Source of the DNA: a virus | Lineage: Duplodnaviria > Heunggongvirae > Uroviricota > Caudoviricetes | Length of the DNA: 9,888 bases | Strand: one strand, 5' to 3' | Virus record (IMG/VR): IMGVR_UViG_2529292908_000017 | Coordinates: 1-9,888 of that record | Part shown: in pieces, positions 1-9,888 of the stretch | Numbering within the stretch: the stretch's first letter is position 1 | How the letters are laid out: the number at the start of each line of letters is the position of its first letter | Notes under the pieces: model-generated | Databases searched by the model: none | What the model was told of the DNA's origin: nothing | Seen by the model: only the letters and a program-made list of their open reading frames with translations | Program-made: the position numbers and the translations under genes

Positions 1-1242
1 ATGGCGAGAAAAACACACCCATTAACCACAGTGCAGATCAAAGCAGCCAGACCAGCGCAAAAGGAGTACACCCTGCAGGACGGCGGAGGGCTTTTTCTCC
101 TGGTCAAACCGTCTGGATCAAAACTCTGGAGATTTTCCTACTACCGACCATCGGACAAAAAAAGAATATTGCTGAGTTTTGGATCGCTTGAAGATGTTTC
201 CCTGGCTGATGCCAGAAAACGCCGTAGCGAGTACAGGACGTTAATCAGTGCCGGAACTGACCCGCAGGACCACGAGAGGCAAAAAAGAGAGACAGAGGCC
301 CGAAGACAAGGGAACACGTTCGAAAATGTGGCGGCGGCATGGTACCAGGTGAAAATCAGCCAGAATCTGGCCCCCAACACGATTAAAGACATCTGGCGTT
401 CGCTGGATAAATATGTATTCCCGTTCATCGGCAACACGCCAATAGATACCCTCACCGCCCGAAGGTTCGTTGAAGTGCTTACCCCCATCAAGGAGCGCGG
501 CAACCTGGAAACACTCAAGCGGGTTTTACAGCGCGTTAATGAGGTAATGGATTACGCCGCCAACAGTGGGCTGATTGATGCCAATCCGGCTATGAATGTG
601 CGTAAGGCGTTTCCCTCACCTGTAAAAAAACATATGCCAACAATCCGCCCCGAACAGCTGCCGGAGCTTATGCAGGCTTTATCAGTATCGGCAACAGAAC
701 GGCAGACCAGATTACTGATTGAATGGCAGTTACTGACCGTAACCCGTCCCGCCGAAGCGTCATCAACGCGGTGGGATGAAATCAACCTGGACGCGAAGCA
801 ATGGACGATACCTGCCGGACGCATGAAGATGCGCAGGGATCACGTTATCCCGCTTTCCGGTCAGGCTATGGCGGTGCTGGAGGCCATGAAACCAATCAGC
901 CACCACCGCAATTACGTTTTCCCAAGTCTGAAAGACCCACAGCAGCCGATGAACAGCCAGACAGCTAACGCAGCATTGCGGCGTATGGGATTCGCTGGCG
1001 TGCTGGTGTCTCATGGATTACGCGCCATATTCAGCACAGCAGCGAACGAGGAAGGATTCGAGCCGGACGTAATAGAGGCGGCACTTGCCCACGTCGACAC
1101 CAACGAAGTTAGACGGGCATACAACCGGAGCAACTACATAGAAAAACGCATCGTGCTGATGCGCTGGTGGGGCGAATTTGTCGAGGCTGCGGCGACGGGC
1201 GTAACCCTCGCCAGTGGTAAAAGGGGTATCCGAGCCGTGTAG
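1..1242 (+). CDS. int: Tyrosine recombinase / integrase, P4-type (satellite / genomic-island family)
   Basis: 413-aa ORF starting at window base 1. N-terminal arm-type region (GGGLFLLVKPSGSKLWRFSYY) typical of P4-family integrases; C-terminal catalytic region with HGLRAIFST (H-x-x-R) and RAYNRSNY (tyrosine nucleophile region). Recognition by eye, no search. Confidence 0.9.
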   Translation: MARKTHPLTTVQIKAARPAQKEYTLQDGGGLFLLVKPSGSKLWRFSYYRPSDKKRILLSFGSLEDVSLADARKRRSEYRTLISAGTDPQDHERQKRETEARRQGNTFENVAAAWYQVKISQNLAPNTIKDIWRSLDKYVFPFIGNTPIDTLTARRFVEVLTPIKERGNLETLKRVLQRVNEVMDYAANSGLIDANPAMNVRKAFPSPVKKHMPTIRPEQLPELMQALSVSATERQTRLLIEWQLLTVTRPAEASSTRWDEINLDAKQWTIPAGRMKMRRDHVIPLSGQAMAVLEAMKPISHHRNYVFPSLKDPQQPMNSQTANAALRRMGFAGVLVSHGLRAIFSTAANEEGFEPDVIEAALAHVDTNEVRRAYNRSNYIEKRIVLMRWWGEFVEAAATGVTLASGKRGIRAV

Positions 1243-1319
1243 CTGTACAGAAAACCAGTAAAAACTACGAAAACCATGTAAAACCGTCGTATAATTGCAT
1301 CAAATTTAACGACAAGGCC

Positions 1320-1571
1320 GTGAAACATGAAACCGTTAAGATGCAAAAAAATATCAGATGCAATTGCGACGGGCTGCAACTGGCCCTGATGGTTCAGCAT
1401 GAATTTTGGTCAACCTACGATCCGGAGGACAGGACGACGGCCCCATCAAAAAAACAGGTAGTAGATTTTCTGGTATCCCGTGGCGCTTCCAGAAATCTGG
1501 CGGTAAGTATTGATAAGGTCGTACGTCCGGCATCTATGAAGATCGGAGGCAGGCCCAAAAAATGGCGGTAA
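1320..1571 (+). CDS. Hypothetical small protein (83 aa)
   Basis: ORF with AAGG about 10 nt upstream of the ATG, ending 10 nt before a strong intrinsic terminator. A TATAAT hexamer lies at about 1290-1295. No family recognised. Confidence 0.45.
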   Translation: MKHETVKMQKNIRCNCDGLQLALMVQHEFWSTYDPEDRTTAPSKKQVVDFLVSRGASRNLAVSIDKVVRPASMKIGGRPKKWR

Positions 1572-1580
1572 CAATCCTGG

Positions 1581-1606
1581 AAGCGGCAGAAATGCCGCTT
1601 TTTTTA
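1581..1606 (+). terminator. Rho-independent terminator
   Basis: Stem AGCGGCA / TGCCGCT (7 bp) with GAAA loop followed by a T6-7 run, immediately after the 1320..1571 ORF. Confidence 0.7.
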
Positions 1607-1629
1607 TAATTCCATTTCAAATCATCAAT

Positions 1630-1735
1630 ATAAAAAACGGTGTATACCGTTTAAAAACGGTGGGAACTGTTTTTACCCATATCCGATGATTTACCGTATT
1701 TGTCACCGGAATACACCGGATTCACAAGGTAAATC
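1630..1735 (+). promoter_or_regulatory. Putative promoter/operator region upstream of alpA
   Basis: 10-bp direct repeat AAAAACGGTG at 1633-1642 and 1653-1662; inverted half-sites ACGGT-N4-ACCGT at 1637-1650; direct repeat CACCGGA at 1704-1710 and 1714-1720; AAGG RBS at 1726-1729 before the ATG at 1739. Function inferred. Confidence 0.3.
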
Positions 1736-1738
1736 ACG

Positions 1739-1944
1739 ATGGAAGCAATCAGAAAAATTATCTTTCGCCAGGAAGTAAAAAAATTATCCACATCAAGGCA
1801 GACAGCACGCTGCAAAGCATGATCAACGCCGGAGAATTTCCGCAGGGTTTTCGCGTTGGTTTACGCCGTCGCGGATGGTATGAGGATGATGTGTTGGCCT
1901 GGCAGAAAGAACGCGAACAGGAAGCACGCGGAACGGCTGCTTAA
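1739..1944 (+). pseudogene. alpA: AlpA-family (prophage CP4-57-type) HTH regulator, apparently disrupted by a 1-nt frameshift
   Basis: Frame from ATG 1739 reads MEAIRKIIFRQEVKKLSTSRQTARCKA then stops (TGA 1820-1822). The -1 frame continues LQSMINAGEFPQGFRVGLRRRGWYEDDVLAWQKERE to TAA 1942-1944. Joined, they match the AlpA pattern (TG-x-SR-x-T-IY-x-hh-x-G-x-FP ... G-W-x-E-x-D-h-x-x-W). Length 206 nt is not a multiple of 3; shift localised to about 1803-1811. Confidence 0.6.
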
Positions 1945-2092
1945 CGGGTATCACAGATATGACAAACACGAAAAAAGCGGCCCCGATATGGAGCCGCCTT
2001 TCTGAACAATTAACCCGCTGCGCCTTATGTGTATGTGATCCCAAACATAAGCACGGGGATGATAGCCGCTATCAGGCTGGTGGGCAATGCAA

Positions 2093-2266
2093 TCAGTCTG
2101 GTTCAGTTCGTTGCCATACCTGCAATGAGCGCTTTTCCCTATACTCTTTAAGGAATTGCTCAAGGGCAAAAGCACATGGTGCGAATCTTTCTGATTCATG
2201 CTCTATCTTTCTGCGCCGTCTTTTCCGTGCCGGTGATAATGTTTTGGTCAATTCTTTATCGGTCAT
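2093..2266 (-). CDS. Hypothetical small basic protein (57 aa from second ATG; 62 aa from first)
   Basis: Minus-strand ORF MTDKELTKTLSPARKRRRRKIEHESERFAPCAFALEQFLKEYREKRSLQVWQRTEPD, with AGGA 7 nt upstream of the internal ATG (+ coordinates 2264-2266). Composition is protein-like, unlike the overlapping 186-aa + ORF. No homologue recognised. Confidence 0.3.
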   Translation of the reverse strand: MTDKELTKTLSPARKRRRRKIEHESERFAPCAFALEQFLKEYREKRSLQVWQRTEPD

Positions 2267-2692
2267 TGTGTTGTCCTGCATAGCAATACGCCGTAATACC
2301 TCACACCACGGCGCTGGTGATGGTTACTCCTGCTCTTTGGCCTTGCGCCGCTGGCGGCGTTTGATCTCACCTTTAACGGCAGTAACTATAAATTGCGCCT
2401 TGCTTTCACCTTCATCTAAATTTTTTCTAAGTCTGCAACAACATCATGCGGGAATCTGGCATTTAACTGTTGCGACTTATTATTTGTTGAACCTGTTGCC
2501 ATTACTGAATCCTCTCTAAGTTGGTGCGATTCAGTATACACAAAAAAAATTTCAGAGAAAGGCTTGAAGTGCGATTCACTTACTGATAGGTTAAAAACGA
2601 ATGGTGCGATGCACCAAACAACAACGCCCCGCAGTGGTGGCACACATGCAGGGCGTCTAACCACCAACGATAACGAGAGTATCGAGGTAGCT

Positions 2693-2896
2693 ATGAGAAA
2701 TCATACCACACACCCGCAAGGGCGGGACTCGCACGACCTGAATAAATACATCTGGCGTTTTATCGCCCTGAGCACGGCACAACCGCGCGTGATTACCATT
2801 GAGGCCACCAGCGAACAGGAAGCACGCCTGCAATCCCCGGCTGGCTGCGTGATGGTATTCGCTGCCCGTATTCGCCAGGGGTCACATCATGCGTAA
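2693..2896 (+). CDS. Small protein, paralogue A of a tandem pair; possibly Ash / Icd-like family (unverified)
   Basis: ATG 2693 preceded by GAGG (2684-2687). C-terminal motif YIWRF ... EATSEQEARLQSP ... FAARIRQGSHHA is repeated in the next gene, with synonymous third-position differences (CGT/CGC, CGC/CGT). The longer TTG start at 2564 in the ORF track has no credible RBS. Confidence 0.5.
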   Translation: MRNHTTHPQGRDSHDLNKYIWRFIALSTAQPRVITIEATSEQEARLQSPAGCVMVFAARIRQGSHHA

Positions 2897-3575
2897 AAAC
2901 CGCTTGCAAAAAATTATCACGGGGCTGTATGCTTCCCCCGTCGCCCACATGGCGACCGGGTTTAGCAGCCTGAATACATCTGGCGGACAGCCGCCCACAT
3001 CCGATAAGCGGTTTTTTTGTGTCCGTAAACCTACCCATACCCGCATTATGGCGGGGCGTAACGGGGGAGCCTTTGTGCTCGCTGGTTTCCAGATGACCAG
3101 TCTGCTAACCCTGTTACGTCTCGCCACCATGTTTAGCAGCGTAGTAGCGAGACTCCTTAAAATTCATCTGGGAGCCTTTCACATGGCTGTATTCGCACGC
3201 CCTTATTTTGTCTGGCGCTTTATGCAGTGCCTGACAGACAGTATTGCAATATTCACCGTTACCGCTGCCACTGAGCGCGAAGCACGTGCACAGCTGCCGC
3301 ACGCACATCTTATTTTTGTCGCCCGTATTCGCCAGGGGGGGGGAGTCATGCATAAAATACCCTTTGATGTTCTTGTTCATTCTGAAAACGCATTAATCCG
3401 CGCAAAGGAAATGGACGCATTACTACTTAAGTTAATTGATGTGCCGGAAAGTGGCGATGAATCTGATTCAATGATGTTTTCTGCCGTGCGTACGCTATTA
3501 ACGCCTGTTATTAATGAATTAAATACAGTGATGGCAATTCACGAGAATAATAAAGCGCAGCACAACGGAGAATAA
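2889..3575 (+). CDS. Composite ORF: N-terminal segment of unknown nature, then paralogue B (from internal ATG 3183 with GGAG RBS), read through a G9 tract into a 75-aa C-terminal segment
   Basis: Continuous 228-aa ORF; ATG 2889 overlaps the stop of the previous gene (ATGCGTAA). Residues from 3183 (MAVFARPYFVWRF ... TAATEREARAQLP ... FVARIRQGGG) parallel paralogue A. G9 tract at 3335-3343; with G10 the paralogue would end ...QGGGSHA* (compare A: ...QGSHHA*) and a separate ORF would start at ATG 3348. Confidence 0.4.
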   Translation: MRKNRLQKIITGLYASPVAHMATGFSSLNTSGGQPPTSDKRFFCVRKPTHTRIMAGRNGGAFVLAGFQMTSLLTLLRLATMFSSVVARLLKIHLGAFHMAVFARPYFVWRFMQCLTDSIAIFTVTAATEREARAQLPHAHLIFVARIRQGGGVMHKIPFDVLVHSENALIRAKEMDALLLKLIDVPESGDESDSMMFSAVRTLLTPVINELNTVMAIHENNKAQHNGE

Positions 3576-3580
3576 AAAAC

Positions 3581-3880
3581 ATGAAAAATAAAAATTCTGG
3601 CGTTACTGCCAGCGGCCCCGCTCGTCCTGAATTTATGAACGGCGATATTTACCGCGATAAATATGGCGGCATGGTAACGATTAAAGGCGTGGCAGAACGG
3701 CGCATCACCTACCGTCGTGAAGGCTACGAATATGATTGCGTGATGCCTGTTTATCAGTTTCGGCGTGATTTTTCTCTGGTACAGGCAGCGCCCCGCAGTA
3801 AACCAACCAGCAGGGAGAAAGCACGCGCCAATATTCAGGAAATAAAAAAGATGCTTAACGTATTCAGGGGTAAAAAATGA
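3581..3880 (+). CDS. Hypothetical protein (99 aa), translationally coupled to the primase
   Basis: ORF with GGAG upstream; its TGA stop (3878-3880) overlaps the primase ATG (3877-3879) as ATGA. Protein-like composition; family not recognised. Confidence 0.6.
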   Translation: MKNKNSGVTASGPARPEFMNGDIYRDKYGGMVTIKGVAERRITYRREGYEYDCVMPVYQFRRDFSLVQAAPRSKPTSREKARANIQEIKKMLNVFRGKK

Positions 3881-5625
3881 AACTGGCACCGAACGTAAAA
3901 AAACAGCCACGCGGAATAAAACACAAAGACACAGAGGTAATTATTTTCGCGGGTAGTGATGCCTGGTCGCACGCGAAACAATGGCAGGAGCAGGATGGCC
4001 CCGCATCCGGCGATAATGTGCCGCCTGTGTGGCTTGGGCCAAATCAGCTTGCCGAACTTGATGCACTGAAAATTGTTCCGGATGGGAAAAAGCGCGTAAG
4101 GCTGTACCAGGCCGGAGAACTGGATTTGGTGGAGACCAAAAAGATTGGTCAGAAGCTGGCGGCAGCAGATATTCAGGACGCAAATTTTTACCCCGAAGGA
4201 ATGCACGTCCAGAAGTGTGAAAACTGGCGGCGCTATCTGAATGCTGAGCGTGAAAATATTGCCGCAGGGCTTACCATGCCGGAGCAGAAAAATACGCAAC
4301 TGGCACAAATGGCAGACAGTGAGCGCGCGCAGCTGCTTGCCGAGCGCTTTGATGGCGTTTGTGTGCATCCTGAAAGTGAAATCGTTCACGTATGGCGCGG
4401 CGGGGTATGGTGTCCGGTCAGCACAATGGAGCTGAGCCGCGAAATGGTGGCGATCTATTCAGAGCACAGGGCCACTTTCAGCAAGCGCGTAATCAATAAC
4501 GCCGTGGAAGCGTTAAAAGTTATTGCCGAACCAATGGGCGAGCCGTCCGGCGATTTGCTGCCGTTCGCCAATGGTGCGCTTGACCTGAAAACGGGGGAAT
4601 TTTCCCCGCACACGCCGGAGAACTGGATCACCACGCACAACGGCATTGAGTACACGCCACCAGCACCAGGGGAGAACATCCGCGATAACGCGCCAAACTT
4701 TCATAAATGGCTTAAGCACGCAGCCGGAAAAGACCCGCGCAAGATGATGCGTATATGTGCCGCGCTGTACATGATTATGGCGAACCGGTACGACTGGCAG
4801 ATGTTTATTGAGGCCACCGGAGACGGCGGGAGCGGTAAAAGTACATTCACGCACATAGCCAGCCTTCTGGCAGGGAAACAGAACACGGTAAGCGCTGAAA
4901 TGACATCGCTTGATGATGCTGGTGGACGTGCGCAGGTTGTCGGGAGTCGTCTTATCGTCCTGGCTGACCAGCCGAAATATACAGGCGAAGGAACGGGCAT
5001 CAAGAAAATCACGGGCGGTGACCCCGTGGAAATTAACCCGAAATATGAAAAGCGTTTTACGGCGGTAATCAGGGCGGTGGTGCTGGCGACCAACAACAAC
5101 CCGATGATATTCACCGAACGGGCCGGAGGTGTGGCACGTCGTCGCGTGATTTTCCGTTTCGACAATATCGTCAGTGAGGCCGAAAAAGACAGGGAGCTAC
5201 CGGAAAAGATTGCGGCTGAAATCCCTGTGATTATCCGCCGATTACTGGCGAACTTTTCCGCCCCTGAAAAGGCACGGGCTTTACTCATTGAACAGCGTGA
5301 CGGTGATGAAGCACTGGCGATAAAGCAGCAAACGGATCCGGTTATTGAGTTTTGCCAGTTCCTGAATTTTCTGGAGGAAGCGCGCGGCCTGATGATGGGG
5401 GGCGGTGGCGATTCAGTGAAGTACACGACCAGGAACAGCCTTTACCGCGTCTATCTGGCGTTTATGGCATACGCAGGCAGGAGCAAACCGCTAAACGTAA
5501 ATGACTTTGGCAAGGCTATGAAGCCAGCCGCGAAAGTTTACGGACATGAATATATTACGCGGAAAGTTAAGGGAGTAACGCAGACTAACGCAATAACAAC
5601 AGACGATTGCGACGCGTTTTTATAA
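3877..5625 (+). CDS. Phage/plasmid primase-helicase, P4-family C-terminal domain / D5-like SF3 NTPase (satellite pri-rep type)
   Basis: 582-aa ORF with AGGGGT RBS. Walker A P-loop ATGDGGSGKST, followed by motifs typical of D5 / P4-alpha-type helicases (LIVLADQP Walker B-like, VVLATNN). Immediately followed by an iteron array. N-terminal ~300 aa not assigned. Confidence 0.88.
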   Translation: MKLAPNVKKQPRGIKHKDTEVIIFAGSDAWSHAKQWQEQDGPASGDNVPPVWLGPNQLAELDALKIVPDGKKRVRLYQAGELDLVETKKIGQKLAAADIQDANFYPEGMHVQKCENWRRYLNAERENIAAGLTMPEQKNTQLAQMADSERAQLLAERFDGVCVHPESEIVHVWRGGVWCPVSTMELSREMVAIYSEHRATFSKRVINNAVEALKVIAEPMGEPSGDLLPFANGALDLKTGEFSPHTPENWITTHNGIEYTPPAPGENIRDNAPNFHKWLKHAAGKDPRKMMRICAALYMIMANRYDWQMFIEATGDGGSGKSTFTHIASLLAGKQNTVSAEMTSLDDAGGRAQVVGSRLIVLADQPKYTGEGTGIKKITGGDPVEINPKYEKRFTAVIRAVVLATNNNPMIFTERAGGVARRRVIFRFDNIVSEAEKDRELPEKIAAEIPVIIRRLLANFSAPEKARALLIEQRDGDEALAIKQQTDPVIEFCQFLNFLEEARGLMMGGGGDSVKYTTRNSLYRVYLAFMAYAGRSKPLNVNDFGKAMKPAAKVYGHEYITRKVKGVTQTNAITTDDCDAFL

Positions 5626-5636
5626 TTTTTTGCAAT

Positions 5637-5865
5637 GTCTGTCTACCCTGTCTACCTGAGTAAAGAAAAATACATTTAATTCAGTATATTAACTTAGGTA
5701 GACAGCCTTTTTTCACTGTCTACCTACTATCTACCCTCTCTACCTGATTTTACCTGAATCAGACAGGGAGGTAGATACGGGGTAGATAGTGGATAAAAGC
5801 ACTCTACCCCGCTGAAAGCCGCGCCATTACTGGCATGAGAGCCAGTAAGGTAGATAAGGTAGACA
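5637..5865. repeat. Iteron array, putative replication origin
   Basis: About 11 copies of the heptamer GTCTACC / GGTAGA(C/T) in both orientations (e.g. 5641-5647, 5650-5656, 5697-5703, 5718-5724, 5770-5776, 5781-5787, 5849-5855, 5858-5864) around an AT-rich core (about 5657-5695), directly downstream of the primase-helicase gene. Confidence 0.65.
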
Positions 5866-5913
5866 AGGGGAGGCACAACTCAAAACTTTTTAAACGAGGG
5901 GGTAAAAATAAAA

Positions 5914-6171
5914 ATGCGCACATCAGGAAAACTTAATAATCAGAAGAAGCAGCATAACCGCGCCATTGACCTTACAGAGCACTGGCTGAGAGTGGCGATA
6001 AAAATCATCGACCGCAACACGGGGGAAGGATACGCGAAAGCACATCCCGACCTGATAAGCGCATTCATGACCACGGCGGCAGCAAACTTTGCCACGCTGA
6101 CAGAACGGGAGATTGCCGAAGCGGAACAGGTGACAACCATCAACGTTAAAACCGGAGAGCAGACAGCATGA
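5914..6171 (+). CDS. Hypothetical protein (85 aa), coupled to ssb
   Basis: ORF with GAGGGGG upstream; its stop overlaps the next ATG (ATGA at 6168-6171). No family recognised. Confidence 0.5.
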   Translation: MRTSGKLNNQKKQHNRAIDLTEHWLRVAIKIIDRNTGEGYAKAHPDLISAFMTTAAANFATLTEREIAEAEQVTTINVKTGEQTA

Positions 6172-6590
6172 CAGCACAGATAGCGGCTTACGGGCGGCTG
6201 GTGGCTGACCCGCAGTTAAAGACCACCAGCAAAGGGACACAAATGGCGATGGCGAGTATGGCGGTTCCCCTGCCATGCAGCCAGGCAGATGACGGAACGG
6301 CGACGATGTGGTTATCTGTCCTGGCGTTTGGCAGACAGGCCGACGCACTGGCAAAACACCACAAAGGCGAACTCCTGAGCGTGGCGGGTAATATGCAGGT
6401 GAGCCAGTGGACAGGCCAGAACGGCGAAACGCGGCAGGGCTGGCAGGTTATCGCAGACAGTGTAATCAGTGCCAGAACGGCGCGACCGGGCGGCAAAAAA
6501 GGTCAACAGGGGCAGGCTACTGACGCACTGAACAGGGCAAAACAACAGGCGGGAAATGATGATCCGTACGGGGATAACATACCGTTTTAA
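6168..6590 (+). CDS. ssb: Single-stranded DNA-binding protein (SSB-like OB fold with acidic C-terminal tip)
   Basis: 140 aa. N-terminal OB region aligns by eye with E. coli SSB (YGRLVADPQLK vs VGNLGQDPEVR; WLSVLAFGRQADALAKHHKGE vs [21 protein letters not shown]). Gly/Gln-rich linker and C-terminal DDPYGDNIPF resemble the SSB tail DDDIPF. Confidence 0.78.
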   Translation: MTAQIAAYGRLVADPQLKTTSKGTQMAMASMAVPLPCSQADDGTATMWLSVLAFGRQADALAKHHKGELLSVAGNMQVSQWTGQNGETRQGWQVIADSVISARTARPGGKKGQQGQATDALNRAKQQAGNDDPYGDNIPF

Positions 6591-6606
6591 GCAACGAGTA
6601 ACAGAG

Positions 6607-6628
6607 GCCGGAGCAATCCGGCTTTTAT
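6607..6628 (+). terminator. Rho-independent terminator after ssb
   Basis: Stem GCCGGA / TCCGGC with GCAA loop followed by TTTTAT. Confidence 0.65.
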
Positions 6629-6861
6629 CAGTTGAGTCCGTCACACTACGCAAAAAAAAGCCGGAATATTCCGACCCTTTCATCACCAAAGAGAATAATT
6701 TATGTCTTTGAACTTGTAACGCTGTACAGAATGACACGTAACGCCGGATAAATAAACGAAGATTGAAACTTTGCACACTATTGCATAGCAATGCATAAAG
6801 ATGCCAAACAAGGCAGATGATAAAATTAACGCGACACTTTTACTAAGTATTAAGAGGTTAT

Positions 6862-7902
6862 ATGAGTGATTTATATTCGCCAGCCATGTTAATACAGGTT
6901 GTTAATGCCGAAGATATTCAATGGCAGATTAATTCTTTATTTATAAACCTGTTTTTTAAGCGAGTCGTTACATTTGAGACGCGGGATATTGCGCTTGATA
7001 TTATTGACGATCCAGACATCCCGATGGCTGCATTTTGTTCCCCTATGGTTGGTAGTAAAGTCTCACGCGATGAAGGCTACGAATCAAAAGTAATTCGCCC
7101 TGGCTATATGAAGCCAAAAAGTAGTATCGACCCAAATAAAATAGCCGTTCGTCAACCAGGCGTATCACCTGAACAATTCAATGCATATTCATCACGCAGT
7201 TTCAAAATAAAGCGAGCGTTAGTAAGACAAGCGCAGGCAATTCGTGCGCGTATTGAGTGGCTTGCTGTTCAGGCGGTTACAACGGGGAAAAATATCATTG
7301 AAGGCGATGGAATTGAACGTTATGAACTGGACTGGAATATAAAACCACAAAATATTATCACGCAGTCCGGCGGCACGGAGTGGAGCGGTAGAGATTTATC
7401 AACATTTGATCCAAACGATGACATCGAAGAGTACGCAGAAATCAGCGAAGGTACTACAAATATCATCGTAATGGGCCGCAACGTATGGAAAAAATACCGC
7501 GCCTTTAAAGCAGTAAAAGATTGCCTTGATACTCGACGGGGATCTAATTCCATTCTTGAAACGGCCCTGAAAAATCTTGGGGATTCTGTAAGCTTCAAGG
7601 GTTACGTTGGCGATGTTGCTATTGTGGTATATAGCGGACGTTATACCGACGAGGACGGCAAAGAAAAATATTTCCTTGATCCTGATTTGATGGTGCTTGG
7701 CAACACATCATTACAGGGCATCGTTGCCTACGGTGGCATTCAGGATCCTGAGTTAATCAGAATGGGGCTGACTAAAGCCGAACTTGCGCCGAAAAATTAC
7801 ATCGTACCAGGTGATCCGGCTATTGAATATGTGCAGACGCACAGCGCACCGCAACCAATACCGGCCCGCATCAATCGTTTTGTTACCGTTCGCATTGGTT
7901 AA
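6862..7902 (+). CDS. Major capsid protein, phage lambda gpE family
   Basis: 346 aa with AAGAGG RBS. Long colinear matches to remembered lambda gpE: NIITQSGGTEWSGRDLSTFDPNDDIEEYA (lambda NITQSGGTEWSKRDKSTYDPTDDIEAYA); FKAVKDCLDTRRGSNSILETALKNLGDSVSFKGYVGDVAIVVYSGRY ... MVLGNT (lambda FKAVKEKLDTRRGSNSELETAVKDLGKAVSYKGMYGDVAIVVYSGQY ... MVLGNT). Confidence 0.9.
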   Translation: MSDLYSPAMLIQVVNAEDIQWQINSLFINLFFKRVVTFETRDIALDIIDDPDIPMAAFCSPMVGSKVSRDEGYESKVIRPGYMKPKSSIDPNKIAVRQPGVSPEQFNAYSSRSFKIKRALVRQAQAIRARIEWLAVQAVTTGKNIIEGDGIERYELDWNIKPQNIITQSGGTEWSGRDLSTFDPNDDIEEYAEISEGTTNIIVMGRNVWKKYRAFKAVKDCLDTRRGSNSILETALKNLGDSVSFKGYVGDVAIVVYSGRYTDEDGKEKYFLDPDLMVLGNTSLQGIVAYGGIQDPELIRMGLTKAELAPKNYIVPGDPAIEYVQTHSAPQPIPARINRFVTVRIG

Positions 7903-7911
7903 GGGGGAGCA

Positions 7912-8253
7912 ATGGCTACTCATTACACTGAACTCATGGCTGGCACTGAAGCACTGGTTACTACGTTGGGGATATTTTCAGCTAATAAAGGGGTAATTCC
8001 TGCATTTACGCCACTGATGCAAGAAGATGCAACTGGTGCACTGGTGGTATGGGATGGAACGAGCGCAGGCAAAGCTGTTTATGTTTCCGCTGTACAAATC
8101 GATACAGCGACAAAAACGCAGGCTCAGGTTTATAAAACCGGCGTCTTAAATGTTGATGCTCTGAACTGGCCTGAGTCTGTAACACAACTATCAGCAAAAG
8201 TTGCTGCGTTTGTTGGCTCAGGTATTTCTGTTCAGCCGCTGGCACGTGTGTGA
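7912..8253 (+). CDS. Head decoration protein, phage lambda gpD family
   Basis: 113 aa with GGGGGAG RBS. Matches remembered gpD: TPLMQEDATGALVVWDGTSAGKAV (lambda [24 protein letters not shown]), YKTGVLNVDALNWPE (YKSGTFRYEDVLWPE), AAFVGSGISV (TAFAGTAISIV). Confidence 0.85.
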   Translation: MATHYTELMAGTEALVTTLGIFSANKGVIPAFTPLMQEDATGALVVWDGTSAGKAVYVSAVQIDTATKTQAQVYKTGVLNVDALNWPESVTQLSAKVAAFVGSGISVQPLARV

Positions 8254-8262
8254 GGTACGAGA

Positions 8263-8607
8263 ATGATTGAAAGAGATAGTCAGCTACGAGAGCTATTAGA
8301 TATCGATGACAAAATGAGTTTAAGCGAGCGCCTTGTTGATATGGATCAGGTAGTGGAGCTTACAACCCTTAGCCGTCGCACATTGCTAAACCTTGAGGCT
8401 CGCGGAGAGTTCCCCGAACGCGTACAGGTTACGAAAGGGCGCAAGGCATGGTATTTAAGCGAGGTTGTTGCGTGGATTAACAACATTCCGCGCGCATCAA
8501 ATTATTGCCTTGTTCCCACCCCCGAAAAACCTGATGCGGCGTTATGCCTCAAGATTGAACGCGCCAGGCGTAATGCCCTGAAAGGACGCAATAAGTTGAT
8601 TGGTTGA
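8263..8607 (+). CDS. AlpA/MerR-like helix-turn-helix DNA-binding protein (114 aa)
   Basis: GAGG RBS. Central segment VVELTTLSRRTLLNLEARGEFPERVQVTKGRKAWYLSEVVAWI fits the AlpA / excisionase-type HTH pattern, with N- and C-terminal extensions. Lies between the decoration gene and cos. Confidence 0.65.
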   Translation: MIERDSQLRELLDIDDKMSLSERLVDMDQVVELTTLSRRTLLNLEARGEFPERVQVTKGRKAWYLSEVVAWINNIPRASNYCLVPTPEKPDAALCLKIERARRNALKGRNKLIG

Positions 8608-8631
8608 TGAAATTAGGGCCCGTTCTGGCTG

Positions 8632-8830
8632 GCGGGTCCTTTCCGGCGATCCGGCAGGCTACGGGGCGGCGACCTCGCGGTTTTTCGCTATTTATGAGCC
8701 TTTTCAGGGGGGTGGTGGTGGTTTTGTTGTTTGATCTATCTTTATGAATGAAAAGGGAAAGATGCAAGCAATACACCAACCTGAAGCAGTAATTAAGTTG
8801 GTGTATTAATGAAATCTCATCTGATGAACA
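8632..8830 (+). other. cos site 1 (+ orientation): lambda-like cosQ/cosN (cosN 8664-8675, GGGCGGCGACCT) followed by a divergent cosB-like region up to the terS start
   Basis: GCGGGTCCTTTCCGGCGATCCGGCAGGCTACG-GGGCGGCGACCT-CGCGGTTTTTCGCTATTTATGA is near-identical to the remembered lambda cos junction. Downstream lacks lambda R-site-like GAAACGACA elements but has an 11-bp perfect inverted repeat (8770-8780 / 8797-8807). Confidence 0.75.
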
Positions 8831-8837
8831 AAAAAAC

Positions 8838-9350
8838 ATGGCGAAAAGCTGCCGTGTAAGTGCGACAGCGTTCGACAAGTGGGGAGTAACTCCCGTTGAG
8901 CGTAAAGGCCGTGAGGCGTTTTATGATGTTGCCAGCGTGATAGAAAATAGGGTTAACAATGCAATTAGCCAGCTTATAAACGACAAAGGCGAGATTGACG
9001 ATGATGAACTTTTACGAGTCAGGATCAGATTACTGACAGCACAGGCAGAGGCGCAGGAACTTAAAAACGATCGCGATCGCGGTGACGTGATTGATACTGA
9101 GTTTTGCCTGTACGCGCTTTCAAAGCTGGCGAGTCAGATTTCATCAATCATGGACAGCCTCCCGCTTACTATGCAAAGGAGCTTCCCACAGATTACCCCC
9201 GCCATGCTGGATAGGCTTAAAAGGGAAGTGGTTAAAGCCTGTAATGCCAGTGCCAGAGTTGCCGACAACCTCCCACAGATACTGGCTGATTACTTGAAAG
9301 AAACAACCGGAAACGTACCGGAAAAGTTGCTACAGAAGAAAGGCGAGTAA
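8838..9350 (+). CDS. Terminase small subunit, lambda Nu1 family, with divergent N-terminal DNA-binding region
   Basis: 170 aa. C-terminal two-thirds matches remembered Nu1: LTAQAEAQELKNDRDRGDVIDTEFCLYALSKLASQISSIMDSLPLTMQRSFPQ (lambda LTRAQADAQELKNARDSAEVVETAFCTFVLSRIAGEIASILDGLPLSVQRRFPE). N-terminal ~45 aa only loosely similar. An upstream ATG at 8824 (MNKKTW...) is out of frame by 1 nt across an A7 tract. Confidence 0.85.
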   Translation: MAKSCRVSATAFDKWGVTPVERKGREAFYDVASVIENRVNNAISQLINDKGEIDDDELLRVRIRLLTAQAEAQELKNDRDRGDVIDTEFCLYALSKLASQISSIMDSLPLTMQRSFPQITPAMLDRLKREVVKACNASARVADNLPQILADYLKETTGNVPEKLLQKKGE

Positions 9351-9369
9351 CAGACGCGCAATTATTGAA

Positions 9370-9580
9370 CAAAACTGAGAAACGACATGAAAGCGTCATA
9401 AATCGCCATTTTAGATGATTACCGTGTCGTTTCTTTTTATTGTGTATCTATTTAAAAACAAATAGTTATGTTCGAGAAGTACCGACATGCTTTTTCCAGA
9501 AAATTTTTCATAAACAGATAAAAACCGCGAGGTCGCCGCCCCGTAACGGGTCCATAATTCCAGGAAGGACCCGACGACAC
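9370..9580 (-). other. cos site 2 (inverted): cosN at 9530-9541 with a lambda-like cosB (R3 / IHF-I1 / R2 / R1-like elements) on the terS-proximal side
   Basis: The reverse complement reads ...CCCGTTACG-GGGCGGCGACCT-CGCGGTTTTTATCTGTTTATGAAAAATTTTCTGG ... CGAACATAACTATTTGTTTTTAAATAGATAC ... AAAGAAACGACACGG ... CATGTCGTTTCTCAG, paralleling the remembered lambda left end (cosN, I1 IHF site CGTCATAACTTAATGTTTTTATTTAAAATACC, R2 GGAAACGACAGG, R1 CTGTCGTTTCC). No terminase gene follows in this orientation. Confidence 0.7.
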
Positions 9581-9606
9581 CAGACAATCAGAACGATGGG
9601 TGCACA

Positions 9607-9888
9607 ATGACAGAAGCCGAAATACTGGGATTAATCCGCCGTGCTGGTGGAATCAGCCAGCAGACTGACGAACAGGCCACGCAGCCGGACAGCGTGACAG
9701 CCGAAAATTATGCGCGTGTTGTTGCTGAGGTGATGCGCCGTGATGGTATCCAGCTTAATGATGTGGATATGCGCAACATACGGATCCGCGTTCTTGAAAT
9801 GCTGGCCTACCGTCGCCGCGTGCAGACGTACAGGGAAAAAGCAAAAATTACGTACCACTGGAAGAAGCCGGAGCGGTTACGGCGGTAA
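9607..9888 (+). CDS. Hypothetical protein (93 aa)
   Basis: Complete ORF ending at the last base of the window (TAA 9886-9888). Weak RBS. No family recognised; Arg-rich C-terminus. Confidence 0.45.
   Translation: MTEAEILGLIRRAGGISQQTDEQATQPDSVTAENYARVVAEVMRRDGIQLNDVDMRNIRIRVLEMLAYRRRVQTYREKAKITYHWKKPERLRR

Follow-up and report, generated by a model that had tools for sequence, protein, structure and literature searches.

Gene content of the island

The window (the whole stretch analysed, 9,888 nucleotides) begins with the gene for a P4-type tyrosine integrase of 413 aa (1..1242, + strand), which matches Arm-DNA-bind_3, Phage_int_M and Phage_integrase in Pfam and PRK09692 in NCBIfam (552 bits); bases 1-2354, including int, are 99.2% identical to the island at the yejM site of E. 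coli Nissle 1917. It is followed by alpA, the master activator of phage-inducible chromosomal islands, or PICIs (1738..1944, +; 68 aa when intact), whose remnant matches phrog_2790/66 (excisionase/regulator); by a YlcI/YnfO-family small protein (2325..2503, - strand), which PGAP annotates at the corresponding place in E. coli MEW and CFT073; and by an Icd-like (host cell division inhibitor-like) ORF (2564..2896, +; NCBIfam NF033153 phage_ICD_like, 67.8 bits; phrog_6196). A 228-aa ORF with PHROG matches (2889..3575, +), called identically in the sister assembly L017, holds a second Icd-like segment at residues ~103-161 and a phrog_2196 segment, and overlaps the locus of a C4, or P4-CI-type, immunity antisense RNA (3044..3131, +): Rfam RF01695 is matched over the entire model at 72.7 bits (E 4.7e-13; gathering score 45). 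A putative a1/b1-type C4 antisense RNA target lies upstream (2927..2976, +; RF03163, E 4e-9), its 45.5 bits falling just below the Rfam gathering score of 46.7. C4 and isrK matches have been noted in Gram-negative PICIs (bioRxiv 10.1101/2022.07.18.500453). The “small ORFs” that an earlier note on this DNA had reported here are present, but that description was incomplete: they include two Icd-like ORFs and the C4/CI-type antisense RNA.

A DUF4222 protein (3581..3880, +; PF13973, 85.6 bits) precedes the replication module. The P4-family primase/replicase (pri-rep, 582 aa; 3877..5625, +; dN/dS about 0.25) carries D5_N, DUF5906 and Pox_D5 and matches phrog_864 (568 bits) and TIGR01613 “P4 family” (109.6 bits). 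Downstream lies a predicted replication origin (5639..5866) with 8 copies of the iteron CTGTCTACC in both orientations; with at most one mismatch allowed, the whole window holds 11 matches against 1.09 expected by chance, a count reached by none of 200 shuffles, and 8 of the 11 fall within this interval. Next come a conserved 85-aa protein found in all relatives (5914..6171, +; phrog_1231) and a single-strand DNA-binding protein (SSB; 6168..6590, +; PF00436, 57.4 bits).

The lambda E-type major capsid homologue (346 aa; 6862..7902, +; PF03864 Phage_cap_E, 141.9 bits) aligns with lambda E over its full length (residues 12-346 vs 8-341; 43% identity), and the D-type head decoration homologue (113 aa; 7912..8253, +; PF02924 HDPD, 60.2 bits) is 41% identical to lambda D. 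They are the counterparts of c1499 (55% identity) and c1500 of the island EcCICFT073. With dN/dS of ~0.08, both are conserved genes under strong purifying selection. A second AlpA-family HTH protein (114 aa; 8263..8607, +; PF05930; phrog_2790, 128.8 bits) matches PDB 8c3t, “AlpA family phage regulatory protein” (E 5e-10). The right end encodes a Nu1-type small terminase, TerS, of 180 aa when intact (8809..9350, +; PF07471 Phage_Nu1, 81.3 bits; phrog_57, 166 bits), and a conserved 93-aa protein (9607..9888, +; phrog_1561), the final gene of the island in all relatives and 86% identical to the last EcCICFT073 ORF.

Is the island intact? If real, the frameshifts seen in alpA, terS and the YlcI-like gene would mean that it is dead. 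In the window, alpA is open only as a 41-aa ORF (1819-1944) because an A-run at about 1770-1776 is one base short (7, not 8); Nissle and the sister contigs L016 and L017 have the intact 68-aa gene. Similarly, terS is open for 170 aa (8838-9350), with an A7 rather than an A8 run at 8830-8836, and has its 180 aa in the two sister assemblies, while the YlcI/YnfO gene has a T6 rather than a T7 run at 2421 and is called as a 59-aa gene in L017. Four single-base homopolymer expansions are all that separates the sister assemblies from the window, and errors of this kind also occur in the flanks of the island; the alpA and terS frameshifts are thus homopolymer assembly errors.

Chromosomal setting and family of the island

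A public contig of 450 kb contains the window with 100% identity (L015:6125-16012). There, yejM and tRNA-Pro lie to the left of the island, and yejO, narP and ccmH to its right. Extending the sequence beyond the window, as the earlier note had proposed, reveals two pairs of bounding direct repeats: the published att core (copies 10,457 bp apart) and the 3' end of tRNA-Pro (copies 10,687 bp apart). The same note had raised the prospect of a complete prophage in the flanks. No prophage surrounds the island, whose neighbours are tRNA-Pro and yejO: genes for portal, terL, protease, tail or lysis functions are lacking from it and from the adjoining 6-10 kb of its genome on each side. All relatives at the yejM and cspD-clpS sites have chromosomal genes as immediate neighbours. 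A degraded lambdoid prophage reduced to E, D, Nu1 and cos, a history that these homologues and the lambda-identical cosN would suit, is already contradicted by these surroundings and is extremely improbable: E, D and TerS are only 35-43% identical to their lambda counterparts and stand in the order E then D, and they belong to a compact module that is under purifying selection and keeps the same boundaries across hundreds of genomes, in which it occupies several att sites. With coverage of at least 80% of the query as the criterion, 263 of 5,426 complete E. coli genomes have the E-D-HTH-cos-terS module; none of 50,697 phage records does.

The window very probably comprises the gene-bearing part of a classical Gram-negative PICI, of the EcCICFT073/EcCIED1a type, that has inserted into an E. 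coli-type chromosome at tRNA-Pro/yejM-yejO. The island is an ordinary E. coli PICI of ~10.5 kb (~10.46 kb). The earlier reading of this DNA as a satellite is thus upheld, and the components listed for it (P4-type integrase, alpA, P4-family primase, iterons, ssb, E/D/Nu1 homologues and lambda-type cos) were all found where they had been placed.

If so, is the architecture new, as the earlier note had suspected? The prototype Gram-negative PICI, EcCICFT073 (CFT073 1377930-1388654; Fillol-Salom 2018 ISME J, 2019 Mol Cell), has the gene order of the window from int to the 93-aa ORF: int, alpA, small ORFs with DUF4222 and an Icd-like region, primase, iteron ori, ssb, capsid, decoration (E then D in both), a small ORF, cos1, a packaging gene (rppA in EcCICFT073), an inverted cos2 and the 93-aa ORF, so that two convergent cos sites surround the packaging gene. 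Its primase is about 90% identical to that of the window and its capsid 55%. Because this order was already known, the claim of novelty fails; the view that described E. coli PICIs lack capsid genes was wrong, as the description of EcCICFT073 includes the c1499 capsid, the c1500 decoration protein and two cos sites (PMC6092414). Lambda-like capsid, decoration and small-terminase genes and cos sites are already in the published description of the PICI family, and the architecture is that of a known satellite family, an outcome the note had allowed for (PMC6092414; PMC10085698; bioRxiv 10.1101/2022.07.18.500453). SatelliteFinder gives the PICI core five components, int, regulator (alpA), pri-rep, capsid morphogenesis and terS (PMC10085698); 21 of the 29 Gram-negative PICIs used as references encode a capsid (bioRxiv 10.1101/2022.07.18.500453), and terS is carried by some Gram-negative PICIs (PMC6092414). 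EcCICFT073 differs in its integrase and att (ycfD-phoQ rather than tRNA-Pro/yejM), in having perC, which the window island lacks, and in encoding a 137-aa hypothetical protein after D where the window has the AlpA-family HTH.

Closer relatives occupy the same chromosomal site. EcCIATCC25922, EcCIED1a.1, EcCI11128 and EcCI11368.1 share the yejM att site and the att core repeat; yejM-site PICIs, e.g., EcCIATCC25922 and EcCIED1a.1, were catalogued in 2018 (Table S1 of PMC6092414) and likewise encode a capsid, a decoration protein and a 180-aa “terminase small subunit”. The window is a mosaic: the Nissle 1917 island, among the top matches, is 99% identical across int-alpA and 97% across cos1-terS-cos2-orf93, whereas the middle, from primase to HTH, is 97% identical to the MEW-type island and 65-89% to that of Nissle. 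Overall, the Nissle and ATCC 25922 records match the window equally, each covering 72% of it at 93.7% identity.

Other satellites share parts of this plan. Capsid-forming PICIs (EcCIEDL933) have a related int-alpA-rep backbone with capsid and terS genes, so the window could be one of these, or a reduced form, making its own small capsids; however, the portal, protease, head-tail adaptor and connector, TerL and HNH genes that define EcCIEDL933-type islands, which build such capsids, are absent (the fuller head module the earlier note had attributed to them agrees with this), their capsids and TerS fall in clades separate from the PICI ones (PMC10085698), and EcCICFT073, which shares the E/D pair, is found in capsids of phage size (PMC6092414), making this reading highly unlikely. 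P4 shares the P4-type integrase, alpA, P4-family primase, CI/C4-type immunity RNA and Icd/Kil-like ORF, but a P4-like satellite is a very improbable identity for an island that is co-linear with EcCICFT073, has E, D and Nu1 homologues and a lambda-type rather than P2-type cos, and shows no homologues of Sid, Psu or Delta among the ORFs scanned. Helper-embedded satellites (HES, e.g., Eco567.11capE; bioRxiv 10.1101/2022.07.18.500453) have the same module content, and a relative in E. coli STEC316 that has the E-D-HTH-terS-orf93 module is embedded in a lambdoid prophage, within its portal gene; unlike HES, the window island is chromosomal, at tRNA-Pro, and lies in no prophage.

The cos sites and the small terminase

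The lambda-type cos of the earlier note is present, but there are two sites flanking terS, not one. In cos1 (8633..8808, +), a cosQ-like GGGTCCTTTCC and the 12-nt cosN core GGGCGGCGACCT (8664-8675), identical to that of lambda, are followed by an island-specific cosB that extends up to terS: the 100 nt right of cosN are identical at 85/100 positions to the MEW-type island and at 49-55/100 to phage cos sites. By contrast, the cosB of cos2 (9454..9573, -; core at 9530-9541), which is inverted relative to cos1 and has its cosB side directed at terS, is phage-like, matching the cos of the CFT073 icd prophage at 73/100 positions and that of lambda at 64/100; the cos2 stretch is missing from the MEW-type islands compared.

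The one real difference from EcCICFT073 lies between these sites, where a full-length Nu1-type TerS of 180 aa occupies the slot of the 144-aa RppA. Among complete E. coli genomes, this variant is ~8 times commoner than rppA, and its terS has a dN/dS of about 0.2; we found no experimental study of it in the literature. The intact Nissle TerS, 98% identical, aligns with lambda Nu1 over its whole length, including the C-terminus (residues 6-166 vs 3-180; 35% identity, E 2e-34), and the C-terminal 91 residues of TerS are 44% identical to a lambdoid prophage TerS. Since phmmer finds no match between the N-terminal domain and the solved Nu1 DNA-binding domain, it is the BLASTP alignment that points to a DNA-binding fold.

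Could the island TerS work as an Rpp, forming an obligate heterodimer with the helper TerS through their DNA-binding domains instead of replacing it? It sits in the exact rpp slot, from cos1 to cos2, an origin of Rpp from TerS has been proposed (PMC6739421), and helper TerS is required for EcCICFT073 transfer (PMC6092414). However, TerS has no detectable similarity to RppA (BLASTP E 3.4) or to RppC in PDB, which an RppA control recovers at E 5e-31, and it keeps the central and C-terminal regions of Nu1, to lambda residue 180, while Rpp proteins have 144-153 aa; in lambda, this C-terminal end carries TerL binding (PMC9026076). An Rpp-like action is thus a tentative alternative, on balance unlikely but deserving serious consideration.

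A proposed life cycle

By analogy with the PICI family, alpA would be switched on by a lambdoid helper phage, whereupon the integrase would excise the island; the iteron origin, together with the island primase-replicase and SSB, would then support replication to concatemers, to be cut at the lambda-type cos sites and packaged in helper-made virions. Four copies of the island (41.8 kb, at about 10.46 kb each) would fill a lambda-sized head. The EcCICFT073 counterparts of the E and D homologues are dispensable for transfer: deletion of these capsid and decoration genes left transfer and interference both unchanged (PMC6092414). Because cos2 is inverted and has a phage-like cosB, an unmodified helper terminase could start packaging there.

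At cos1, judging from its sequence, the island TerS most likely binds the island-specific cosB and recruits the helper TerL. This mode would resemble that of SaPI TerS, a satellite small terminase that redirects helper TerL to satellite DNA (PMC6739421), and would be unlike the Rpp-TerS heterodimer of EcCICFT073. In SaPIs, packaging is of the headful pac type and TerS belongs to an unrelated family, whereas the island has cos-type sites and a Nu1 homologue whose function is inferred; the concept would be the same, the island TerS diverting the terminase from phage DNA to island DNA.

Chromosomal setting and gene content

An exact-protein look-up with the primase led to the chromosome around the window, a 450-kb NCBI contig (GCA_000249635.2, AIFX01000059.1); the window is 100% identical to positions 6125-16012 of L015, the locus taken from this contig. 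To its left lie yejM and tRNA-Pro(ggg), the tRNA gene 218 bp upstream of the window; to its right come ~650 bp, the yejO autotransporter gene, narP and ccmH. Portal, terL, protease, tail and lysis genes are absent from both L015 flanks, and the satellite reading of the earlier note is thus borne out, there being no prophage around the window. Tail, holin, portal and head-tail connector genes are likewise absent from island and flanks, as is characteristic of PICIs.

What bounds the island? Extension of the contig, proposed earlier as a route to attL and attR, revealed direct repeats on both sides, arranged in L015 as two nested pairs. The inner repeats, TTTTAGTTATACGTTT(A/G)GTTATACGG, are 10,457 bp apart (L015:6037-6062 and 16494-16519), within the ~8-15 kb range of PICIs, and match the published yejM-site att core (TAGTTATACG-type), a site common to other PICIs. 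This core was found in L015 and is absent from the window because the latter begins at the start codon of int and ends with the stop codon of the final ORF. The outer repeats, 10,687 bp apart (L015:5885-5916 and 16572-16603), have 17 bases in common and correspond to the 3' end of tRNA-Pro(ggg). Since the tRNA-Pro and att-core repeats are nested, the true crossover may lie inside the tRNA gene, in agreement with bioRxiv 10.1101/2022.07.18.500453, which mentions that reference PICIs were remapped to tRNA genes.

The main genes are all on the + strand, with the integrase gene leftmost and co-oriented with the remainder, as in PICIs, and every item of the gene list drawn up from the sequence alone was recovered (integrase, AlpA, small ORFs, primase, iteron ori, ssb, E, D and Nu1). 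The P4-type tyrosine integrase gene (1-1242; Arm-DNA-bind_3, Phage_int_M and Phage_integrase; NCBIfam PRK09692, 552 bits) adjoins the regulator gene alpA (1738-1944), another PICI trait; further right, a DUF4222 gene (3581-3880) is followed by the P4-family primase-replicase gene (3877-5625; D5_N, DUF5906 and Pox_D5, with a TIGR01613 match). The primase gene is separated from an ORF for a conserved 85-aa protein (5914-6171) by the origin, and this succession of primase-replicase and iteron origin is again that of PICIs: eight CTGTCTACC iterons with at most one mismatch cluster in 5639-5866, and the entire window holds 11 against 1.09 expected, a number attained in none of 200 shuffles. Next come genes for SSB (6168-6590), a lambda E-type major capsid homologue (6862-7902; PF03864, Phage_cap_E, 141.9 bits), a lambda D-type decoration homologue (7912-8253; PF02924, 60.2 bits), a second AlpA-family HTH protein (8263-8607, between the decoration gene and cos1) and a Nu1-type small terminase, TerS (8838-9350; PF07471; phrog_57), and finally a conserved 93-aa ORF, orf93 (9607-9888). 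E, D, TerS, the HTH protein and orf93 received no family name in the NCBIfam scan; PADLOC returned no defence-system matches for the unassigned ORFs, E, D and the HTH protein; a tRNA scan found none within the window; and promoter and terminator counts in the window stayed inside shuffle expectation, yielding no operon map.

In the small-ORF region are two Icd-like ORFs and, at 3044-3131 (+), an antisense RNA of the C4/P4-CI type (RF01695; 72.7 bits, gathering score 45), with a near-threshold match to the a1/b1 target of C4 RNA at 2927-2976 (+; RF03163). The region 2927-3131 (+) also has a sub-threshold isrK match upstream of the C4 RNA, and the RNA and its target amid the two Icd-like ORFs resemble the P1 immI and P4 immunity modules; C4 and isrK matches have been reported for several Gram-negative PICIs (bioRxiv 10.1101/2022.07.18.500453). 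In EcCICFT073, the prototype Gram-negative PICI, and in the island of E. coli Nissle 1917, the slot of the second AlpA-family HTH gene holds a hypothetical protein of 137 aa that is unrelated to it; late regulator, excisionase and cos accessory factor are candidate roles for the HTH protein.

Why are alpA and terS frameshifted in the window? Genuine pseudogenisation was rejected on comparison with two independent sister assemblies, L016 (NCBI) and L017 (Logan), which are 99.96% identical to the window with zero mismatches: the sole differences are four single-base contractions in A/T runs of 6-8 bases (at 1777, 2421, 6652 and 8830), three of which break genes (alpA, a YlcI/YnfO-like gene and terS). 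In both sisters alpA (68 aa) and terS (180 aa) are intact, and homopolymer differences of this type also occur in the chromosomal flanks of L015; the frameshifts are therefore most likely errors of that assembly, not biology, and GCA_000249635.2 looks like a case of systematic homopolymer under-calling.

A classical PICI and its relatives

How unusual is this arrangement? The architecture had appeared distinct on first reading, in part on the mistaken premise that described E. coli PICIs carry no capsid genes: of 29 reference Gram-negative PICIs, 21 have one (bioRxiv 10.1101/2022.07.18.500453). All five SatelliteFinder PICI core components are present in the window by Pfam, PHROG and NCBIfam matches, among them capsid morphogenesis (the Phage_cap_E match, a Pfam rather than a SatelliteFinder profile, in a protein 55% identical to EcCICFT073 c1499) and the small terminase (Phage_Nu1, 81 bits; phrog_57, 166 bits), and the architecture therefore belongs to a described family. 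EcCICFT073 (CFT073 1377930-1388654) has the same architecture gene for gene: int, HTH (alpA), YlcI/YnfO, Icd-like, small ORFs, DUF4222, primase, hypothetical, SSB, (perC), major capsid, head decoration, a 137-aa ORF, a 144-aa ORF (RppA, c1503) and a 93-aa ORF, with one cos core per orientation flanking rppA. Helper induction, packaging in helper virions, high-frequency transfer and helper interference are known experimentally from EcCICFT073 only, and some Gram-negative PICIs encode a terS homologue (PMC6092414).

Searched by megablast against 5,426 complete E. coli genomes, the window proves to be a mosaic of well-known islands: 1-2354 is 99% identical to the yejM-site island of Nissle 1917, 3321-9351 is 97% identical to an island in E. 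coli MEW, and 8632-9888 is 97% identical to the Nissle 1917 island; the overall match to the ATCC 25922 record equals that to Nissle (72% of the window covered, 93.7% identity). The yejM-site PICIs with the same att core are EcCIATCC25922, EcCIED1a.1, EcCI11128 and EcCI11368.1 (Table S1, PMC6092414), and EcCIED1a was termed a prototypical classical PICI in the paper on capsid-forming PICIs (cf-PICIs). The island is an ordinary classical Gram-negative PICI at a catalogued att site, and already known; its layout is the textbook one that SatelliteFinder was built to detect.

The E-D-HTH-cos-terS module, with at least 80% of the query covered, occurs in 263 of the 5,426 complete genomes, at yejM and cspD-clpS. 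In STEC316 (NZ_CP041431.1 3490453-3500333), a relative with the E-D-HTH-terS-orf93 module but with a different integrase and a BRO-N gene interrupts the portal gene of such a phage, a lambdoid prophage, in a helper-embedded satellite configuration. When the E-to-orf93 module was searched against the phage collection, no record held it; the only match, 289 nt at 66% identity, was to the lambda E gene, which argues that the module was not recently borrowed from any sequenced phage.

Three other identities were considered and rejected. A degraded prophage is at odds with (i) compact boundaries conserved at several att sites, (ii) the lack of further phage genes, (iii) genes that are under selection and just 35-43% identical to those of lambda, and (iv) the absence of the module from the phage collection. 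A cf-PICI would carry portal, prohead protease, head-tail adaptor/connector, TerL and HNH genes, none of which is present in the window or flanks. Against a P4-like satellite stand the lack of sid, psu and delta matches among the scanned ORFs, a set that leaves out some small ORFs, and cos sites that are lambda-type, not P2-type.

Two cos sites and a Nu1-type terminase gene

The lambda-type cos inferred earlier is present, but the single site then described was wrong: cos1 (core GGGCGGCGACCT, 8664-8675, +) and cos2 (core 9530-9541, -) are both lambda-type, inverted relative to each other, and flank terS. In their cosQ-like and cosN sequences both agree with lambda. Over the 100 nt right of cos1, identity is 85/100 with an MEW-type island and 49-55/100 with phage cos sites, which marks the cosB side of cos1, as judged from sequence, as island-specific. 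On the cosB side of cos2, identity reaches 73/100 with the CFT073 icd prophage cos and 64/100 with lambda; the cosB side of EcCICFT073 cos2, by contrast, is not phage-like (49/100). Both sites are found in the window, Nissle and EcCICFT073, and the MEW-type relatives (L001, L006-L012) are without the ~180-bp cos2 stretch (window 9351-9534) and have cos1 only.

Two smaller motifs lie near cos1. At the position of lambda R3 (window 8710-8725), TerS-type islands read GGTGGTGGTGGTTTTG and the RppA-type EcCICFT073 reads the complementary CACCACCACCAC; this may be the same recognition element in opposite orientation. A perfect inverted repeat of 9 bp, TACACCAAC...GTTGGTGTA (window 8779-8808), directly precedes the start codon of full-length terS; it is only partly conserved in MEW-type islands and could be a TerS-binding or regulatory site.

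Is the island TerS an Rpp protein? Membership of the Rpp family was rejected: TerS has no similarity to RppA (BLASTP E 3.4), and a PDB sequence search with E up to 10 matched it neither to RppC nor to the Nu1 DNA-binding domain; in the control, RppA retrieves RppC at E 5e-31. By contrast, the intact protein aligns over the full length of lambda Nu1 (35% identity, residues 6-166 against 3-180, E 2e-34), the C-terminal end included, and over its C-terminal 91 residues matches a lambdoid prophage TerS at 44% identity; with PF07471 the terS product of the window scores 81.3 bits against a cutoff of 30. These alignments indicate that the protein retains the middle and C-terminal parts that serve oligomerisation and TerL binding in lambda Nu1 (PMC9026076), and that its N-terminal winged-HTH region is divergent. 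The predicted packaging gene of the island is a full-length Nu1 homologue, not Rpp.

Near-identity megablast found Nu1-type PICI terS in 766 and rppA in 97 of the 5,426 complete genomes, counts that would miss rppC; the Rpp route, the experimentally studied one, may therefore be a minority packaging strategy among E. coli PICIs. Apart from the papers of 2018 and 2019 and a review from 2022 (Rpp only), the literature searched held no functional study of a Nu1-type PICI TerS or of PICI E and D.

Capsid homologues and a packaging model

Are E and D more than remnants? The alignment of island E (residues 12-346) to lambda E (8-341) needs only three gaps, and both homologues are, to judge by such alignments, complete. 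Measured against a relative at 84% (E) and 96% (D) amino-acid identity, dN/dS is 0.08 for both genes, compared with ~0.25 for the primase; E and D are clearly under strong purifying selection, hence functional in some way. In EcCICFT073, deletion of E and D changed neither interference nor transfer (PMC6092414), and no later study of PICI E and D homologues was found in the literature searched. Co-assembly of the island proteins with helper portal, scaffold and protease is plausible.

How would an island with this gene content, these iterons, cos sites and att repeats, and this chromosomal context be packaged? By homology with EcCICFT073, a lambdoid helper would induce alpA, and the island would excise and replicate from its own origin as concatemers to be packaged cos-to-cos into helper virions. 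At 10,457 bp, four copies (41.8 kb) would fit a lambda-size head and five (52.3 kb) exceed the 48.5 kb of lambda; the four-copy fit agrees with the packaging of EcCICFT073 in phage-sized form (PMC6092414).

Packaging is probably redirected by the island TerS, which would bind the island-specific cosB beside cos1, recruit helper TerL through its lambda-like C-terminus and compete with phage TerS, much as SaPI TerS does, yet in a cos system; cos2 would allow entry by the unmodified helper terminase. An Rpp-like alternative, in which the island TerS acts as an obligatory heterodimer with helper TerS, seems somewhat unlikely. Redirection by TerS at cos1 could also be part of a broader scheme for TerS-type E. 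coli PICIs, which we regard as unlikely in its entirety: a non-Rpp packaging route in which (i) the island Nu1 homologue would replace helper TerS at the island-specific cosB, (ii) the inverted, phage-like cos2 would be a back-up for unmodified helper terminase, and (iii) E and D would be built into transducing particles together with helper portal, scaffold and protease, and so would be no dispensable relic.

The conserved E and D pair is a property of the whole family rather than a discovery of this window. For specialists, the same holds for the Nu1-type PICI TerS: commoner than Rpp, it is a family-wide property.

Follow-up and report, generated by a model that had tools for sequence, protein, structure and literature searches.

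Genes of the satellite at the tRNA-Pro site

We consider a stretch of DNA of 9,888 nucleotides, called the window in the following, which covers positions 1 to 9,888 of the IMG/VR virus record IMGVR_UViG_2529292908_000017 and is an exact slice of AIFX01000059.1 of the draft assembly GCA_000249635.2. The genes described here all lie on the + strand. The first one (1-1242) encodes a tyrosine integrase of 413 aa (WP_000101718.1) having the Pfam domains Arm-DNA-bind_3, Phage_int_M and Phage_integrase, and in complete genomes this integrase adjoins tRNA-Pro. It is followed, with only a small hypothetical ORF in between, by the gene of an AlpA-like helix-turn-helix (HTH) regulator (1739-1944), which is frameshifted as assembled and is the main subject of this work. 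Downstream of alpA there are a DUF4222 gene, a D5_N/DUF5906 primase gene (3877-5625), an SSB gene, a lambda gpE-like capsid gene, a gpD-like decoration gene and a gene of a Nu1-like small terminase, which has 170 aa as assembled.

It is noted that the window also contains a second AlpA-family gene (8263-8607, 114 aa), which lies between the decoration-protein and small terminase genes in the same orientation and scores above the first one, with 32.4 bits to PF05930 and an E value of 1e-37 to PHROG 2790. In a published PICI with two alpA genes, the second AlpA is dispensable for the island cycle and acts as an excisionase-like protein for the helper phage (PMC11773190).

In complete genomes as in the source contig, the element is located between tRNA-Pro/yejM and yejO. 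Its ends are marked by imperfect direct repeats of 32 nt that are 81% identical, lying at 1885-1916 and 12572-12603 of locus L005, i.e. 10,687 bp apart and outside the window on both sides, with the att-like core CTCTCGTGCCGACCAAA that equals the 3' end of tRNA-Pro. Just inside each island end there is another pair of repeats, of 26 nt and reading TTTTAGTTATACGTTT[A/G]GTTATACGG (L005 2037-2062 and 12494-12519), which could be candidate arm-type integrase or AlpA binding sites.

Judged by its layout, the 10.7-kb element is a Gram-negative PICI-type phage satellite: its length falls within 10-15 kb, it has att repeats at a tRNA and the gene order int-alpA-primase, and it carries few packaging or capsid genes and no tail or lysis module. 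The cf-PICIs described in the literature are about 15 kb long and possess genes for capsid, protease, portal, head-tail connectors, HNH, TerS and TerL. The gene calls of the 10.7-kb island include neither a portal nor a protease nor a large terminase, its only genes of this kind being those of capsid E, decoration D and the Nu1-like TerS, and the island thus falls outside the cf-PICI definition. We also considered a link to the cf-PICI EcCIEDL933 by way of an O157:H7 genome, and this was dropped: the island at this site in that genome is a PICI of about 9.7 kb and not the 15.4-kb cf-PICI, so that it provides no direct experimental link to the alpA studied here.

No identical island was found among complete E. 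coli genomes, where the best match covers 83% of the window at 93% identity. In hundreds of E. coli genomes the int-alpA module (positions 1-2000 of the window) is kept at 99-100% identity, and the modules past position 2000 are swapped, with a P4-type primase or a RepA helicase, a Nu1 or a Terminase_2 small terminase, and a gpE-type or an HK97-type capsid. The satellites at the tRNA-Pro site are strongly mosaic.

The split of alpA and the position of the frameshift

As the earlier note had stated, alpA is split by a single-nucleotide frameshift in the assembled sequence, where it spans 206 nt and is covered by two overlapping ORFs in different frames. The upstream ORF (1739-1822) begins at the ATG at 1739 and stops at the TGA at 1820-1822, giving a product of 27 aa, MEAIRKIIFRQEVKKLSTSRQTARCKA, while the downstream ORF (1819-1944), which is in the -1 frame, begins at the ATG at 1819 and gives a product of 41 aa, MINAGEFPQGFRVGLRRRGWYEDDVLAWQKEREQEARGTAA, which is the gene call in the source contig. 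The two ORFs overlap in the ATGA at 1819-1822, also as reported before. Because the second frame is without a stop from 1741 to 1944, the boundaries of the two ORFs cannot place the frameshift, and its position has to be read from the alignment with intact alleles.

Over 261 aligned bases, the window differs from the intact alleles in a single place, the A run that follows T1776, which has seven A's here (A7, 1777-1783) and eight A's (A8) there; the same difference is seen against loci L006, L007 and L008. The segment 1784-1944 is base-for-base the same as in the intact alleles, so that the lone gap column lies in the A run and the frameshift sits in a homopolymer. The earlier note had taken the shift to lie near 1803-1811, at GCACGC, and explicitly not in a homopolymer; both statements prove to be mistaken, the GCACGC sequence being unaltered and its choice having been guessed from the likeness of the proteins. 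A single-base indel at that site had been suggested by nothing else than the ORF boundaries, which leave the site unconstrained, and with the alignment at hand we discard it entirely. Note that when the two ORFs are joined at that site (…KKLSTSRQ|STLQ…) the product scores 20.4 bits against the Pfam AlpA model, yet the alignment with the intact alleles shows that this join is wrong.

With A8 the gene is 207 nt long and encodes one AlpA-like HTH protein of 68 aa (WP_000387478.1), whose product is MEAIRKIIFRQEVKKIIHIKADSTLQSMINAGEFPQGFRVGLRRRGWYEDDVLAWQKEREQEARGTAA, written also as MEAIRKIIFRQEVKKIIHIKADSTLQSMINAGEFPQG…TAA; the comparison with intact alleles, which the earlier note had proposed, shows one 68-aa ORF. 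With 541 nt around alpA as the query, matches are obtained in 838 complete E. coli genomes, and the top ones are 99.8% identical and one base longer. FDAARGOS_946 and Nissle 1917 have alpA as a CDS of 207 nt encoding WP_000387478.1, annotated as 'helix-turn-helix transcriptional regulator'. Positions 1777-1783 encode the end of Val13 and then Lys14-Lys15, and in the intact alleles the run also supplies the first base of Ile16. It follows for the two fragments that the previous description of an N-terminal and a C-terminal half in two frames holds in that the frames differ, but the upstream ORF is authentic AlpA for its first 15 residues only and is out of frame in the remainder. The ATG at 1819 is simply the codon of Met28 within the intact protein, and the overlap in ATGA is thus a coincidence.

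The identification of the gene as AlpA-like is retained. The repaired protein of 68 aa matches PHROG 66 with an E value of 5.5e-7 and PHROG 2790 with an E value of 3e-6, both of which are described as 'excisionase and transcriptional regulator', and NCBI and UniRef list a protein identical to the intact one as 'AlpA family phage regulatory protein'. Its match to PF05930 (Phage_AlpA) has an E value of 0.0035 and covers model positions 4-51 of 51, with 17.6 bits, below the gathering threshold of 21; the alignment with the PDB AlpA-family chain 8c3t_A is weak (E 0.48), and a search of NCBIfam gave no match. In published PICIs, the alpA gene located directly 3' of int encodes the helper-induced master regulator, which is needed for induction, excision and transfer. 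By analogy with these islands, the intact AlpA-like protein would be the master activator of the present island, induced by the helper phage.

Origin of the seven-A run

An exact protein match of the primase led to the source assembly and to two further assemblies that carry the island: GCA_012373615.2 (locus L006) and the Logan assembly of SRR9913975 (locus L007). Both contain the same 10.7-kb island as the source, with identical primase, and there is no difference between the two over 13.7 kb. These are independent assemblies of the same island, though the strain may differ from that of the source. Over this length the source departs from both in six places, all of which are deletions of one base in a homopolymer, with no substitution. 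The source shows contractions of runs of 6 to 9 A's or T's and no expansion.

Two of the six contractions lie beyond the window, one upstream of int (T6 in the sister assemblies, T5 in the source) and one to the right of the window (T7 and T6, respectively). The other four lie within it, on the + strand. The first is that in alpA at 1777-1783 (A8 in the sisters, A7 in the source). The second, at 2421-2426 (T7 and T6), splits an ORF of 312 aa that starts at 1959 and is present intact at 4082-5020 in L006. The third, at 6652-6659 (A9 and A8), falls in the spacer between the SSB gene and the capsid gene. The fourth, at 8830-8836 (A8 and A7), costs the gene of the Nu1-like small terminase its first 10 codons; in the sisters this protein has 180 aa. 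Of the four contractions inside the window, three thus interrupt or shorten an ORF, and adding the lost bases back mends all three ORFs together, giving an alpA product of 68 aa, the 312-aa ORF and the small terminase of 180 aa.

The loss becomes more frequent as the run grows: none of the 217 runs of 4-5 bases is contracted, compared with 1 of the 20 runs of 6, 2 of the 10 runs of 7, 2 of the 3 runs of 8 and 1 of the 2 runs of 9. In the chromosomal flank, in the yejK-yejL spacer, the source also has A7 in place of A8, relative to four other strains. Most likely, then, judging from these comparisons, at least seven homopolymer undercalls have occurred within 20 kb of the source contig. A loss of homopolymer bases that depends on run length, goes one way and is not accompanied by substitutions is the signature of undercalling rather than of mutation, and the loss pattern of the source would accordingly reflect the sequencing chemistry. 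A real mutator history is expected to leave substitutions and some expansions too. With none of either, we rejected a mismatch-repair mutator as the origin of the six contractions.

On this evidence, which is strong but indirect, we consider it very probable that the frameshift in alpA is an error of base calling or assembly and not a biological inactivation. In this reading, one A would have been lost from the A8 homopolymer at 1777-1783 in the draft GCA_000249635.2, and the real gene would most likely be an ordinary, intact gene of a 68-aa AlpA-like regulator, located 3' of the integrase gene in a PICI-type satellite of 10.7 kb. The A8 of the sister assemblies together with the homopolymer losses of the source makes it unlikely that the excision activator is inactivated in this strain, which the earlier note had put forward in case the frameshift was real. 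That note had also held that its claim would fall if an extra base were seen to restore one continuous ORF of about 68 aa. The extra A is present in both of the independent assemblies of this island, and by proxy this refutes the claim.

Alternatively, the A7 could be a genuine mutation, in which slipped-strand synthesis contracted A8 to A7, alpA became a pseudogene in this strain and the satellite can no longer be induced by a helper phage. That such a contraction can occur is seen from other genomes. Among complete E. coli genomes with this allele, 181 have A8, 4 have A7 and none has A9. The four with A7 are FWSEC0001 (O26:H11), EH2252, MBT-5 and 05_3471 (loci L003, L004, L066 and L067, locus coordinates 9000-9205), and PGAP annotates alpA as 'frameshifted' in all of them. 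All four also have the YejM allele WP_000256205.1 and a run of eight G's (G8) in a small island ORF, whereas the O26 genomes with A8, namely 11368, RM10386 and RM8426, have YejM WP_000256200.1 and nine G's (G9). As A7 co-segregates with an amino-acid allele of yejM and with the change from G9 to G8, inheritance is indicated rather than error. The four genomes look like one O26:H11-type sublineage, and the shared markers indicate that A7 is in this sublineage a genuine, inherited pseudogene allele of alpA, from which it is predicted that its tRNA-Pro satellite is no longer inducible by helper phages. Several recent drafts whose islands have other backbones show the contraction as well, and stretches of seven A's, which E. 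coli genes contain less often than expected, are known indel hot spots (PMC4066793).

A genuine A7 allele in other genomes means that a real contraction in this strain is possible in principle, but several data oppose it for the window. Here A7 is accompanied by five more contractions in 13.7 kb and by a seventh in the flank, and there are none of the substitutions and expansions that are expected of real mutation, even in a mismatch-repair-deficient mutator. Moreover, the frequency of A7 in the population is only about 2% (4 versus 181 complete E. coli genomes). We thus regard a genuine A8-to-A7 mutation in this strain as improbable.

Pattern scans gave A8 in 19 of 19 metagenome contigs and in 17 of 17 IMG/VR contigs with this allele, i.e. 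in 36 of 36 together. A locus search of genome contigs with the 68-aa protein returned no match. A gene call for the 41-aa fragment is present on 24 or more other contigs, compared with 1000 or more for the intact protein, and most of the former that were inspected have A7, recent drafts included. A diverged allele family, GTAAAAAAACTT, has A7 followed by C (Val-Lys-Lys-Leu) and is in frame (loci L023, L025-L027, L054, L055, L064 and L065), so that the length of eight A's is itself not conserved; one IMG/VR copy of this family (L046 1763-1798, IMGVR_UViG_2534682157_000021) has A6 followed by C, which puts it out of frame at this tract. For a phase-variable contingency locus two-way variation in length would be looked for, and with 4 A7, 181 A8 and no A9 among the complete genomes such variation was not seen. 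The alpA tract is, from these lengths, a modest indel hot spot and not a two-way phase-variable switch, and the reported scarcity of seven-A runs in E. coli genes agrees with a hot spot (PMC4066793).

It remains to consider how a real A7 run would be decoded. The run forms the slippery heptamer A_AAA_AAA at 1777-1783, in phase with the ATG at 1739. The zero frame reads GT[A AAA AAA]TTA, and after a -1 slip of the ribosome the reading continues with ATT ATC CAC, giving …EVKKIIHIKA…, which equals the intact protein; from the sequence, an extra A added by RNA polymerase slippage on A7 would also restore the exact wild-type protein. Either -1 ribosomal frameshifting or transcriptional slippage could thus in principle decode the A7 gene into the 68-aa wild type, a point of note for the lineage in which A7 is genuine. 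For one IS cluster, -1 frameshifting on A_AAA_AAA has been proven, and stretches of seven A's have been tied to transcriptional slippage (PMC4066793).

The surroundings of the heptamer offer little to promote a shift. No downstream RNA structure is present, the segment 1784-1850 folding with an MFE of -11.6 kcal/mol (z = 0.02 versus shuffles). In dnaX, the SD spacing that stimulates -1 shifts is about 10-14 nt upstream. Here a single nucleotide separates the heptamer from the sole SD-like element, AGGAAG (1770-1775), on its 5' side. With no downstream structure and this unfavourable spacing, programmed frameshifting as a designed mechanism in alpA was rejected. Furthermore, the two-frame arrangement is not conserved, as the counts of A8 and A7 given above for the complete genomes and for the metagenome and IMG/VR contigs show, and the A7 of the window is itself probably not real. 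A recoded A7 gene in this island is, consequently, extremely unlikely.

A broader proposal would be that the A8 tract is a mutational weak point that recurrently and heritably switches the satellite off, for which the O26:H11-type A7 sublineage would be the example, with A7 remaining leaky by slippage of the ribosome (-1) or of RNA polymerase. If this were true, a leaky A7 would mean a low-level, tunable inducibility instead of a dead island, and for the window it would require A7 to be real; we consider this proposal very doubtful. The undercall in the draft assembly thus stays by far our preferred explanation, and with it the frameshift in alpA becomes a matter of quality control, not to be taken as lost mobility of the island. 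It is also expected that in the same assembly spurious frameshifts occur at other runs of at least six A's or T's, as three genes are hit in this window.

Comparison with known systems

The intact gene resembles alpA of EcCICFT073, EcCIEDL933 and EcCIMP1 in that it encodes a small (68 aa) HTH protein of the AlpA/Xis type and lies directly downstream of a co-oriented integrase gene. As in Gram-negative PICIs, alpA here precedes Icd-like, DUF4222 and primase genes. The likeness to the studied PICI AlpAs is one of gene type and position, with PF05930 at 17.6 versus 21 bits.

The O26:H11-type islands with A7 share with the window the contraction from A8 to A7, an identical int-alpA module and the tRNA-Pro site, and differ from it in having a RepA helicase, a Terminase_2-type small terminase and an HK97-type capsid gene. 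With the programmed -1 sites on A_AAA_AAR, as in dnaX and IS elements, alpA has in common the in-phase A_AAA_AAA and a -1 product that is the wild-type protein; by contrast, it lacks the stimulatory structure, the well-spaced SD and the conserved shifted arrangement of those sites.

The window may also be compared with the homopolymer undercalls of draft assemblies, in which PGAP marks genes as 'frameshifted'. Here, as there, single bases are lost from runs of 6 to 9, more often from the longer runs and without accompanying substitutions, and several ORFs are broken that other assemblies of the same DNA keep intact.

Follow-up and report, generated by a model that had tools for sequence, protein, structure and literature searches.

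Three conserved repeats in Gram-negative phage satellites are probable operators of an adjacent YlcI/YnfO-family protein

In the immI region of phage P22, small ribbon-helix-helix (RHH) repressors of about 50-80 aa act on divergent promoters (Pant and Pmnt) through operators laid over core promoter elements. Arc is encoded in an operon under its own repression, and Mnt is encoded divergently beside the operators. In the SaPIs and the Gram-positive PICIs, which are phage satellites, the regulator (Stl or Rpr) is divergent from the replication operon, and its sites lie in the gap between the two (the stl-str region). The immI region of P1 combines a C1-controlled promoter with the c4 antisense RNA and the genes icd and ant, and RNAs of the C4 family are shared by P1, P7, and P4. 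At lambda OR, three related sites lie between the back-to-back promoters PRM and PR, one of which drives the repressor gene, and natural variants form heteroimmune groups. In Gram-negative PICIs, AlpA is the activator, induction of the related E. coli islands needs AlpA, and the global repressor has been called “unclear” (PMC6092414). The preprints on capsid-forming PICIs make no mention of a repressor (10.1101/2022.09.08.507074, 10.1101/2025.02.11.637232), and YlcI/YnfO has been listed as an accessory “prophage-associated protein” of these elements (PMC13612085). In the literature that we searched on YlcI/YnfO/DUF3950, on the regulation of capsid-forming PICIs (cf-PICIs), and on RHH repressors in PICIs, the gene appeared only in this accessory role.

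The DNA analyzed here (the window, i.e., the whole stretch of 9,888 nucleotides) comes from an Escherichia-like genome and is a P4-like/PICI-type island of the phage-satellite kind. It starts with an integrase (1-1242), an AlpA-like regulator (1739-1944), and a bidirectional terminator (1971-2003), followed on the minus strand by a 62-aa ORF (2093-2281) and a gene of the YlcI/YnfO family (2324-2502; ylcI in the following) that encodes a probable RHH repressor. Icd-like gene A (2693-2896, plus strand; NF033153, 69.1 bits for a cut-off of 25) is the first gene of a rightward operon. Then come a region with a C4-type RNA, a second Icd-like gene, DUF4222 (3581-3880), a D5/P4-type primase (3877-5625), and genes for SSB, a lambda-E-type capsid protein, a D-type decoration protein, a second AlpA-like protein, and a Nu1-like small terminase. 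This order (int, alpA, ylcI on the minus strand, Icd-like, then DUF4222, primase or RepA, and finally capsid genes) puts the candidate regulator divergent from the satellite replication operon, the position of the PICI master repressors of the Stl/Rpr type, and, as in stl-str, the sites described below lie in the gap between the two. Unlike the YlcI-like protein, Stl is a much larger helix-turn-helix protein, without detected similarity to it, and in contrast with stl-str the integrase is not on the repressor side of the switch here.

The same mosaic was absent from the complete E. coli genomes in RefSeq, where the best match had 83% coverage and 93% identity. Its individual modules are common: the stretch 1940-2700 was matched in 1440 of 5426 genomes. 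In two loci (L001 and L002), positions 2041-2673 of the window are shared at 96-98% identity with different DNA on both flanks, and judging from this sharing ylcI and its candidate operators seem to behave as one module. Searches of a phage collection with the module (blastn and tblastn) gave no matches. The stretch 1950-2700 had looked noncoding in a preliminary description of this DNA, yet it is mostly coding on the minus strand, being occupied by ylcI and the 62-aa ORF. A 186-aa ORF on the plus strand (1959-2519), labeled an incomplete pseudogene by PGAP, is regarded as spurious, as it lacks a family match and overlaps these two supported genes. In the window, ylcI is interrupted by a run of six T (2421-2426) where relatives have seven, a frameshift that we read as a sequence error. 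Two more homopolymer runs deviate in length, in the AlpA-like gene (A7 for A8; 1777-1783) and in the second Icd-like gene (G9 for G7; 3335-3343), and we infer that all three deviations, which fall within 1.7 kb, are probably sequence errors. RefSeq annotates the ylcI-family gene in L001, L002, and L052, and its annotation of DNA nearly identical to the window puts the start of this 59-aa gene at window position 2502.

The repeats sit in the 190-bp gap between the minus-strand ylcI (2324-2502) and the plus-strand Icd-like gene (2693). As had been described, GTGCGAT occurs exactly at 2524-2530, 2569-2575, and 2604-2610, each time on the plus strand and nowhere else in the 9888-base window, and the first two copies both extend to the 10-bp GTGCGATTCA. 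The third extends to GTGCGATGCA. The repeat unit is an 11-bp pseudo-palindrome, GTG-N5-CA(C/G), which gives three candidate operator sites: O1, GTGCGATTCAG (2524-2534); O2, GTGCGATTCAC (2569-2579), inside the palindrome AAGTGcgattCACTT (2567-2581); and O3, GTGCGATGCAC (2604-2614), inside the palindrome TGGTGCgatGCACCA (2602-2616). Spaced by 45 and 35 bp, they are not separated by whole helical turns. A bare 7-mer repeat is weak evidence, because three copies within 90 nt arose in 153 of 1000 first-order Markov simulations of the window (15%). Two exact 10-mers with a third at no more than one mismatch within 100 nt arose in 15 of 3000 simulations (0.5%). The 15% figure could speak for chance matches, and one may also think of replication-origin iterons, but the sites are conserved in position and form over 50 islands and a real, dense iteron cluster is found elsewhere, at 5639-5868, after the primase gene. 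Both explanations have a negligible probability; we rejected iterons in particular since the sites are found on promoters, at a distance of 1.3 kb upstream from the primase gene. It is the comparative data, not these statistics, that we regard as decisive for the candidate operators.

Two divergent promoters can be predicted in the gap. The rightward one has a -35 element TTGAAG (2564-2569), whose TTGA is invariant in all 30 sequences of an alignment (A4), and, 17 bp past it, a -10 element TAGGTT (2587-2592) preceded by TG at 2584-2585, with the TAnnnT positions at least 90% conserved in A4 at a spacing of 17 (±1) bp. The leftward promoter was assigned by eye; its -10, TATACT on the minus strand (2534-2539), is read from CAGTATAC, whose conservation in the same alignment is complete or at least 90%, and no recognizable -35 was found for it. 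TTGA, the 17-bp spacer, TAnnnT, and CAGTATAC all keep this level of conservation amid variable surroundings. Between O1 and O2 there is an A-rich tract (2540-2562), conserved in composition in A4, which could serve the rightward promoter as an UP element and the leftward promoter as its spacer. With transcription predicted to start at about 2599 (plus strand) and 2527 (minus strand), O1 shares one base, the last, with the leftward -10 and covers the predicted ylcI start (about -7 to +4), O2 fills the rightward -35/-10 spacer (about -30 to -20), and O3 lies within the predicted rightward transcript, at about +6 to +16. Multiple copies of one site thus lie on core elements of predicted promoters, an arrangement typical of repressor-operator switches.

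To place the window among its relatives, we searched species representatives of Enterobacterales with an alignment of YlcI-like proteins and obtained 41 loci, from genera including Citrobacter, Morganella, Proteus, Pectobacterium, Dickeya, Xenorhabdus, Yersinia, Hafnia, Serratia, and Raoultella. Exact-protein look-ups added 7 loci of further classes, and RefSeq provided 5 further E. coli islands, among which IAI39 and MEW were examined for new classes. The 50 islands referred to in this work are the 41 loci, the 7 additional ones, and these two E. coli islands; the window is additional. Site positions are counted from the ylcI ATG. The islands follow a common plan: the ylcI start codon, site 1 joined to the near-invariant CAGTATAC, the A-rich tract, the TTGA of the -35 (whose last base opens site 2), the 17-bp spacer, the TAnnnT -10, site 3, a structured leader, and an Icd-like gene. 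The latter is the first rightward gene in 35 of the 42 regions (the 41 loci and the window) with a usable automatic ORF call. Site 1 is at position 25 in 41/41 loci of the collection, some with weakened arms, and its arms or core are weakened in L045-L049 and IAI39. Site 2 is of the GTG-N5-CAC type and is found at position 69-71 in every locus, with a fixed spacing of 45 bp from O1 and one arm mismatch in 7 Xenorhabdus loci. No locus lacks site 3, which is located at position 92-106, has the locus-specific core, and can be in either orientation. Far from being absent from homologues, the repeats are thus found in 50 homologous islands as three copies with conserved positions on two divergent predicted promoters, which is in line with the earlier proposal of a regulatory repeat set.

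The way in which the sites vary is as informative as their conservation. Their arms are near-constant, the exceptions being one class with CTG...CAG at its sites 1 and 3 and a few loci with degenerate site-1 arms. The 5-bp core, in turn, is common to the three sites of an island and variable between islands, and we found at least 11 cores: CGATT, TATTT, TGTTT, GCATT, GTGTT, TAAGA, GAGCA, GGAGT, GATTC, TTCAA, and GGCCA. Within a locus, cores differ on average by 0.47 positions between sites 1 and 2 and by 0.29 between sites 3 and 2 (either orientation), compared with 3.0 and 2.7, respectively, between protein classes. A permutation test on 14 class representatives reached the observed match in 0 of 20000 shuffles. 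The sites are essentially confined to the intergenic gap: matches to a locus's own site 2 with at most one mismatch numbered 113 within the 140-nt regions and 4 in 250 kb outside. Two different cores can be present in one genome (L006/L029 and L037/L041).

Which protein reads these sites? The cores change in concert with the adjacent putative DNA-binding protein, as expected for a repressor and its operators. Core distance correlates with the identity of the YlcI-like proteins (Spearman rho, -0.59 to -0.73) and with that of their strand residues (-0.63); the corresponding values are +0.08 for the Icd-like and +0.09 for the AlpA-like proteins. Different cores are found despite Icd-like proteins that are 91-98% identical or AlpA-like proteins that are 100% identical, and the same core is found with Icd-like or AlpA-like proteins that are less than 40% identical (41 and 96 pairs). 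Among the YlcI-like proteins, no pair had the same core with a strand identity below 0.7, and no pair had an identical strand with cores differing at three or more positions. Since these islands are mosaics, linkage between neighboring genes can be partly broken. The YlcI-like protein stands out as the sole conserved and covarying candidate for binding the sites. Part of the covariation between protein and sites could reflect co-inheritance, because ylcI starts 25 bp from site 1. The presence in every lineage of the same core at three separate sites, one of them often inverted, goes beyond what co-inheritance can explain.

One could argue that a different factor binds the sites, be it the AlpA-like protein, the Icd-like protein, the 62-aa protein encoded behind ylcI, or a host transcription factor. 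AlpA is after all known to activate related E. coli islands (PMC6092414), and the PHROG families matched by the Icd-like protein (phrog_6196 and phrog_1743) carry the label “transcriptional repressor.” However, the identities of both proteins are uncorrelated with the core, as given above, and identical or 97-98% identical copies coexist with different cores. We rejected a role of the 62-aa ORF in binding, since it is restricted to E. coli and the other genera retain the sites; ylcI is the sole conserved leftward gene. A host factor would not account for 11 cores in one bacterial order, nor for two cores in one genome. Another binding factor is therefore unlikely, and we consider it likely, on these comparative grounds, that the three repeats are operators (O1-O3) of the adjacent small YlcI/YnfO-family repressor.

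What kind of protein is this candidate repressor? The intact 59-aa homologue of the window protein matches NCBIfam NF041551 (63.3 bits for a cut-off of 30) and phrog_949 (E 3.5e-24), and 61/61 aligned relatives match the YlcI/YnfO family (NF041551, DUF3950). The family is small (in a set of 1.8 billion proteins, 94 representatives match at E up to 0.001) and has no Pfam assignment. An AlphaFold2 model of the monomer has an extended N terminus followed by two helices (19-30 and 35-58), the second being long and basic, with an invariant G-E-S/T turn between them. The N-terminal strand shows the alternating pattern xLNARFP (SQQLNARFP). Residues K9-G32 were aligned by hhalign on S5-N29 of P22 Arc, in the correct register and with a probability of 39.6%; the strand Q-F-N-L-R of Arc aligns with the Q-L-N-A-R of the YlcI-like protein. 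The sole PDB sequence match was 3no7 (E 0.023), presumably the RHH centromere-binding ParB of pCXC100, and weak Pfam matches were obtained to families of the RHH clan (CB_ParB_C, PSK_trans_fac, and RHH_1). Fold searches with the monomer model gave no informative match. Taken together, the YlcI-like protein is probably an RHH dimer. A two-residue recognition code (strand positions 12 and 14) was considered and rejected, since L017 and L045 share K12/Q14/R16 (strands QKMQARV and QKLQARA) and have different cores (GAGCA and GATTC).

The resemblance to P22 immI thus lies in the small, RHH-like protein, the divergent promoters, and the sites placed over core promoter elements. The differences are the family of the protein (YlcI/YnfO, NF041551), the three separate 11-bp sites instead of one tetramer-bound operator of 21 bp, an operon that goes from an Icd-like gene to a primase instead of encoding an antirepressor, and the host element, which is a satellite instead of a phage. 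YlcI (DLP12) and YnfO (Qin) of E. coli K-12 (DUF3950) belong to the same NCBIfam family as the window protein. K-12 YlcI has an RHH-like sequence pattern too (RNIRFP...GSGNFS...). Its gene is part of a lambdoid prophage, beside a cos-like site (by eye) and upstream of nohD, and this locus has neither the GTG-N5-CAC trio nor an Icd-like neighbor. We rejected it as a model for this different context and the lack of such sites. No published function for K-12 YlcI was found in the literature searched.

These elements suggest how the switch could work. Binding, the direction of regulation, the positions of the promoters, and the RHH fold are what we infer; the sites, their positions, the concerted cores, and the linkage to ylcI are what we observe. 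The protein bound at O2, in the rightward -35/-10 spacer, and at O3 would block RNA polymerase and keep the operon from the Icd-like gene to the primase off. Bound at O1, over the end of the leftward -10 and its own predicted start, it would exert negative autoregulation. The invariant GTG/CAC arms would define the site, whereas the 5-bp core would provide specificity by matching the variable N-terminal strand, and islands with different cores would then form separate specificity (“immunity”) groups. Judging from the sequences, the switch is most likely of a classical kind, so far undescribed for this protein family and for this class of satellites.

The similarity with lambda OR, where three related sites also lie between back-to-back promoters, one of them driving the repressor gene, and where variants form heteroimmune groups, as the islands with different cores would, raises an alternative. 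The YlcI-like protein could bind the sites and act mainly as an activator or as a two-way switch, with O2 stimulating its own -35-less promoter in the manner of lambda CI at OR2. The leftward promoter, with its good -10 and without a -35, and the location of O2 about 47 bp upstream of the predicted leftward start are consistent with this idea. Yet the positions of O2, within the rightward spacer, and of O3, near +11, are classical for repression, and O1 over the start of the protein's own gene favors autorepression, which makes predominant activation rather improbable and repression the reading that we retain. The parallel with lambda has its limits also in the architecture, which consists here of 11-bp pseudo-palindromes 45 and 35 bp apart, unlike the adjacent 17-bp sites of OR, and in the class of the protein.

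The preliminary description had left the choice between a regulatory repeat set and a part of a structured RNA. The first option is the one that agrees with our results; as a structured RNA the repeats fare poorly, since the hairpin is not kept and sites 1 and 2 are upstream of both predicted transcription starts. The inverted repeat that had been noted, TACTGAATC / GATTCAGTA (2503-2511 / 2528-2536), is indeed present with 9/9 complementary positions. It encloses the ylcI Shine-Dalgarno, and a terminator-like hairpin with a T run was called on the minus strand (2616-2602), so the repeats and the inverted repeat might act as a small RNA or as a leader hairpin masking the ylcI ribosome-binding site, in an element where RNA-based immunity is present anyway. 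However, a check for covariation gave full 9/9 pairing in 1/47 homologues and a median of 6-7/9, and the changes were not compensatory. Moreover, one arm of the inverted repeat is the -10/+1 of the predicted ylcI promoter, hence not in the ylcI mRNA, sites 1 and 2 are outside both predicted transcripts, and Rfam gave no match at 2503-2692 at E up to 1. The putative minus-strand terminator was rejected, as it is the O3 palindrome and its T run is not conserved in the homologues inspected by eye. An action of the repeats as RNA is thus very improbable, and we treat the 9-bp inverted repeat as a by-product of O1 and the ylcI translation start.

The analogy with the RNA-based immunity of P4 that had been drawn for the repeats was right about the element and wrong about the place: a C4-type RNA and a near-threshold match to its targets do exist in the window, 300-500 nt downstream. 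It is a C4/CI-type antisense RNA at 3044-3131 (Rfam RF01695, 72.7 bits). A match to its a1b1 targets, at 2927-2976, is just below threshold (45.5 bits for a gathering score of 46.7), and an isrK-like match at 2940-3018, with a terminator-like stem and a T run, is also sub-threshold (36.8 bits for a gathering score of 50). Besides these three, no match was obtained at E up to 1, and none of the C4/P4-CI RNAs (RF01695, RF03163) fell within 2503-2611. The window resembles P1/P7 immI and P4 in its C4-family RNA, its sub-threshold a1b1 match, and its two Icd-like genes in one operon, and P1 immI in the combination of a promoter under putative protein control with an RNA lock. Unlike in P1, the protein is an RHH-like YlcI instead of C1, the Icd-like gene precedes the RNA, and the repeats are not in the RNA system. 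By analogy with P1 immI or P4, the operon of the window may have a second, RNA-level checkpoint, in which the a1b1 targets, the terminator, and the C4 RNA would form another lock further along the same operon. In 20 other islands that carry the same repeats, no C4 RNA turned up within 3 kb, and we rejected it as a general partner of the module.

A different RNA structure lies close to the sites. The predicted leader has a folding z-score of -3.0 and contains two hairpins on the plus strand. The first (HP1, 2624-2656) has 13 pairs, with one bulge and one C.A mismatch; both-sided changes were found in 9/13 pairs, 86.6% of cells are paired, and in L045-L047 the sequence is replaced with the hairpin retained. 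The second (HP2, 2668-2684) is a 5-bp stem abutting the GAGG Shine-Dalgarno at 2684-2687, which lies within the HP2 loop in many homologues, and it has both-sided changes in 4/5 pairs and 94% of cells paired. For both hairpins together, 88.7% of cells are paired, compared with 25-41% in slid controls, both-sided changes affect 13/18 pairs, and the observed values were reached by 0/500 shuffles. A covariance model (R1) built from 24 leaders matched the window at 2619-2691 with 68.9 bits and scored 47-74 bits on loci outside the model-building set. In the window it found one strong copy, as it did in all related loci that were searched apart from L017, which has two; the K-12 control has none. 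Rfam has no match at 2619-2691. These patterns show a structured, strongly covarying leader RNA at 2619-2691, just downstream of the repeats and beyond the coordinates that had been given for them. Our guess is that it controls the translation or the stability of the toxic Icd-like message.

This work provides a concrete candidate, with defined sites, for the repressor of Gram-negative phage-inducible islands and a first functional hypothesis for the YlcI/YnfO (DUF3950) family. It also separates protein-level control from RNA-level control by C4 in this element. The at least 11 natural pairings between a protein strand and a 5-bp core, on a constant scaffold, could be of use for the study and the engineering of RHH specificity. 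More tentatively, one can imagine a broader picture, which as a whole we find possible but doubtful. The YlcI/YnfO protein would be the master repressor of many Gram-negative satellites (PICIs, capsid-forming PICIs, and P4-like elements), silencing the icd-to-primase operon via three operators until an active helper phage inactivates or overrides it. The at least 11 pairings of core and strand would be heteroimmune groups, allowing several satellites per cell, and the leader RNA, with the C4 RNA in some lineages, would complete a layered lock on a toxic cell-division inhibitor. An identical YlcI protein (WP_000190566.1), with its Icd-like neighbor, is found next to roxA-pepT in a capsid-encoding island of the cf-PICI type in O157:H7, which makes deletion, reporter, and footprint work straightforward.

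In each of the five genomes that carry two islands, the two elements belong to different classes, defined by the pairing of the 5-bp operator core with the N-terminal strand of the YlcI-like protein. These are the island pairs L006/L029, L008/L033, L037/L041 and L016/L036, together with H4 and L045 of E. coli EC100. Differing classes within one genome are the pattern that heteroimmune elements would show, and five genomes are too few for a test. The island of E. coli IAI39 (L054, 1091-1300) combines the YlcI strand QTVAARV with the cores TTCAA and TTTAA. It also has an additional site directly upstream of the -35 element and a degenerate site 1, and therefore the number and placement of the sites can vary. 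A distant member of the family, ylcI of E. coli K-12 (6447-6640 of the control locus), lies upstream of nohD and adjoins what appears, by eye, to be the DLP12 cos site. Upstream of this gene, a different repeated motif, GTAGATG, takes the place of the GTG-N5-CAC sites.

In the window, between the putative operators and Icd-like gene A, lies a conserved two-hairpin leader RNA (2619-2691, plus strand), made of a first hairpin (2624-2656), the conserved single-stranded UCUAACCAC and a second hairpin (2668-2684). Comparison of homologous leaders revealed strong covariation across this region, and Rfam gave no match for it. Our own covariance model found one copy in the window and one in each related locus searched, except for the Superficieibacter island (L017), which has two. 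The second of these (5362-5433, minus strand) reaches a full score of 74.7 bits at 2.5 kb from the first, which suggests a second or tandem element.

Further downstream, the interval between the two Icd-like genes holds a P1/P4-type immunity RNA set (2927-3131, plus strand). It comprises, all on this strand, a c4-a1b1 match just below threshold (2927-2976; 45.5 bits vs 46.7), an isrK-like match (2940-3018) that is also below threshold and carries a terminator-like stem and a T run, and the C4 antisense RNA (3044-3131; 72.7 bits), directly 3' of which stands the b2-like GUUUAGCAGC (about 3131-3140). The C4 region of the IAI39 island is 99.6% identical to that of the window, yet its YlcI class differs.

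At three homopolymers the run length is not that of close relatives, and each difference either interrupts a reading frame or joins it to another. The window has A7 instead of A8 at 1777-1783, affecting the AlpA-like gene; T6 instead of T7 at 2421-2426, affecting the YlcI-like gene; and G9 instead of G7 at 3335-3343, fusing Icd-like B to the next gene. As a pattern, the three discrepancies point towards sequencing error and away from decay. Behind ylcI, a 62-aa ORF (2093-2281, minus strand; phrog_21027, E 1.6e-15) is limited to E. coli islands. The overlapping 186-aa ORF on the plus strand (1959-2519), an incomplete pseudogene in RefSeq, is probably spurious.

Directly 3' of the primase gene, repeats of 8-9 bp (CTGTCTACC / GGTAGAYA), both direct and inverted, are densely clustered at 5639-5868, and this cluster is probably the replication origin of the satellite. 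Two weak Rfam matches to mir-3927 within it, one per strand, merely reflect the repeat symmetry. The int-alpA RNA motif (RF02996) occurs in several related islands (L004, L006, L019, L021 and L035) and was not detected between int and the AlpA-like gene of the window at E values up to 1. A second AlpA-family gene (8263-8607, plus strand; PF05930, E 8.7e-08) lies within the packaging module, flanked by the decoration-protein and small-terminase genes.

Follow-up and report, generated by a model that had tools for sequence, protein, structure and literature searches.

A predicted C4-type antisense RNA immunity cassette between tandem Icd-like genes of a putative phage satellite

Immunity regions of P4, P1 and P7 and the layout of the window

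In the usual account, Gram-negative PICIs and capsid-forming satellites are switched on by AlpA; the silencing of the satellite replication genes, and the means by which co-resident related satellites avoid cross-talk, are less well described. The closest described systems are the immunity regions of P4 and of P1 and P7. In P4, the order of elements is PLE, seqA, the cI RNA, seqC, the nested kil and eta genes, epsilon and the alpha primase. This region has an internal constitutive promoter and is subject to CI/seqA termination, Kil, a truncated form of Eta, kills cells, and Eta is coupled to the alpA homologue, its translation preventing termination; the C4 and isrK models match Gram-negative PICIs as well (PMC10111431). 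In P1 and P7, immI consists of a1, b1, a hairpin, c4, a2, b2 and icd, with the icd stop codon overlapping the start of the following gene; P1 icd produces a reversible block of cell division and is required for the expression of the antirepressor gene ant (PMC8201110). A primase-bearing prophage locus of ECOR61 causes cell death on expression of a phage accessory gene (Silas et al., bioRxiv 10.1101/2023.04.06.535777); as published, its gene order matches the one described here, and it is for the ECOR61 locus only that the trigger, phage orf24, and the phenotype were established by experiment.

The DNA analysed here, denoted the window, is a 9,888-nucleotide stretch from a virus of the class Caudoviricetes (positions 1 to 9,888 of IMG/VR record IMGVR_UViG_2529292908_000017). 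As the first-pass annotation of its letters had it, two small paralogous genes, copy 1 and copy 2, lie between alpA (1739–1944, frameshifted) and a D5-type primase gene (3877–5625), and the P4 immunity region, too, is preceded by an alpA-family gene and followed by a primase gene. In the window, copy 1 is succeeded by a1/b1, a hairpin with a T-run, C4, a2/b2, copy 2, a 75-aa ORF, a DUF4222 gene and the primase gene, which from a1 to copy 2 is the order of P1/P7 immI. The P1/P4 immunity theme is already known, and the module is a variation on it. Unlike the window, P1 and P7 have neither an upstream Icd-like copy nor an Eta-like extension. Compared with P4, the C4 of the window is of the P1/P7 sequence type, and the Eta-like extension lacks the Phage_ASH signature. 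The cistron to which the Eta-like ORF is coupled is copy 1, where in P4 it is the alpA homologue itself. Between alpA and the cassette, the window also has a divergent YlcI/YnfO gene with candidate operators, which a long frame overlaps in antisense, and the 75-aa ORF and the DUF4222 gene replace epsilon, orf151 and orf106.

The reading that we favour on sequence grounds, with a probability of about 0.7, is that the two copies are Icd/Kil cistrons within a P1/P4-type RNA switch that would guard the early operon, with the replication genes, of a PICI-like satellite that encodes a capsid. The earlier interpretation of the pair as small island proteins stands as far as the protein family is concerned; however, the 290 bases between the copies, neither spacer nor protein gene, hold a C4 antisense RNA gene and its targets, which favours describing the copies as leader cistrons of an RNA-controlled early operon and not as two free-standing accessory proteins.

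The module is found in 1840 of the 5426 complete E. coli genomes, about a third, where it is already annotated as ‘Icd-like', and 56-aa homologues of copy 2 are annotated in E. coli as well. By comparison of copy 1 with 50,697 phage records using tblastn, a single match was obtained, an induced element of 16.5 kb; BLAST was not sensitive enough to find P1 or P4, and HMMs are needed to link them. A satellite module that is very common in E. coli thus has an antisense-RNA immunity cassette of the P1/P4 type, the specificity loops of which diversify exactly as they do between P1 and P7.

The C4 cassette and the frame that runs over it

Copy 1 (2693–2896, plus strand) has a Shine–Dalgarno (SD) sequence, GAGG, 6 nt 5' of its ATG at 2693 and encodes 67 aa up to the TAA at 2894–2896, which overlaps an ATG at 2889; copy 2 (3183–3347, plus strand) opens at ATG 3183, 52 nt past C4, and is the first cistron 3' of this RNA. 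Both proteins belong to NCBIfam family NF033153 (phage_ICD_like; a domain of 48 positions with a curated cut-off of 25 bits), copy 1 with 69.1 bits over residues 19–62 (E 2.5e-19) and copy 2 with 53.8 bits over residues 9–51 (E 1.5e-14), the controls being P4 Kil (76.1 bits) and P1 Icd (52.6 bits). The Icd-like membership that the first-pass annotation had suggested is thereby borne out, and the RefSeq homologues are annotated alike. Given that P4 Kil and P1 Icd are in the same family, which has 316 representatives at E ≤ 0.001, copy 2 is their counterpart; P4 Kil resembles it also in being the first cistron after the RNA and in having a stop codon that overlaps the next gene. A Pfam scan of copy 1, copy 2, the extension at 2889–3182 and the fused ORF gave no family match. 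The suggestion of a role in helper derepression, as of P4 epsilon, finds no support, the homologues with tested phenotypes being P1 Icd and P4 Kil.

The region between the copies is, judging from its sequence, an RNA immunity cassette of the P1/P4 type. The C4 gene (3044–3131, plus strand) is matched over the full length of Rfam model RF01695 with 72.7 bits (gathering score 45, E 4.7e-13), and from b1 to a2 the window is 75–79% identical in nucleotide sequence to the c4 region of P1 and P7. The b' loop (3089–3095, CCAGATG) and the a' loop (3102–3108, CTGCTAA) have targets on both sides of the gene. The upstream target region (2927–2983, plus strand) includes a1 at 2962–2968 (TTAGCAG) and b1 at 2977–2983 (CATCTGG) and is matched by the Rfam c4-a1b1 model with 45.5 bits (E 4e-9), under the gathering score of 46.7. 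The downstream target region (3133–3174, plus strand) includes a2 at 3133–3139 and b2 at 3165–3171, at the same place as the annotated a2/b2 of P1, and b2 overlaps the SD of copy 2, GGGAG (3170–3174).

Between the upstream targets and C4 lies a hairpin with a T7 run (2985–3018, plus strand), a candidate intrinsic terminator of the leader that is kept in P1, P7 and the satellites. The hairpin forms the 3' end of a match to the model of the Salmonella Gifsy-1 IsrK RNA (RF01394), which takes in a1/b1 plus this terminator (2940–3018) with 36.8 bits, under the gathering score of 50; the same model scores 52–63 bits in the related loci L003, L004 and L018 and in P4. In P4, the isrK and a1b1 models match seqA, and the C4 model matches cI (74.9 bits). 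A candidate internal constitutive promoter for the C4 transcript (2904–2933, plus strand; TTGCAA, 18 nt, TATGCT) was read by eye, and its -10 element lies ~3 nt off the column of the -10 hexamer of the P1 promoter P1c4 (P51b) in an alignment with annotated P1. A simple terminator scan did not list the isrK-type hairpin at 2985–3018 because its loop is too long, and a consensus promoter scan listed neither this promoter nor the one proposed below for copy 1, both being below threshold, so all these signals are treated as candidates.

The pairing between C4 and its targets can be gleaned from their covariation across seven modules, in which the C4 loops co-vary with both target pairs, that is, three-way. 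At the downstream a2/b2 sites, 98 of the 98 cells are paired with the C4 loops, with compensatory double changes in 8 of 14 pairs; at the upstream a1/b1 sites, this is the case for 85 of the 85 cells, with double changes in 6 of 13 pairs. Slid pairing controls gave 15–56% paired overall and 25–56% for the downstream sites. Variation among the satellites falls precisely on the two loop/target sites by which P1 and P7 differ, and the a-site of the window is of the P7 type. In an RNAduplex cross-matrix, run on whole C4 cores and therefore yielding long structures that are not to be read literally, the cognate duplexes of the C4 of the window are stronger than the non-cognate ones by ~10 kcal/mol or more; the cognate duplex is also the strongest in most, not all, of the other C4 rows.

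An open frame traverses the RNA genes, as in P4, where the longer in-frame ORF (Eta) begins upstream of them. The Eta-like N-terminal extension (2889–3182, plus strand) starts at the ATG overlapping the copy 1 stop, crosses a1/b1, the hairpin and C4 and joins copy 2 in frame, so that, at the sequence level, a nested long ORF of the P4 kil/eta type is present. In every tandem-copy satellite sequence examined, namely the window and nine related loci, this frame has its first ATG where it overlaps the copy 1 stop and is open from there to copy 2. P1 and P7 lack the extension despite the conserved c4, with only 14 open codons. The ORF from ATG 2889, annotated by RefSeq as a 154-aa ‘Icd-like protein', corresponds to P4 Eta. 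In close relatives, the openness of the extension is partly inherited.

Small proteins at this position had also been described as often annotated Ash-family. No ORF of the window matches Phage_ASH (PF10554, gathering score 26 bits), neither of the copies, nor the extension at 2889–3182, nor the ORF 2889–3572 giving a hit even at E ≤ 1, and the extension shows no Phage_ASH, NCBIfam or other family signal; the Ash label was nevertheless a near miss, in that Phage_ASH represents the N-terminal extension of P4 Eta. In P4, the model matches Eta residues 22–146 (82 bits), which overlie the seqA/cI RNA genes, and in the related locus L004 it matches an ‘ash family' pseudogene (27.6 bits) that lies over a second C4 copy. 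The labels ‘Icd-like', ‘Ash family' and ‘transcriptional repressor' (PHROGs, P4 RefSeq) denote parts of one Kil/Eta-type nest over RNA genes, a point of consequence for annotation.

Proposed coupling of the frames from alpA to the primase

Downstream of C4, copy 2 has no stop codon of its own in the window: a G9 homopolymer (3336–3344, plus strand) puts it in frame with the next ORF, into which it reads (75 aa, phrog_2196; 3348–3575, plus strand; ATG 3348, stop 3575). The run is G7 in six of the nine related sequences, G6 in one and G8 in one. With G7, copy 2 ends in ...RIRQGGSHA-stop, overlapping ATG 3348; translational coupling of the Icd-like gene to the next gene is thus found in the G7 relatives, and the window has an in-frame fusion. 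Metagenome and viral scans for the context of the G-tract gave six loci, too few for a call on phase variation, among which G7 is usual. The 228-aa ORF 2889–3575 was rejected as a single protein: RNA genes lie beneath the first 98 codons, and the final 76 constitute a separate gene in the G7 relatives.

The 75-aa ORF stands where P4 has epsilon and P1 has ant. It is followed by the DUF4222 gene (3581–3880, plus strand; Pfam PF13973, E 1.7e-24), the stop codon of which overlaps the start of the primase gene (ATGA), and the latter (3877–5625, plus strand; Pfam D5_N, DUF5906 and Pox_D5) closes the chain of coupled ORFs. The genes 3' of C4 and copy 2 are the phrog_2196 ORF, the DUF4222 gene and the primase gene, in place of the antirepressor ant (ant1/2) that follows icd in P1 and P7.

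Upstream, the alpA-family regulator gene (1739–1944, plus strand), aligned to the annotated AlpA/HTH genes of L001, L002 and L004, is frameshifted in an A7 run (1777–1783); by three-frame translation, A8 would restore EVKKIIHIKADSTLQSMINAGEFP. The upstream part of a long open frame (1959–2519, plus strand) begins 14 nt past the alpA stop and runs antisense over two minus-strand genes, one of 62 aa (2093–2281; phrog_21027, E 1.6e-15) and one of the YlcI/YnfO family (2324–2502), which is recognized by alignment with the intact L004 and L002 genes and by an HMM match on the window. The YlcI/YnfO gene is frameshifted in the window at the run 2421–2426; its L004 orthologue matches NF041551 (E 1.5e-17). 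The YlcI/YnfO protein probably is the repressor of the divergent promoter region, where a repeat search identified three candidate operators, GTGCGATTCA repeats of the form GTGCGAT(T/G)CA, at 2524–2533, 2569–2578 and 2604–2613. In L001 and L002, a change of YlcI variant is accompanied by a change in the sequence of this repeat; the upstream promoter of P1, in contrast, is C1-controlled. Amid the operators, a candidate promoter of copy 1 was read by eye (-35 TTGAAG at 2564–2569, TGn-TAGGTT at 2584–2592). Copy 1 is accordingly an additional Icd-like cistron on the upstream side, preceded by a candidate promoter with operators.

In the window, no stop interrupts the copy 1 frame from 2420 onwards, and repair of a 1-nt deletion in the T6 run 2421–2426 joins the long frame to it, giving ~313 codons in frame to the copy 1 stop; the intact A7/T7 state is seen in L004. 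In the relatives, the copy 1 frame is open for 190–396 codons upstream, with 0–1 stops versus 10–24 in the other two frames, an openness reached by 0 of 20000 shuffles (P ≤ 1/20000). In L001, the 172 long-frame codons outside the minus-strand genes contain 0 stops, compared with 11 and 19. Within ylcI, a synonymous-codon shuffle for stop avoidance was weak, with P 0.03–0.87 in the open-frame loci, few stops being expected in that phase, and over this overlap the window and L002 are either ~99% identical or too diverged for dN/dS on the two strands. The long upstream frame has no Pfam or NCBIfam domain. The homopolymer breaks in the long frame, ylcI and alpA and the fusion of copy 2 are either sequence errors or marks of a decaying copy of the element.

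These features suggest how the proposed switch might operate. In the repressed state, the constitutive promoter just 3' of copy 1 would make the leader from which C4 is processed, and C4 would pair with a2/b2 and block the translation of copy 2; because the genes up to the primase are translationally coupled to copy 2, they would be silenced too, with premature termination probably helping. In the induced state, transcripts from the operator-controlled promoter of copy 1, or from alpA via the long frame, would be translated; ribosomes ending copy 1 would re-initiate at ATG 2889 and, staying in frame, cross the stretch from a1/b1 through C4 to a2/b2 and enter copy 2. C4 would have no hold on such transcripts, in the way that P4 Eta acts for Kil.

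A bolder and distinctly tentative extension, possible but short of even odds, is that the whole stretch from alpA to the primase forms one unbroken relay of translationally coupled frames, in which ribosomes on induced transcripts would physically override both C4 and Rho-dependent termination. The relay would include the frame of ~300 codons, apparently selected for openness only, which crosses the divergent promoter region and, in antisense, the YlcI/YnfO repressor gene and the other minus-strand gene. One leg would end at each Icd-like domain, with a built-in hand-over composed of SD, ATG and stop, and duplication of the Icd cassette would stack regulatory tiers in series (the protein repressor plus one or two RNA immunities).

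Selection on the two copies and the competing readings

The sequence comparisons identify copy 1 and copy 2 as protein-coding paralogues of the Icd/Kil family under purifying selection. The ~50-aa module noticed at first reading is indeed present twice in tandem: in a protein alignment, 19 of 46 residues are identical (41%, E 4e-11), and the pattern W-R-F ... E-x-EAR ... P ... F-x-ARIRQG is common to both copies. The same codon is used at 12 of the 19 identical residues and a synonymous one at 7, and at 50% nucleotide identity the differences fall on codon positions 1, 2 and 3 in the ratio 19/18/30. With dN/dS values of 0.03–0.46 for orthologue pairs of both copies, the earlier argument from synonymous third positions for constraint at the protein level holds up. 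Copy 1 has dN/dS of 0.05–0.20 against L001 and L002, and copy 2 differs from that of L004 by nine synonymous changes and one non-synonymous change. An AF2 model of copy 1 shows a compact beta-beta-alpha-beta core with pLDDT 84–90.

Such conserved proteins, with a domain that folds confidently as a compact unit, could instead be mainly free-standing effectors, i.e. division inhibitors, toxins or abortive-infection effectors that would manipulate the host or exclude other phages, with C4 keeping a toxic gene silent. This account overlaps the favoured one and differs in putting protein activity first. By homology to P1 Icd, a blocker of cell division (PMC8201110), and P4 Kil, which is lethal to cells (PMC10111431), the Icd-like domain, when expressed, would probably arrest host growth or division under the favoured reading as well. 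The cell death caused by the ECOR61 primase-bearing locus (bioRxiv 10.1101/2023.04.06.535777) fits the effector account. Furthermore, most of the Icd-like loci in other genera are single-copy and have no detectable C4, so that the family does not depend on C4. The effector account, however, leaves three features unexplained. First, coupling cassettes (an SD and an ATG overlapping or abutting the stop) that reach into the next gene are present at the ends of all the Icd-like genes examined, P1 and P7 and 10 of the 12 Icd-like loci fetched from other Enterobacterales species included; second, the frame upstream is open for hundreds of codons; third, one copy lies upstream of the immunity RNA. 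Deletion of the ‘Icd-like' ORF of ECOR61 would also remove C4, if that locus is built like the window, and Icd-like knock-outs in defence screens accordingly need care. We consider a primarily effector role a serious but minority alternative to the RNA switch.

Less probable by a wide margin is that copy 1 is a mere remnant, now without a role, left when the c4-icd cassette was duplicated in tandem. L003 and L004 do have two complete isrK/C4/Icd cassettes one after the other; chimeric proteins joining halves of the paralogues are common (P0108, P0139, P0290 and P0297), which indicates frequent recombination between copies; and there is no C4-like RNA detectable upstream of copy 1, an Rfam search of 1940–2760 for C4, SymR or other RNAs having returned nothing credible. 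Copy 1 is, however, intact, with the low dN/dS given above, and is annotated intact in the tandem-copy E. coli loci examined, ‘Icd-like protein' being listed at least twice under each of the best 30 of the 1,841 matching records. In addition, it is preceded by an SD of its own and by a candidate promoter with operators on its flanks, and its coupling cassette is in exact register with ATG 2889 in all the tandem-copy loci examined.

That the repeat is an RNA or DNA element in which the reading frames are incidental is very improbable and largely refuted by the sequence data, as synonymous changes are in excess, P1 Icd and P4 Kil, both studied by experiment, are in the same HMM family, the copies diverge in nucleotides and protein as described above, and neither has an Rfam match of its own, even if the region between them truly consists of RNA genes labelled protein by RefSeq and the 18-bp identity at the 3' ends reaches into non-protein signals (SD, ATG and TAA). 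The repeat is not such an element in the gene bodies, but is partly one at the 3' ends, where the nucleotide likeness of the two copies extends beyond the protein motif, TCATGCRTAAAA, and the conservation is partly at the nucleotide level because this sequence carries the SD, the ATG of the next ORF and the stop codon. The 18-bp core, GCCCGTATTCGCCAGGGG, is found exactly where it had been reported, at 2864–2881 in copy 1 and 3321–3338 in copy 2; the full identity is peculiar to the window, the copy 1 genes of the relatives having CGT where the window has CGC.

Coding status and family of the tandem genes

The two tandem Icd-like genes of the plus strand, copy 1 (2693–2896, 67 aa, with its own Shine-Dalgarno sequence) and copy 2 (reading frame from ATG 3183, Shine-Dalgarno sequence GGGAG at 3170–3174), encode paralogous proteins (19 of 46 residues identical, BLASTP E-value 4e-11) whose translations share the elements W-R-F, E-x-EAR, P and F-x-ARIRQG, and the same 18-bp string is found at 2864–2881 and 3321–3338. 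The first-pass annotation had described the tandem paralogues, their motif and the positions of the 18-bp core accurately, and the synonymous third-position differences that it reported are there as well: the copies use different synonymous codons at 7 of the 19 residues common to both, and differ 19, 18 and 30 times at codon positions 1, 2 and 3, respectively. In comparisons with orthologues, dN/dS is 0.05–0.20 for copy 1 and 0.03–0.46 for copy 2, and copy 2 is separated from its equivalent in the related Escherichia coli locus L004 by nine synonymous changes and one non-synonymous change. These low ratios and the paucity of non-synonymous changes indicate that both copies are genuine coding sequences.

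Of the two annotations initially proposed for such proteins, Ash family and Icd-like, the second stands. Copies 1 and 2 score 69.1 and 53.8 bits against the NCBIfam model NF033153 (phage_ICD_like; curated cut-off, 25 bits), which is also matched by P1 Icd (52.6 bits) and P4 Kil (76.1 bits), both alignable with the window copies; a Pfam search with the two copies returned no family, Phage_ASH included. An exhaustive profile search yielded 316 cluster representatives at E ≤ 0.001, the module is matched in 1840 of 5426 complete E. coli genomes, and in RefSeq ‘Icd-like protein’ is listed at least twice under each of the best 30 matches to the module.

Copy 2 has no stop codon in the window, where a G9 run (3336–3344) joins its frame to the next ORF (ATG 3348). 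The run is usually G7 (six sequences; one has G6, one G8, and the window G9): with G7, copy 2 and this 75-aa ORF are distinct but coupled genes, with G6 or G9 the two are fused, and with G8 copy 2 acquires a 20-aa out-of-frame tail. This is one of three homopolymer indels inside 1.7 kb of the window, the others being in alpA (A7 at 1777–1783, where A8 is needed) and in ylcI (2421–2426, A6 on the ylcI strand, A7 in L004). The simplest reading of all three is sequencing error or a homopolymer-error-prone assembly; they could also reflect decay of the element or slippage.

A C4 antisense RNA cassette between the copies

Between the two genes, Rfam models detect, all on the plus strand, a full-length C4 antisense RNA (3044–3131; 72.7 bits against a gathering score of 45), a c4-a1b1 target motif (2927–2976; 45.5 bits, just below the gathering score of 46.7) and an isrK-like match (2940–3018) whose 3′ end is a hairpin followed by a T7 run. 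This stretch shares 75–79% identity with the c4 region in P1 and P7. The annotated P1 record has the order promoters, a1, b1, c4, a2, b2, icd, ant, and the window can be matched to it column by column. The upstream targets a1 and b1 lie at 2962–2968 and 2977–2983, the b′ loop and a′ of C4 at 3089–3095 and 3102–3108, and the downstream targets a2 and b2 at 3133–3139 and 3165–3171, so placed that b2 overlaps the copy 2 Shine-Dalgarno sequence.

Across seven distinct modules (the window, three E. coli satellites, Escherichia sp. MOD1, P1 and P7), standard base pairs join the C4 loops to their downstream targets in all 98 cells, compared with 25–56% in slid controls, and 8 of the 14 pairs are altered on both sides; for the upstream targets, 85 of 85 cells are paired, with compensatory changes in 6 of 13 pairs. 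The variation falls at the same two sites that distinguish P1 from P7, the a-site of the window being of the P7 type and the b-site peculiar to it. The cognate duplex of the window C4 is predicted to be stronger than any non-cognate one by about 10 kcal/mol or more, and in most of the other rows of the cross-matrix the cognate pair is likewise the most stable. Such a pattern is the hallmark of an antisense immunity determinant whose specificity is diversifying.

In P4, the C4 model matches the cI RNA (74.9 bits) and the isrK and a1b1 models match seqA; the 65-aa ORF directly after cI is Kil, an Icd-like protein whose stop overlaps epsilon, and Eta is its in-frame N-terminal extension, with Phage_ASH (Pfam) at residues 22–146 followed by the Icd-like domain (NF033153). 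A constitutive promoter within eta gives a transcript that ends through CI/seqA interactions and from which CI is processed (Forti et al. 1999, as summarised in PMC10111431). Kil amounts to a shortened Eta; full-length Eta, which is coupled to the alpA homologue, is translated only from an upstream late promoter, and its translation keeps termination from occurring (PMC10111431). Several Gram-negative PICIs are matched by the C4 and isrK models (PMC10111431). In the P4 record (L019), the legacy CDS named ‘cI gene product / transcriptional repressor’ (8168–8584, minus strand) is the C-terminal part of eta over the cI RNA, and it is apparently the source of the ‘transcriptional repressor’ label of Icd-like proteins in PHROG (phrog_6196, phrog_1743); similarly, the Phage_ASH model of Pfam describes the Eta segment lying over seqA/cI.

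The frame from ATG 2889, which overlaps the copy 1 stop (TAA, 2894–2896), spans a1/b1, the hairpin and C4 and continues into copy 2; in relatives, the equivalent frame is a 154-aa ‘Icd-like protein’ in RefSeq. In none of the tandem-copy satellites examined, which are the window and nine related loci, does this frame have an ATG before the one that overlaps the upstream stop. P1 and P7, in contrast, have just 14 open codons upstream of icd although c4 is similarly conserved, so the open frame is not a by-product of RNA conservation. On this evidence, copy 2 is the counterpart of Kil/Icd, and the ORF from 2889 that of Eta.

A proposed chain of coupled frames from alpA to the primase

In the window, four E. 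coli loci, six contigs of metagenome or viral origin, P1, P7 and 10 of 12 loci fetched from further Enterobacterales species, each Icd-like gene examined closes with a Shine-Dalgarno-like run, followed by 4–6 bases and an ATG overlapping or abutting the stop. The C-terminal ‘RIRQG..HA-stop’ is therefore in part a nucleotide-level signal, which explains why the DNA similarity of the copies peaks at their 3′ ends.

Upstream, the frame of the first Icd-like gene is open for 190–396 codons in most loci, back to just past alpA, antisense to ylcI and a second minus-strand gene. It contains 0–1 stops in 300 codons, compared with 10–24 in the other two frames, and in five loci none of 20 000 shuffles matched this openness; in the E. 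coli locus L001, the 172 codons outside the minus-strand genes hold no stop, whereas the other two frames have 11 and 19 there. Wherever it is open, the frame keeps the same phase relative to ylcI, but within ylcI the synonymous-shuffle signal of stop avoidance is weak. From these frames gene callers predict ‘proteins’ that reach 644 aa, have an odd composition and contain no domains. In the window the plus-strand frame is interrupted (1959–2519, then 2420–2896), a single 1-nt deletion in the T6 run 2421–2426 breaking both it and ylcI. The chain continues with ATG 2889, ATG 3348, DUF4222 (3581) and the primase (3877, ATGA overlap), such that coupled frames would run unbroken from alpA to the primase, possibly as an extension of the P4 Eta principle. 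Just after alpA lies a strong minus-strand terminator-like hairpin with a T6 run (1971–2003), which is presumably where the ylcI-side transcript stops; the long frame on the plus strand continues across the hairpin.

The Icd-like family, the C4 RNA and the P1/P4 mechanisms are already known, and CI/seqA homologues in PICIs have been noted before. We found no description of a two-tier arrangement in which an upstream Icd-like cistron under operator control hands over, across a P1-type C4 cassette, to an Eta-like frame, or of a long frame held open antisense to a repressor gene.

Putative copy 1 control, cassette duplication and other signals

Between ylcI and copy 1, three 10-nt copies of the repeat GTGCGAT(T/G)CA (GTGCGATTCA; 2524–2533, 2569–2578 and 2604–2613) flank a candidate promoter opposite the divergent YlcI/YnfO-family gene (NF041551). 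The repeat sequence changes with the YlcI/YnfO variant, to TGGAATCCA in L001 (about 2860–3000) and to GTGTATKTCA in L002 (about 1715–1860), which suggests an operator and its small repressor. No C4-like RNA was found upstream of copy 1 in an Rfam search of 1940–2760. The copy 1 leader contains a 10-bp inverted repeat (ACGCCCCGCA / TGCAGGGCGT; 2624–2656) followed by TCTAACCACC; this element looks like the 3′ portion of C4, in the same orientation, and is conserved in the E. coli loci L002–L004.

L003 (2007–2467) and L004 (1988–2448) carry a second complete isrK/C4/Icd cassette upstream, in tandem, with loops and targets unlike those of the first, so that two specificities of RNA immunity can occur in series within one satellite; in RefSeq, the RNA part of the extra cassette is labelled an ‘ash family protein’ pseudogene. 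Natural chimeras, with an N-terminal half from one paralogue and a C-terminal half from the other, are frequent (proteins P0108, P0139, P0290, P0297 and P0121), and one 204-aa product spans two domains. These tandem cassettes and chimeras indicate that the copies arose through cassette duplication and recombine; recombination between them would delete or duplicate the C4 cassette. If the ECOR61 cell-death locus of an E. coli prophage shares the window layout, deletion of its ‘Icd-like’ ORF would remove C4 too.

The satellite further encodes an integrase, the D5-type primase, SSB, a lambda E-type capsid protein, a gpD-type decoration protein, a second AlpA-like gene and a Nu1-type small terminase. 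The int-alpA RNA motif (RF02996) scores above gathering in the related loci L007 (117–185) and L017 (264–329) and was not detected in the window. The single-copy Icd-like genes of Rahnella and Tenebrionibacter have, directly upstream and antisense to them, matches to the SymR antisense RNA that do not reach the gathering score of 61 (L013, 2923–2997, minus strand, 45 bits; L017, 2902–2973, minus strand, 36 bits); these may represent another kind of RNA control acting on this gene family. At 5704–5801, a microRNA hairpin model matches weakly on both strands (E-values 0.08 and 0.48); because the same stretch matches both ways, it appears to be a long palindrome, which separates the primase from the next ORF and may be an origin or a terminator.

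Follow-up and report, generated by a model that had tools for sequence, protein, structure and literature searches.

The window analysed here, the whole 9,888-nucleotide stretch, is 100% identical to contig AIFX01000059.1 of E. coli DEC6C (locus L003). It starts with a tyrosine integrase gene (1-1242); upstream of it the contig carries yejK, yejL, and yejM, and the element is integrated beside yejM. The window also encodes an AlpA-like HTH remnant, two Icd-like proteins, SSB, an HDPD decoration protein, AlpA, a Nu1-like small terminase and, by profile match, a Phage_cap_E major capsid protein (6862-7902). Judged by this gene content, the element has the make-up of a capsid-forming PICI-type satellite, and the window stops short of the right end of the island. 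The module considered below has the order icdA, a1/b1, C4 RNA, a2/b2, icdB, orf75, DUF4222, and primase, with the DUF4222 gene (3581-3880, +; PF13973, 1.7e-24) and the P4-family primase gene (3877-5625, +; TIGR01613, 1.3e-31) lying downstream of icdB and orf75 in the same transcription unit.

The two Icd-like paralogues are 41% identical to each other. The first, icdA (2693-2896, +; NF033153, 6.3e-19; phrog_6196, 9e-44), encodes 67 aa ending in QGSHHA*, and is annotated as a 67-aa gene in loci L003-L010. The part of the second, icdB, that precedes the G tract occupies 3183-3334 (+). The first 51 residues of the 130-aa frame that opens at ATG 3183 match the NCBIfam family NF033153 'Icd-like' (1e-13), IcdB and P7 Icd share 50% identity across a 44-residue alignment, and the two start codons align. 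Among the best 120 clusters of homologues of this upstream ORF, 119 stop 5-7 residues past ARIRQ, and none is fused to a following gene. Next comes orf75 (3348-3575, +), a stand-alone 75-aa gene whose product aligns over its full length with phrog_2196, itself a stand-alone family (residues 1-72 on profile positions 1-74). Its homologues form 69 clusters, most of them 75 aa in length, from Escherichia and Shigella only. The AlphaFold model of Orf75 is a generic two-helix hairpin (pLDDT 86), for which a Foldseek search of the PDB gave no match with E < 0.6. A third-codon-position excess is seen in icdA (15/13/26), icdB (8/5/16), orf75 (21/15/29), and the DUF4222 gene.

A preliminary description of the locus had placed a stop/start overlap at 2889-2896, between the end of icdA and a following gene opening at ATG 2889. 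Its reading of the icdA end as QGSHHA* holds, and this tail (CAGGGGTCACATCATGCGTAA) is the paralogous counterpart of the icdB/orf75 junction. ATG 2889, however, is probably not a true gene start. The stretch 2889-3182 lacks the third-position excess (2/4/4, 5/6/2, and 4/3/3 in its parts) and contains the C4 RNA gene and its target sites. By contrast, icdA, icdB, orf75, and the DUF4222 gene all have such an excess. The customary 154-aa Icd-like call, which opens at ATG 2889, thus probably runs too far and covers the C4 gene, with the icdB start lying at ATG 3183. A true 98-codon N-terminal extension of icdB was rejected on the same grounds, and because the P7 icd start corresponds to ATG 3183.

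Between icdA and icdB sits a gene for a C4 antisense RNA of the P1/P7 immI type (3044-3131, +), which matches Rfam family RF01695 over its full length (72.7 bits, gathering score 45; E 4.7e-13). The segment 2952-3141, C4 included, has 79% nucleotide identity to the c4 region of P7/P1. Two pairs of target sites surround the RNA gene. The upstream, a1/b1-like pair (2962-2983, +) comprises TTAGCAG (2962-2968) and CATCTGG (2977-2983), which are exact complements of C4 positions 3102-3108 and 3089-3095, respectively. This pair aligns with P7 a1/b1, and the Rfam family c4-a1b1 (RF03163) matches the same place in P7 and in locus L020. The downstream, a2/b2-like pair (3133-3175, +) comprises TTAGCAG (3133-3139) and TCATCTGG (3164-3171), abuts the GGGAG Shine-Dalgarno of icdB (ATG 3183), and corresponds in the alignment to a2/b2 and the icd ribosome-binding site of P7. 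Both pairs are complemented by the C4 hairpin loop CCAGATGA (3089-3096) together with the single-stranded CTGCTAA (3102-3108).

The 'a' elements are identical to those of P7; the 'b' loop departs from it, and so, in concert, do the two 'b' targets (the P7 counterparts being CACAATC with ATTGTG and GATTGTG). This covariation of the b' loop and both b targets away from P7 implies that the satellite C4 RNA has a specificity of its own. The window thus holds a C4 RNA, two target-site pairs around it, and an Icd homologue directly 3' of it, all of which are expected of an immI module. An Ant gene coupled to icd, which is also expected, was not found: searches of orf75 gave no Ant, Pfam or NCBIfam match. 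Scanning for promoters (generic sigma-70) and terminators revealed no enrichment.

At the end of icdB lies a run of nine G (3335-3343, +), with 3330-3354 reading CGCCA GGGGGGGGG AGTCATGCATAA and the wider context being GTCGCCCGTATTCGCCA GGGGGGGGG AGTCATGCATAAAATACC. No other G or C run of at least nine occurs in the 9,888 bases; in dinucleotide-preserving shuffles (n = 200), 0.04 such runs are expected per window, and 6 of the 200 contained at least one. The tract falls at the Shine-Dalgarno and stop/start overlap (ATGCATAA) that join icdB and orf75. It appears to be a degenerate Shine-Dalgarno of orf75 in which one T has been replaced by G, and in the diverged relative L019 the same position reads GGGGGTGAGTCATG.

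The mechanically called ORF 2889-3575 (228 aa) spans the G9 tract without a break; the fused icdB-orf75 frame (3183-3575, +) is 130 aa from ATG 3183 and 228 aa from ATG 2889. We edited the length of the tract in silico and translated the resulting frames. With ten G, icdB ends in RIRQGGGSHA* with its stop within ATGCATAA, and orf75 is separate from ATG 3348. With seven G the ending is QGGSHA*, again with the stop in ATGCATAA and the two genes separate. Eight G give QGG and then 17 unrelated residues, and five G likewise give a 17-residue tail, while six, nine, and twelve G all fuse icdB to orf75. The preliminary description had claimed that G9 fuses paralogue B in frame to 75 further codons, that ten G would yield QGGGSHA* and a separate ORF from ATG 3348, and that eight G would lead to a stop after about 17 aa. 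The first is confirmed by the sequence and its ORF, and the other two are reproduced by the edited versions. The tract is thus a slip-prone homopolymer whose length shifts the frame, one of the properties of contingency loci.

A second such property is length polymorphism among close relatives on the same flanks, and this too is present. On flanks that match the window exactly (left, at least 271 nt; right, at least 221 nt), we found G5 (L012), G7 (L001, L013, and L018), G9 (L003-L007 and L009), and G10 (L008 and L010). Other haplotypes have G6 (L002) or, in a further comparison, G7 (L015) versus G8 (L017). Exact-protein look-ups for the window haplotype, counted in contigs that are not phylogenetically independent, returned G7 in 598 contigs, G10 in 12, G9 in about 14, G6 in 9 (with an orf75 variant other than that of the window), G5 in 5, and G8 in 3; G4, G11, G12, and G13 were found in none. 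The G9 contigs represent at least 4 isolates, 3-6 of the contigs having the orf75 variant of the window and 8 another. Complete E. coli genomes among the matches listed have a 7-base spacing in 59 of 60 cases, the remaining one being ZH063, with 6 bases and a gene that PGAP flags as a pseudogene. A pattern scan of one genome per species gave no match, and scans of metagenomes and IMG/VR contributed 7 additional loci.

Only 2 SNPs in 7.5 kb separate L010 from the window, and its tract is G10 where the window has G9; L004 and L009 differ by 0 SNPs and have G9. The 27 other homopolymers of the window (at least 6 nt) do not vary across the same loci, barring differences private to L003 and L007. 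Because tract lengths vary while these 27 control homopolymers are fixed, the G run stands out as a specific hot spot of slipped-strand change. The comparison of related strains had been set beforehand as a refuting test of slippage, and it returned lengths of 5 to 10 on the same flanks rather than a single fixed length.

We consider it likely that G9 is a heritable slipped-strand (-1) allele of a poly-G that evolved from the orf75 Shine-Dalgarno at the icdB/orf75 overlap, and that its variation is noise and not a switch. The alleles suggest how this could have come about. An ancestral-type GGGGGTGA, giving QGVSHA* as in L019, may have changed to G7 (QGGSHA*), which would be the common stable state. 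G10 (QGGGSHA*) would keep the frame and represent a minor lineage, and the loss of one G from G10 would produce G9. In the G7 and G10 alleles, ribosomes arriving from icdB would terminate in ATGCATAA, atop the start of orf75. With G9 they would instead pass ATGCATAA and make a 130-aa IcdB-Orf75 fusion, as translated in silico. Free Orf75 is probably still made from G9, because ATG 3348 and the G-rich Shine-Dalgarno are intact in this allele. In the immI system of P1 and P7, C4 RNA occludes the ribosome-binding site of icd, whose translation is needed for ant to be expressed. The geometry is the same here: with b2 lying directly against the Shine-Dalgarno of icdB, the tract would mark the point of coupling in an operon that C4 controls and that leads into the replication genes.

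Alternatively, the tract could be a true phase-variable contingency locus, in which the poly-G is kept and reversible slippage diversifies the behaviour of the C4/Icd module within a population. We regard this as unlikely. The states involved would be G10 and G7 with separate, coupled genes, G9 and G6 with the fusion, and G8 and G5 with a 17-residue tail and ribosomes overrunning the orf75 start. All three frames are found in nature on the same flanks, and the tract is the sole hypervariable homopolymer among the 28 of the window, at a regulatory coupling point 3' of C4. Yet the canonical frame (G7 or G10) accounts for about 95% of window-haplotype alleles, and G7 on its own for about 93%, in line with the 7-base spacing of the complete genomes listed among the matches (59/60). 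The lineage with long tracts is rich in off-frame alleles (about 14 G9 and 3 G8 versus 12 G10), as contingency loci are, and classical poly-G contingency loci fall in the same G9-G10 range; but long tracts are restricted to this small lineage. In the gene family the tract is not maintained: G7 is modal, runs of at least G9 occur in only about 26 contigs, and most homologues lack a long G run altogether, ending instead in QEVTHA*, QGVSHA*, QGKTYAQ*, and the like.

Close relatives bear on phase variation in both directions. Near-identical elements can differ at the tract, as L010 and the window do, and G9 occurs with two backbones of the satellite and with two chromosomal lineages (L003 versus L005), which implies either recurrent slippage or a fused allele fit enough to spread. 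A genuine phase-variable locus would also yield the same pattern between strains. Within one clone, by contrast, G9 is constant across 3-4 isolates (the element shows 0 SNPs among L003, L004, and L009, as does the 3.1-kb chromosomal flank between L003 and L004). The contrast between on and off states would be weak, because no allele deprives orf75 of its own Shine-Dalgarno or ATG. That the fused alleles (G6, G9) outnumber the third frame (G5, G8) is expected from a bias toward one-base contraction off G7 and G10.

A further argument against phase variation comes from sister satellites (L016, L017), where a second, non-coding G7 tract expands in the same way with no frame to switch. This tract lies between a 53-aa ORF and a small-terminase-like ORF; across 220 complete genomes its mode is 7 bases, and the longer forms counted were G9 (4), G10 (2), and G11 (1). 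The broader idea that the poly-G tracts of this group of E. coli cfPICI satellites, at the icdB/orf75 junction and, in the sister elements, upstream of the small-terminase gene, serve as contingency loci is, in our estimation, decidedly improbable. If it were true, slippage at the junction would stochastically toggle the C4/Icd operon among coupled genes, a fusion, and a run-over frame, and clonal hosts would carry satellites with differing thresholds for induction or for helper interference. Phase variation here would be a rare repeat-mediated case in E. coli, and on a phage satellite.

Programmed phase variation is thus unproven and, on balance, unlikely. The polymorphism looks like mutational noise at a run that has grown long enough to slip, tolerated or mildly deleterious rather than an evolved switch. 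The tract is an ordinary mutational hot spot, with frameshift and fusion by homopolymer slippage, a known phenomenon, at an interesting regulatory place.

A third explanation is a sequencing or assembly indel: the DEC6C draft would under-call homopolymers, the true tract would be G10, and the genes would be separate. The draft does invite this suspicion. Compared with L004, L009, and L010, the window is one base short at A7/A8 (1777-1783), and likewise at T6/T7 (2421-2426), A8/A9 (6652-6659), and A7/A8 (8830-8836); two of these four private short A/T homopolymers break genes. L007, which shares G9, also looks error-prone (A6 versus A7 at 3897). However, G9 recurs in L004 and L009, which have 0 SNPs to the window and none of its four homopolymer errors. 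It is also found in L005 and L006, which belong to another E. coli lineage (40 SNPs versus L003 across 3.1 kb of flanking chromosome) and whose replication module is a different one, as well as in the 8 contigs with another orf75 variant. The same fused 228-aa product is encoded in SRR9913975 (L004), GCA_012373615.2 (L009), and SRR491164 (L007), and in GCA_002465385.1 and GCA_014139485.1, which are mutually identical. Finally, assemblers can distinguish nine G from ten, because G10 was resolved in 12 other contigs.

An indel therefore has very little probability left. Because independent assemblies without shared errors carry the identical G9 fusion, G9 is a real, heritable -1 slippage allele rather than an assembly artefact, and it is very likely real in DEC6C itself. 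The preliminary description had offered slipped-strand variation or a sequencing indel as the two possible origins of the tract. The former holds at the level of strains, while an indel is rejected for the G9 allele in view of the independent assemblies; a selected, reversible switch finds no support.

Least plausible of all, to the point of being scarcely credible, is recoding, in which RNA polymerase slippage or -1 ribosomal frameshifting (G GGG GGG) gives both products from one allele and the DNA tract length matters less than it seems. In its favour, a 9-10 nt homopolymer is present, the -1 frame restores SHA*, and transcription in E. coli can slip on long homopolymers. Against it, most documented cases of such slippage in E. 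coli involve A/T runs, GGG in the A site slips poorly, the run is unconserved among homologues, unlike genuine recoding sites, and RNA folding around the tract gave less structure than in shuffles (z = +2.3), with no frameshift stimulator downstream and no attenuator.

With G9 read as a heritable slippage allele, the 228-aa fusion annotated in DEC6C as an 'Icd-like protein' (EHV60269.1) represents two genes joined in a frameshift allele, and it would be a mistake to list it as a novel protein. The tract lies where genes are coupled in a P1-type immunity module based on antisense RNA, which satellites have taken over and set ahead of their replication genes. The natural G7, G9, and G10 alleles provide ready isogenic material for testing whether coupling of Icd to the downstream gene matters in satellites. 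As a lesson in method, invariant control homopolymers together with independent assemblies can tell homopolymer polymorphism from assembly error.

A literature search found no published account of the C4/Icd/orf75 junction or of the poly-G polymorphism, and comparison with better known systems helps to place both. By gene content alone, the element resembles the cfPICI and P4-like satellites of Enterobacteriaceae, with which it shares an integrase, an AlpA-like protein, a P4-family primase, SSB, a Phage_cap_E capsid, an HDPD decoration protein, and a Nu1-like small terminase. The 'icd' of the HE-PICI paper denotes isocitrate dehydrogenase. A survey reports Icd-like genes in most of the Enterobacter satellite elements studied (PMC13612085).

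The tract can also be compared with the poly-G/C contingency loci of Neisseria, Haemophilus, Campylobacter, and Bordetella. Contingency loci of this type are uncommon in E. coli. Like them, the satellite has a G run of 9-10 in or at the end of an ORF, changes in its length shift the frame, and it varies between close relatives whose other homopolymers stay at one length. Unlike them, the satellite tract is recent and unconserved, its modal G7 form is stable, and orf75 keeps its own start, giving no clean ON/OFF state. The distinction between polymorphism among strains and variation within a culture was drawn in the study of poly-G in Bordetella (PMC1891110).

The closest parallel in organization is the immI system of P1 and P7. 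Both have a C4 RNA, in the satellite a full-length match to its family, a1/b1 and a2/b2 sites in the same places, b2 at the icd ribosome-binding site, and icd start codons that align. P7 has the order c4, 50 nt, icd, and ant1 with a 4-nt overlap, and the window follows the same plan, orf75 occupying the slot after icd that ant1 has in P1/P7. The overlap of the next gene with the icd stop is ATGA in P7 and ATGCATAA in the G7 and G10 alleles of the satellite. The systems differ in that the window element is a satellite and not a P1-like plasmid prophage, has an extra Icd-like gene (icdA) upstream of C4, and carries a b' loop and b targets that differ and covary. The satellite gene after icd encodes a 75-aa predicted helical hairpin unrelated to Ant, with DUF4222 and primase coming next, and in the window the icd stop itself is lost through the G9 frameshift.

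Homology to the window stops inside the G tract (at about 3339) in several hundred matching complete E. coli genomes. In one such genome, the related locus L020 (3150-3230), the Icd-like paralogue B gene (icdB) ends in QGVGL* and is followed, via a TTATGA overlap, by a different 76-aa gene in place of the 75-aa gene orf75. The Shine-Dalgarno/overlap region thus doubles as a mosaic (recombination) boundary at which satellite modules meet. Another satellite type, represented by locus L021 (1337-1754), carries a single 65-aa Icd-like gene and orf75, linked by the same G7 junction, and is without C4 RNA. This arrangement suggests that the tail of the paralogue A gene icdA (CAGGGGTCACATCATGCGTAA, window 2876-2896) is what remains of an L021-like Icd/orf75 junction that a c4-icd unit entered by recombination.

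Fusion at this junction need not depend on a long G run. P0226, a singleton, is a 130-aa Icd-orf75 fusion protein (…RIRQEGVMNKIPF…) from a lineage without such a run, and thus other one-base losses in the Shine-Dalgarno can also create fusions there.

Poly-G tracts are also present elsewhere in satellites related to the window. A G9 lies upstream of a small-terminase-like ORF in both sister satellites, L016 (1694-1702, minus strand) and L017 (10697-10705, plus strand), and the diverged relative L019 has a G8 (9073-9080, minus strand) ahead of the homologue of the window ORF at 5914. The L016-type tract has a modal length of 7 bases in 220 complete E. coli genomes, alongside four cases of G9, two of G10 and one of G11; these length changes occur without any reading frame being involved.

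Four A/T homopolymers of the window assembly (1777-1783, 2421-2426, 6652-6659 and 8830-8836) are each one base short relative to three near-identical sister assemblies (L004, L009 and L010), and are likely sequencing under-calls. The first cuts a 68-aa AlpA-like HTH gene to a 41-aa ORF (1819-1944), the second breaks a minus-strand 59-aa YlcI/YnfO-family gene, and the last lies immediately upstream of the Nu1-like gene start. In L005, which comes from a different E. coli lineage, a tRNA gene at 2813-2886, outside the window, sits between yejM and the satellite integrase gene int, ~220 nt upstream of the latter, and presumably serves as the attachment site.

Ahead of icdB, a complete P1/P7-type C4 antisense RNA system occupies window 2952-3175, within an ORF called as a 154-aa 'Icd-like protein'. 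It comprises a1/b1 sites, C4 itself (3044-3131), and, at the ribosome-binding site of icdB, a2/b2 sites. The b' loop and the two b targets have changed together relative to phage P7, implying that the window's system has an immunity specificity separate from that of P7.

Follow-up and report, generated by a model that had tools for sequence, protein, structure and literature searches.

A mirror-arranged TCTACC repeat array downstream of rep as the probable replication origin of an EcCICFT073-type phage satellite

The 9888-bp stretch of DNA analysed here (the window) is a phage-satellite island, a PICI of the EcCICFT073 type. Directly after its rep gene, the intergenic region carries eleven copies of a short repeat, and this array is very probably the Rep-dependent replication origin of an EcCICFT073-type PICI. 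The observation of the repeats is real and highly non-random. Because the array is in sequence essentially the published EcCICFT073 origin, the finding itself is already known. The detail added here is modest and consists of a map of the sites, their symmetry, the position of the unwinding element, the kinship with P4, natural variants of the repeat specificity and the missing primase domain of the initiator. The origin lets the island multiply after induction by a helper phage, and a prediction made from sequence only coincides in this case with a published, experimentally supported origin.

The hexamer TCTACC was counted on both strands of the whole window, where 12 copies were found against an expectation of 2.21 (sd 1.58); 12 or more copies were reached in 0 of 200 shuffles. 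Eleven of the 12 copies are confined to 5642-5863, a stretch of 222 bp. The twelfth, at 7387, stands alone outside the array and is at the chance level for the whole window. The array lies in a gap of 288 bp between the stop of a 582-aa ORF (3877-5625), which is rep, and the start codon at 5914. The first repeat begins at 5641, 15 bp beyond the rep stop codon (5623-5625), and the last repeats end about 50 bp ahead of the start codon. When the sites were matched as heptamers, five copies were exact (GTCTACC/GGTAGAC) and the other six deviated in the first base only. The oriented alignment of the 11 sites yielded the repeat consensus c-T-n-TCTACC-Y of about 10 bp, and all sites of the array together span 224 bp. 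The sites, each supported by the hexamer count and the heptamer match, are as follows.

5641 to 5647, + strand: iteron A1, GTCTACC (core also invariant in 11 aligned islands)
5650 to 5656, + strand: iteron A2, GTCTACC (also supported by the island alignment)
5697 to 5703, - strand: iteron B, GTCTACC on the - strand
5718 to 5724, + strand: iteron C1, GTCTACC
5729 to 5735, + strand: iteron C2, ATCTACC
5738 to 5744, + strand: iteron C3, CTCTACC, the sole site without a mirror partner
5770 to 5776, - strand: iteron D1, ATCTACC on the - strand
5781 to 5787, - strand: iteron D2, ATCTACC on the - strand
5802 to 5808, + strand: iteron E, CTCTACC
5849 to 5855, - strand: iteron F1, ATCTACC on the - strand
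5858 to 5864, - strand: iteron F2, GTCTACC on the - strand

The first-pass annotation of this DNA had described a left half with mostly GTCTACC and a right half with mostly GGTAGA(C/T), and both descriptions are correct: five forward sites and one reverse site are found in 5641-5744, and four reverse sites and one forward site in 5770-5864. The arrangement is, moreover, a nested one. Ten of the 11 sites form five inverted pairs that share a single centre at 5752.5, with start-to-start distances along the array of 9, 46, 22, 11, 9, 31, 11, 22, 46 and 9. Five co-centred pairs were obtained in 0 of 200,000 random placements. The centre and the AT-rich spacer of the left arm are located as follows.

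5752 to 5753, no strand: dyad centre, common to the pairs A1/F2, A2/F1, B/E, C1/D2 and C2/D1
5657 to 5696, no strand: AT-rich spacer (82.5% AT) between A2 and B, inside the left arm, the probable DNA-unwinding element

An AT-rich core between the two halves had also been claimed, and this part of the annotation was not borne out. The central segment 5745-5769 is 60% AT, in line with the 59% of the entire intergenic region, and the AT-rich element sits in the left arm at 5657-5696. The forward iterons A1 and A2 stand to the left of this spacer and the reverse iteron B to its right, with eight more sites further to the right. Duplex stability, calculated with the nearest-neighbour method for the 30-mers of the window, is lowest at 5667-5696, where dG is -29.0 (mean of the window -41.0, sd 3.7). 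The mirror counterpart of the spacer, 5809-5848, is only 42.5% AT. Among relatives, the symmetry is only approximate in O157-type islands, and the half-arrays stand in the reverse order in loci L076-79 and L082. Head-to-head loading around one centre can therefore not be essential in all relatives.

EcCICFT073 is the prototype Gram-negative PICI, and the origins of described PICIs lie immediately 3' of the initiator gene (PMC6092414). A temperature-sensitive plasmid carrying the EcCICFT073 pri-ori formed colonies at 44 C (Fillol-Salom et al. 2018, ISME J, PMC6092414). The same plasmid formed no colonies at 44 C without pri and significantly fewer without ori; the deletion of ori cut colony numbers significantly, and a complete loss was not reported (PMC6092414). 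The primers of the published constructs were mapped to the CFT073 locus (L011). The common forward primer lies at 8198-8218 and the reverse primer of the delta-ori construct at 9980-10000. The reverse primer of the pri-ori construct sits at the opening codons of the following ORF, at about 10287-10307, where the primer as extracted and the genome align with a single-base gap. By this mapping, the deleted 'ori' corresponds to L011 10001-10307 and to 5630-5936 of the window, and includes the whole array. Over the deleted segment, 8 of 307 positions differ between the window and CFT073 (97.4% identity), none of them in a repeat core, and the CFT073 intergenic region after the gene annotated as 'DNA primase family protein' holds the identical eleven sites at identical offsets. 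Gene order, type of origin and its position 3' of pri-rep are all the same in EcCICFT073 and the window, and the window island has capsid and decoration genes of the same kind. The last 102 residues of Rep (aa 481-582) are 100% identical between the two, whereas identity falls to 69% over the N-terminal 150 residues. The reading of the array as an initiator-binding origin is thus supported, since a 97.4% identical fragment of CFT073 is needed for replication. A plasmid replication test, which had been suggested for this region, has in effect already been published, in cis and on the near-identical CFT073 allele (PMC6092414), and its outcome agrees with the interpretation.

The candidate initiator was analysed at the protein level with Pfam, PDB and PHROG profiles and its translation.

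3877 to 5625, + strand: rep ('pri-rep'), 582 aa, with D5_N, an SF3 helicase (DUF5906) and a C-terminal Pox_D5 / P4-alpha-type origin-binding domain
5332 to 5598, + strand: Rep aa 486-574, predicted winged-helix origin-binding domain, aligned to 1KA8 residues 2-89

The SF3 helicase contains the Walker A motif GDGGSGKS in the translation. Its region aa 186-431 matches PDB 7OLA (E 9e-15), presumably SaPI5 PriRep5, a self-loading SF3 helicase-initiator. 7OLA is mentioned in a paper on SaPI Rep helicases (PMC9371898). At the C terminus, aa 486-574 match residues 2-89 of 1KA8, the homologous origin-binding domain of P4 alpha, with E 1e-6, and Pfam Pox_D5 matches aa 485-573. D5_N, the SF3 helicase and the C-terminal winged helix are the only detectable domains. 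Pfam gave no match of any kind, and so no primase domain, in aa 1-160 at E values up to 10, and NCBIfam and PHROGs gave nothing informative on a primase in aa 1-150. The only match of aa 1-142 is phrog_2850, which has no assigned function in PHROG. A single-sequence AlphaFold model of the N-terminal part (alpha/beta, pLDDT 59) was searched with Foldseek, which returned nothing below E 0.017 and weak generic alpha/beta matches only. The first-pass annotation had placed the array directly downstream of a primase-helicase. The position stands, with the first repeat 15 bp after the rep stop. The primase label is unsupported, because the matches to 'DNA primase' PHROGs start at profile positions of about 320-350, past the primase part of those families, and the N terminus is without a known domain. 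P4 alpha differs in this respect, as it has 777 aa with an N-terminal primase, compared with 582 aa and none detectable in the Rep of the window. The N-terminal approximately 150 residues (3877-4326) show 44-100% identity to the window in islands where the helicase and C-terminal parts are 83-100% identical. Variable next to a conserved remainder, they behave as an exchangeable module.

Conservation was assessed in 11 E. coli islands with intergenic regions 79-100% identical. In this alignment, 53 of 66 columns in the repeat cores are invariant compared with 41 of 185 elsewhere, and the mean column identity is 0.93 in the cores and 0.72 in the other columns (Mann-Whitney p = 4e-13). The bases that flank the core vary by subtype, with cTGTCTACC in the window and CCCTCTACC in the O157 type. 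Absence of the repeats from otherwise homologous islands had been named as an outcome that would refute the origin; repeats were found in every homologous island examined. Overall, about 90 related loci were compared. A homologue search with the whole Rep protein returned only sequences at least 98% identical and a scan of genome contigs gave 3 loci; the diversity was obtained instead from a scan of viral contigs with alignment, which gave 80 loci. All 64 evaluable viral-contig loci with a winged-helix domain of the window type or the L076 type have 9-12 copies of TCTACC. Loci with other winged-helix types have other repeats: Serratia aquatilis, the KppS-Ant element and L082/83 share CTGTTCAC(C) with P4, Morganella and six loci of L084-96 have GTGTTCAT, and seven loci of L085-95 have GTGTATACC. 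At the equivalent place, the P4 ori, Serratia, Morganella and KppS-Ant have an AT-rich spacer of 35-40 bp. Judged by these alignments, the layout persists across loci and the repeat sequence co-varies with the type of winged-helix domain.

Among the closely related loci of L084-96, the switch from GTGTTCAT to GTGTATACC accompanies only two consistent residue changes, T to A/N and V to M. They fall in a segment that reads RKERKTRGVVTN in proteins associated with GTGTTCAT repeats and RKER(RA/KN)RGMVTN in those associated with GTGTATACC repeats; the equivalent segment of the window Rep after helix 3 is YITRKVKGVTQTN. The winged-helix domain was modelled with single-sequence AlphaFold as three helices at low confidence (pLDDT 59). 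Owing to this low confidence, the wing was positioned from topology and homology to 1KA8. The switch segment would then follow the third predicted helix, where winged-helix domains carry the wing. The pairing of repeat type and residues in L084-L096 represents a natural specificity switch; some of these arrays mix GTGTTCAT and GTGTATACC repeats.

The order of the half-arrays varies as well. In the first 330 bp after rep of L076-L079 and L082-L083, the 'right' module and its spacer precede the AT-rich 'left' module, which comes about 90 bp further on. KppS-Ant and L084-96 have a second (right) spacer that is AT-rich as well. Two further conserved stretches were found in the intergenic region of the window.

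5812 to 5832, no strand: conserved non-iteron block CTGAAAGCCGCGCCATTACTG, inside the right-hand 40-bp spacer, near-invariant in the 11-island alignment
5882 to 5895, no strand: conserved AAAACTTTTTAAAC, after the last iteron pair, resembling the A-run/T-run that comes behind the final inverted pair in each crr unit of P4

The block CTGAAAGCCGCGCCATTACTG is kept in most TCTACC-type loci and is recognisable in L082/83 despite their different iteron. Since it is conserved in L082, whose repeat differs, it is probably not a Rep site. When the right spacer was folded as DNA, the z values were -3.1 (window), -3.0 (Iso00270) and -8.1 (L076). The L076 spacer contains a perfect 13-bp palindrome. A hairpin or cruciform in the right spacer was considered as a general priming signal and rejected, as no structure was found in the spacers of the O157 type, W24 and Combat2C1. 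Matches resembling DnaA boxes are at chance level (17 found, 20.7 expected), and two DnaA boxes with one mismatch inside the array (5709-5717 and 5788-5796) were discarded because they are not conserved in other variants. No IHF consensus was found in the array. The search for sigma-70-like promoters in 5400-6200 gave none on the + strand and a single match on the - strand, a count at the level of the shuffles; for terminators, none was found on the + strand of the intergenic region, with counts equal to shuffles. The array matches no known RNA family, the C4 RNA at 3044-3131 being the only Rfam match of the window. CTGAAAGCCGCGCCATTACTG (5812-5832) and AAAACTTTTTAAAC (5882-5895) are explained neither by a promoter nor by a conserved hairpin, a DnaA site or an IHF site.

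The window begins with an integrase gene (1-1242), followed by Icd-like ORFs with a C4 antisense RNA (3044-3131), a DUF4222 protein, rep and the array. After the array come an 85-aa ORF, SSB, a lambda-E-like capsid protein, a gpD-like decoration protein, an AlpA-domain protein (8263-8607, 114 aa, phrog_2790) and TerS (8838-9350, phrog_57). The two genes next to the array are listed below.

5914 to 6171, + strand: 85-aa ORF, phrog_1231, which follows the array in every E. coli island examined, usually with ssb next
6168 to 6590, + strand: gene of a single-stranded-DNA-binding protein (Pfam SSB, E 1.7e-15)

Every annotated gene of the window is on the + strand. The context is that of a PICI, with an integrase, an AlpA-type regulator, one gene direction and a chromosomal location. 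The 85-aa ORF (5914-6171) may encode a replication accessory protein. The position of the AlpA-type gene (8263-8607) downstream of the capsid and decoration genes is unusual, the norm in PICIs being a place after int. The C4 antisense RNA (3044-3131, + strand) matches Rfam RF01695 with 72.7 bits against a gathering score of 45. It adjoins the two Icd-like ORFs, 2564-2896 and 2889-3575, and together they form a P1/P7-type immunity RNA module within a PICI.

The segment comprising rep and the array was found in 592 of 5426 complete E. coli genomes (about 1 in 9), among them those of CFT073, Nissle 1917 and O157:H7. All 649 E. coli hits lie on the chromosome. The whole window is covered to at most 83% in any complete E. 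coli genome. The rep-ori module, at 80-99.8% identity, occurs with three different packaging modules, in IAI39 (L001), O157:H7 (L004) and CFT073 (L011). The IAI39 array is 99.8% identical and is joined to a complete HK97-type capsid-forming (cf-PICI) head module, and in O157 strains (L004, O157:H7 Z1615) the array is joined to TerS and another capsid gene. One rep-ori module beside three packaging sets means that the repeats are linked to rep rather than to the packaging genes. Both the IAI39 copy and the CFT073 copy lie between roxA and phoQ. The combination of one rep-ori module with different packaging modules, including the cf-PICI head set of IAI39 at the roxA/phoQ site of EcCICFT073, indicates modular exchange between classical PICIs and cf-PICIs.

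A mechanism can be proposed for the array as an origin. After induction by a helper phage, the 582-aa Rep would bind the eleven cTnTCTACCy repeats through its C-terminal winged helix. The pitch of 9 or 11 bp is close to one helical turn, which would place the bound domains on one face of the DNA. With the mirror arrangement about 5752/5753, two Rep assemblies could form face to face. The 40-bp spacer at 5657-5696 (82.5% AT), flanked by converging repeats, would melt first. Rep would then load itself as a hexameric SF3 helicase of 3'-5' polarity, perhaps with two assemblies opposed to each other, and the SSB of the island, encoded two genes downstream, would coat the unwound single strands. For the contact between Rep and the repeats, the site of melting, the loading of a double hexamer and the source of the primer, we infer the likely course by analogy with P4 alpha and SaPI Rep.

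P4 alpha and the elements ori and crr have reportedly been described by Ziegelin et al. (1993, 1995) and Yeo et al. (2002). P4 needs both ori and crr. Its type 1 repeat, TGTTCACC, and the repeat of the window, TGTCTACC, are related octamers that differ at 2 of 8 positions, and the P4 repeat itself is used by the relatives L013, L015 and L082. The P4 record (NC_001609) annotates type 1 repeats in both ori and crr, and crr follows directly on the 3' side of alpha, in the same way as the array follows rep. Read in the direction of alpha, the P4 ori consists of two direct repeats, an AT-rich spacer of about 36 bp, one inverted repeat, a gap of 14 bp and three direct repeats. The left half of the window array has the same order, so that between the two the spacer measures about 36-40 bp, the gap 12-14 bp and the pitch of the three direct repeats about 10 bp. 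The offsets are 16+, 25+, 72-, 93+, 104+ and 113+ in the window and 38+, 48+, 92-, 113+, 124+ and 134+ in the P4 ori; those of Serratia (38, 48, 92, 112 and 123) are almost those of the P4 ori. The right half of the window array is a mirror image of the P4 ori plan but with a GC-rich spacer. It ends as a P4 crr unit does, with an inverted pair at a pitch of 9 bp and then an A-run/T-run. The type 2 repeats of the P4 ori have no counterpart in the window array. By the coordinates of the record, a distance of about 4.7 kb separates ori from crr in P4, whereas the two modules of the window are contiguous and mirror-symmetric.

This likeness also feeds a narrower interpretation, in which only the left module (5641-5744) is the origin proper and the right module (5770-5895) is a crr-like cis-acting helper that is bound by the same protein and does not open. 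We regard it as possible but doubtful. It accords with the repetition of the P4 ori site order in the left module at nearly equal offsets, with the location of P4 crr directly 3' of alpha and of the array 3' of rep, and with the crr-like end of the right module (inverted pair, 9-bp pitch, A-run/T-run). The opposite order of the modules in L076-79 and L082 marks them as separable units, and in the window the AT-rich spacer is found in the left module only. However, the orientations in the right module (- - + gap - -) are unlike those of the P4 crr unit (- + + gap - -). The right spacer is also AT-rich in KppS-Ant and L084-96, so both spacers could melt there. The published deletion took out both modules at once and does not discriminate between this interpretation and an origin formed by the whole array.

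Another interpretation takes the repeats as operators through which Rep or another regulator of the island controls the 85-aa ORF, ssb and the head genes, instead of or besides acting as an origin. The array fills the whole 288-bp gap up to about 50 bp before the start codon at 5914, and initiators of iteron replicons often repress nearby promoters. For such control, however, the + strand of 5400-6200 offers no sigma-70-like promoter. Gram-negative PICIs have been described as transcribed in one direction, and the phenotype of the ori deletion is one of plasmid maintenance, not of expression (PMC6092414). An operator role is accordingly improbable. That the repeats are a packaging signal, with cos- or pac-type sites for the small terminase, is a negligible prospect: the island does encode TerS (8838-9350), and terminase-binding regions also have short repeated sites close to a bendable AT-rich stretch, but near-identical arrays accompany three unrelated modules (lambda-E-like capsid with gpD, the HK97-type cf-PICI head, and TerS with another capsid), the repeat sequence follows the Rep winged-helix type, and the CFT073 study treated cos as a separate element with separate deletions (PMC6092414).

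With the array taken as a Rep-dependent origin, the observations can be combined into one reading, to which we give an even chance. The array would be a compacted P4 ori/crr, composed of a P4-ori-like half and an inverted crr-like half in swappable order, where the second half is crr-like in its position and in the inverted pair at its end. A few residues that directly follow helix 3 of the winged helix would determine the repeat specificity (TGT-NN-A-YC), and CTGAAAGCCGCGCCATTACTG, which stands in place of the second AT-rich spacer, would bind a further factor. A literature search, with the older P4 papers outside its scope, found no published link between the origin layouts of PICIs and P4. 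The copy of the P4 ori layout in the left half and a Rep without a detectable primase domain both appear to be undescribed. The match between repeat and initiator probably decides which co-resident satellites replicate each other's DNA, and the natural specificity variants could guide mutagenesis.

SaPI origins have reportedly also been described by Ubeda et al. (2007, 2012). A more recent paper places the SaPI origin immediately downstream of rep, with 6-12 short iterons that flank an AT-rich region, at least 2 per side and in opposite directions (Qiao et al. 2022, PMC9371898). SaPI Rep is described there as an SF3 helicase that loads itself and recognises the iterons through a C-terminal winged helix (PMC9371898). 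The window array has this organization, as the forward iterons A1 and A2 lie to the left of the AT-rich spacer and the reverse iteron B to its right, with the further reverse iterons D1, D2, F1 and F2. The helicase core of the window Rep is homologous to 7OLA (E 9e-15), presumably the PriRep5 of SaPI5, whereas the repeat sequence and the host lineage differ. SaPIs have the AT-rich region at the centre. The array of the window is larger and mirror-symmetric, and its AT-rich element belongs to one arm, opposite a GC-rich mirror spacer. The core origins of SV40 and papillomaviruses have short recognition sites in inverted pairs, flanked by an AT-rich tract at one side and by a different, non-AT element at the other. 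Their initiators, large T antigen and E1, are SF3 helicases with their own origin-binding domain and form two opposed hexamers. This likeness is a functional analogy only, since the sites are unrelated in sequence and differ in number, and the host and the kind of origin-binding domain differ as well. Compared with P4, the PICI origin looks like two P4-type half-origins placed head to head.

Follow-up and report, generated by a model that had tools for sequence, protein, structure and literature searches.

Why would a small satellite genome encode a protein of its own that binds single-stranded DNA (an SSB), and what might the short gene that overlaps its start contribute? The question is raised by a 9,888-nucleotide stretch of viral DNA (IMG/VR record IMGVR_UViG_2529292908_000017; hereafter the window, meaning the whole of that stretch), in which a 140-residue SSB-like protein ends in DDPYGDNIPF, where the canonical tip is DDDIPF, and in which the gene for an 85-residue protein, ORF85, runs into the SSB start codon. 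The original prediction, made from the letters alone, took the two genes to be translationally coupled and co-transcribed just after a replication origin, and proposed that an element-specific SSB could favour satellite replication or interfere with the replication proteins of helper or host. We find that ORF85 and the SSB gene form a two-gene cassette inside the replication module of a Gram-negative phage-inducible chromosomal island (PICI), and that the SSB is probably an ordinary accessory one that uses host SSB partners.

Genomic context of the gene pair

The whole window is a satellite of the Gram-negative PICI type, its major genes all lying on the + strand:

1-1242, + strand: tyrosine integrase gene
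3044-3131: C4 antisense RNA (Rfam match)
3581-3880, + strand: gene for a DUF4222 protein
3877-5625, + strand: primase-helicase gene, encoding the satellite's replication initiator (Pfam D5_N 2.7e-15, DUF5906 5e-10, Pox_D5 8e-5)
5639-5868, no strand assigned: origin-like, iteron-rich region whose GGTAGAYA / TRTCTACC repeats run both ways, in direct and in inverted families
5914-6171, + strand: ORF85, 85 aa, ATG start, helical hairpin with a basic N-terminus, phrog_1231 (ORF list)
6168-6590, + strand: SSB gene, 140 aa, ATG start (ORF list)
6604-6625, + strand: GC-rich hairpin followed by a U-rich stretch, a likely intrinsic terminator at the right-hand edge of the cassette (RNA folding)
6862-7902, + strand: lambda E-like major capsid gene
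7912-8253, + strand: gpD-like decoration gene
8263-8607, + strand: AlpA-family gene
8838-9350, + strand: Nu1-like small terminase (TerS) gene

The element combines the features by which Gram-negative PICIs are recognized (a terminal integrase, AlpA, a primase gene followed by iterons, a single coding strand, small size and a capsid gene), and its close relatives are E. coli chromosomal islands of identical gene order that lie beside tRNA-Pro/yejM or between cspD and clpS. The same single-stranded layout, running from integrase through primase and iteron origin to late genes, characterizes elements of the EcCICFT073 type and the HE-PICI 11capE; by similarity to such described elements, induction, replication and packaging of this one would depend on a helper phage (PMC6092414, PMC10111431). 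RefSeq relatives of the primase-helicase carry the label 'DNA primase family protein'. Between its gene and ORF85 lies the 230-bp iteron stretch, with nine copies of the motif within the 700 bp 5' of the SSB start, and these repeats match the iteron sets that serve as origins 3' of pri in Gram-negative PICIs (PMC6092414); the predicted position of the pair, just 3' of an origin, is thus borne out as a feature of the sequence.

Thousands of genomes already have the SSB gene annotated, and work on PICIs has taken note of it: SSB genes are classed with Primase and DUF5906 in the 'Replication' category of Gram-negative PICIs and colocalize with mapped origins (PMC10111431). We found no analysis of the SSB, its tip or the small upstream gene in the literature on these elements (PMC10111431, PMC6092414), nor any experimental characterization of the satellite SSB or ORF85 in the literature searched. 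For EcCICFT073, pri and ori alone were shown to be enough: a clone of that region replicates in E. coli with no other gene of the PICI (PMC6092414). The SSB would therefore be at most accessory to satellite replication, rather than essential for it.

Identity, fold and lineage of the SSB

Identification of the 140-residue protein as an SSB holds for both sequence and predicted structure. It matches Pfam family PF00436 over residues 5-99 (E=1.7e-15; 57.4 bits, cut-off 26) and TIGR00621 (58.4 bits, cut-off 53.95), and its sequence matches in the PDB are nearly all SSBs. The original prediction hinged on the presence of an OB fold, and the AF2 model has one: residues 1-101 adopt the strand pattern of the beta-barrel (block-mean pLDDT 81-92), and residues 104-140, with low pLDDT, form a disordered tail. 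Foldseek against the PDB places this model on solved SSBs, with SsbA and SsbB at the top together with the M. tuberculosis and E. coli proteins (E down to 1.6e-9; TMt 0.7-0.8). Three of the four DNA-stacking aromatics of E. coli SSB are represented, Trp48, Phe54 and Trp81 aligning with W54, F60 and W88; W40 has no counterpart in the satellite protein, where the loop is shorter, and the tetramer-interface His55 of E. coli is replaced by Leu49. By sequence and model, the protein is a bona fide bacterial-type SSB, and its OB core is expected to bind ssDNA. Its gene divides as follows:

6168-6470, + strand: OB-fold domain, residues 1-101 (Pfam, AF2, Foldseek)
6471-6557, + strand: linker, residues 102-130 (29 aa), basic (+5) and predicted disordered (pLDDT about 45-50; charge calculation)
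6558-6590, + strand: C-terminal tip DDPYGDNIPF and stop codon (protein end ...GNDDPYGDNIPF)

The chromosomal SSB of E. coli (PDB 1eqq/4mz9; the comparison sequence was checked against 1eqq) is built to the same plan, an OB core followed by a disordered linker and then an amphipathic tip that closes with Ile-Pro-Phe-COOH, but it is 178 residues long rather than 140, and its linker of ~55 residues is Gly/Gln/Pro-rich and near neutral, as against 29 residues with a charge of +5. The isoelectric points differ correspondingly (8.85 for the satellite SSB, 5.44 for that of E. coli), and this basic pI, together with the charge of the linker, suggests that the satellite protein may behave differently from the host's. 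Relatives of the satellite SSB include some with alternative linker cassettes.

Identity to E. coli SSB across the OB domain is only 25%, and for this reason we rejected a recent copy of the host ssb gene as the origin of the satellite gene. A recent copy of a plasmid ssb was likewise rejected: the nearest plasmid matches that we inspected, at ~70% identity (H60 and H63), are PICI-like and phage-like elements scored as plasmids. Among 50,697 phage records the best match is only 31% identical, which points to a satellite-associated lineage. Conjugative plasmids are other mobile elements with SSB genes, such as that for the Ssb of the F plasmid, whose products add to the host's SSB when much ssDNA is made at once; these plasmid proteins are close relatives of the host protein and have a canonical tip, whereas the satellite lineage is distant from host SSB.

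The C-terminal tip

The positions of the two open reading frames and the DDPYGDNIPF end of the SSB are as first described, and whether that end is unusual depends on the standard of comparison. Set against the E. coli tail, MDFDDDIPF, it is: Asp(-5) has become Gly and Asp(-3) has become Asn, replacing two of the three tip aspartates, although the last ten residues of the satellite SSB still hold three Asp. The aromatic at -6 (Phe there, Tyr here), Asp(-4) and the terminal Ile-Pro-Phe-COOH are all kept. Set against its own lineage, the tip is simply the consensus, DDP[YFW]xDx[IL]PF. In the 115 full-length relatives returned by homology search, the final ten residues follow the pattern D-D-P-[Y/F/W]-G-D-x-I-P-F; Phe at position 0, Asp at -4 and an aromatic at -6 are each present in 115/115, with Pro at -1 in 112 and Ile at -2 in 110; the most variable position is -3, occupied by N in 58, D in 23, G in 21, E in 11 and S in 2. 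Because the anchor residues are retained and the Asp-to-Asn change falls at the position where the lineage is most polymorphic, the tip is best described, from sequence, as a conservative and family-typical variant of the standard one.

Published work on the E. coli protein indicates which of these residues matter. The amphipathic consensus of SSBs is DDDIPF, Phe177 is effectively invariant and occupies the hydrophobic pocket of each partner, and the ssb-113 allele is Pro176Ser (PMC3632105). In complexes with RecO and ExoI the ordered part of the tip is its hydrophobic part only, and among Asp replacements only that of all three residues weakened binding to the extent seen when Pro176 or Phe177 alone was changed (PMC3152348). 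Since peptide data of this kind give the hydrophobic anchor the dominant part in partner binding (PMC3152348), and since that anchor is kept here, the satellite tip should still dock onto host SSB partners.

Translational coupling and selection

The overlap of the two genes is real and conserved. The SSB start codon (6168-6170) and the ORF85 stop codon (6169-6171) share an ATGA, a 4-nt overlap in the sequence ...CAGACAGCATGACAGCA..., and an ORF85 homologue ending in ATGA occurs in 79 of the 83 loci examined. A ribosome-binding signal for the SSB lies within the upstream gene:

6154-6157, + strand: Shine-Dalgarno-like GGAG for the SSB gene, within the 3' end of ORF85 and 10 nt 5' of the SSB ATG

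The exceptional loci are the informative ones, for the block ACCGGAGA(G/A)...CATGACAGCAC is retained even where ORF85 has been replaced or deleted. At L022 and L031 another upstream ORF is joined to the last 12 or fewer codons of ORF85 (...VKTGEQTA, then stop), with GGAG and ATGA intact; at L082 and L091 ORF85 is reduced to a 3' remnant immediately 3' of the iterons; and at L047 it is frameshifted. At L022, L031, L082, L091 and also L103, the SSB gene has an unrelated ORF upstream or none. A Klebsiella relative, with an SSB 69% identical to that of the window and a tail of ...PPFDDSIPL, is coupled through ATGA to an unrelated 126-aa ORF. Because ATGA and GGAG survive both the exchange and the loss of the upstream ORF, the conserved unit is the start region of the SSB gene, including the ribosome-binding site in the 3' end of whichever gene precedes it; coupling to that gene seems to be the rule, and ORF85 its usual but dispensable occupant. 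The predicted coupling of ORF85 to the SSB survives to this extent: ORF85 is the usual upstream gene, but at some loci it is replaced or absent. Dependence of SSB translation on translation of the upstream gene may itself be partial, as the SSB gene has a GGAG of its own and lacks an upstream ORF at L082 and L091.

Scanned against a consensus, the stretch from the primase gene to ORF85 shows no sigma-70-like promoter. The hairpin that follows the SSB stop codon is strong (dG -18.4 kcal/mol, z = -4.2 by RNA fold), though a consensus terminator scan did not flag it, and homology to most other E. coli islands ends at ~6626 (position 1027 of the query 5600-6900). Co-transcription of ORF85 and SSB, first put forward as a fact, is plausible given the hairpin and the lack of a promoter-like site upstream, both of which fit a single transcript that arrives from upstream and stops after the SSB gene. 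Both are real genes under purifying selection: comparison with diverged relatives gives dN/dS values of 0.07-0.39 (ORF85) and 0.04-0.18 (SSB gene). These low ratios, and the wide conservation of the genes, led us to reject the idea that the pair is a remnant in decay.

Distribution and modularity of the cassette

Of 5426 complete E. coli genomes, 1733 contain sequences similar to 5914-6590, at 2292 places in all and up to six per genome; these carry the RefSeq labels 'single-stranded DNA-binding protein | hypothetical protein'. In IMG/VR, 424 contigs contain relatives. We dissected 84 loci: 80 on IMG/VR contigs, three in annotated E. coli records, and that of the window itself. Across these the SSB is mostly 97-99% identical in amino acid sequence to that of the window. 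The primases encoded upstream range from 26% to 99-100% identity to the window's, some sharing with it only the N-terminal 120-160 residues, and the iterons are of the GGTAGAYA type at some loci, of the TAACCCGC type at others and of neither type at many. A PICI-like element that forms capsids, and was scored as a plasmid, also contains the module.

From this pattern, the core of ORF85 and the SSB together look like a portable cassette. That a single SSB allele serves many unrelated initiators argues that the partners of the SSB are constant ones, namely ssDNA and host proteins, rather than the satellite's own primase. The same pattern removes the support for an element-specific SSB, a central part of the original prediction, since near-identical alleles stand behind primases of 26-99% identity and behind different iteron types.

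ORF85 and its family

ORF85 is a near end-to-end member of phrog_1231 (E=1e-47 over residues 6-84 of 85), a family with neither a Pfam model nor a solved structure. It has no match in Pfam, NCBIfam or PADLOC, and none by tblastn among the 50,697 phage records. Its N-terminal ~20 residues are variable and rich in Lys/Arg, and its core is very conserved; the AF2 model (pLDDT 69) has helices at residues 5-35 and 45-78, with the loop GEGYAKAHP between them. Such a helical hairpin is too simple to be placed among known folds: Foldseek returned nothing significant from the PDB (best E 3.7), its best hit among the BFVD viral structures had E 1.0, and the best match in a profile search of PDB sequences was a designed helical protein (E 0.01).

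Homologues number 163 close and 681 remote, the remote ones found when 1.84 billion representative proteins were searched with a profile. The majority of the remote ones that we inspected have 70-130 residues and carry the motif IDxxFGxGYAxxHPELxxAFM, whose loop portion, GxGYAxxHPEL, appears in ORF85 as GEGYAKAHPDL. Ten remote relatives were tested, and all ten match phrog_1231; in none of them does a Pfam family cover the shared region. A degenerate DNA pattern for GxGYAKxHPEL, scanned against one genome per species, yielded 19 true phrog_1231 members, many of them near the edge of an 8-kb block and thus with a partial neighbourhood. Across the 19 loci, many at a block edge, no SSB gene was found near the remote, non-enterobacterial members, and the Escherichia branch is the only one seen beside an SSB. 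Elsewhere the family occupies other positions: in Nitrosomonas islands between an AlpA gene and a DUF927 primase-helicase gene, in Xenorhabdus 5' of phage head genes, and in further settings beside a DnaG-type zinc-ribbon gene or after an integrase. An unexpected placement was seen in four alphaproteobacterial genomes, where the member lies between two CoA-transferase subunit genes.

Among the Escherichia elements, ORF85 has N-terminal types that follow the type of primase and origin, while the ORF85 core and the SSB stay constant. DNA alignments of the cassette to other genomes typically start 44-109 nt into ORF85, which may mean no more than that recombination occurs where the conserved core begins; alternatively, the N-terminus could be matched to the replicon. 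In rare cases ORF85 and SSB are fused in frame (P0001, of 220 aa, and P0101, each a single contig), and one remote member of the family ends in ...PEDLPF, a tail resembling an SSB tip. We would suggest, with low confidence, that ORF85 is a replication accessory or an adaptor.

Function of the cassette and competing explanations

The reading that we favour, at a probability of about 0.68, is that the pair forms an accessory replication cassette, in which the SSB supplements host SSB at satellite forks, using host partners through its conserved-anchor tip, and ORF85 is a co-expressed accessory protein. Induction by a helper phage would set off a long transcript running rightward across the primase gene and the origin. 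ORF85 would be expressed from it and so would the SSB, by way of the ATGA overlap and of a GGAG of its own. The additional SSB would then cover ssDNA at satellite forks just when the replicating phage and satellite are both drawing on host SSB. The tip residues that fit the hydrophobic pocket of E. coli SSB partners, and its basic rim, are the ones retained; the SSB would hence recruit proteins of the host (Pol III chi, DnaG, PriA and others) and not a partner specific to the element. This recruitment and the timing of expression are inferred, as would be any contribution of ORF85.

Could the SSB serve chiefly to disturb replication of the helper or host, as the original prediction allowed? 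It might do so by titrating SSB partners through its tip, by forming mixed or poisoned ssDNA complexes, or by displacing the SSB of the helper, and PICIs do generally encode helper-interference functions 3' of the origin (PMC6092414). The distance of the protein from host SSB, its basic character and atypical linker, and its place in a satellite-associated lineage far from the phage SSBs searched would all be compatible with such a role. The tip, however, keeps exactly the residues of normal docking, which fit use of the partners as well as their titration, the gene sits in the replication block and not in the interference or packaging block, and the SSB has no PADLOC match; we regard interference as its main function as improbable. 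A related idea ties the SSB to immunity that senses foreign SSBs (Retron-Eco8, AbpAB, Hna, DARNA, DRT10), to which it would be a decoy or a liability. PICIs are known carriers of immune functions, and phage SSBs are reported to trigger several E. coli defence systems. Here too the location in the replication module speaks for another role, neither ORF85 nor the SSB matches PADLOC, and nothing in the sequence suggests sensing or evasion, so that a part in defence conflict seems to us very improbable indeed.

The remaining alternatives give ORF85 a larger part. It could form with the SSB a dedicated two-protein unit, the variant tip recruiting ORF85 or another satellite protein to SSB-coated ssDNA. 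Phage HK620 provides a precedent: its SSB, likewise a mobile-element protein distant from that of the host, has the non-canonical tip NDYPPF, and the last six residues are needed for the product of a functionally linked adjacent gene, Sak4, to be stimulated and to act on SSB-coated ssDNA (PMC5928155). The ATGA coupling at 79 of 83 loci, the in-frame fusions and the ...PEDLPF-tailed relative speak in favour of such a unit. The neighbour in HK620, however, is a RecA-like annealase, whereas ORF85 is a featureless helical hairpin in which we detected no enzymatic or DNA-binding domain and no homology to annealases or known SSB partners; the ORF 5' of the SSB is unrelated or absent at L022, L031, L082, L091 and L103; no SSB accompanies the remote phrog_1231 members at the 19 loci examined, many of them at a block edge; and the fusions, each on a single contig, may be deletions or errors. 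We therefore think a dedicated pair unlikely. On a more elaborate version, ORF85 would be an adaptor matched to the replicon, its N-terminus fitting the primase and origin and its core travelling with the SSB, so that a portable 'fork-starter' cassette would connect the initiator with the host replisome or with DNA coated by SSB and, through an SSB with a basic linker and modified tip, bias resources towards the satellite over its helper. The sole hints of this are the rare fusions, the remote member with its ...EDLPF tail and the co-variation of N-terminus and replicon, and we hold it to be a long shot, on a par with interference.

Significance

If the SSB acts as an accessory to host SSB at satellite forks, as we favour, it would be a further case of a mobile element securing its replication with its own copy of a host hub protein, a role that would be useful for the annotation of PICIs and would not be surprising. 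This non-host SSB is present in roughly one in three complete E. coli genomes, and foreign SSBs are now known to trigger several anti-phage systems of E. coli. The greatest remaining interest lies with phrog_1231, a large family of small proteins met repeatedly in integrative elements, in their early and replication regions, and with the possibility that ORF85 links the replicon to the SSB; a function for the family would annotate hundreds of genes.

Genomic settings of the SSB gene

Examination of 80 IMG/VR loci that carry relatives of the satellite's SSB (L022-L101) revealed a single SSB allele preceded by at least five primase types, the primases sharing 26-99% identity with that of the window. 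Several iteron types occur upstream of the SSB start in these loci, some reading GGTAGAYA and others TAACCCGC, while further loci carry neither, and the primase and origin type is tracked by the N-terminal sequence type of ORF85, the 85-aa phrog_1231-family protein encoded directly upstream of the SSB gene. Two proteins recovered by homology searching, P0001 (220 aa) and P0101 (165 aa), consist of ORF85 fused in-frame to SSB, the junction in P0001 running from ...VKTGEV straight into TAQIAAYG...; because each comes from a single contig, these fusions could have arisen through rare deletions or through misassembly.

Elsewhere in the satellite, two further features were identified:

Window 3044-3131, + strand: C4 antisense RNA (P4-type immunity RNA; Rfam RF01695, 72.7 bits, E=4.7e-13)
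Within window 6862-9350: the satellite's own genes for a lambda E-like capsid protein, a gpD-like decoration protein and a Nu1-like small terminase

The C4 RNA lies within a long ORF-poor stretch 5' of the replication genes, and a second AlpA-family gene is situated among the capsid, decoration and small-terminase genes. The window showed no gene for a portal or a protease, and in this the satellite differs from the capsid-forming PICI-like element L102.

Remote relatives of ORF85

Remote phrog_1231 relatives of ORF85 were found in Neomegalonema and Rhodobacteraceae genomes:

L004 1063-1383: remote ORF85 relative
L006 3-278: remote ORF85 relative
L007 1584-1847: remote ORF85 relative
L015 ~7223-7495: remote ORF85 relative

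All four are flanked by genes for CoA-transferase A and B subunits, neighbours identified by eye from sequence similarity rather than by family search; this setting is chromosomal and non-mobile, and differs from the satellite settings. Another remote family member, P0337 (149 aa), ends in ...PVYPEDLPF, resembling the SSB C-terminal tip, the sole case of an SSB-like tail among the 150 remote ORF85 relatives listed.

Variation in the SSB tail and linker

Two features bear on variation beyond the OB domain:

L103 5001-5447: SSB relative, 69% identical, in a Klebsiella pneumoniae 22.9-kb circular record
Window 6471-6557: SSB linker, residues 102-130, short and strongly basic (+5)

The Klebsiella protein ends in ...PPFDDSIPL, a leucine replacing the otherwise invariant terminal phenylalanine; an ATGA overlap couples its gene to an unrelated ORF of 126 aa, and the pair lies downstream of a different primase-helicase. 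In the satellite's own SSB, a helix is weakly predicted at linker residues 116-127. At least three alternative linker cassettes occur among the SSB relatives, so the linker has been swapped or remodelled more than either the OB domain or the tip.

Follow-up and report, generated by a model that had tools for sequence, protein, structure and literature searches.

Why should a phage satellite carry the genes for a major capsid protein and a head decoration protein when it has no gene for the portal, protease or scaffold? Of the 29 reference phage-inducible chromosomal islands (PICIs) of Gram-negative bacteria, 21 are reported to carry capsid genes (PMC10111431). Here, we examine one such pair, designated E and D after their lambda counterparts, in a window of 9,888 nucleotides which is an almost complete Gram-negative PICI of the EcCICFT073 family from E. 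coli. The pair has already been published for that family (c1499/c1500) and the feature itself is not new; what our sequence comparisons add is evidence for a separate satellite clade of E, an inverted gene order, purifying selection, a conserved terminator and promoter, and the exchange of cassettes between islands.

The island and its capsid and decoration genes

The integrase is situated at the window's left end and reads inward, and all the genes that could be assigned lie on the plus strand (Table 1). The origin follows directly 3' of the primase gene, the arrangement by which a PICI is recognized, and Pfam, PHROG and tblastn searches (the last with lambda genes) found no tail or lysis genes in the window. 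In related E. coli genomes the island is located beside tRNA-Pro, with yejM on one side and yejO on the other; the flanking repeats define sizes of 10.5 kb in MEW (L001) and 11.3 kb in Nissle 1917 (L002), within the range of about 10-20 kb expected of such PICIs, the att sites being outside the window. These two and M7424 (L017), all of them E. coli, were the relatives examined as full islands. The 93-aa protein encoded at the right end is 84–95% identical in MEW and Nissle. The sibling island EcCICFT073 has been shown to excise and replicate when induced by a helper and to be transferred at high frequency (PMC6092414, PMC6739421).

Table 1. Positions of genes, sites and signals in the window
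Feature	Position	Strand	Details
Integrase	1-1242	+	Pfam, 3 domains
alpA, frameshifted	about 1739-1944	+	1-nt deletion in A-run 1777-1783
C4/P4-CI-like RNA	3044-3131	+	
DUF4222	3581-3880	+	
D5/P4-type primase (D5_N/DUF5906/Pox_D5)	3877-5625	+	Pfam
ori iterons	5639-5868		TGTCTACC; at least 12 copies, both orientations, 3' of primase gene
85-aa ORF	5914-6171	+	
ssb	6168-6590	+	
Intrinsic-terminator-like hairpin	6603-6630	+	GGCCGGAGCAATCCGGC then TTTTAT; dG -15.3 kcal/mol, z -4.2
TTGCAY/ATGCAY repeats	6771-6806	+	3-4 copies, 10-bp phase; candidate regulator-binding site of capsid operon
Extended -10 element	6818-6826	+	TGaTAAAAT (relatives TGnTAnnAT); position kept in six genera
E, lambda gpE-like major capsid protein, satellite type, 346 aa	6862-7902	+	Shine-Dalgarno AAGAGG 6852-6857
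D, gpD/SHP-type head decoration protein, 113 aa	7912-8253	+	Starts 9 nt past E stop, in frame with E
Second AlpA-family helix-turn-helix (HTH) protein, 114 aa	8263-8607	+	Pfam Phage_AlpA E 9e-8; PHROG 2790 E 1e-37
cos1, 12-nt cohesive end	8664-8675	+	GGGCGGCGACCT; identical to lambda's; lambda-like flanks (alignment to lambda left end)
Nu1-like small terminase homologue, 170 aa as read	8838-9350	+	Pfam Phage_Nu1 E 8e-23
cos2, second lambda-type cohesive end	9530-9541	-	Inverted relative to cos1
Conserved 93-aa protein	9607-9888	+	PHROG 1561 E 6e-56; last island gene in all relatives

The activator gene of the family, alpA, is present but frameshifted; a second homopolymer deletion in the window (A8 to A7, 8830-8836) suggests a sequencing artefact rather than a real inactivation. 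This second deletion costs the Nu1-like protein its first 10 codons, the protein of the relatives having 180 aa and a start near 8809. Its identity to residues 35-180 of lambda Nu1 is 37%. The possibility that it is an Rpp protein was considered and rejected: it has no BLAST match to RppA of EcCICFT073 and no PDB match to RppC, it aligns with the C-terminal two thirds of Nu1, and it has 170 aa (180 in the relatives) against 144-153 aa for Rpp proteins.

A sequence-only reading of this DNA had identified the two genes as homologues of lambda E and D, and every comparison made here upholds that identification. E matches the Pfam family Phage_cap_E (PF03864; E = 3.2e-41, residues 14-343 on positions 9-327 of a profile of 329), PHROG 29 (major head protein; 5e-89) and the PDB entry 3BQW (3e-121), and it is 42.6% identical to lambda gpE across 97% of its length. 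Its AlphaFold model (pLDDT 84, pTM 0.84) superposes on lambda gpE with a TM-score of 0.89 and on 3BQW with a TM-score of 0.92. By sequence and predicted fold, E is a full-length member of the lambda gpE family, of the HK97-like type. The divergence of E is unevenly distributed, with 13-40% identity in the N-arm, E-loop and spine helix and 47-87% in residues 166-300. D matches Pfam HDPD (PF02924, the lambda head decoration protein D; E = 2.6e-16, residues 3-103), PHROG 49 (head decoration; 7e-27) and, among PDB structures, phage 21 SHP (1TD0; 9e-17) and lambda gpD (about 1e-12); it is 41% identical to the latter over residues 30-107. Both genes are intact.

Signals, lineage and exchange of the late cassette

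E and D are part of a late (morphogenesis) cassette, 6603-8631, that consists in order of a terminator, a predicted regulated promoter, E, D and an AlpA-like gene. The terminator-like hairpin lies between the replication module, which finishes with the end of ssb at 6590, and the capsid cassette. It was seen by folding and missed by a simple terminator scan, and GC-rich hairpins are present at the matching position in the satellites of Kluyvera, Superficieibacter and Kosakonia. Between the hairpin and E, the TTGCAY/ATGCAY repeats are the sole conserved block in an intergenic alignment of six genera, and they are found at the equivalent spot upstream of E in MEW and in three further relatives (L004, L005 and L007). 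The pattern has four matches in the window as against 0.72 expected; besides those at 6771-6806, there is one reverse-strand copy inside D. We infer that the repeats are a candidate binding site for a regulator of the E-D operon. A sigma-54 promoter was also considered for them and rejected, the GC-to-GC spacing being 10 rather than 11 and the -24 GG absent; a first search pattern with the 11-bp spacing gave no match, and the 10-bp pattern matched.

The transcript is predicted to start from the extended -10 element and to cover E, D and the helix-turn-helix gene. The earlier claim that E and D sit after a terminator in an operon of their own holds for the terminator, but the transcription unit probably also takes in the AlpA-like gene. 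This gene begins 10 nt past D, closes the cassette and moves with E-D in the window's subclade. A protein 70-71% identical to its product is encoded directly after D in the satellites of Kluyvera, Superficieibacter, Cedecea and Kosakonia, and an AlpA-family gene likewise follows D in Serratia and Salmonella.

The E proteins of satellites and phages are split with 100% bootstrap support, and among 50,697 phage records there was no phage E with more than 43% identity to that of the window. The gene order is E-D in every satellite examined, whereas it is D-E, after the portal and protease genes, in every phage examined. Non-synonymous substitutions in E amount to 0.04-0.36 per site against 0.66-0.85 for synonymous ones, which are saturated; dN/dS is 0.03-0.2 for E where computable and about 0.04-0.36 for D. 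Such comparisons indicate that E and D are under strong purifying selection and represent an old satellite-specific lineage. The window's E-D lineage was found in 395 of 5,426 complete E. coli genomes, and intact E-D copies are also held by islands integrated at tRNA genes and at fis. The view that the genes are decaying remnants is rejected by the substitution pattern and by intact full-length copies across many genera, and a recent capture from the helper is rejected because satellite E falls in a monophyletic clade, has the inverted gene order and is at most 43% identical to every sequenced phage E.

The alignments of otherwise near-identical islands show that two deeply divergent E-D cassettes are exchanged on a single backbone. 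The left breakpoint is at the terminator, where identity to the Nissle island ends at 6626, and the right one is at 8632, just upstream of cos1.

The missing head genes and the related satellites

When lambda Nu1, A, W, B, C, Nu3, D, E, FI, FII, Z, U and V were used as tblastn queries against the window, only Nu1, D and E gave significant matches; for B, C, Nu3, A and W there was no match with E < 1. The head genes could have been just past the window, but this was ruled out: the full islands of MEW, Nissle and M7424 contain no portal, protease or scaffold gene and end at the homologue of the 93-aa gene, which is followed by about 1 kb without an annotated gene and then by the chromosomal yejO. 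Judged from these three relatives, the absence of B, C and Nu3 that had been noted for the upstream sequence extends downstream as well. The head set of the capsid-forming PICIs (cf-PICIs), comprising portal, protease, head-tail connectors and large terminase, is equally absent from the window and from the full related islands. In lambda head assembly, the shell is built with a portal and a scaffold/protease. Since the element has no B, C or Nu3, any shell of satellite E would need the helper's portal and scaffold/protease, as the sequence-only reading had deduced. In the helper-embedded relatives, the surrounding prophage provides lambda-type B, C, Nu3, D and E, and in a Lelliottia relative (L015) D is immediately followed by a protease/scaffold gene of the lambda C type, with 50% identity to lambda C itself.

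EcCICFT073 (L019) has the same module order as the window (integrase, alpA, primase, ssb, E, D, packaging-specificity gene and 93-aa gene), and its primase, 85-aa protein and 93-aa protein are, respectively, 91, 99 and 86% identical to the window's. Its E (c1499) also precedes D (c1500), again without portal, protease or scaffold, and PDB 3BQW is the crystal structure of a c1499-type protein. It likewise has two cos sites, both of the lambda type (PMC6739421). Nonetheless, its E and D share no more than 55 and 54% identity with those of the window and belong to the other cassette subclade. In the EcCICFT073 cassette, E is preceded by a 68-aa gene and D followed by a 137-aa gene, whereas the window's cassette ends with the AlpA-like gene. 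In addition, the window encodes a full-length TerS homologue of the Nu1 type where EcCICFT073 has RppA; the EcCICFT073 integrase is 24% identical to the window's, and the island's site is roxA-phoQ instead of the tRNA-Pro/yejM-yejO site of the window's relatives.

Among the helper-embedded PICIs (type Eco567.11capE, PMC10111431), the Cedecea and Kosakonia satellites carry a window-type cassette (77-80% identity for E, 70-73% for D and 70-71% for the HTH protein) and are inserted at about codon 80 of the E gene of a lambda-type prophage (L006, L007); the Edwardsiella relative is inserted in the portal gene. The relatives of the window are, in contrast, on the tRNA side and not prophage-embedded, and the integrase is only ~22% identical to those of the helper-embedded islands; only more distant cassette carriers are embedded. 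One reading of the pair is that it is a backup, an idea put forward in PMC10111431, or a historical carry-over. A helper would have been the source of the genes, perhaps through ancestors embedded in its E gene, and in tRNA-integrated islands they would be at most a spare with little role. The insertions within the helper E gene are in keeping with this, as are the neutral knockouts described below. We nevertheless consider it quite improbable, in view of the strong purifying selection indicated across genera, the intact copies in tRNA- and fis-integrated islands, the conserved, predicted promoter of the cassette's own, and the monophyly, inverted order and low identity to phage E of the satellite lineage.

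The D and E proteins of lambda and the SHP of phage 21 share families, lengths and fold with the window's pair, and the cos end is identical to that of lambda. The pair differs from lambda's in sequence (43% identity for E, 41% for D), in its inverted order and in its surroundings: lambda has Nu1-A-W-B-C-Nu3 upstream and FI-FII downstream and the window neither, and lambda D/E lie within a long late operon whereas the window's E-D have their own predicted promoter. The cf-PICI EcCIEDL933 resembles the window in having capsid genes on a PICI backbone, but cf-PICIs encode the major capsid protein, protease, portal, head-tail connectors, HNH, TerS and TerL and form their own small capsids, whereas the window has only E, D and TerS.

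What the pair may do

The deletion of either c1499 or c1500 in EcCICFT073 left both the interference with lambda and the transfer by resident prophages unchanged (PMC6092414; restated in PMC10111431 and in the cf-PICI preprint). Any contribution of the pair is hence dispensable under those conditions, which involved laboratory helpers and the other type of cassette, with E and D 55 and 54% identical to the window's. With lambda and an EcCICFT073 lysogen, the packaged DNA was all phage-sized (PMC6092414). Our literature searches found no later functional study of a PICI E or D.

These results bear most directly on the suggestion, made from the window's sequence, that the pair leads to satellite-specific and perhaps smaller capsids: it is left unsupported because it was tested in the sibling EcCICFT073 without effect. 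According to this model, satellite E would join the helper capsid, for example in the pentamers, and force a smaller T number, with D stabilizing the shell. The model has a precedent in Ccm of SaPIbov5, which is homologous to the capsid protein and is found in the pentamers of T=4 procapsids (PMC8569155). Like the window's E, Ccm is a satellite version of the major capsid protein of the helper, and neither satellite brings its own portal or scaffold gene. Ccm, however, has been shown to shift capsid shape and size and has no decoration partner, whereas for the E. coli PICI family the corresponding test was negative. PmCI172, which also has a capsid homologue, gives small heads; moreover, the inter-capsomer parts (N-arm and E-loop) are the most diverged in the window's E, and of the two divergent cassettes swapped on one backbone the tests cover only the other type. 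But besides the phage-sized DNA and the neutral deletions, members of the EcCICFT073 family have been described as concatemers that are packaged into large capsids (PMC10111431, cf-PICI preprint), and a full-length gpE with its own gpD suggests a complete shell-forming pair instead of a vertex specialist. We therefore regard remodelling of the helper capsid as unlikely.

The most likely role, to which we give a probability of a little under one half (about 0.45), is that E and D build or supplement full-size shells on the portal and scaffold of the helper. Once a lambda-type helper had induced the island, E and D would be expressed from their own promoter, and normal-sized, lambda-like shells would be assembled from them on the gpB-type portal of the helper with the aid of its gpC/Nu3-type scaffold/protease. 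Such satellite shells would supplement or replace the helper's capsid protein and package concatemers of the island, about 4 x 10.7 kb in length. The satellite would be partly independent of the helper's capsid supply and would stand between a classical PICI and a capsid-forming one. With a helper that has ample capsid protein, E and D would be redundant, and this would account for the neutral knockouts.

A shell role is favored by the linkage to morphogenesis functions, the E-D cassette always adjoining cos and the terminase-specificity genes, by the protease/scaffold gene of the Lelliottia relative, by the cassette's own regulation and by the phage-sized DNA of EcCICFT073. It presumes, however, that satellite E is compatible with the portal and scaffold of the helper, and several observations count against it. 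Besides the neutral deletions in EcCICFT073, satellite E is only ~43% identical to helper E even in embedded pairs (L007 with L006), and it diverges most in the N-arm, the E-loop and the spine helix. A Salmonella E-D satellite (L013) resides within the terminase gene of a P2-type prophage, whose capsid, scaffold and portal are of a type other than lambda's. The frameshift in alpA also counts against a shell role, although the second homopolymer deletion suggests an artefact of sequencing. A more doubtful reading is that E-D forms a shell belonging to the island itself, with portal/scaffold borrowed from the helper. The two cassettes would then be compatibility types that match the head machineries of different helpers or give the shell different properties, perhaps including its size with helpers other than those tried.

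The low identity to helper E could, on the other hand, permit non-productive mixed contacts. E and/or D might then be poison or competitor subunits that titrate the portal, scaffold or decoration sites of the helper and lower the phage yield, without any role in satellite particles. Satellites commonly disturb helper assembly, and the effect could hide behind a dominant Rpp or TerS block. Yet the knockouts gave no relief of the interference with lambda, and the satellite itself needs working heads; the whole fold and the matched decoration protein are strongly conserved, beyond what a poison subunit needs, and some relatives add a protease/scaffold gene. An interfering function is, in our judgment, improbable. 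The Salmonella satellite in its P2-type prophage, devoid of lambda-type head partners, together with the absence of a transfer phenotype in the knockouts, could point further afield to a non-structural role, with the pair acting on the regulation of the helper, or on host immunity that senses capsids, as a decoy, trigger or inhibitor. No sequence feature suggests this, and the fold, length, decoration partner and cos/terminase linkage are those of a working shell protein; we consider it the most improbable of the roles.

A full-size shell built or supplemented on the helper's portal and scaffold remains our preferred reading. We argue that the E and D genes of satellites are not debris, since they form a distinct clade with an inverted order, are under strong purifying selection, have their own predicted promoter and are exchanged as cassettes. 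No late genes are commoner than capsid genes in the Gram-negative PICIs, and yet the sole knockouts made of them had no phenotype. If the proposal is true, a satellite's own shell on a stolen portal would link the satellites that take over entire capsids with those that take tails only.

Gene content and place of the island

Because it shares the gene order of EcCICFT073 (L019), and its primase, 85-aa and 93-aa proteins are 91%, 99% and 86% identical to those of that island, the window is a nearly whole Gram-negative PICI of the EcCICFT073 family. Megablast against complete E. coli genomes found matching architecture beside tRNA-Pro, between yejM and yejO, in the MEW, Nissle 1917 and M7424 islands; in all three the 93-aa gene is the last island gene, and flanking repeats about 1 kb past it bound an element of 10.5-11.3 kb. 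Past the primase gene, and short of the gene that follows it, the iteron TGTCTACC(T) recurs at least 12 times, and this array would be the replication origin expected of a PICI. The Nu1-like gene is bracketed by two copies, inverted relative to each other, of the lambda cohesive end GGGCGGCGACCT, both with lambda-like flanks; a simple terminator scan called each of them terminator-like. The C4 RNA, a P4 CI-type immunity RNA, scores 72.7 bits against the Rfam gathering score of 45 and sits inside the island's Icd-like/Bro zone.

Features of the island and their positions in the window
Feature	Position	Strand	Remarks
Tyrosine integrase	1-1242		
alpA	about 1739-1944		
Icd-like genes	between alpA and 3581		
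P4 CI-type C4 RNA	3044-3131	+	Rfam C4 antisense RNA match
DUF4222	3581-3880		
D5/P4-type primase	3877-5625		
TGTCTACC iterons	5639-5868	both orientations	at least 12 copies
85-aa protein	5914-6171		
SSB	6168-6590		
TTGCAY repeats	6771-6806		10-bp phase; first part of conserved block
Extended -10 element	6818-6826		second part of conserved block
E	6862-7902	+	346-aa ORF; Pfam Phage_cap_E, PHROGs
D	7912-8253	+	113-aa ORF; Pfam HDPD, PHROGs
Second AlpA-family protein	8263-8607		
cos1	8664-8675	+	cohesive end identical to lambda's
Nu1-like small terminase homologue	8838-9350		
cos2	9530-9541	-	second cohesive end, inverted
Conserved 93-aa protein	9607-9888		

Two reading frames are broken by independent single-nucleotide deletions in runs that are A7 in the window and A8 in Nissle. 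The first (1777-1783) shifts the alpA frame after about codon 13, leaving a 41-aa C-terminal ORF (1819-1944); the second (8830-8836) costs the 180-aa terminase homologue its first 10 codons, which fall out of frame, and the ORF resumes at ATG 8838. The surrounding segments are otherwise 97-99% identical to Nissle and, since two such deletions fall within 9.9 kb, both look like homopolymer sequencing errors in the assembly. The alpA frameshift is either such an error or an inactivation of the island's master activator. E and D are untouched.

The element is a Gram-negative PICI and presumably works like one. It is not a capsid-forming PICI (cf-PICI), since portal, protease, connectors and TerL are all absent. 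For packaging it carries a Nu1-like TerS homologue, which shows no similarity to RppA or RppC and so by sequence is not an Rpp. The window is a mosaic Gram-negative PICI, and this mosaic is new.

The capsid and decoration genes and their lineage

The identity and family of E and D are near certain. The E product covers the Pfam Phage_cap_E profile nearly end to end (E 3.2e-41), that of D falls in HDPD, the head decoration family of lambda (E 2.6e-16), and PHROGs concurs for both. Across 97% of its length window E shares 42.6% identity with lambda gpE, and window D is 41% identical to gpD; the top PDB match of D is phage 21 SHP. The AlphaFold model of E (pLDDT 84, pTM 0.84) superposes on lambda gpE at a TM of 0.89 and at 0.92 on 3BQW, a crystal structure entitled "putative capsid protein of prophage (E. 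coli CFT073)" (PDB entry). Pfam, PHROGs, identity and model superposition thus confirm the capsid- and decoration-like genes that the sequence-only reading had placed at 6862-8253; their arrangement needs correcting, since E precedes D, the opposite of lambda's order. The two share a reading frame and are separated only by a TAA stop and 9 nt (7900-7914). E-D fusion proteins of 463 aa (P0002, 98% identical, on one public contig) and 470 aa (P0063, in the 42%-identity group) may be products of read-through, of a mutation or of an error in sequencing.

Lambda Nu1, A, W, B, C, Nu3, D, E, FI, FII, Z, U and V were used as tblastn queries against the window, and only Nu1, D and E found matches. The claim that portal (B), protease (C) and scaffold (Nu3) genes are missing near E and D therefore stands, and it extends beyond position 9888: the complete MEW, Nissle 1917 and M7424 islands finish without any of the three. 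In a satellite without portal, protease or scaffold, the two capsid-family genes E and D are intact and conserved, and they are linked to the cos and terminase module of the island.

As had been proposed, the pair lies downstream of a terminator, a strong hairpin and U-run 3' of ssb (dG -15.3 kcal/mol, z -4.2). The ssb-E intergenic region is variable save for one two-part block, TTGCAY repeats and an extended -10 element, whose position is shared by six genera, and we infer that E and D are probably expressed from their own promoter. An additional exact TTGCAY-N4-WTGCAY match within D (8017-8032, minus strand), present also in the MEW island (L001), may be chance. Between genera, E shows 0.04-0.36 non-synonymous differences per site, with synonymous sites saturated (0.66-0.85); the dN/dS values that could be computed are 0.03-0.2 (E) and about 0.04-0.36 (D).

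Aligned with the Nissle island, the window shows 99% identity in 1-2354 and 89% in 3550-6626; similarity ends exactly at the terminator and resumes (96.7%) at 8632, just before cos1. Within the intervening segment E is only 56% and D 54% identical, the mark of cassette exchange between islands. In the Nissle island (L002) two copies of a 31-nt direct repeat (94% identical; 16971-17001 and 19411-19441), which contains a terminator, bracket the capsid cassette and could be a recombination substrate for such exchange.

E homologues grade continuously from 98% to 51% identity (Escherichia, Salmonella, Cedecea, Scandinavium, Serratia, Edwardsiella, Lelliottia and others), after which identity drops to 43% or less. 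Every homologue at or above 51% whose context was examined lies in a satellite, E preceding D with an 8-11 nt gap or an overlap; all those at or below 43% lie in phage head operons (A-W-B-C-D-E-FI), and none of 414 matching phage records holds an E more than 43% identical to that of the window. A neighbour-joining tree separates satellite from phage E with 100% bootstrap and divides the former into a window type and a CFT073/Nissle type. By these sequence comparisons, the satellite E proteins form a lineage specific to satellites, and the window's E-D lineage occurs in 395 of 5,426 complete E. coli genomes. The satellites that carry E homologues at or above 51% have unrelated integrases and replication modules and differ in insertion site: tRNA-Pro, fis, and the interior of a helper's E, portal, sheath or P2-type terminase gene. 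One 10.1-kb Salmonella satellite, 99.9% identical in two genomes (L012 4107-14250; L013 4108-14251), interrupts a myovirus tail-sheath gene in one and the large-terminase gene of a P2-type prophage in the other, sites having in common just the short core TTTAAAC(C)AG; that prophage is without lambda-type head genes. A Lelliottia PICI (L015), integrated at fis and with a Phage_HCP domain gene adjoining alpA, carries directly 3' of E-D a lambda C-type S49 protease/scaffold gene (11409-12752; 50% identical to lambda C), a gene content intermediate between E-D-only and capsid-forming PICIs.

Possible roles of a satellite capsid pair

An E/D pair in a satellite is an already known feature, and the sequence-only reading had rediscovered it. 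In EcCICFT073 the capsid gene, c1499, and the decoration gene, c1500, were described by Fillol-Salom et al. 2018 (PMC6092414), who raised the question of a role like that of SaPIbov5 Ccm and made a deletion of each gene. With either gene gone, lambda plaques did not return and transfer of the island was unchanged; in a lambda + EcCICFT073 lysogen the packaged DNA was entirely phage-sized (PMC6092414). PICIs of this family are packaged as concatemers in large capsids (cf-PICI preprint), and the capsid gene, present in 21 of 29 reference Gram-negative PICIs, is not needed for transfer (PMC10111431). Our literature searches found no later study giving a PICI E or D a function. The idea of satellite-specific, perhaps smaller capsids has thus been tested once, in this sibling island, with a negative outcome; size remodelling with untested helpers, or by the window's cassette type, is unlikely. 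Interference with the helper by competitor subunits, to be set beside the unrestored plaques, is slightly less probable still.

Lambda-type shells start on the portal and need Nu3 and C, so any shell built of satellite E must, we infer, draw on proteins of the helper. Both the conservation of the pair and the published negatives are best accounted for by a reading to which we give a probability of about 0.45: E and D would make, or supplement, normal-size lambda-type shells; packaged DNA would stay phage-sized, and the pair would be redundant when the helper supplies ample gpE. Against this stands the occurrence of one E-D carrier inside a P2-type prophage; that E and D have instead a non-structural role is the most improbable of the alternatives. 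Also against normal-size shells, the E proteins of satellite and helper share only about 43% identity, embedded pairs included, and they differ most in the N-arm, E-loop and spine helix. That the pair is a spare copy left from helper-embedded ancestors, to be weighed against the low dN/dS and the identity of at most 43% to phage E, we consider improbable, a little more so than interference. The interest of the E/D pair lies in the question of its role more than in its discovery.

Follow-up and report, generated by a model that had tools for sequence, protein, structure and literature searches.

A second AlpA-type gene tied to the capsid genes of an Escherichia coli-type phage-inducible chromosomal island: a candidate regulator of the capsid cassette

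The window, meaning the whole 9,888-nt stretch of viral DNA analysed here, belongs to the E. coli type of phage-inducible chromosomal island (PICI) and carries a second AlpA-type gene, alpA2, behind its capsid genes. A TTGCA repeat array, a lambda-E-like capsid gene, a lambda-D-like decoration gene, alpA2 and cos form one block in 19/19 loci, the last four being contiguous throughout, and the array, the two structural genes and alpA2 are strictly linked, independently of int, the first alpA (alpA1), primase, cosB and terS. Judged from the sequence, the chances are about even that alpA2 encodes a dedicated transcription regulator of the satellite capsid cassette. Capsid and decoration genes are the late genes most often carried by Gram-negative PICIs (PMC6092414; PMC10111431), and a cassette that encodes a conserved DNA-binding protein of its own and contains a candidate operator provides a handle on when and why capsid genes are expressed. 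The gene also corrects the view of a single AlpA per typical E. coli PICI (PMC11773190), and cautions that an AlpA-family match in a satellite is not automatically a master regulator or an excisionase. The relevant features of the window are:

1739 to 1944, + strand: alpA1, the canonical first alpA, adjoining int; Pfam match in the C-terminal half only
6771 to 6805, + strand: candidate alpA2 operator, four 5-bp units with an exact 10-bp period (TTGCA at 6771, TTGCA at 6781, ATGCA at 6791, ATGCC at 6801)
6818 to 6826, + strand: extended -10 TGATAAAAT (TGATAGCAT in most relatives), read from the sequence and the alignment of relatives
6862 to 7902, + strand: major capsid protein, lambda gpE-like, 346 aa; Pfam Phage_cap_E at 3e-41, 43% identity to lambda E
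7912 to 8253, + strand: head decoration protein, lambda gpD-like, 113 aa; Pfam HDPD at 2.6e-16, 41% identity to lambda D
8263 to 8328, + strand: alpA2 residues 1-22, N-terminal helix (AF2 helix at residues 3-20), less conserved and shortened in this allele
8329 to 8478, + strand: alpA2 residues 23-72, AlpA-type winged helix-turn-helix (PF05930, 8c3t, Foldseek)
8479 to 8607, + strand: alpA2 residues 73-114 and stop, with an NIPR motif, a Pro-rich linker and a basic C-terminal helix (LCLKxERxRR..GKxKLIG; AF2 helix at residues 92-106)
8634 to 8675, + strand: cos1, lambda-type, with cosQ-like GGGTCCTTTCCGG at 8634-8646 and cosN core GGGCGGCGACCT at 8664-8675; 26 nt 3' of the alpA2 stop
8809 to 9350, + strand: terS, Nu1-like small terminase gene; Pfam Phage_Nu1, phrog_57, 37% identity to lambda Nu1
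9530 to 9541, - strand: cos2, inverted second cosN core (AGGTCGCCGCCC on the + strand), also present in the Nissle island L002

Family, fold and selection of alpA2

alpA2 is an open reading frame of 114 aa on the + strand (8263-8607, ATG to TGA), with its ATG 9 nt 3' of the stop of the decoration gene. A preliminary description of this DNA had placed a second AlpA-type HTH gene 3' of the capsid genes and 5' of cos1 and terS, and this is borne out by the position of the reading frame and by Pfam, where Phage_AlpA (PF05930) matches residues 23-72 at 32.4 bits (gathering cut-off 21), the alignment spanning positions 2-51 of the 51-position profile. The profile search suggested there as a check returned no unrelated family: at E <= 0.1 the only Pfam matches are Phage_AlpA and HTH_17, with none to PyocinActivator, and no NCBIfam model matches the protein. 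Most full-length homologs carry a precomputed PF05930 assignment. alpA2 further matches phrog_2790 at 1e-37, the PHROG label of its family being 'excisionase and transcriptional regulator', and its sole solved relative by sequence is PDB 8c3t (E = 5e-10), deposited as an AlpA family protein / GIsul2 excisionase, for which a literature search on 8C3T returned nothing relevant.

The AF2 model (pLDDT 76 overall, 85-89 across the domain) predicts a MerR/excisionase-like winged helix-turn-helix (wHTH). Foldseek aligns this model with 8c3t at an rmsd of 1.0 Å over 52 columns, with 44% identity and a target-normalised TM-score of 0.84; its PDB fold matches are excisionases, BldC and Xis, and its BFVD fold neighbours are AlpA and PrtN-type phage regulators. 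The TTLSRRT of the recognition-helix region is invariant across the 14-sequence family alignment. The extensions of about 40 aa that had been ascribed to both sides of the HTH measure 22 aa (N-terminal) and 42 aa (C-terminal) here, which revises the earlier figure; most homologs are 127 aa long, with an N-extension of 35 aa, 13 residues more than in the window allele. Compared with a 76%-identical homolog, alpA2 has a Ka/Ks of 0.14 overall, with values of 0.07 in the wHTH, 0.10 in the C-terminal extension and about 0.5 in the N-terminal helix. alpA2 is a real, selected gene, with purifying selection on the wHTH and the C-terminal tail. The extensions have no similarity to lambda Nu3, C, E, D, FI, W, B, A, Nu1, Xis, CII or Q, nor does alpA2 resemble the 137-aa protein found in the same slot of Nissle and EcCICFT073 (c1501). 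A tblastn search of 50,697 phage records gave no match to the alpA2 family, which appears to be restricted to satellites.

Linkage of the capsid block and its promoter array

We examined 19 loci with alpA2 (listed as the window, L001, L003-L017, L061, L106 and L125), from Escherichia, Buttiauxella, Kosakonia, Superficieibacter, Kluyvera, Cedecea and Scandinavium. Recombination boundaries flank the capsid block in the window, which is a mosaic, and across the loci int, the first alpA, primase, cosB and terS swap around the block from array to cos: identities are 22-100% for int and 42-99% for primase, while terS is 38-98% identical or absent, and the gene adjoining int is assigned to Phage_AlpA, to HTH_17 or to no family, depending on the locus. 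alpA2 is 56-100% identical among the loci and in all 19 follows the decoration gene, 7 kb away from int. It does not occupy the canonical position of a PICI master regulator, directly 3' of int, where the early operon begins. In every aligned locus a cos site follows, with 24-70 bp between the alpA2 stop and cosQ, and the DNA of this interval shows no conservation between genera. alpA2-free islands of this capsid clade were sought, and the candidates H29, H32 and H36 all proved to carry the 127-aa allele. About 9% of complete E. coli genomes match the capsid cassette, and the cassettes of WP9-S17-ESBL-11 and M11957 are 99.9% identical to it; a scan of GTDB genomes gave 4 loci only.

Each element has one TTGCA array, of three to four units that repeat with a period of exactly 10 bp. 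Thirteen arrays were found in 248 kb, counting both strands, where shuffles expect 0.35; all lie 85-101 nt 5' of the capsid ATG and none lies elsewhere. In the alignment, the units and the -10 are kept among relatives while the flanking DNA diverges, and the most distant loci have degenerate T(G/A)(C/T)A units in the same register. The register between array and -10 is fixed: unit 4 ends 15-16 nt 5' of the -10 hexamer, and no -35 is recognisable. A consensus sigma-70 scan of 6590-6850 found no two-hexamer promoter, and the lack of a canonical sigma-70 promoter 5' of the capsid gene is consistent with dependence on a factor. The sigma-54 consensus has an 11-bp spacing and a GG in its -24 element, and a sigma-54 reading of TTGCAC-N4-TTGCA was discarded on a spacing of 10 bp, not 11, and an absent GG. 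For binding, the best candidate is the array at 6771-6805, ahead of the sites suggested previously (1630-1735, 6662-6673 and cosB1). When viral contigs were scanned without bias for exact TTGCA-N5-TTGCA-N5-TTGCA, the yield was at chance level, with alpA2 cassettes at 3/120 loci; one match near a PICI-like integrase lies 5' of an adjacent tRNA-like gene, outside the island.

The island type of Nissle and EcCICFT073 carries a different cassette (cassette B), which has neither alpA2 nor a direct TTGCA array. In its promoter region, TTGCA occurs as a palindrome, ATTGCAcaaaaTGCAAT, together with one upstream copy. This promoter was also considered as a near-consensus sigma-70 promoter, and the scan found none, TTGCAC matching TTGACA at 3/6. 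The capsid and decoration genes of EcCICFT073 have no detectable phenotype (PMC6092414).

Regulation of the capsid cassette and its alternatives

In the mechanism that we consider for a regulator of the capsid cassette, the array-bearing promoter, the capsid gene, the decoration gene and alpA2 would form one transcription unit. Several alpA2 monomers would sit head-to-tail on the three to four direct TTGCA units, one helical turn apart, covering about -63 to -29 of a promoter with an extended -10 and no -35. From there alpA2 would activate transcription, as PrtN does at pyocin P boxes and P2 Cox at the P4 late promoter, and the conserved basic C-terminal helix could serve in oligomerisation or in contacting RNA polymerase. 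Besides alpA2 the block encodes two structural proteins, leaving alpA2 as the only regulator candidate there. We infer alpA2 to be the array-binding protein, an assignment that rests on their co-occurrence, and the linkage by descent is not fully separable from functional coupling because the block is also inherited as a unit. Of the three roles previously proposed for the gene, late-gene activation fits best, as alpA2 is inseparable from the two structural genes and their promoter array; the roles in excision and as an alpA substitute found no support, and nothing specific favours one in packaging. Regulation is probably activation. Transcription may start from an extended -10 in the absence of any activator, and unit 4 overlaps the -35 position; autorepression would therefore fit the geometry equally. 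As alpA2 is last in its own unit, activation would be self-reinforcing after the first transcript; a positive-feedback activator 3' of its own promoter needs a trigger, which might be read-through from the alpA1-driven replication operon or, in helper-embedded relatives, helper late transcription.

It is unlikely that the array is instead read by another factor (helper CII, a host factor or alpA1) while alpA2 regulates a different satellite, helper or host target. The case for this rests on the array itself: TTGC-N6-TTGC is formally a lambda CII site, and the same pattern recovered the three known sites of lambda, pRE, pI and paQ. In lambda CII promoters, however, the pair straddles the -35 and the second TTGC lies 13 nt from the -10, whereas here the nearest unit lies 15-17 nt and the best-conserved units 25-37 nt away, one to three helical turns further 5', and the satellite has three to four units where lambda has two; this spacing does not fit a CII-dependent promoter. 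alpA1 fits poorly as the reader, in that its family and allele vary among loci with the same array and its upstream repeats differ from the TTGCA units. TTGCA copies do stand in the cassette-B promoter, where there is no alpA2, and therefore a factor common to both cassettes could read them; exact triple-TTGCA arrays also arise by chance in large collections. Slightly less likely still is a packaging accessory that acts at or near cos1 and helps the terminase to choose, bend or terminate on satellite DNA, on the model of IHF at lambda cosB, the HNH protein beside HK97 cos or an Rpp-like TerS partner. The alpA2 stop is close to cosQ in every locus, yet the DNA between them diverges, and alpA2 persists whether cosB is of the PICI or the lambda type, and where terS has been exchanged or is missing; Nissle, moreover, has the same PICI-type cosB, TerS and cos2 as the window without alpA2. 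The wHTH is of the MerR-like fold class, as are the DNA-binding domains of Nu1 and RppC, and the terminase small-subunit domains 7lw0 and 7lwr are among the Foldseek matches of alpA2. RppC was modelled on BldC (PMC6739421), and alpA2 has an extra C-terminal helix, as does Rpp. Against this, alpA2 has no detectable sequence similarity to RppC in the PDB searches, Rpp genes lie 3' of cos and not 5' (PMC9026076), and there is no TTGCA-type array near cos.

We regard it as improbable that alpA2 is an anti-helper factor, binding helper DNA or protein in favour of the satellite capsid proteins, in the way that CapR of Vibrio PLE represses the helper capsid gene. Lambda contains no triple-TTGCA array at a match of at least 14/15 and the helper flanks of the fetched loci contain none; the late genes of lambdoid phages offer no internal promoter that could be repressed, and the dissimilarity of the alpA2 extensions to lambda head and packaging proteins also speaks against it. 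What would suit such a factor is the seeming restriction of its family to satellites, a linked satellite capsid gene only about 43-45% identical to that of the helper, and the many alpA2 carriers embedded in the helper capsid gene (PMC10111431). That alpA2 is a late-expressed excisionase (recombination directionality factor) serving the satellite integrase is very improbable. The appeal of this reading lies in the closest solved structure, the GIsul2 excisionase 8c3t, followed by RdfS and the Pukovnik Xis, in the PHROG label, and in the build of lambda Xis, a wHTH with a C-terminal tail, which alpA2 resembles. The neighbouring integrases target tRNA-Pro, capsid gene E or a portal gene, and a role as an excision accessory, raised in the preliminary description, sits badly with an alpA2 that remains 56-100% identical beside integrases whose identities range over 22-100% and whose attachment sites differ. 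The gene never adjoins int or att, no array lies near the element ends, and a canonical alpA or HTH_17 gene already stands beside int, although the second AlpA-family gene of EcCIMP1 does act as an excisionase (PMC11773190). That alpA2 is a back-up copy, replacing a frameshifted alpA1 as master activator of the island, has next to nothing to recommend it beyond the facts that both proteins belong to PF05930 and that alpA1 is out of frame in the window. Relatives with an intact first alpA (MEW L001, the HE-PICIs L003-L006, and L014) also carry alpA2, contrary to the substitution once suggested; alpA1 and alpA2 share only about 40% identity in the HTH, their predicted recognition helices differ, and the repeats 5' of alpA1 (ACCGGAAT / ACCGGATT) are unlike the TTGCA units. 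The frameshift is moreover one base lost in an A8 run, as in terS, and may not be real. Across the loci scanned, no TTGCA array, the putative recognition motif of alpA2, lies near cos, int or the element ends.

Returning to alpA2 as a regulator of the capsid cassette, a bolder extension, for which we see only a slim chance, holds that the block from array to cos is a self-contained, horizontally exchangeable cassette with its own switch, in which alpA2 has a dual role, regulatory and structural or packaging. If true, capsid expression would be kept switched on by alpA2 once the satellite leaves the helper late operon or its chromosomal site, its basic tail might couple satellite DNA near cos to satellite-built procapsids, and such a dual role would be without a described counterpart in PICIs.

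Relation to known systems and neighbouring lesions

The wHTH core of alpA2 is best matched structurally by 8c3t (GIsul2 excisionase), RdfS (8dgl), the Pukovnik Xis (4j2n) and BldC (6ama), which at 55-73 residues are DNA-binding domains alone, whereas alpA2 has conserved flanks of about 64 residues in addition. P2 Cox and P4 Vis are small wHTH proteins that bind direct-repeat arrays with helical periodicity and repress or activate according to site position; they double as excisionases and are encoded in the early or integration region. In contrast, alpA2 has no linkage to int or att, and its likeness to these proteins is one of general description. PrtN is a small wHTH activator of phage-derived structural genes. 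According to the account of the P box in PMC4905994, which cites Matsui 1993 and Sano 1993, it is a positive regulator that acts via four 10-11-nt direct repeats beginning with ATTG, ATTGnn(n)GTnn(n), 60-100 bp 5' of the SD. The alpA2 model has structural neighbours among viral proteins annotated as PrtN, and the conserved array here, a putative binding site, is analogous to the P box; PrtN differs in that its gene stands away from those of its targets and is controlled by a LexA-like repressor, whereas the alpA2 gene is part of the operon proposed as its target.

Among PICI proteins, the AlpA of EcCICFT073, a demonstrated activator of its own promoter, shares with alpA2 a satellite-encoded PF05930 wHTH that is expected to bind short promoter repeats (PMC6092414). 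alpA2 differs from AlpA proteins of this type in being about 40% identical to them in the HTH, in having conserved N- and C-terminal extensions, in lying at the end of the capsid operon by cos rather than by int, and in its linkage to the capsid cassette instead of to integration. A second AlpA-family gene whose function is unlike that of the master regulator is already known from an E. coli PICI, namely alpA_1 of EcCIMP1, which lies at the far end of the island on the opposite strand, resembles the helper Xis and can replace it (PMC11773190); alpA2, by contrast, is co-oriented, lies within the capsid operon and had no match in the phage collection searched. Rpp resembles alpA2 in being satellite-encoded and cos-adjacent, with a MerR/BldC-like wHTH and C-terminal helices; for the related RppC domain, BldC served as the template of DNA binding (PMC6739421). 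It differs in lying 3' of cos in the terS position, with an N-terminal wHTH and no N-extension (layout in PMC9026076), whereas alpA2 is 5' of cos1 and the post-cos gene of the window is a full Nu1-like TerS. Neither phmmer nor the family profile matched alpA2 to the Rpp structures 6hlk or 6hn7 in the PDB at E <= 10; a 35-aa RppA fragment derived from published primers, with three residues guessed, matches 6hlk at 1.4e-9. The Pseudomonas AlpA was considered as a model of a Q-like antiterminator and set aside: it is unrelated, 21Q-like and built of eight helices, and carries its HTH at the C-terminus (PMC9371919).

The frameshift of the first alpA noted earlier was confirmed: one A is lost in an A8 run at about 1777-1783, as seen against the 99%-identical island of Nissle 1917, with MEW aligned too. 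The terS frame from its ancestral ATG at 8809 is likewise broken by one A lost in an A8 run, at 8829-8836, and the reading frame resumes at 8838. As both genes show a single-A loss in an A8 run, the two lesions may be homopolymer sequencing errors and not gene decay. The presence of two cos sites in the window has a documented precedent in EcCICFT073 (PMC6092414; PMC6739421). Between alpA2 and cosQ, an intrinsic terminator was considered and rejected for the window, where the fold is no better than that of shuffles (z = -0.45); in L011 alone this interval contains a clear hairpin followed by a T-run.

Gene order of the island

The window, 9.9 kb long, is a phage-inducible chromosomal island (PICI) of the E. 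coli type, in which the AlpA-like gene under study, alpA2, lies between the decoration gene and cos1.

Features of the window
1-1242, integrase
1739-1944, canonical alpA (alpA1)
3044-3131 (+), C4 antisense RNA, Rfam RF01695 (72.7 bits; gathering score, 45)
3877-5625, D5/P4-type primase
6168-6590, SSB
6862-7902, lambda-E-like major capsid protein
7912-8253, lambda-D-like decoration protein
8263-8607 (+), alpA2
8634-8675, lambda-type cosQ/cosN (cos1)
8809/8838-9350, Nu1-like small terminase (terS)
9530-9541 (core), second cos, inverted (cos2)
9607-9888, phrog_1561 protein, 93 aa

The C4 antisense RNA match falls between alpA1 and the primase gene, and RF01695 comprises immunity RNAs of the P4 CI type. 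The corresponding islands in E. coli MEW and Nissle 1917 adjoin tRNA-Pro and yejM. With 97-99% identity to the Nissle island at 1-2354 and 8632-9888, and 97% identity to the MEW island at 3321-9357, the window is a mosaic. Of the two cos sites documented in the model island EcCICFT073, only cos1 is essential (PMC6092414, PMC6739421).

The alpA2 protein and its linked capsid block

The AlpA-like HTH protein placed at 8263-8607 by the preliminary description is real, with Pfam Phage_AlpA matching residues 23-72 at 32.4 bits (cut-off 21) and phrog_2790 matching at 1e-37. By sequence, its sole solved relative is 8c3t (E = 5e-10). An AlphaFold2 model (mean pLDDT 76) divides the protein into four parts.

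Parts of alpA2 in the AlphaFold2 model
Residues 3-20, N-terminal helix
Residues 23-73, winged HTH
Between winged HTH and C-terminal helix, Pro-rich linker, poorly ordered
Residues 92-106, C-terminal helix

The core of this model superposes with the GIsul2 excisionase (rmsd 1.0 Å), as well as with RdfS, BldC, Pukovnik Xis and viral proteins annotated as AlpA and PrtN. The extensions flanking the HTH, earlier put at about 40 aa on both sides, are actually 22 and 42 residues in the window allele. The majority of homologs are 127 aa long. Comparison with a homolog of 76% identity gives Ka/Ks values of 0.14 for the whole gene, 0.07 for the HTH, approximately 0.5 for the N-terminal extension and 0.10 for the C-terminal extension, so the tail is functional. 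Among AlpA/Xis-like regulators alpA2 is uncharacterised but looks ordinary, and its context is new and very consistent.

Homologs of alpA2 occur in Escherichia, Enterobacter, Citrobacter, Klebsiella, Salmonella, Pluralibacter, Trabulsiella, Scandinavium, Buttiauxella, Kosakonia, Superficieibacter, Kluyvera and Cedecea, with none detected by tblastn among 50,697 phage records, and the cassette was matched in 471 of 5,426 complete E. coli genomes. Context was compared across 19 alpA2 loci, many of which are the helper-embedded PICIs (HE-PICIs) of Tommasini, Mageeney and Williams, inserted in a lambdoid prophage capsid or portal gene (PMC10111431). All 19 carry the capsid gene, decoration gene, alpA2 and cos in that order, with gaps of 6-11 nt between the block genes. 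Around this block, integrase identity ranges from 22 to 100% and primase identity from 42 to 99%, the gene adjoining int is Phage_AlpA, HTH_17 or unassigned, cosB is of PICI type (TGGTGGTGGTGTTGTTGTT...) or lambda type (R3-like), and terS is PICI-type, lambda-type or missing. Three islands in which alpA2 appeared to be missing beside the capsid genes proved to have the 127-aa allele. Away from the tRNA-Pro site, most alpA2 satellites lie within a prophage capsid (E-like) or portal gene (L003-L008, L011, L014-L017), their prophage hosts being lambdoid or P2-tailed. Several of these satellites carry defence-like cargo after cos, including a CAP12-PCTIR TIR protein, a putative AbiC, DUF262 and DUF2971.

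No paper describing alpA2 was found in the literature. In the HE-PICI papers Phage_AlpA is confined to the integration zone, and the EcCIMP1 paper has typical E. coli PICIs encoding one AlpA, with the second copy in EcCIMP1 placed differently and acting as an excisionase (PMC11773190).

A candidate operator and its possible readers

The DNA upstream of the capsid gene is poorly alignable except for direct TTGCA units that recur every 10 bp exactly (the array), followed by an extended -10.

Array units, read from the window sequence, and the extended -10
6771, TTGCA
6781, TTGCA
6791, ATGCA
6801, ATGCC
6818-6826, extended -10 TGATAAAAT, downstream of the array units

A fixed-threshold scan of 248 kb on both strands returned 13 arrays, one per locus and all 85-101 nt upstream of the capsid ATG, with none elsewhere in that sequence or in Nissle; composition-preserving shuffles yield 0.35. 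The last unit ends 15-16 nt from the -10 hexamer in all loci, and thus the array spans roughly -63 to -29 of a promoter without a -35. A consensus scan found no two-hexamer promoter upstream of the capsid gene. In the four loci most distant from the rest, T(G/A)(C/T)A units retain this register, and the alpA2 proteins diverge in the wing and where the recognition helix ends. Such a pattern is compatible with co-variation, but the lineages are too few for it to serve as evidence.

Apart from alpA2, no DNA-binding protein is inherited together with the array. The fold class of alpA2 reads direct repeats at helical periodicity, as Xis, Cox, Vis and BldC do. PrtN reads P boxes, four 10-11-nt repeats starting ATTG that precede pyocin structural genes by 60-100 bp (PMC4905994). 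Given this sole co-inheritance and these precedents, we propose alpA2 as an array-binding regulator of the capsid operon, inferring the binding, the sign of regulation and the trigger. alpA2 would oligomerise on the array, regulate the operon, most likely as an activator, and boost its own synthesis after a first transcript arrives, which could be read from the alpA1-driven operon upstream or, in embedded relatives, be supplied by helper late transcription. alpA2 is a testable way into the unexplained capsid genes of Gram-negative PICIs.

The TTGC-N6-TTGC pattern of the array is that of a lambda CII site, which would make CII a possible reader. However, lambda pRE, pI and paQ, recovered with the same search, hold only two repeats with 13 nt to the -10, and satellite geometry departs from this, the nearest unit being offset by 2-4 nt and the best units by one to three helical turns. 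A factor common to both capsid cassettes may instead read TTGCA, as the promoter of the alternative cassette (cassette B) has TTGCA copies, in a different and partly palindromic arrangement. Proximity to cos at every locus would suit a packaging factor, a role that is still conceivable, but the DNA between alpA2 and cosQ is unconserved, cosB and terS swap independently of alpA2, and the Nissle island has identical-type cosB and TerS without it. Absent linkage to int and att contradicts the excision role suggested earlier. Nothing positive points to an anti-helper factor, and the array is absent from lambda and helper flanks.

Cassette B, found in Nissle and EcCICFT073, is 54-56% identical to the window's capsid cassette at the protein level, and the Nissle locus is an exact match for the published c1499 and c1501 primers. 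In cassette B the position before cos is taken by an unrelated 137-aa protein, c1501 (phrog_1999; 11991-12404 of the Nissle locus, L002), which also weakly matches the head-maturation-protease family phrog_53 at positions 494-567 of 583 (2.7e-9), and this match may mark a Nu3-like scaffold remnant. An extra 68-aa ORF stands ahead of its capsid gene. At L002 10260-10345, TTGCA copies form the palindrome ATTGCAcaaaaTGCAAT, then TTATAAT, after which a terminator-like hairpin with a T-run (10317-10336) precedes the 68-aa ORF and capsid gene; this promoter-then-terminator layout is reminiscent of antitermination control.

The first alpA, terS and the cos region

The first alpA does look frameshifted, as previously described, with one A missing from an A8 run (1777-1783) relative to the 99%-identical Nissle sequence. 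The terS start also lacks one A from an A8 run (8829-8836) relative to both MEW and Nissle, and a census of all indels against the 97-99%-identical islands found these to be the only coding frameshifts in the window. Homopolymer sequencing error, slipped-strand variation or true decay could account for them, and the A8-run pattern suggests either of the first two more than decay. Since alpA2 is also present in islands with an intact alpA1, and the two proteins are only about 40% identical across the HTH, the idea that it substitutes for a broken alpA is unsupported.

The repeats upstream of alpA1 differ from TTGCA (ACCGGAAT and ACCGGATT at a 10-bp period, AAAAACGGTG twice). Downstream of the ssb terminator-like hairpin, the palindrome GCCGGAATATTCCG (6660-6673) has half-sites resembling the direct repeats ACCGGAAT / ACCGGATT in front of alpA1 (1705-1722), with a motif count that alone is not significant. 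This palindrome, approximately 100 bp upstream of the TTGCA array, may be where the first AlpA binds.

Compared with EcCICFT073 c1503, the window terS (8838-9350) is full-length, with a Pfam Phage_Nu1 match up to position 162 of 164 that includes the C-terminal region. Neither in Nissle nor in the window is the post-cos gene rppA of EcCICFT073; in the window it encodes a full Nu1-like TerS. alpA2 has no similarity to RppC, though 6hlk was in the database searched. Because this TerS is full-length and Nu1-like, not Rpp, the window lineage may pair its own TerS with helper TerL rather than redirecting helper TerS.

PICI-type cosB opens with a G/T-rich tract, GGGGGGTGGTGGTGGTTTTGTTGTTTG (8703-8735), kept in all loci with a PICI-type Nu1-like TerS and replaced by a lambda R3-like sequence where Nu1 is lambda-type or terS is absent. 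Just upstream of the terS start is a perfect 11-bp inverted repeat, AATACACCAAC / GTTGGTGTATT (8770-8807, arms 16 nt apart), whose left arm (CAATACACCCACCTG) is kept in other loci where cosB is of PICI type. Candidate roles for this repeat are a cosB/R site serving the satellite TerS or a regulatory hairpin. A 69-aa RefSeq 'hypothetical protein' (phrog_11159, equal to c1502) spans cos1 (L001, the MEW island, 11314-11523; window 8600-8747), where the window frame is shortened to 44-47 aa, and its conservation probably reflects the cos sequence rather than a gene.

Follow-up and report, generated by a model that had tools for sequence, protein, structure and literature searches.

The window (the whole 9,888-nt stretch of DNA analyzed here) is a cos PICI of the EcCICFT073 family, a satellite of lambda-like phages in E. 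coli. Its ORFs carry Pfam domains for an integrase, DUF4222, a D5-type primase (D5_N), an SSB, a gpE-like capsid protein, a gpD-like decoration protein, AlpA and Nu1, and no tail or lysis domains were detected among the ORFs of the window tested against Pfam. The integrase is encoded at one end of the island and is followed by a primase/replication module. The capsid and decoration protein genes (Phage_cap_E, 3.2e-41, and HDPD, 2.6e-16, respectively) lie upstream of the packaging module in the same order as in CFT073, where their equivalents are c1499/c1500. In a PDB sequence search, the upstream ORF matched an AlpA structure only, and TerS gave no relevant match, with neither RppC nor lambda Nu1 being recovered. 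Relatives of the island are integrated between yljB and clpS, and the TerS-encoding version is collinear in 605 of 5426 complete E. coli genomes (~11%). A conserved 93-aa ORF of unassigned function (PHROG 1561; 9607-9888, plus strand) is located 3' of cos2 in every family member examined. The two-cos arrangement itself is already known from the published cos1 and cos2 of EcCICFT073-type PICIs. The window's copy is a variant, in which a full-length N15-like TerS of the Nu1 family takes the place of the Rpp that is encoded between the cos sites as a trait of the EcCICFT073 family.

The cosN sequence GGGCGGCGACCT occurs exactly twice in the window, at 8664-8675 on the plus strand and at 9530-9541 on the minus strand, and the two copies are therefore inverted. 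Chance would give ~0.06 matches with one mismatch allowed, and two or more copies were found in 0 of 200 shuffles. The 12-mer is identical to bp 1-12 of lambda. The pair is embedded in a 38-nt inverted repeat (left arm, 8660-8697; right arm, 9508-9545) whose arms are 92% complementary and whose first 26 nt, TACGGGGCGGCGACCTCGCGGTTTTT, are identical between the arms. The first-pass annotation had noted two opposed cosN copies sharing a core of about 26 bp, as was found here.

In cos1, the cosQ region spans 8632-8663 on the plus strand, with its core GGGTCCTTTCCGG at 8634-8646, and the BLAST matches to phages start at 8632. From cosQ to the cosN nick, 28 of 33 positions are identical to lambda (counted by eye in the alignment). 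The 12-nt cohesive end is followed by an I2-like spacer (8676-8709, plus strand), which BLAST and alignment showed to be common to lambda-like phages; across cosQ, cosN and I2, from -33 to +46, 68 of 79 positions match lambda. Similarity to every phage in a collection of 50,697 records ends at 8709, and the earlier description of cos1 as a lambda-like cosQ joined to a non-lambda cosB thus holds. That description needs one correction, namely that this cosB is not featureless but resembles the N15 type. The island-specific cosB (8710-8808, plus strand) contains three candidate TerS-binding repeats: R3' (GGTGGTGGTGG, 8711-8721, plus strand), R2' (ACACCAACC, 8773-8781, inverted) and R1' (GTTGGTGT, 8797-8804, plus strand). 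R3', at bp 48-58, resembles N15 R3 (GAGGTTGTTGTTT, bp 48-60), and an 11-nt perfect inverted repeat (8770-8780/8797-8807) lies within the same cosB. This cosB is kept across TerS-class loci and is homologous to the type-e cosB and N15 R3. From these sequence features we infer that the island TerS would bind at the cos1 cosB repeats.

The gene that follows, terS (8809-9350, plus strand; Pfam Phage_Nu1, 8.1e-23), encodes a full-length homologue of Nu1 and N15 gp1. An alignment of TerS with lambda Nu1 covers the full length, C-terminal part included, at 36% identity (E=6e-34), and among phage proteins N15 gp1 comes closest to TerS (45.5% identity); no BLASTP similarity was found between TerS and RppA (E=1.2). 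Judging from these alignments, TerS would combine a winged-helix DNA-binding domain of the N15 type with a C-terminal part resembling that of Nu1, and a protein with these domains would therefore bring the helper large terminase directly to island DNA. The TerS proteins of relatives have 180 aa, start at an ATG equivalent to 8809 and align over the full length with both Nu1 and N15 gp1. In the window, a 1-nt deletion in the A7 run at 8830-8836 puts the gene out of frame and leaves an intact reading frame of 170 aa (8838-9350), so that either the first 10 codons are lost or the gene is inactivated. Because of this deletion, the use of cos1 by the window's copy is uncertain.

The second site, cos2, is located on the minus strand. 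Its cosN (9530-9541) is an exact match, and the sequence on the inner side, consisting of I2 and cosB (9365-9529), is of phage type on the basis of lambda-matching positions and BLAST against phages. The cosQ is present at cos2 too, which adds to the earlier description: the cosQ region (9542-9574, minus strand), with its core CGGGTCCTTCCTGG at 9573-9560, has a sequence conserved throughout the related islands found. Similarity to phage cos extends from 9575 to 9423, through R3, I1 and R2; the identity is 82.9% with phage PhiR5_1 and 73% with lambda. The elements, all on the minus strand, are R3 (CATGTCGGTAC, 9489-9479), an I1-like element (9470-9449), R2 (GAAACGACA, 9433-9425) and an R1-like element (TGTCGTTTC, 9387-9379), and R2 and R1 form an inverted repeat. 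The elements are at lambda positions; counted from the cohesive end, the four occupy bp 53-63, 72-93, 109-117 and 155-163, compared with bp 53-63, 72-94, 114-124 and 151-161 for R3, I1, R2 and R1 of lambda. The site thus has the lambda-type layout of cosQ, a 12-nt cosN, I2 and R3-I1-R2-R1 with R2 inverted. It has no cognate terS-terL in cis, and downstream of cosB2 the opposite strand carries the 3' end of terS. These results bear out the first-pass annotation on the main anatomy: opposed cos sites, an own-type cosB beside a Nu1-like gene, and a lambda-like cosB with R1, R2, R3 and IHF-like elements but no terminase gene in cis. Alignment with lambda and N15 cos, which had been proposed as a check, showed that the second site keeps its cosN and cosB similarity. 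An origin of cos2 from an unrelated neighboring prophage was rejected, as every relative examined has cos2 within the island, ahead of the conserved 93-aa ORF.

A 30-mer from the cosQ2 region, used as a DNA pattern, retrieved 63 IMG/VR loci; a search of genome contigs for the 93-aa ORF gave a single Shigella locus, which does not contain this 30-mer. At least five swappable types of cos2 cosB are found behind one conserved cosQ2 in the 63 loci. Over 117 nt, the cos2 cosB of EcCICFT073 shows 98.3% identity to that of five PhiR12 phages, in which the matching stretch sits just upstream of Nu1, and the similarity begins at cosN. Another locus (L005) has a cos2 that matches CFT073 prophage 4, whose cos is 21-like. 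The inducing prophage of CFT073 itself has a 21-type cosB, unlike the cos2 of that island. For the type-b cosB, characterized by CAGATCC repeats, the phage collection gave a weak match only (71%), to the partial record SerU-LTIIb, in which cosN was not found. A literature search on PhiR phages returned nothing relevant. These matches suggest that cos2 was copied from the packaging site of a helper phage, and they identify its cosB, as judged from sequence, as a cassette taken from real phages. Recombination that exchanges the cassette among islands would have one crossover in the conserved cosN/I2 core and the other just beyond R1.

The same diversity bears on whether cos2 is a non-functional scar of past recombination with helpers that persists because it is harmless. 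Recombination between phage and island is directly visible at one locus (L048), where a PhiR12-like cos and the first nine codons of Nu1 are fused to rpp. In addition, cos2 is naturally deleted in 6 of the 63 loci and is therefore dispensable, and its deletion raises transfer. On the other hand, cosN has at most one substitution in all 57 loci that retain cos2 (the window, three reference loci and 53 from IMG/VR), and the cos2 sequences examined, which span the five cosB types, keep cosQ, I2 and the R elements in their order. R2 and R1 are unchanged among the type-a copies listed, and a useless site that lowers transfer should have vanished more often than in one deletion lineage. We therefore regard a mere scar as unlikely.

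Both sites have been described and tested in EcCICFT073 (Fillol-Salom et al. 2018 ISME J, PMC6092414; 2019 Mol Cell, PMC6739421). There, either cos site confers transfer, cos1 is required, deletion of both abolishes transfer, and RppA stimulates the cosB of cos1 only (PMC6092414, PMC6739421); deletion of cos2 raised transfer by lambda and phi80 (PMC6092414). Induction, packaging and transfer by a lambda-like helper have been shown only for EcCICFT073 (PMC6739421, PMC6092414). The authors recognized no phage cosB at either site, and they asked what explains the presence of two different cos sites in some PICIs, a question that they left open (PMC6739421).

We consider it fairly probable that the locus is a packaging module with two facing, complete cos sites, in which cos1 is the entry for the island's own TerS and cos2 a second entry native to the helper. 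This reading builds on the observed anatomy, homologies, cassette diversity and natural inversions, and on the published findings for EcCICFT073 that both sites are functional and that cos1 is used with the island protein; from these we infer TerS binding at cos1, the use of cos2 by helper TerS and an insulation of the two sites from each other. The first site, where terS comes after cosQ, cosN and an N15-like cosB, would be the cognate site of the island TerS, and packaging from it would run rightward. At cos2, the unmodified helper terminase of a matching specificity group would bind and package leftward, independently of any island protein. Such an entry would matter in the window because its terS is frameshifted. 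Termination of packaging needs a cosQ on the upstream side; with the sites facing each other, neither would therefore end the run started at the other, and both runs would yield whole multimers. Dual entry, one of the meanings offered in the first-pass annotation, is the best fit, in that the cos2 cosB is phage-derived and both sites of the prototype work. Against it stand the raised transfer of the prototype upon cos2 deletion, the natural deletions that show cos2 to be dispensable, the mismatch between the 21-type cosB of the inducing prophage of CFT073 and the cos2 of that island, the identity of the window's cosB2, only 73% to lambda and 83% to PhiR5_1, and the 1-nt deletion in the window's terS. 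With lambda and phi80 as helpers, cos2 is a cost to EcCICFT073, not a benefit. However, these results are no test of a matched helper, because neither phage matches the PhiR12-type cosB of EcCICFT073.

The deletion result could also be read as favoring a decoy, in which many replicated copies of a helper-type cos titrate or misdirect helper terminase and lower phage yield, with packaging from cos2 being incidental. The genuine phage cosB on cos2 would suit this role, PICIs of the EcCICFT073 family do interfere with helper packaging (PMC6739421), and island transfer is not reduced without cos2 (PMC6092414). Yet interference by EcCICFT073 was mapped to rppA alone, and rppA deletion restored plaques; moreover, plasmids with cos2 are transferred, which makes it a productive site (PMC6739421, PMC6092414), and a decoy has no need of the conserved cosQ on the outer side. 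The titration proposed in the first-pass annotation found no specific support, and we judge a decoy quite unlikely.

In complete E. coli genomes, 5 TerS islands are inverted between the cos sites compared with 605 in the native orientation, and 15 RppA islands are inverted compared with 67 native; these inversions are seen in relatives, not in the window itself, and many of the inverted genomes may be clonal. Islands without a gene between the sites occur in both orientations (3 and 9, and 4:4 in another count). The breakpoints in relatives lie in the cosN core inside the repeat, which is ~50-60 nt long in the longest relatives (by eye), and genes are intact in the inverted copies, with an identical RppA protein accession. 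The possibility that the inverted copies are assembly errors was rejected, as the repeat is shorter than the reads and the inversions recur in independent genomes and IMG/VR contigs. A literature search on cos inversion in PICIs found nothing relevant.

These data suggest that the segment flips in nature. The search of related genomes for both orientations, proposed at the outset, thus succeeded, and the idea of an invertible segment stands in relatives; the associated idea that inversion swaps cosB specificity does not. Flipping changes polarity only, because each cosB keeps a cosN and gains an equivalent cosQ. Most likely, the repeats give rise to inversion as a by-product. A functional switch, in which flipping toggles expression of terS/rpp or of the 93-aa ORF between a helper-blocking and a helper-tolerant mode, would account for the two orientations, the cosN-core breakpoints and the intact genes. 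However, neither the window nor any relative examined has an invertase gene adjoining the segment, and the sole recombinase in the window is the island integrase, 7.4 kb away. Packaging specificity is unchanged by inversion, the orientations are most balanced in the gene-less islands, as neutral recombination predicts, and the inverted genomes may often be clonal. Promoter and terminator scans around the module gave nothing better than shuffles, except a hairpin upstream of CFT073 cos1. Such a switch appears very unlikely. We give just as little credence to a novel kind of switch without a dedicated invertase, flipped by recombination or by terminase cutting and rejoining; an excised small fragment could re-anneal either way because its two ends are equivalent. 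Under this scheme, a pirate state would express the island's own TerS or Rpp, use cos1 and block the helper, and a hitch-hiker state would ride on unmodified helper terminase via cos2.

The reading of cos1 and cos2 as two entries gives the two-cos question a testable answer: cos2 is copied almost exactly from particular lambda-like phages and swapped as a cassette, the sources being PhiR12 in the prototype island and PhiR5_1/lambda-like, 21-like or N15-like phages in others. If true, the cos2 of each island is both a record of its helper range and a means of widening it, and the TerS variant, present in ~11% of complete E. coli genomes, joins the own-TerS and borrowed-cos strategies in a single module. 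The natural inversions indicate that packaging sites can also serve as recombination substrates that rearrange a satellite.

The window shares with EcCICFT073 the island family, gene order, cosQ2, the 93-aa ORF and a convergent cosN pair around a packaging-specificity gene; in EcCICFT073 (L002), the cosN copies are at 7559 (plus strand) and 8309 (minus strand) and flank rppA. Unlike EcCICFT073, the window brackets a full-length Nu1/N15-type TerS instead of Rpp, its cos1 cosB is N15-like with three repeats instead of Rpp-type CACCACCACCAC, and its cos2 cosB is of the PhiR5_1/lambda type instead of the PhiR12 type. With lambda, the window has in common an identical cosN and a similar cosQ and I2 at both sites, whereas lambda has one cos followed by Nu1-A and the window has two facing cos sites and no large terminase gene. 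The cosB of N15 consists of a single R3 (Murialdo and Feiss 2022, PMC9026076). N15 gp1 is the phage protein closest to the island TerS, and R3' lies as far from cosN as the N15 R3 that it resembles. However, the cosN of the window is that of lambda, not of N15, and in cos1 the start codon, at bp 146 compared with bp 89 in N15, is preceded by two more inverted repeats.

The Mu G/Gin, P1 C/Cin and Salmonella Hin systems are invertible segments with a dedicated invertase. Like these, the cos-bounded segment is short, is bounded by inverted repeats and occurs in both orientations in natural isolates; unlike them, it has no adjacent invertase in the window, its repeats are cos sites, and flipping yields no alternative product. 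Among the SaPIs, which belong to another host clade and are likened here by logic, not by sequence, pac SaPIs encode a TerS that redirects helper TerL, and cos SaPIs (SaPIbov5 and SaPIbov4) carry a copy of the helper cos; SaPIbov4 has been reported to have two putative cos sites (PMC6092414). By this analogy, the two SaPI-like strategies appear to occur together in a single module of 0.9 kb.

The window contains exactly two copies of the lambda cohesive-end 12-mer, GGGCGGCGACCT: the plus strand has one at 8664-8675 (cosN of cos1) and the minus strand has one at 9541-9530 (cosN of cos2). About 0.06 matches would be expected by chance, even when one mismatch is allowed, and no shuffled sequence contained two. 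Both copies lie in a 38-nt inverted repeat (8660-8697/9508-9545), which is 92% complementary with its first 26 nt identical, and the cosQ cores (8633-8646 and 9560-9573) are joined by a second, shorter inverted match. The first-pass annotation had described two opposed cosN sites around a Nu1-like gene with different cosB types; its coordinates and anatomy were correct, and a Phage_Nu1 ORF lies between the two sites. Alignment to phage cos sites extended the likeness beyond cosN: of the 79 positions of cos1 between cosQ and bp +46, 68 are the same in lambda, and phage BLAST matches to cos2 span 9575-9423, with 82.9% identity to PhiR5_1 and 73% to lambda.

The similarity of cos1 to phages stops at 8709 when all 50,697 phage records are considered. 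Beyond this point, cos1 has three repeats: GGTGGTGGTGG at bp 48-58 (8711-8721), the inverted ACACCAACC at bp 110-118 (8773-8781), and GTTGGTGT, the inverted partner of ACACCAACC, at bp 134-141 (8797-8804). The first and third repeats have the same orientation and the second is inverted; this is the R3/R2/R1 layout described for lambda-like cosB (PMC9026076). The terS ORF between the cos sites (8838-9350; Pfam Phage_Nu1, 8.1e-23) corresponds in relatives to a full-length small terminase of 180 aa. Along its whole length, the island TerS shares 36% identity with lambda Nu1 (E=6e-34), and it is unrelated to RppA by BLASTP (E=1.2). Among the phages in the collection, N15 gp1 is nearest to it, at only 45.5%; N15 R3 (GAGGTTGTTGTTT), which others placed at bp 48-60, resembles the cos1 motif GGTGGTGGTGG and lies at the same distance from cosN. 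On these two grounds, we regard cos1 together with terS as an N15-like module that has a specificity of its own, and we infer that the island TerS binds the cos1 repeats and recruits the helper large terminase (TerL). With 1 nt deleted from an A run (A7, 8830-8836), the window terS is no longer in frame with its first ATG (8809); the listed ORF begins at 8838 and encodes 170 aa instead of 180 aa. Among 31 TerS-class loci examined, this deletion is limited to the window and UM146, whose terS is flagged as frameshifted in RefSeq.

Counted in bp from the cohesive end on the minus strand, cos2 comprises cosQ (CGGGTCCTTCCTGG) upstream of cosN, cosN at bp 1-12 (1-12 in lambda), I2 from bp 13, an R3-like element, CATGTCGGTAC, at bp 53-63 (53-63), an A/T-rich I1-like stretch at bp 72-93 (72-94), an R2-like element, GAAACGACA, at bp 109-117 (114-124), and an R1-like element, TGTCGTTTC, at bp 155-163 (151-161). 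Past R1 comes the terS stop codon on the opposite strand. Thus, cos2 has all the parts of a phage-type cos but no terminase gene in cis.

The window opens with a tyrosine integrase gene (1-1242), followed by genes for a DUF4222 protein, a D5-type primase (3877-5625) and SSB. Next come those for a gpE-like major capsid protein (6862-7902), a gpD-like decoration protein (7912-8253) and an AlpA-like protein directly upstream of cos1 (8263-8607), then the Nu1-like terS and, after cos2, a 93-aa ORF (9607-9888; PHROG 1561); no tail, portal, lysis or large-terminase domain was found among the window ORFs tested. The same gene order is present beside phoQ in CFT073, whose island is EcCICFT073, the prototype Gram-negative phage-inducible chromosomal island. 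There, cosN copies at 7559 (+) and 8309 (-) of the island locus L002 bracket a 144-aa gene (7660-8094), which matches rppA (c1503) by length and position. The region 8400-9888 is collinear in 605 of 5426 complete E. coli genomes, and yljB/cspD and clpS flank the island in UM146 and strain Res13-Lact-PEB17-18.

In most relatives, the position of the AlpA-like gene is held by a 137-aa PHROG 1999 gene. This left flank, with the AlpA-like gene, recurs in just one complete E. coli genome (NZ_CP062855, 90% identity), and the window is thus a mosaic of two island lineages. The 93-aa ORF is kept in every family member seen and starts about 65 nt from the cosN of cos2, which places cosQ of cos2 within its upstream region. 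In the UM146 and CFT073 islands, the primase gene contains a copy of cosN with one mismatch, GGGCGGCGACCC (L001 7941-7952 and L002 3384-3395, respectively), which is absent from the window. Also absent from the window is a strong terminator-like hairpin (9-bp stem and T run) found directly 5' of the cos1 cosQ in CFT073 (L002 7501-7522) and UM146-type islands; given its position there, rpp or terS may be transcribed from a promoter of its own within the invertible segment.

EcCICFT073 was reported to have two cosN sequences, and the sites that hold them were called cos1 and cos2 (PMC6092414, Fillol-Salom et al. 2018). Lambda and phi80 can transfer a plasmid into which either site has been cloned; deletion of cos1 from the island lowers transfer, deletion of cos2 raises it, and the double deletion abolishes it (PMC6092414). 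RppA binds the helper TerS, and the complex recognises the cosB of cos1 only; no phage cosB was identifiable at either site (PMC6739421, Fillol-Salom et al. 2019). A later study analysed cos1 alone and placed a putative counterpart of R3 at bp 48-65 (PMC9026076, Murialdo and Feiss 2022). The two-cos arrangement is already known, and the question of why there are two sites was raised in print (PMC6739421); the literature searched yielded no paper on inversion of the segment or the origin of cos2.

A 30-mer probe from the cosQ side of cos2 retrieved 63 IMG/VR loci, in all of which cos2 is on the strand opposite cos1. The spacing of the sites and the gene between them define a TerS class (866-868 nt; 180-aa TerS), an RppA class (739 nt; 144-aa Rpp), an RppB-like class (759-760 nt; 146-aa Rpp), a gene-less class (524 nt) and one chimera, L048 (625 nt; truncated rpp). 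Six TerS-class loci (L010, L019, L024, L042, L046 and L051) share one deletion from just past the terS stop into the cosN of cos2, with loss of its cosB and four cosN bases, and are natural cos2-less variants. Behind a constant cosQ, cos2 carries at least five types of cosB: ATGTCGT, PhiR5_1-like, in this window (type a); CAGATCC, in L018 for example, for which no phage counterpart was identified (type b); GGTCCGACATG, 21-like as in CFT073 prophage 4, in L005 (type c); CCGGACAT, of PhiR12, in EcCICFT073 (type d); and GGTTGTTGT, with the N15 R3 motif and homologous to the cos1 cosB of TerS islands, in the RppB-like and gene-less classes (type e). Five PhiR12 phages share 98.3% identity with type d over 117 nt, a stretch that immediately precedes Nu1 in PhiR12_1; this identity begins at cosN, and the cosQ sides differ. 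Therefore, the published statement that EcCICFT073 lacks a phage cosB is valid as regards lambda and phi80 but fails for later-deposited phages. Otherwise similar TerS islands carry different types, which indicates that the cosB of cos2 is exchanged as a cassette, between the conserved cosN/I2 core and a point just past R1. In L048, cos1 is replaced by a PhiR12-like cos, cosB and the first nine Nu1 codons, in frame with the 3' part of rpp; this phage-satellite recombinant is direct evidence of phage-island recombination at the locus.

The segment between the sites had also been proposed to invert and thereby swap cosB specificity. Both orientations do occur in relatives of the TerS, RppA and gene-less classes. 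The gene-less class has 512 nt between its cosN sites, with a cosB of the PhiR12 type at one end and of the N15 type at the other, and rpp 3'-end remnants head-to-head. Four IMG/VR loci carry this segment in one orientation (L015, L053, L065 and L066) and four in the other (L031, L037, L052 and L069); the segments are 99.2-99.6% identical once reverse-complemented, and the flanks, in one fixed orientation, are 97.5-100% (left, 600 nt) and 90-100% (right) identical. Searching complete E. coli genomes with constructed hypothetical inverted junctions gave 5 inverted against 605 native copies for the TerS class, 15 against 67 for the RppA class, and 3 in one orientation against 9 in the other for the gene-less class. 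Strain GF4 (NZ_CP172217) has two gene-less islands, one per orientation. The 727-nt inner segment of WP4-S17-ESBL-08, when inverted, shows 100% identity to that of CFT073, and rppA is annotated on the opposite strand; PM4-5 has an 854-nt segment whose inverted sequence is 95.8% identical to that of UM146, and its terS is intact and lies on the opposite strand. The breakpoints fall within the identical cosN core. Assembly error is unlikely, because the repeat (38 nt; by eye, 50-60 nt at most in relatives) is shorter than a read.

The proposed swap of specificity did not hold: each cosB stays joined to a cosN and an equivalent cosQ after a flip, so that polarity, and perhaps transcription, changes but specificity does not. 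No recombinase gene adjoins the segment in the window or the relatives examined, and the orientations are most evenly mixed where the segment has no gene. We take the inversion to be a side effect of the inverted repeats; a regulatory switch is a less likely possibility. Some islands (L018 and L074) have a cos2-type cosQ sequence at cos1, and in L033 both cosN copies carry the same G-to-T change (GGGCGTCGACCT) between flanks that are still of cos1 and cos2 type, which suggests gene conversion or end exchange there; together, these sequences point to exchange between the repeats.

The best-supported interpretation is a module with two independent packaging entries, whose functional roles are inferred. 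cos1 would serve the island's own adaptor, TerS here and Rpp with the helper TerS in EcCICFT073, and cos2 would serve the unmodified helper terminase of the specificity group from which its cassette came. Termination in lambda-like phages requires cosQ (PMC6739421), which lies on the upstream side of cosN; by this polarity argument, a facing cos should be unable to end a run started at the other site. Were two sites only 0.9 kb apart to point in the same direction, the terS segment could be lost from the products or doubled in them. The raised transfer upon cos2 deletion fits occasional cutting at a non-cognate cos2 near cos1, and it bears on lambda and phi80, not on a matched helper.

The opposed sites are real and were accurately described, and they are a rediscovery of the published cos1/cos2 arrangement. 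New relative to the searchable literature are the identification of cos2 as a phage cos cassette, the relationship of cos1 and TerS to N15, and the inverted segment in some natural isolates. Compared with EcCICFT073, the window has TerS instead of Rpp, and its cos2 is of the lambda/PhiR5_1 type.

Follow-up and report, generated by a model that had tools for sequence, protein, structure and literature searches.

The cosB regions of lambda-like phages follow the order R3-I1-R2-R1, in which R2 is inverted (Murialdo and Feiss, PMC9026076). In lambda, the same 16-bp sequence occurs in both R2 and R1, and genetic studies have identified R3 as the critical site (PMC9026076). Only three specificities have been documented, those of lambda, 21 and N15 (PMC4669245). 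N15 itself has only R3 plus a site called rR2 that lies inside gene 1 (PMC4669245), and its R3 was mapped by linker-scanning mutagenesis to a word at bp 50-60 (PMC9026076, PMC4669245). The Rpp-type cosB contains only an equivalent of R3, with rpp starting from about bp 102, and is thus without an R2/R1 dyad (PMC9026076). Among phage satellites, EcCICFT073 carries, by its published description, int, alpA, pri, ori, an E-like capsid gene, a D-like decoration gene, cos and a specificity gene, and it is known to have two cos sites, in which cosN is phage-like and cosB differs from that of its lambda helper (PMC6092414, PMC6739421). Here, we compare these systems with a perfect inverted repeat in a cos site of a similar island.

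The window, by which we mean the whole stretch of DNA that was analysed (9,888 nucleotides), belongs to the EcCICFT073 type of E. coli phage satellites (PICIs), resembling EcCICFT073 in the gene content listed above and in its two cos sites. It encodes an integrase (1-1242), a primase (3877-5625), an SSB (6168-6590), a lambda E-like major capsid protein (6862-7902), a lambda D-like decoration protein (7912-8253) and an AlpA-family HTH protein (8263-8607), the gene for which lies directly upstream of cos1. Beyond the AlpA-like gene come cos1, a terS gene of the Nu1 family, a second, inverted cos (cos2) and a small ORF. The island has no terL, and in this it differs, as a satellite, from the N15/Monarch phages considered below. 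An iteron-rich segment at about 5634-5868, downstream of the primase gene, is dense in direct and inverted copies of CTGTCTACC / GGTAGACAG and most likely serves the island as a replication origin of the iteron type; within these iterons, at 5695-5705 / 5716-5726, lies the only perfect 11-bp inverted repeat in the window other than the one in cos1.

Relatives of the island were gathered from IMG/VR and by exact-protein look-ups, and the sample comprised 80 IMG/VR loci, three E. coli chromosomal loci and eight loci of the Enterobacter/Citrobacter type. There were 52 unique haplotypes over 240 bp around the start of terS, and 19 E. coli haplotypes for the interval 8744-8811. The module made up of cos1 and terS is present in 766 of 5426 complete E. 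coli genomes (about 14%), many of them O157:H7. Close relatives are found at tRNA-Pro/yejM, next to icd/phoQ in O157:H7, and inside prophage late genes. One relative of the last kind, in E. coli J-8 (L003), is inserted in a prophage portal gene, and those on contigs of the Enterobacter/Citrobacter type (L086-L093) are inserted in the major capsid gene E; such insertions match the helper-embedded PICIs described previously (PMC10111431).

The cohesive end of cos1, GGGCGGCGACCT, occupies 8664-8675 on the plus strand and is identical to the left end of lambda, with flanks that match lambda identically through bp 33. Its twelve bases are bp 1-12 of the packaged island DNA; as a correction to the preliminary description, the sequence begins at 8664. 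The distance from the cohesive end to the ATG of terS is constant at 146 bp in the relatives. Several other loci, L054, L055, L077 and L082 among them, have different cohesive ends (GGGCGGAAGGCG, GGGCGTCAGGCG, GGGCGGCTGACG, GGGCGGCAGACG) at the position of 8664-8675, with cosB (R3 and R2) and the DNA-binding domain of TerS unchanged. This looks like an exchange of cosN to match the large terminases of different helpers, in which the pair formed by the satellite's TerS and cosB stayed in place.

At the position of R3 lies the G/T-rich block GGTGGTGGTTT (8714-8724, plus strand; bp 51-61), a putative primary TerS site. Taking the extents of R3 from PMC9026076 and PMC4669245, the block coincides in position with R3 of N15 (bp 50-60, GGTTGTTGTTT) and R3 of L084 (bp 51-61), a lambdoid prophage of E. 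coli strain 144, and is identical to them at 9/11 positions. It is unchanged in nearly all of about 83-84 related loci. To the right of the block, a search of 8725-8770 for an IHF site (I1) between R3 and R2 gave no match to WATCAANNNNTTR with one mismatch or fewer. A perfect IHF consensus (AATCAACTTATTG) does occur on the minus strand at 8589-8601, about 65-75 bp left of the cos1 nick site and inside the end of the AlpA-like gene.

The inverted repeat itself lies between the R3 block and terS. The repeat finder bore out the preliminary description in full on this point: AATACACCAAC (8770-8780) and GTTGGTGTATT (8797-8807) are 11 nt long, 100% complementary and separated by a 16-nt spacer. They form the sole inverted repeat of at least 9 nt between cosN and terS. 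A script scan for perfect 11-bp inverted repeats with spacers of 3-40 nt found two in the window, against a mean of 0.09 per window in dinucleotide-preserving shuffles, of which 21/300 contained one or more; scaled to the 135-bp cosB interval, the shuffle expectation is about 0.001. The left arm (8770-8781, minus strand; top strand ATACACCAACC) reads GGTTGGTGTAT on the bottom strand and falls at bp 108-118. The right arm (AGTTGGTGTATT; 8796-8807, plus strand) falls at about bp 133-144, with the word AGTTGGTGTAT at bp 133-143, and also holds a Shine-Dalgarno-like GGTG 5 nt before ATG 8809. The left arm is thus inverted with respect to both the R3 block and the right arm, and the two arms are 27 bp apart from centre to centre.

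The repeat had been suggested to lie where lambda would have its R-site repeats, and position, orientation and sequence homology all agree with that placement. The same repeat finder identified the R2/R1 pair as the strongest cosB inverted repeat in lambda (109-133 / 142-166) and in phage 21 (107-133 / 139-165), and the R2/R1 pair is likewise the strongest in L084 and in the window's own cos2. The perfect dyad of cos1 therefore fits the canonical picture of a complex cosB. Its left arm begins within 1-2 bp of the place expected from lambda and phage 21, where the R2/R1 repeats have left arms beginning at bp 109 and bp 107, respectively. Because the dyad sits where lambda-like phages keep R2 and R1, it is probably an ordinary recognition element and not a new regulatory device; we favour reading it as R2 and R1 of a complex cosB, of the lambda-like kind, in the satellite's own cos1, as somewhat better than an even bet.

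The closest comparison is with L084. Its TerS has a recognition helix (ISVQAFDKW) identical to that of N15 gp1, and its cosB contains R3 GGTTGTTGTTT at bp 51-61, an inverted R2 ATACAACAACC at bp 108-118 and R1 GGTTGTTGTAT at bp 188-198, followed by the terS ATG at bp 229. This order, R3, inverted R2 and then R1, makes it a complex cosB of N15 specificity as described for the Monarch group. The left arm of the island has the same position (bp 108-118) and orientation as the L084 R2 and is identical to it at 10/11 bases; R3 and R2 coincide in base position in the two cos regions, and the R words lie one base apart (GGTTGTTGT in L084, GGTTGGTGT in the island). In a MAFFT alignment the two regions are colinear and the right arm is placed on the L084 R1. 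The TerS proteins of the N15/Monarch type are 44-49% identical to that of the island and share the wHTH region FDKWGV..PVE..GRE. On the other hand, the island has the recognition helix SATAFDKW where N15/Monarch phages have SVQAFDKW, its R3 is GGTGGTGGTTT, and its R2 and R1 are much closer together than those of L084 (a spacer of 16 nt versus 69 nt, and 27 bp versus 80 bp from centre to centre).

The resemblance to lambda is one of layout. An identical cosN is followed by a block at the position of R3 (about bp 50-62), an inverted R2 from about bp 108, and an R2/R1 pair that forms the main inverted repeat just before a terS of the Nu1 family. Unlike lambda, however, the island has an unrelated R word (GGTTGGTGTAT versus CGTTTCCTTTCT), a spacing between R2 and R1 of 27 bp instead of about 46 bp, an R1 that abuts the start codon, no IHF consensus between R3 and R2, and a TerS only 38% identical to Nu1. 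Phage 21 is similar in having its R2/R1 inverted repeat before gene 1, but it has a different R word and a TerS about 34% identical to that of the island. Taken as a complex cosB, then, the island region offers a lambda-like cosN, R3 at bp 51-61, an inverted R2, a copy of R1 (11/11 in the clade of the window) and a terS of the Nu1 family, and it departs from that pattern in having no recognisable I1 (IHF) site between R3 and R2.

Three of these comparisons count against the R2/R1 reading. The geometry of R2 and R1 is not conserved, whether measured against lambda or L084; I1 has no counterpart; and the R3 block matches the island's own R2 word at 7/11 positions only, in sequence that is G/T-rich, so it is uncertain that one protein reads both.

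The product expected to read these sites is encoded by terS (8809-9350, plus strand), which matches the Pfam profile Phage_Nu1 with E=3e-23 and up to position 162/164. Island TerS aligns full-length with the TerS proteins of lambda and N15, and its N-terminus aligns with their wHTH and DNA-binding domains; the recognition helix differs from that of N15 at two residues. Identity is 44% to N15 gp1, 49% to L084 TerS, 38% to lambda Nu1 and about 34% to phage 21 TerS. A PDB sequence search with island TerS matched neither a Nu1 DNA-binding domain nor an RppC chain, and a contig scan with the TerS protein yielded no confirmed relative. An Rpp-type cos1, of the kind described for EcCICFT073, in which cos1 is followed by rpp (Rpp has 135-153 aa, with a TerS-like DNA-binding domain and no C-terminus for binding TerL), was rejected: the gene in the related islands encodes a full-length, 180-aa TerS that follows the Nu1 profile to position 162/164, and RppC was not among the PDB matches. 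By sequence, the module would stand next to the N15/Monarch specificity and not that of lambda or Rpp, with an R word and a recognition helix that appear close to, yet distinct from, those of N15/Monarch.

In the window itself terS is interrupted. The run of A residues at 8830-8836 is A7, versus A8 in every close relative but one, and this 1-nt deletion splits the gene into a stub of 16 codons (8809-8859) and an ORF of 170 aa (8838-9350). The annotated terS of the relatives encodes 180 aa and starts at the ATG equivalent to 8809, which is therefore the ancestral start, and the right arm ends 1 nt before it. The preliminary description had put the dyad about 30 bp upstream of terS, and this distance holds for the truncated ORF (ATG 8838) but not for the ancestral gene. 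In the 170-aa ORF the 10 N-terminal residues, which are part of helix 1 of the wHTH, are missing. The A7 deletion is shared by one other IMG/VR locus (L026), and 170-aa forms occur in the protein database (P0037, P0071). The deletion could be a real slip, inactivating or phase-variable, or else a sequencing error in a homopolymer. With terS frameshifted, the packaging system may be impaired in this particular island.

The related loci treat the two arms of the dyad very differently. The core of the left arm, ACACCAACCTGAA (8773-8785), and the R3 block are constant in 52/52 unique haplotypes, and indels between cosN and terS are nearly absent from them, the exception being L014, which is short of 3 bases in the G run that directly precedes the R3 block. 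Within the E. coli group, residues 1-45 of TerS, including the recognition helix SATAFDKW and the wing, are near-constant. In TerS relatives at about 58% identity, GGTGGTGGTGT still stands as the R3 block, and R2 has a positional counterpart in the word AATACACCCAC or AATATAGCCAC. The right arm, by contrast, is among the most variable stretches, with at least six forms that include GTTGTGGTATC, GTGGGGATATT and GTTGGGATATT. The perfect 11/11 dyad occurs in 4/19 haplotypes of 8744-8811, all of them in the window's clade, and the remaining E. coli clades have 7-8/11 arm matches in register. In the Enterobacter/Citrobacter-type loci both the right arm and the short ORF that spans the dyad in the window are absent, and a strong Shine-Dalgarno sequence is found instead. 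Conservation of the dyad in related cos regions, the lack of which the preliminary description had counted among the grounds for refuting its proposal, thus holds only by half: the left arm is conserved, and perfect symmetry is confined to one clade.

Perhaps, then, function resides in the left arm (R2) alone. The right arm would be either a relic in decay or the ribosome-binding region of terS, and the symmetry itself would do nothing. The perfect match would then be a neutral by-product, arising for example by hairpin-templated (quasi-palindrome) correction of an imperfect repeat. The free variation of the right arm, set against a constant TerS DNA-binding domain, R3 and R2, favours this explanation, as do the relatives with TerS at about 58% identity, in which a strong Shine-Dalgarno sequence takes the place of the arm. 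The variation of the arm and its loss from distant relatives also speak against the R2/R1 reading, so R1 may add nothing. Moreover, only 2-3 substitutions separate the perfect right arm from the 8/11 versions, and it is chiefly in O157:H7, an oversampled lineage, that the perfect dyad is common. What is hard to reconcile with a useless right arm is that all E. coli clades hold 7-8/11 matches in register: complementarity of the arms in register is 73.6%, well above the 28-43% of slid controls, and this value fits two diverging copies of one DNA word. In addition, R1 is identical to R2 in lambda and L084 (PMC9026076), suggesting that an exact copy of R1 can be selected. We regard a function limited to R2 as rather unlikely, at perhaps one chance in a handful. 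The conservation pattern indicates functional R3 and R2 sites, with R1 as an accessory at best, and lambda genetics agrees as far as the critical role of R3 is concerned (PMC9026076).

An HTH gene immediately upstream, together with the fact that perfect palindromes are typical of operators, raises the question of whether the dyad controls transcription of terS, as an operator for a dimeric transcription factor that could be the AlpA-like protein (8263-8607) or a regulator from the helper phage. The relatives argue otherwise. In L001 and L002, islands of the O157:H7 and S792 types, an unrelated 137-aa hypothetical gene without an HTH replaces the AlpA-like gene upstream of cos1, and the dyad is identical there; it goes with terS and not with the upstream gene. 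On this ground the AlpA-like protein was rejected as the ligand. In more general terms, an operator is difficult to square with a distance of 27 bp between centres and a 16-nt spacer, which are atypical for a simple dimer operator, with symmetry that is not conserved, or with the absence of any promoter-like site near the dyad. This function seems to us very improbable. The dyad was also rejected as a promoter or terminator in its own right, since a scan found neither and the sole terminators reported were the cosN palindromes. In L001 (9968-10000) and L002, a GC-rich hairpin followed by a T run (GGCCGGAGAAATCCGGCTTTTTTTT) stands after the 137-aa gene and directly before cosQ/cosN, an arrangement that calls for some explanation of terS transcription in those islands.

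The dyad could also act at the level of RNA, and the preliminary description offered an attenuator controlling terS translation as its second suggestion. It had correctly noted that a short ORF from ATG 8744 spans the dyad; this mini-ORF (8744-8809, plus strand) has 21 codons, its translation is MNEKGKMQAIHQPEAVIKLVY*, and its stop codon, TAA at 8807-8809, overlaps the ancestral ATG of terS (TAATG). In one version of such a device, the mRNA hairpin would hide GGUG before AUG 8809, and ribosomes on the leader ORF would melt the hairpin and finish at UAAUG, so that translation of terS is coupled to that of the leader. The hairpin of the window's clade, at -14.5 kcal/mol, is strong enough to invite this idea, and the left arm contains an anti-Shine-Dalgarno-like CACC that faces the GGTG of the right arm. 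In 19/19 E. coli haplotypes the leader frame is open and ends, in every case, in a stop that overlaps the ATG of terS, the junction reading TAATG, TGATG or ATGA.

The overlap is forced, because terS begins with ATGAAA, and the frame would survive 10-20 random substitutions with P 0.47-0.65. There is no Shine-Dalgarno sequence upstream of ATG 8744, and the variable sites fall 9/8/10 on codon positions 1/2/3, without any third-position bias and with nearly all changes non-synonymous. These codon-position and synonymous/non-synonymous counts speak against the mini-ORF as a coding gene.

The structural evidence also speaks against a device shared by the family. The hairpin is worth only -2.9 to -7.4 kcal/mol in the other clades, its 111-nt context has a z-score of -1.5, and RNAalifold found no consensus structure among ten representatives. 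None of the 11 named pairs shows a compensatory change: 4 are constant, and the other 7 are lost outright in some lineages. A conserved RNA structure was therefore rejected, and the attenuator is unsupported as a feature of the family; considering also that hairpin and ORF are both missing from distant relatives, we judge translational coupling of this kind to be improbable. An effect of the hairpin on terS translation may still exist in the clade of the window, where it would act through the GGTG in the right arm, although none of the results points to a device under selection.

The second cos site differs in kind. It is inverted (9345-9545, minus strand, by alignment to lambda bp 1-200; located also as 9508-9545), lies downstream of terS, and is of lambda type throughout, with an identical cohesive end. 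It has an R2/R1 dyad of its own (GAAACGACA; 9369-9387 / 9425-9443) and, at the position of I1, an IHF-like site within 1 mismatch of WATCAANNNNTTR (9456-9468). Only part of the relatives have cos2. These features suggest that helpers of lambda specificity package from cos2, in the opposite direction.

With the dyad of cos1 read as R2/R1, packaging of the island could proceed as follows. TerS of the island, with its wHTH of the N15/Monarch type, would have two docking sites, R3 (8714-8724) and the left arm of the dyad as inverted R2. The docked protein would position the large terminase of the helper (TerL) to nick cosN (8664-8675), and the nick would lead to rightward packaging into helper capsids. 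The right arm would be a copy of R1 in an accessory role, identical to R2 in the clade of the window, as it is in lambda and L084, and degraded in the majority of the other clades. Position, orientation, sequence homology and the pattern of conservation were observed directly in these loci; binding of the R sites by TerS and any contribution of R1 would be what those observations predict from sequence. The proposal that the dyad is the recognition element for the divergent N-terminus of TerS is accordingly supported in part, by position, orientation and homology, with the qualification that only one of its two arms is conserved.

A more ambitious reading joins several of these elements. Since lambda, 21 and N15 are the only specificities on record, that of the island may be a further one, borne by a satellite. 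In its fullest form, this would be a fourth lambda-like specificity, derived from that of N15/Monarch and owned by the satellite (GGTTGGTGT at R2/R1 and GGTGGTGG at R3), combined with feedback on terS. In the clade of the window, the compact and perfect R2/R1 palindrome does overlap the ribosome-binding site of terS. If the feedback part is true, expression of terS is controlled in turn by TerS sitting on R1, or else by the hairpin in the mRNA along with the leader ORF that overlaps it. If the specificity part is true, the island recruits the TerL of its helper to its own DNA, and cos2 serves helpers of lambda specificity. We consider the combination decidedly improbable.

Identification of the dyad as R2/R1 does not reveal a new mechanism; its use lies in mapping sites for studies of PICI packaging. 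The predicted map, with R3 at 8714-8724, R2 at 8771-8781 and R1 at 8796-8806, can be tested directly, and sites so arranged would let PICIs of this kind divert the terminase of their helper.
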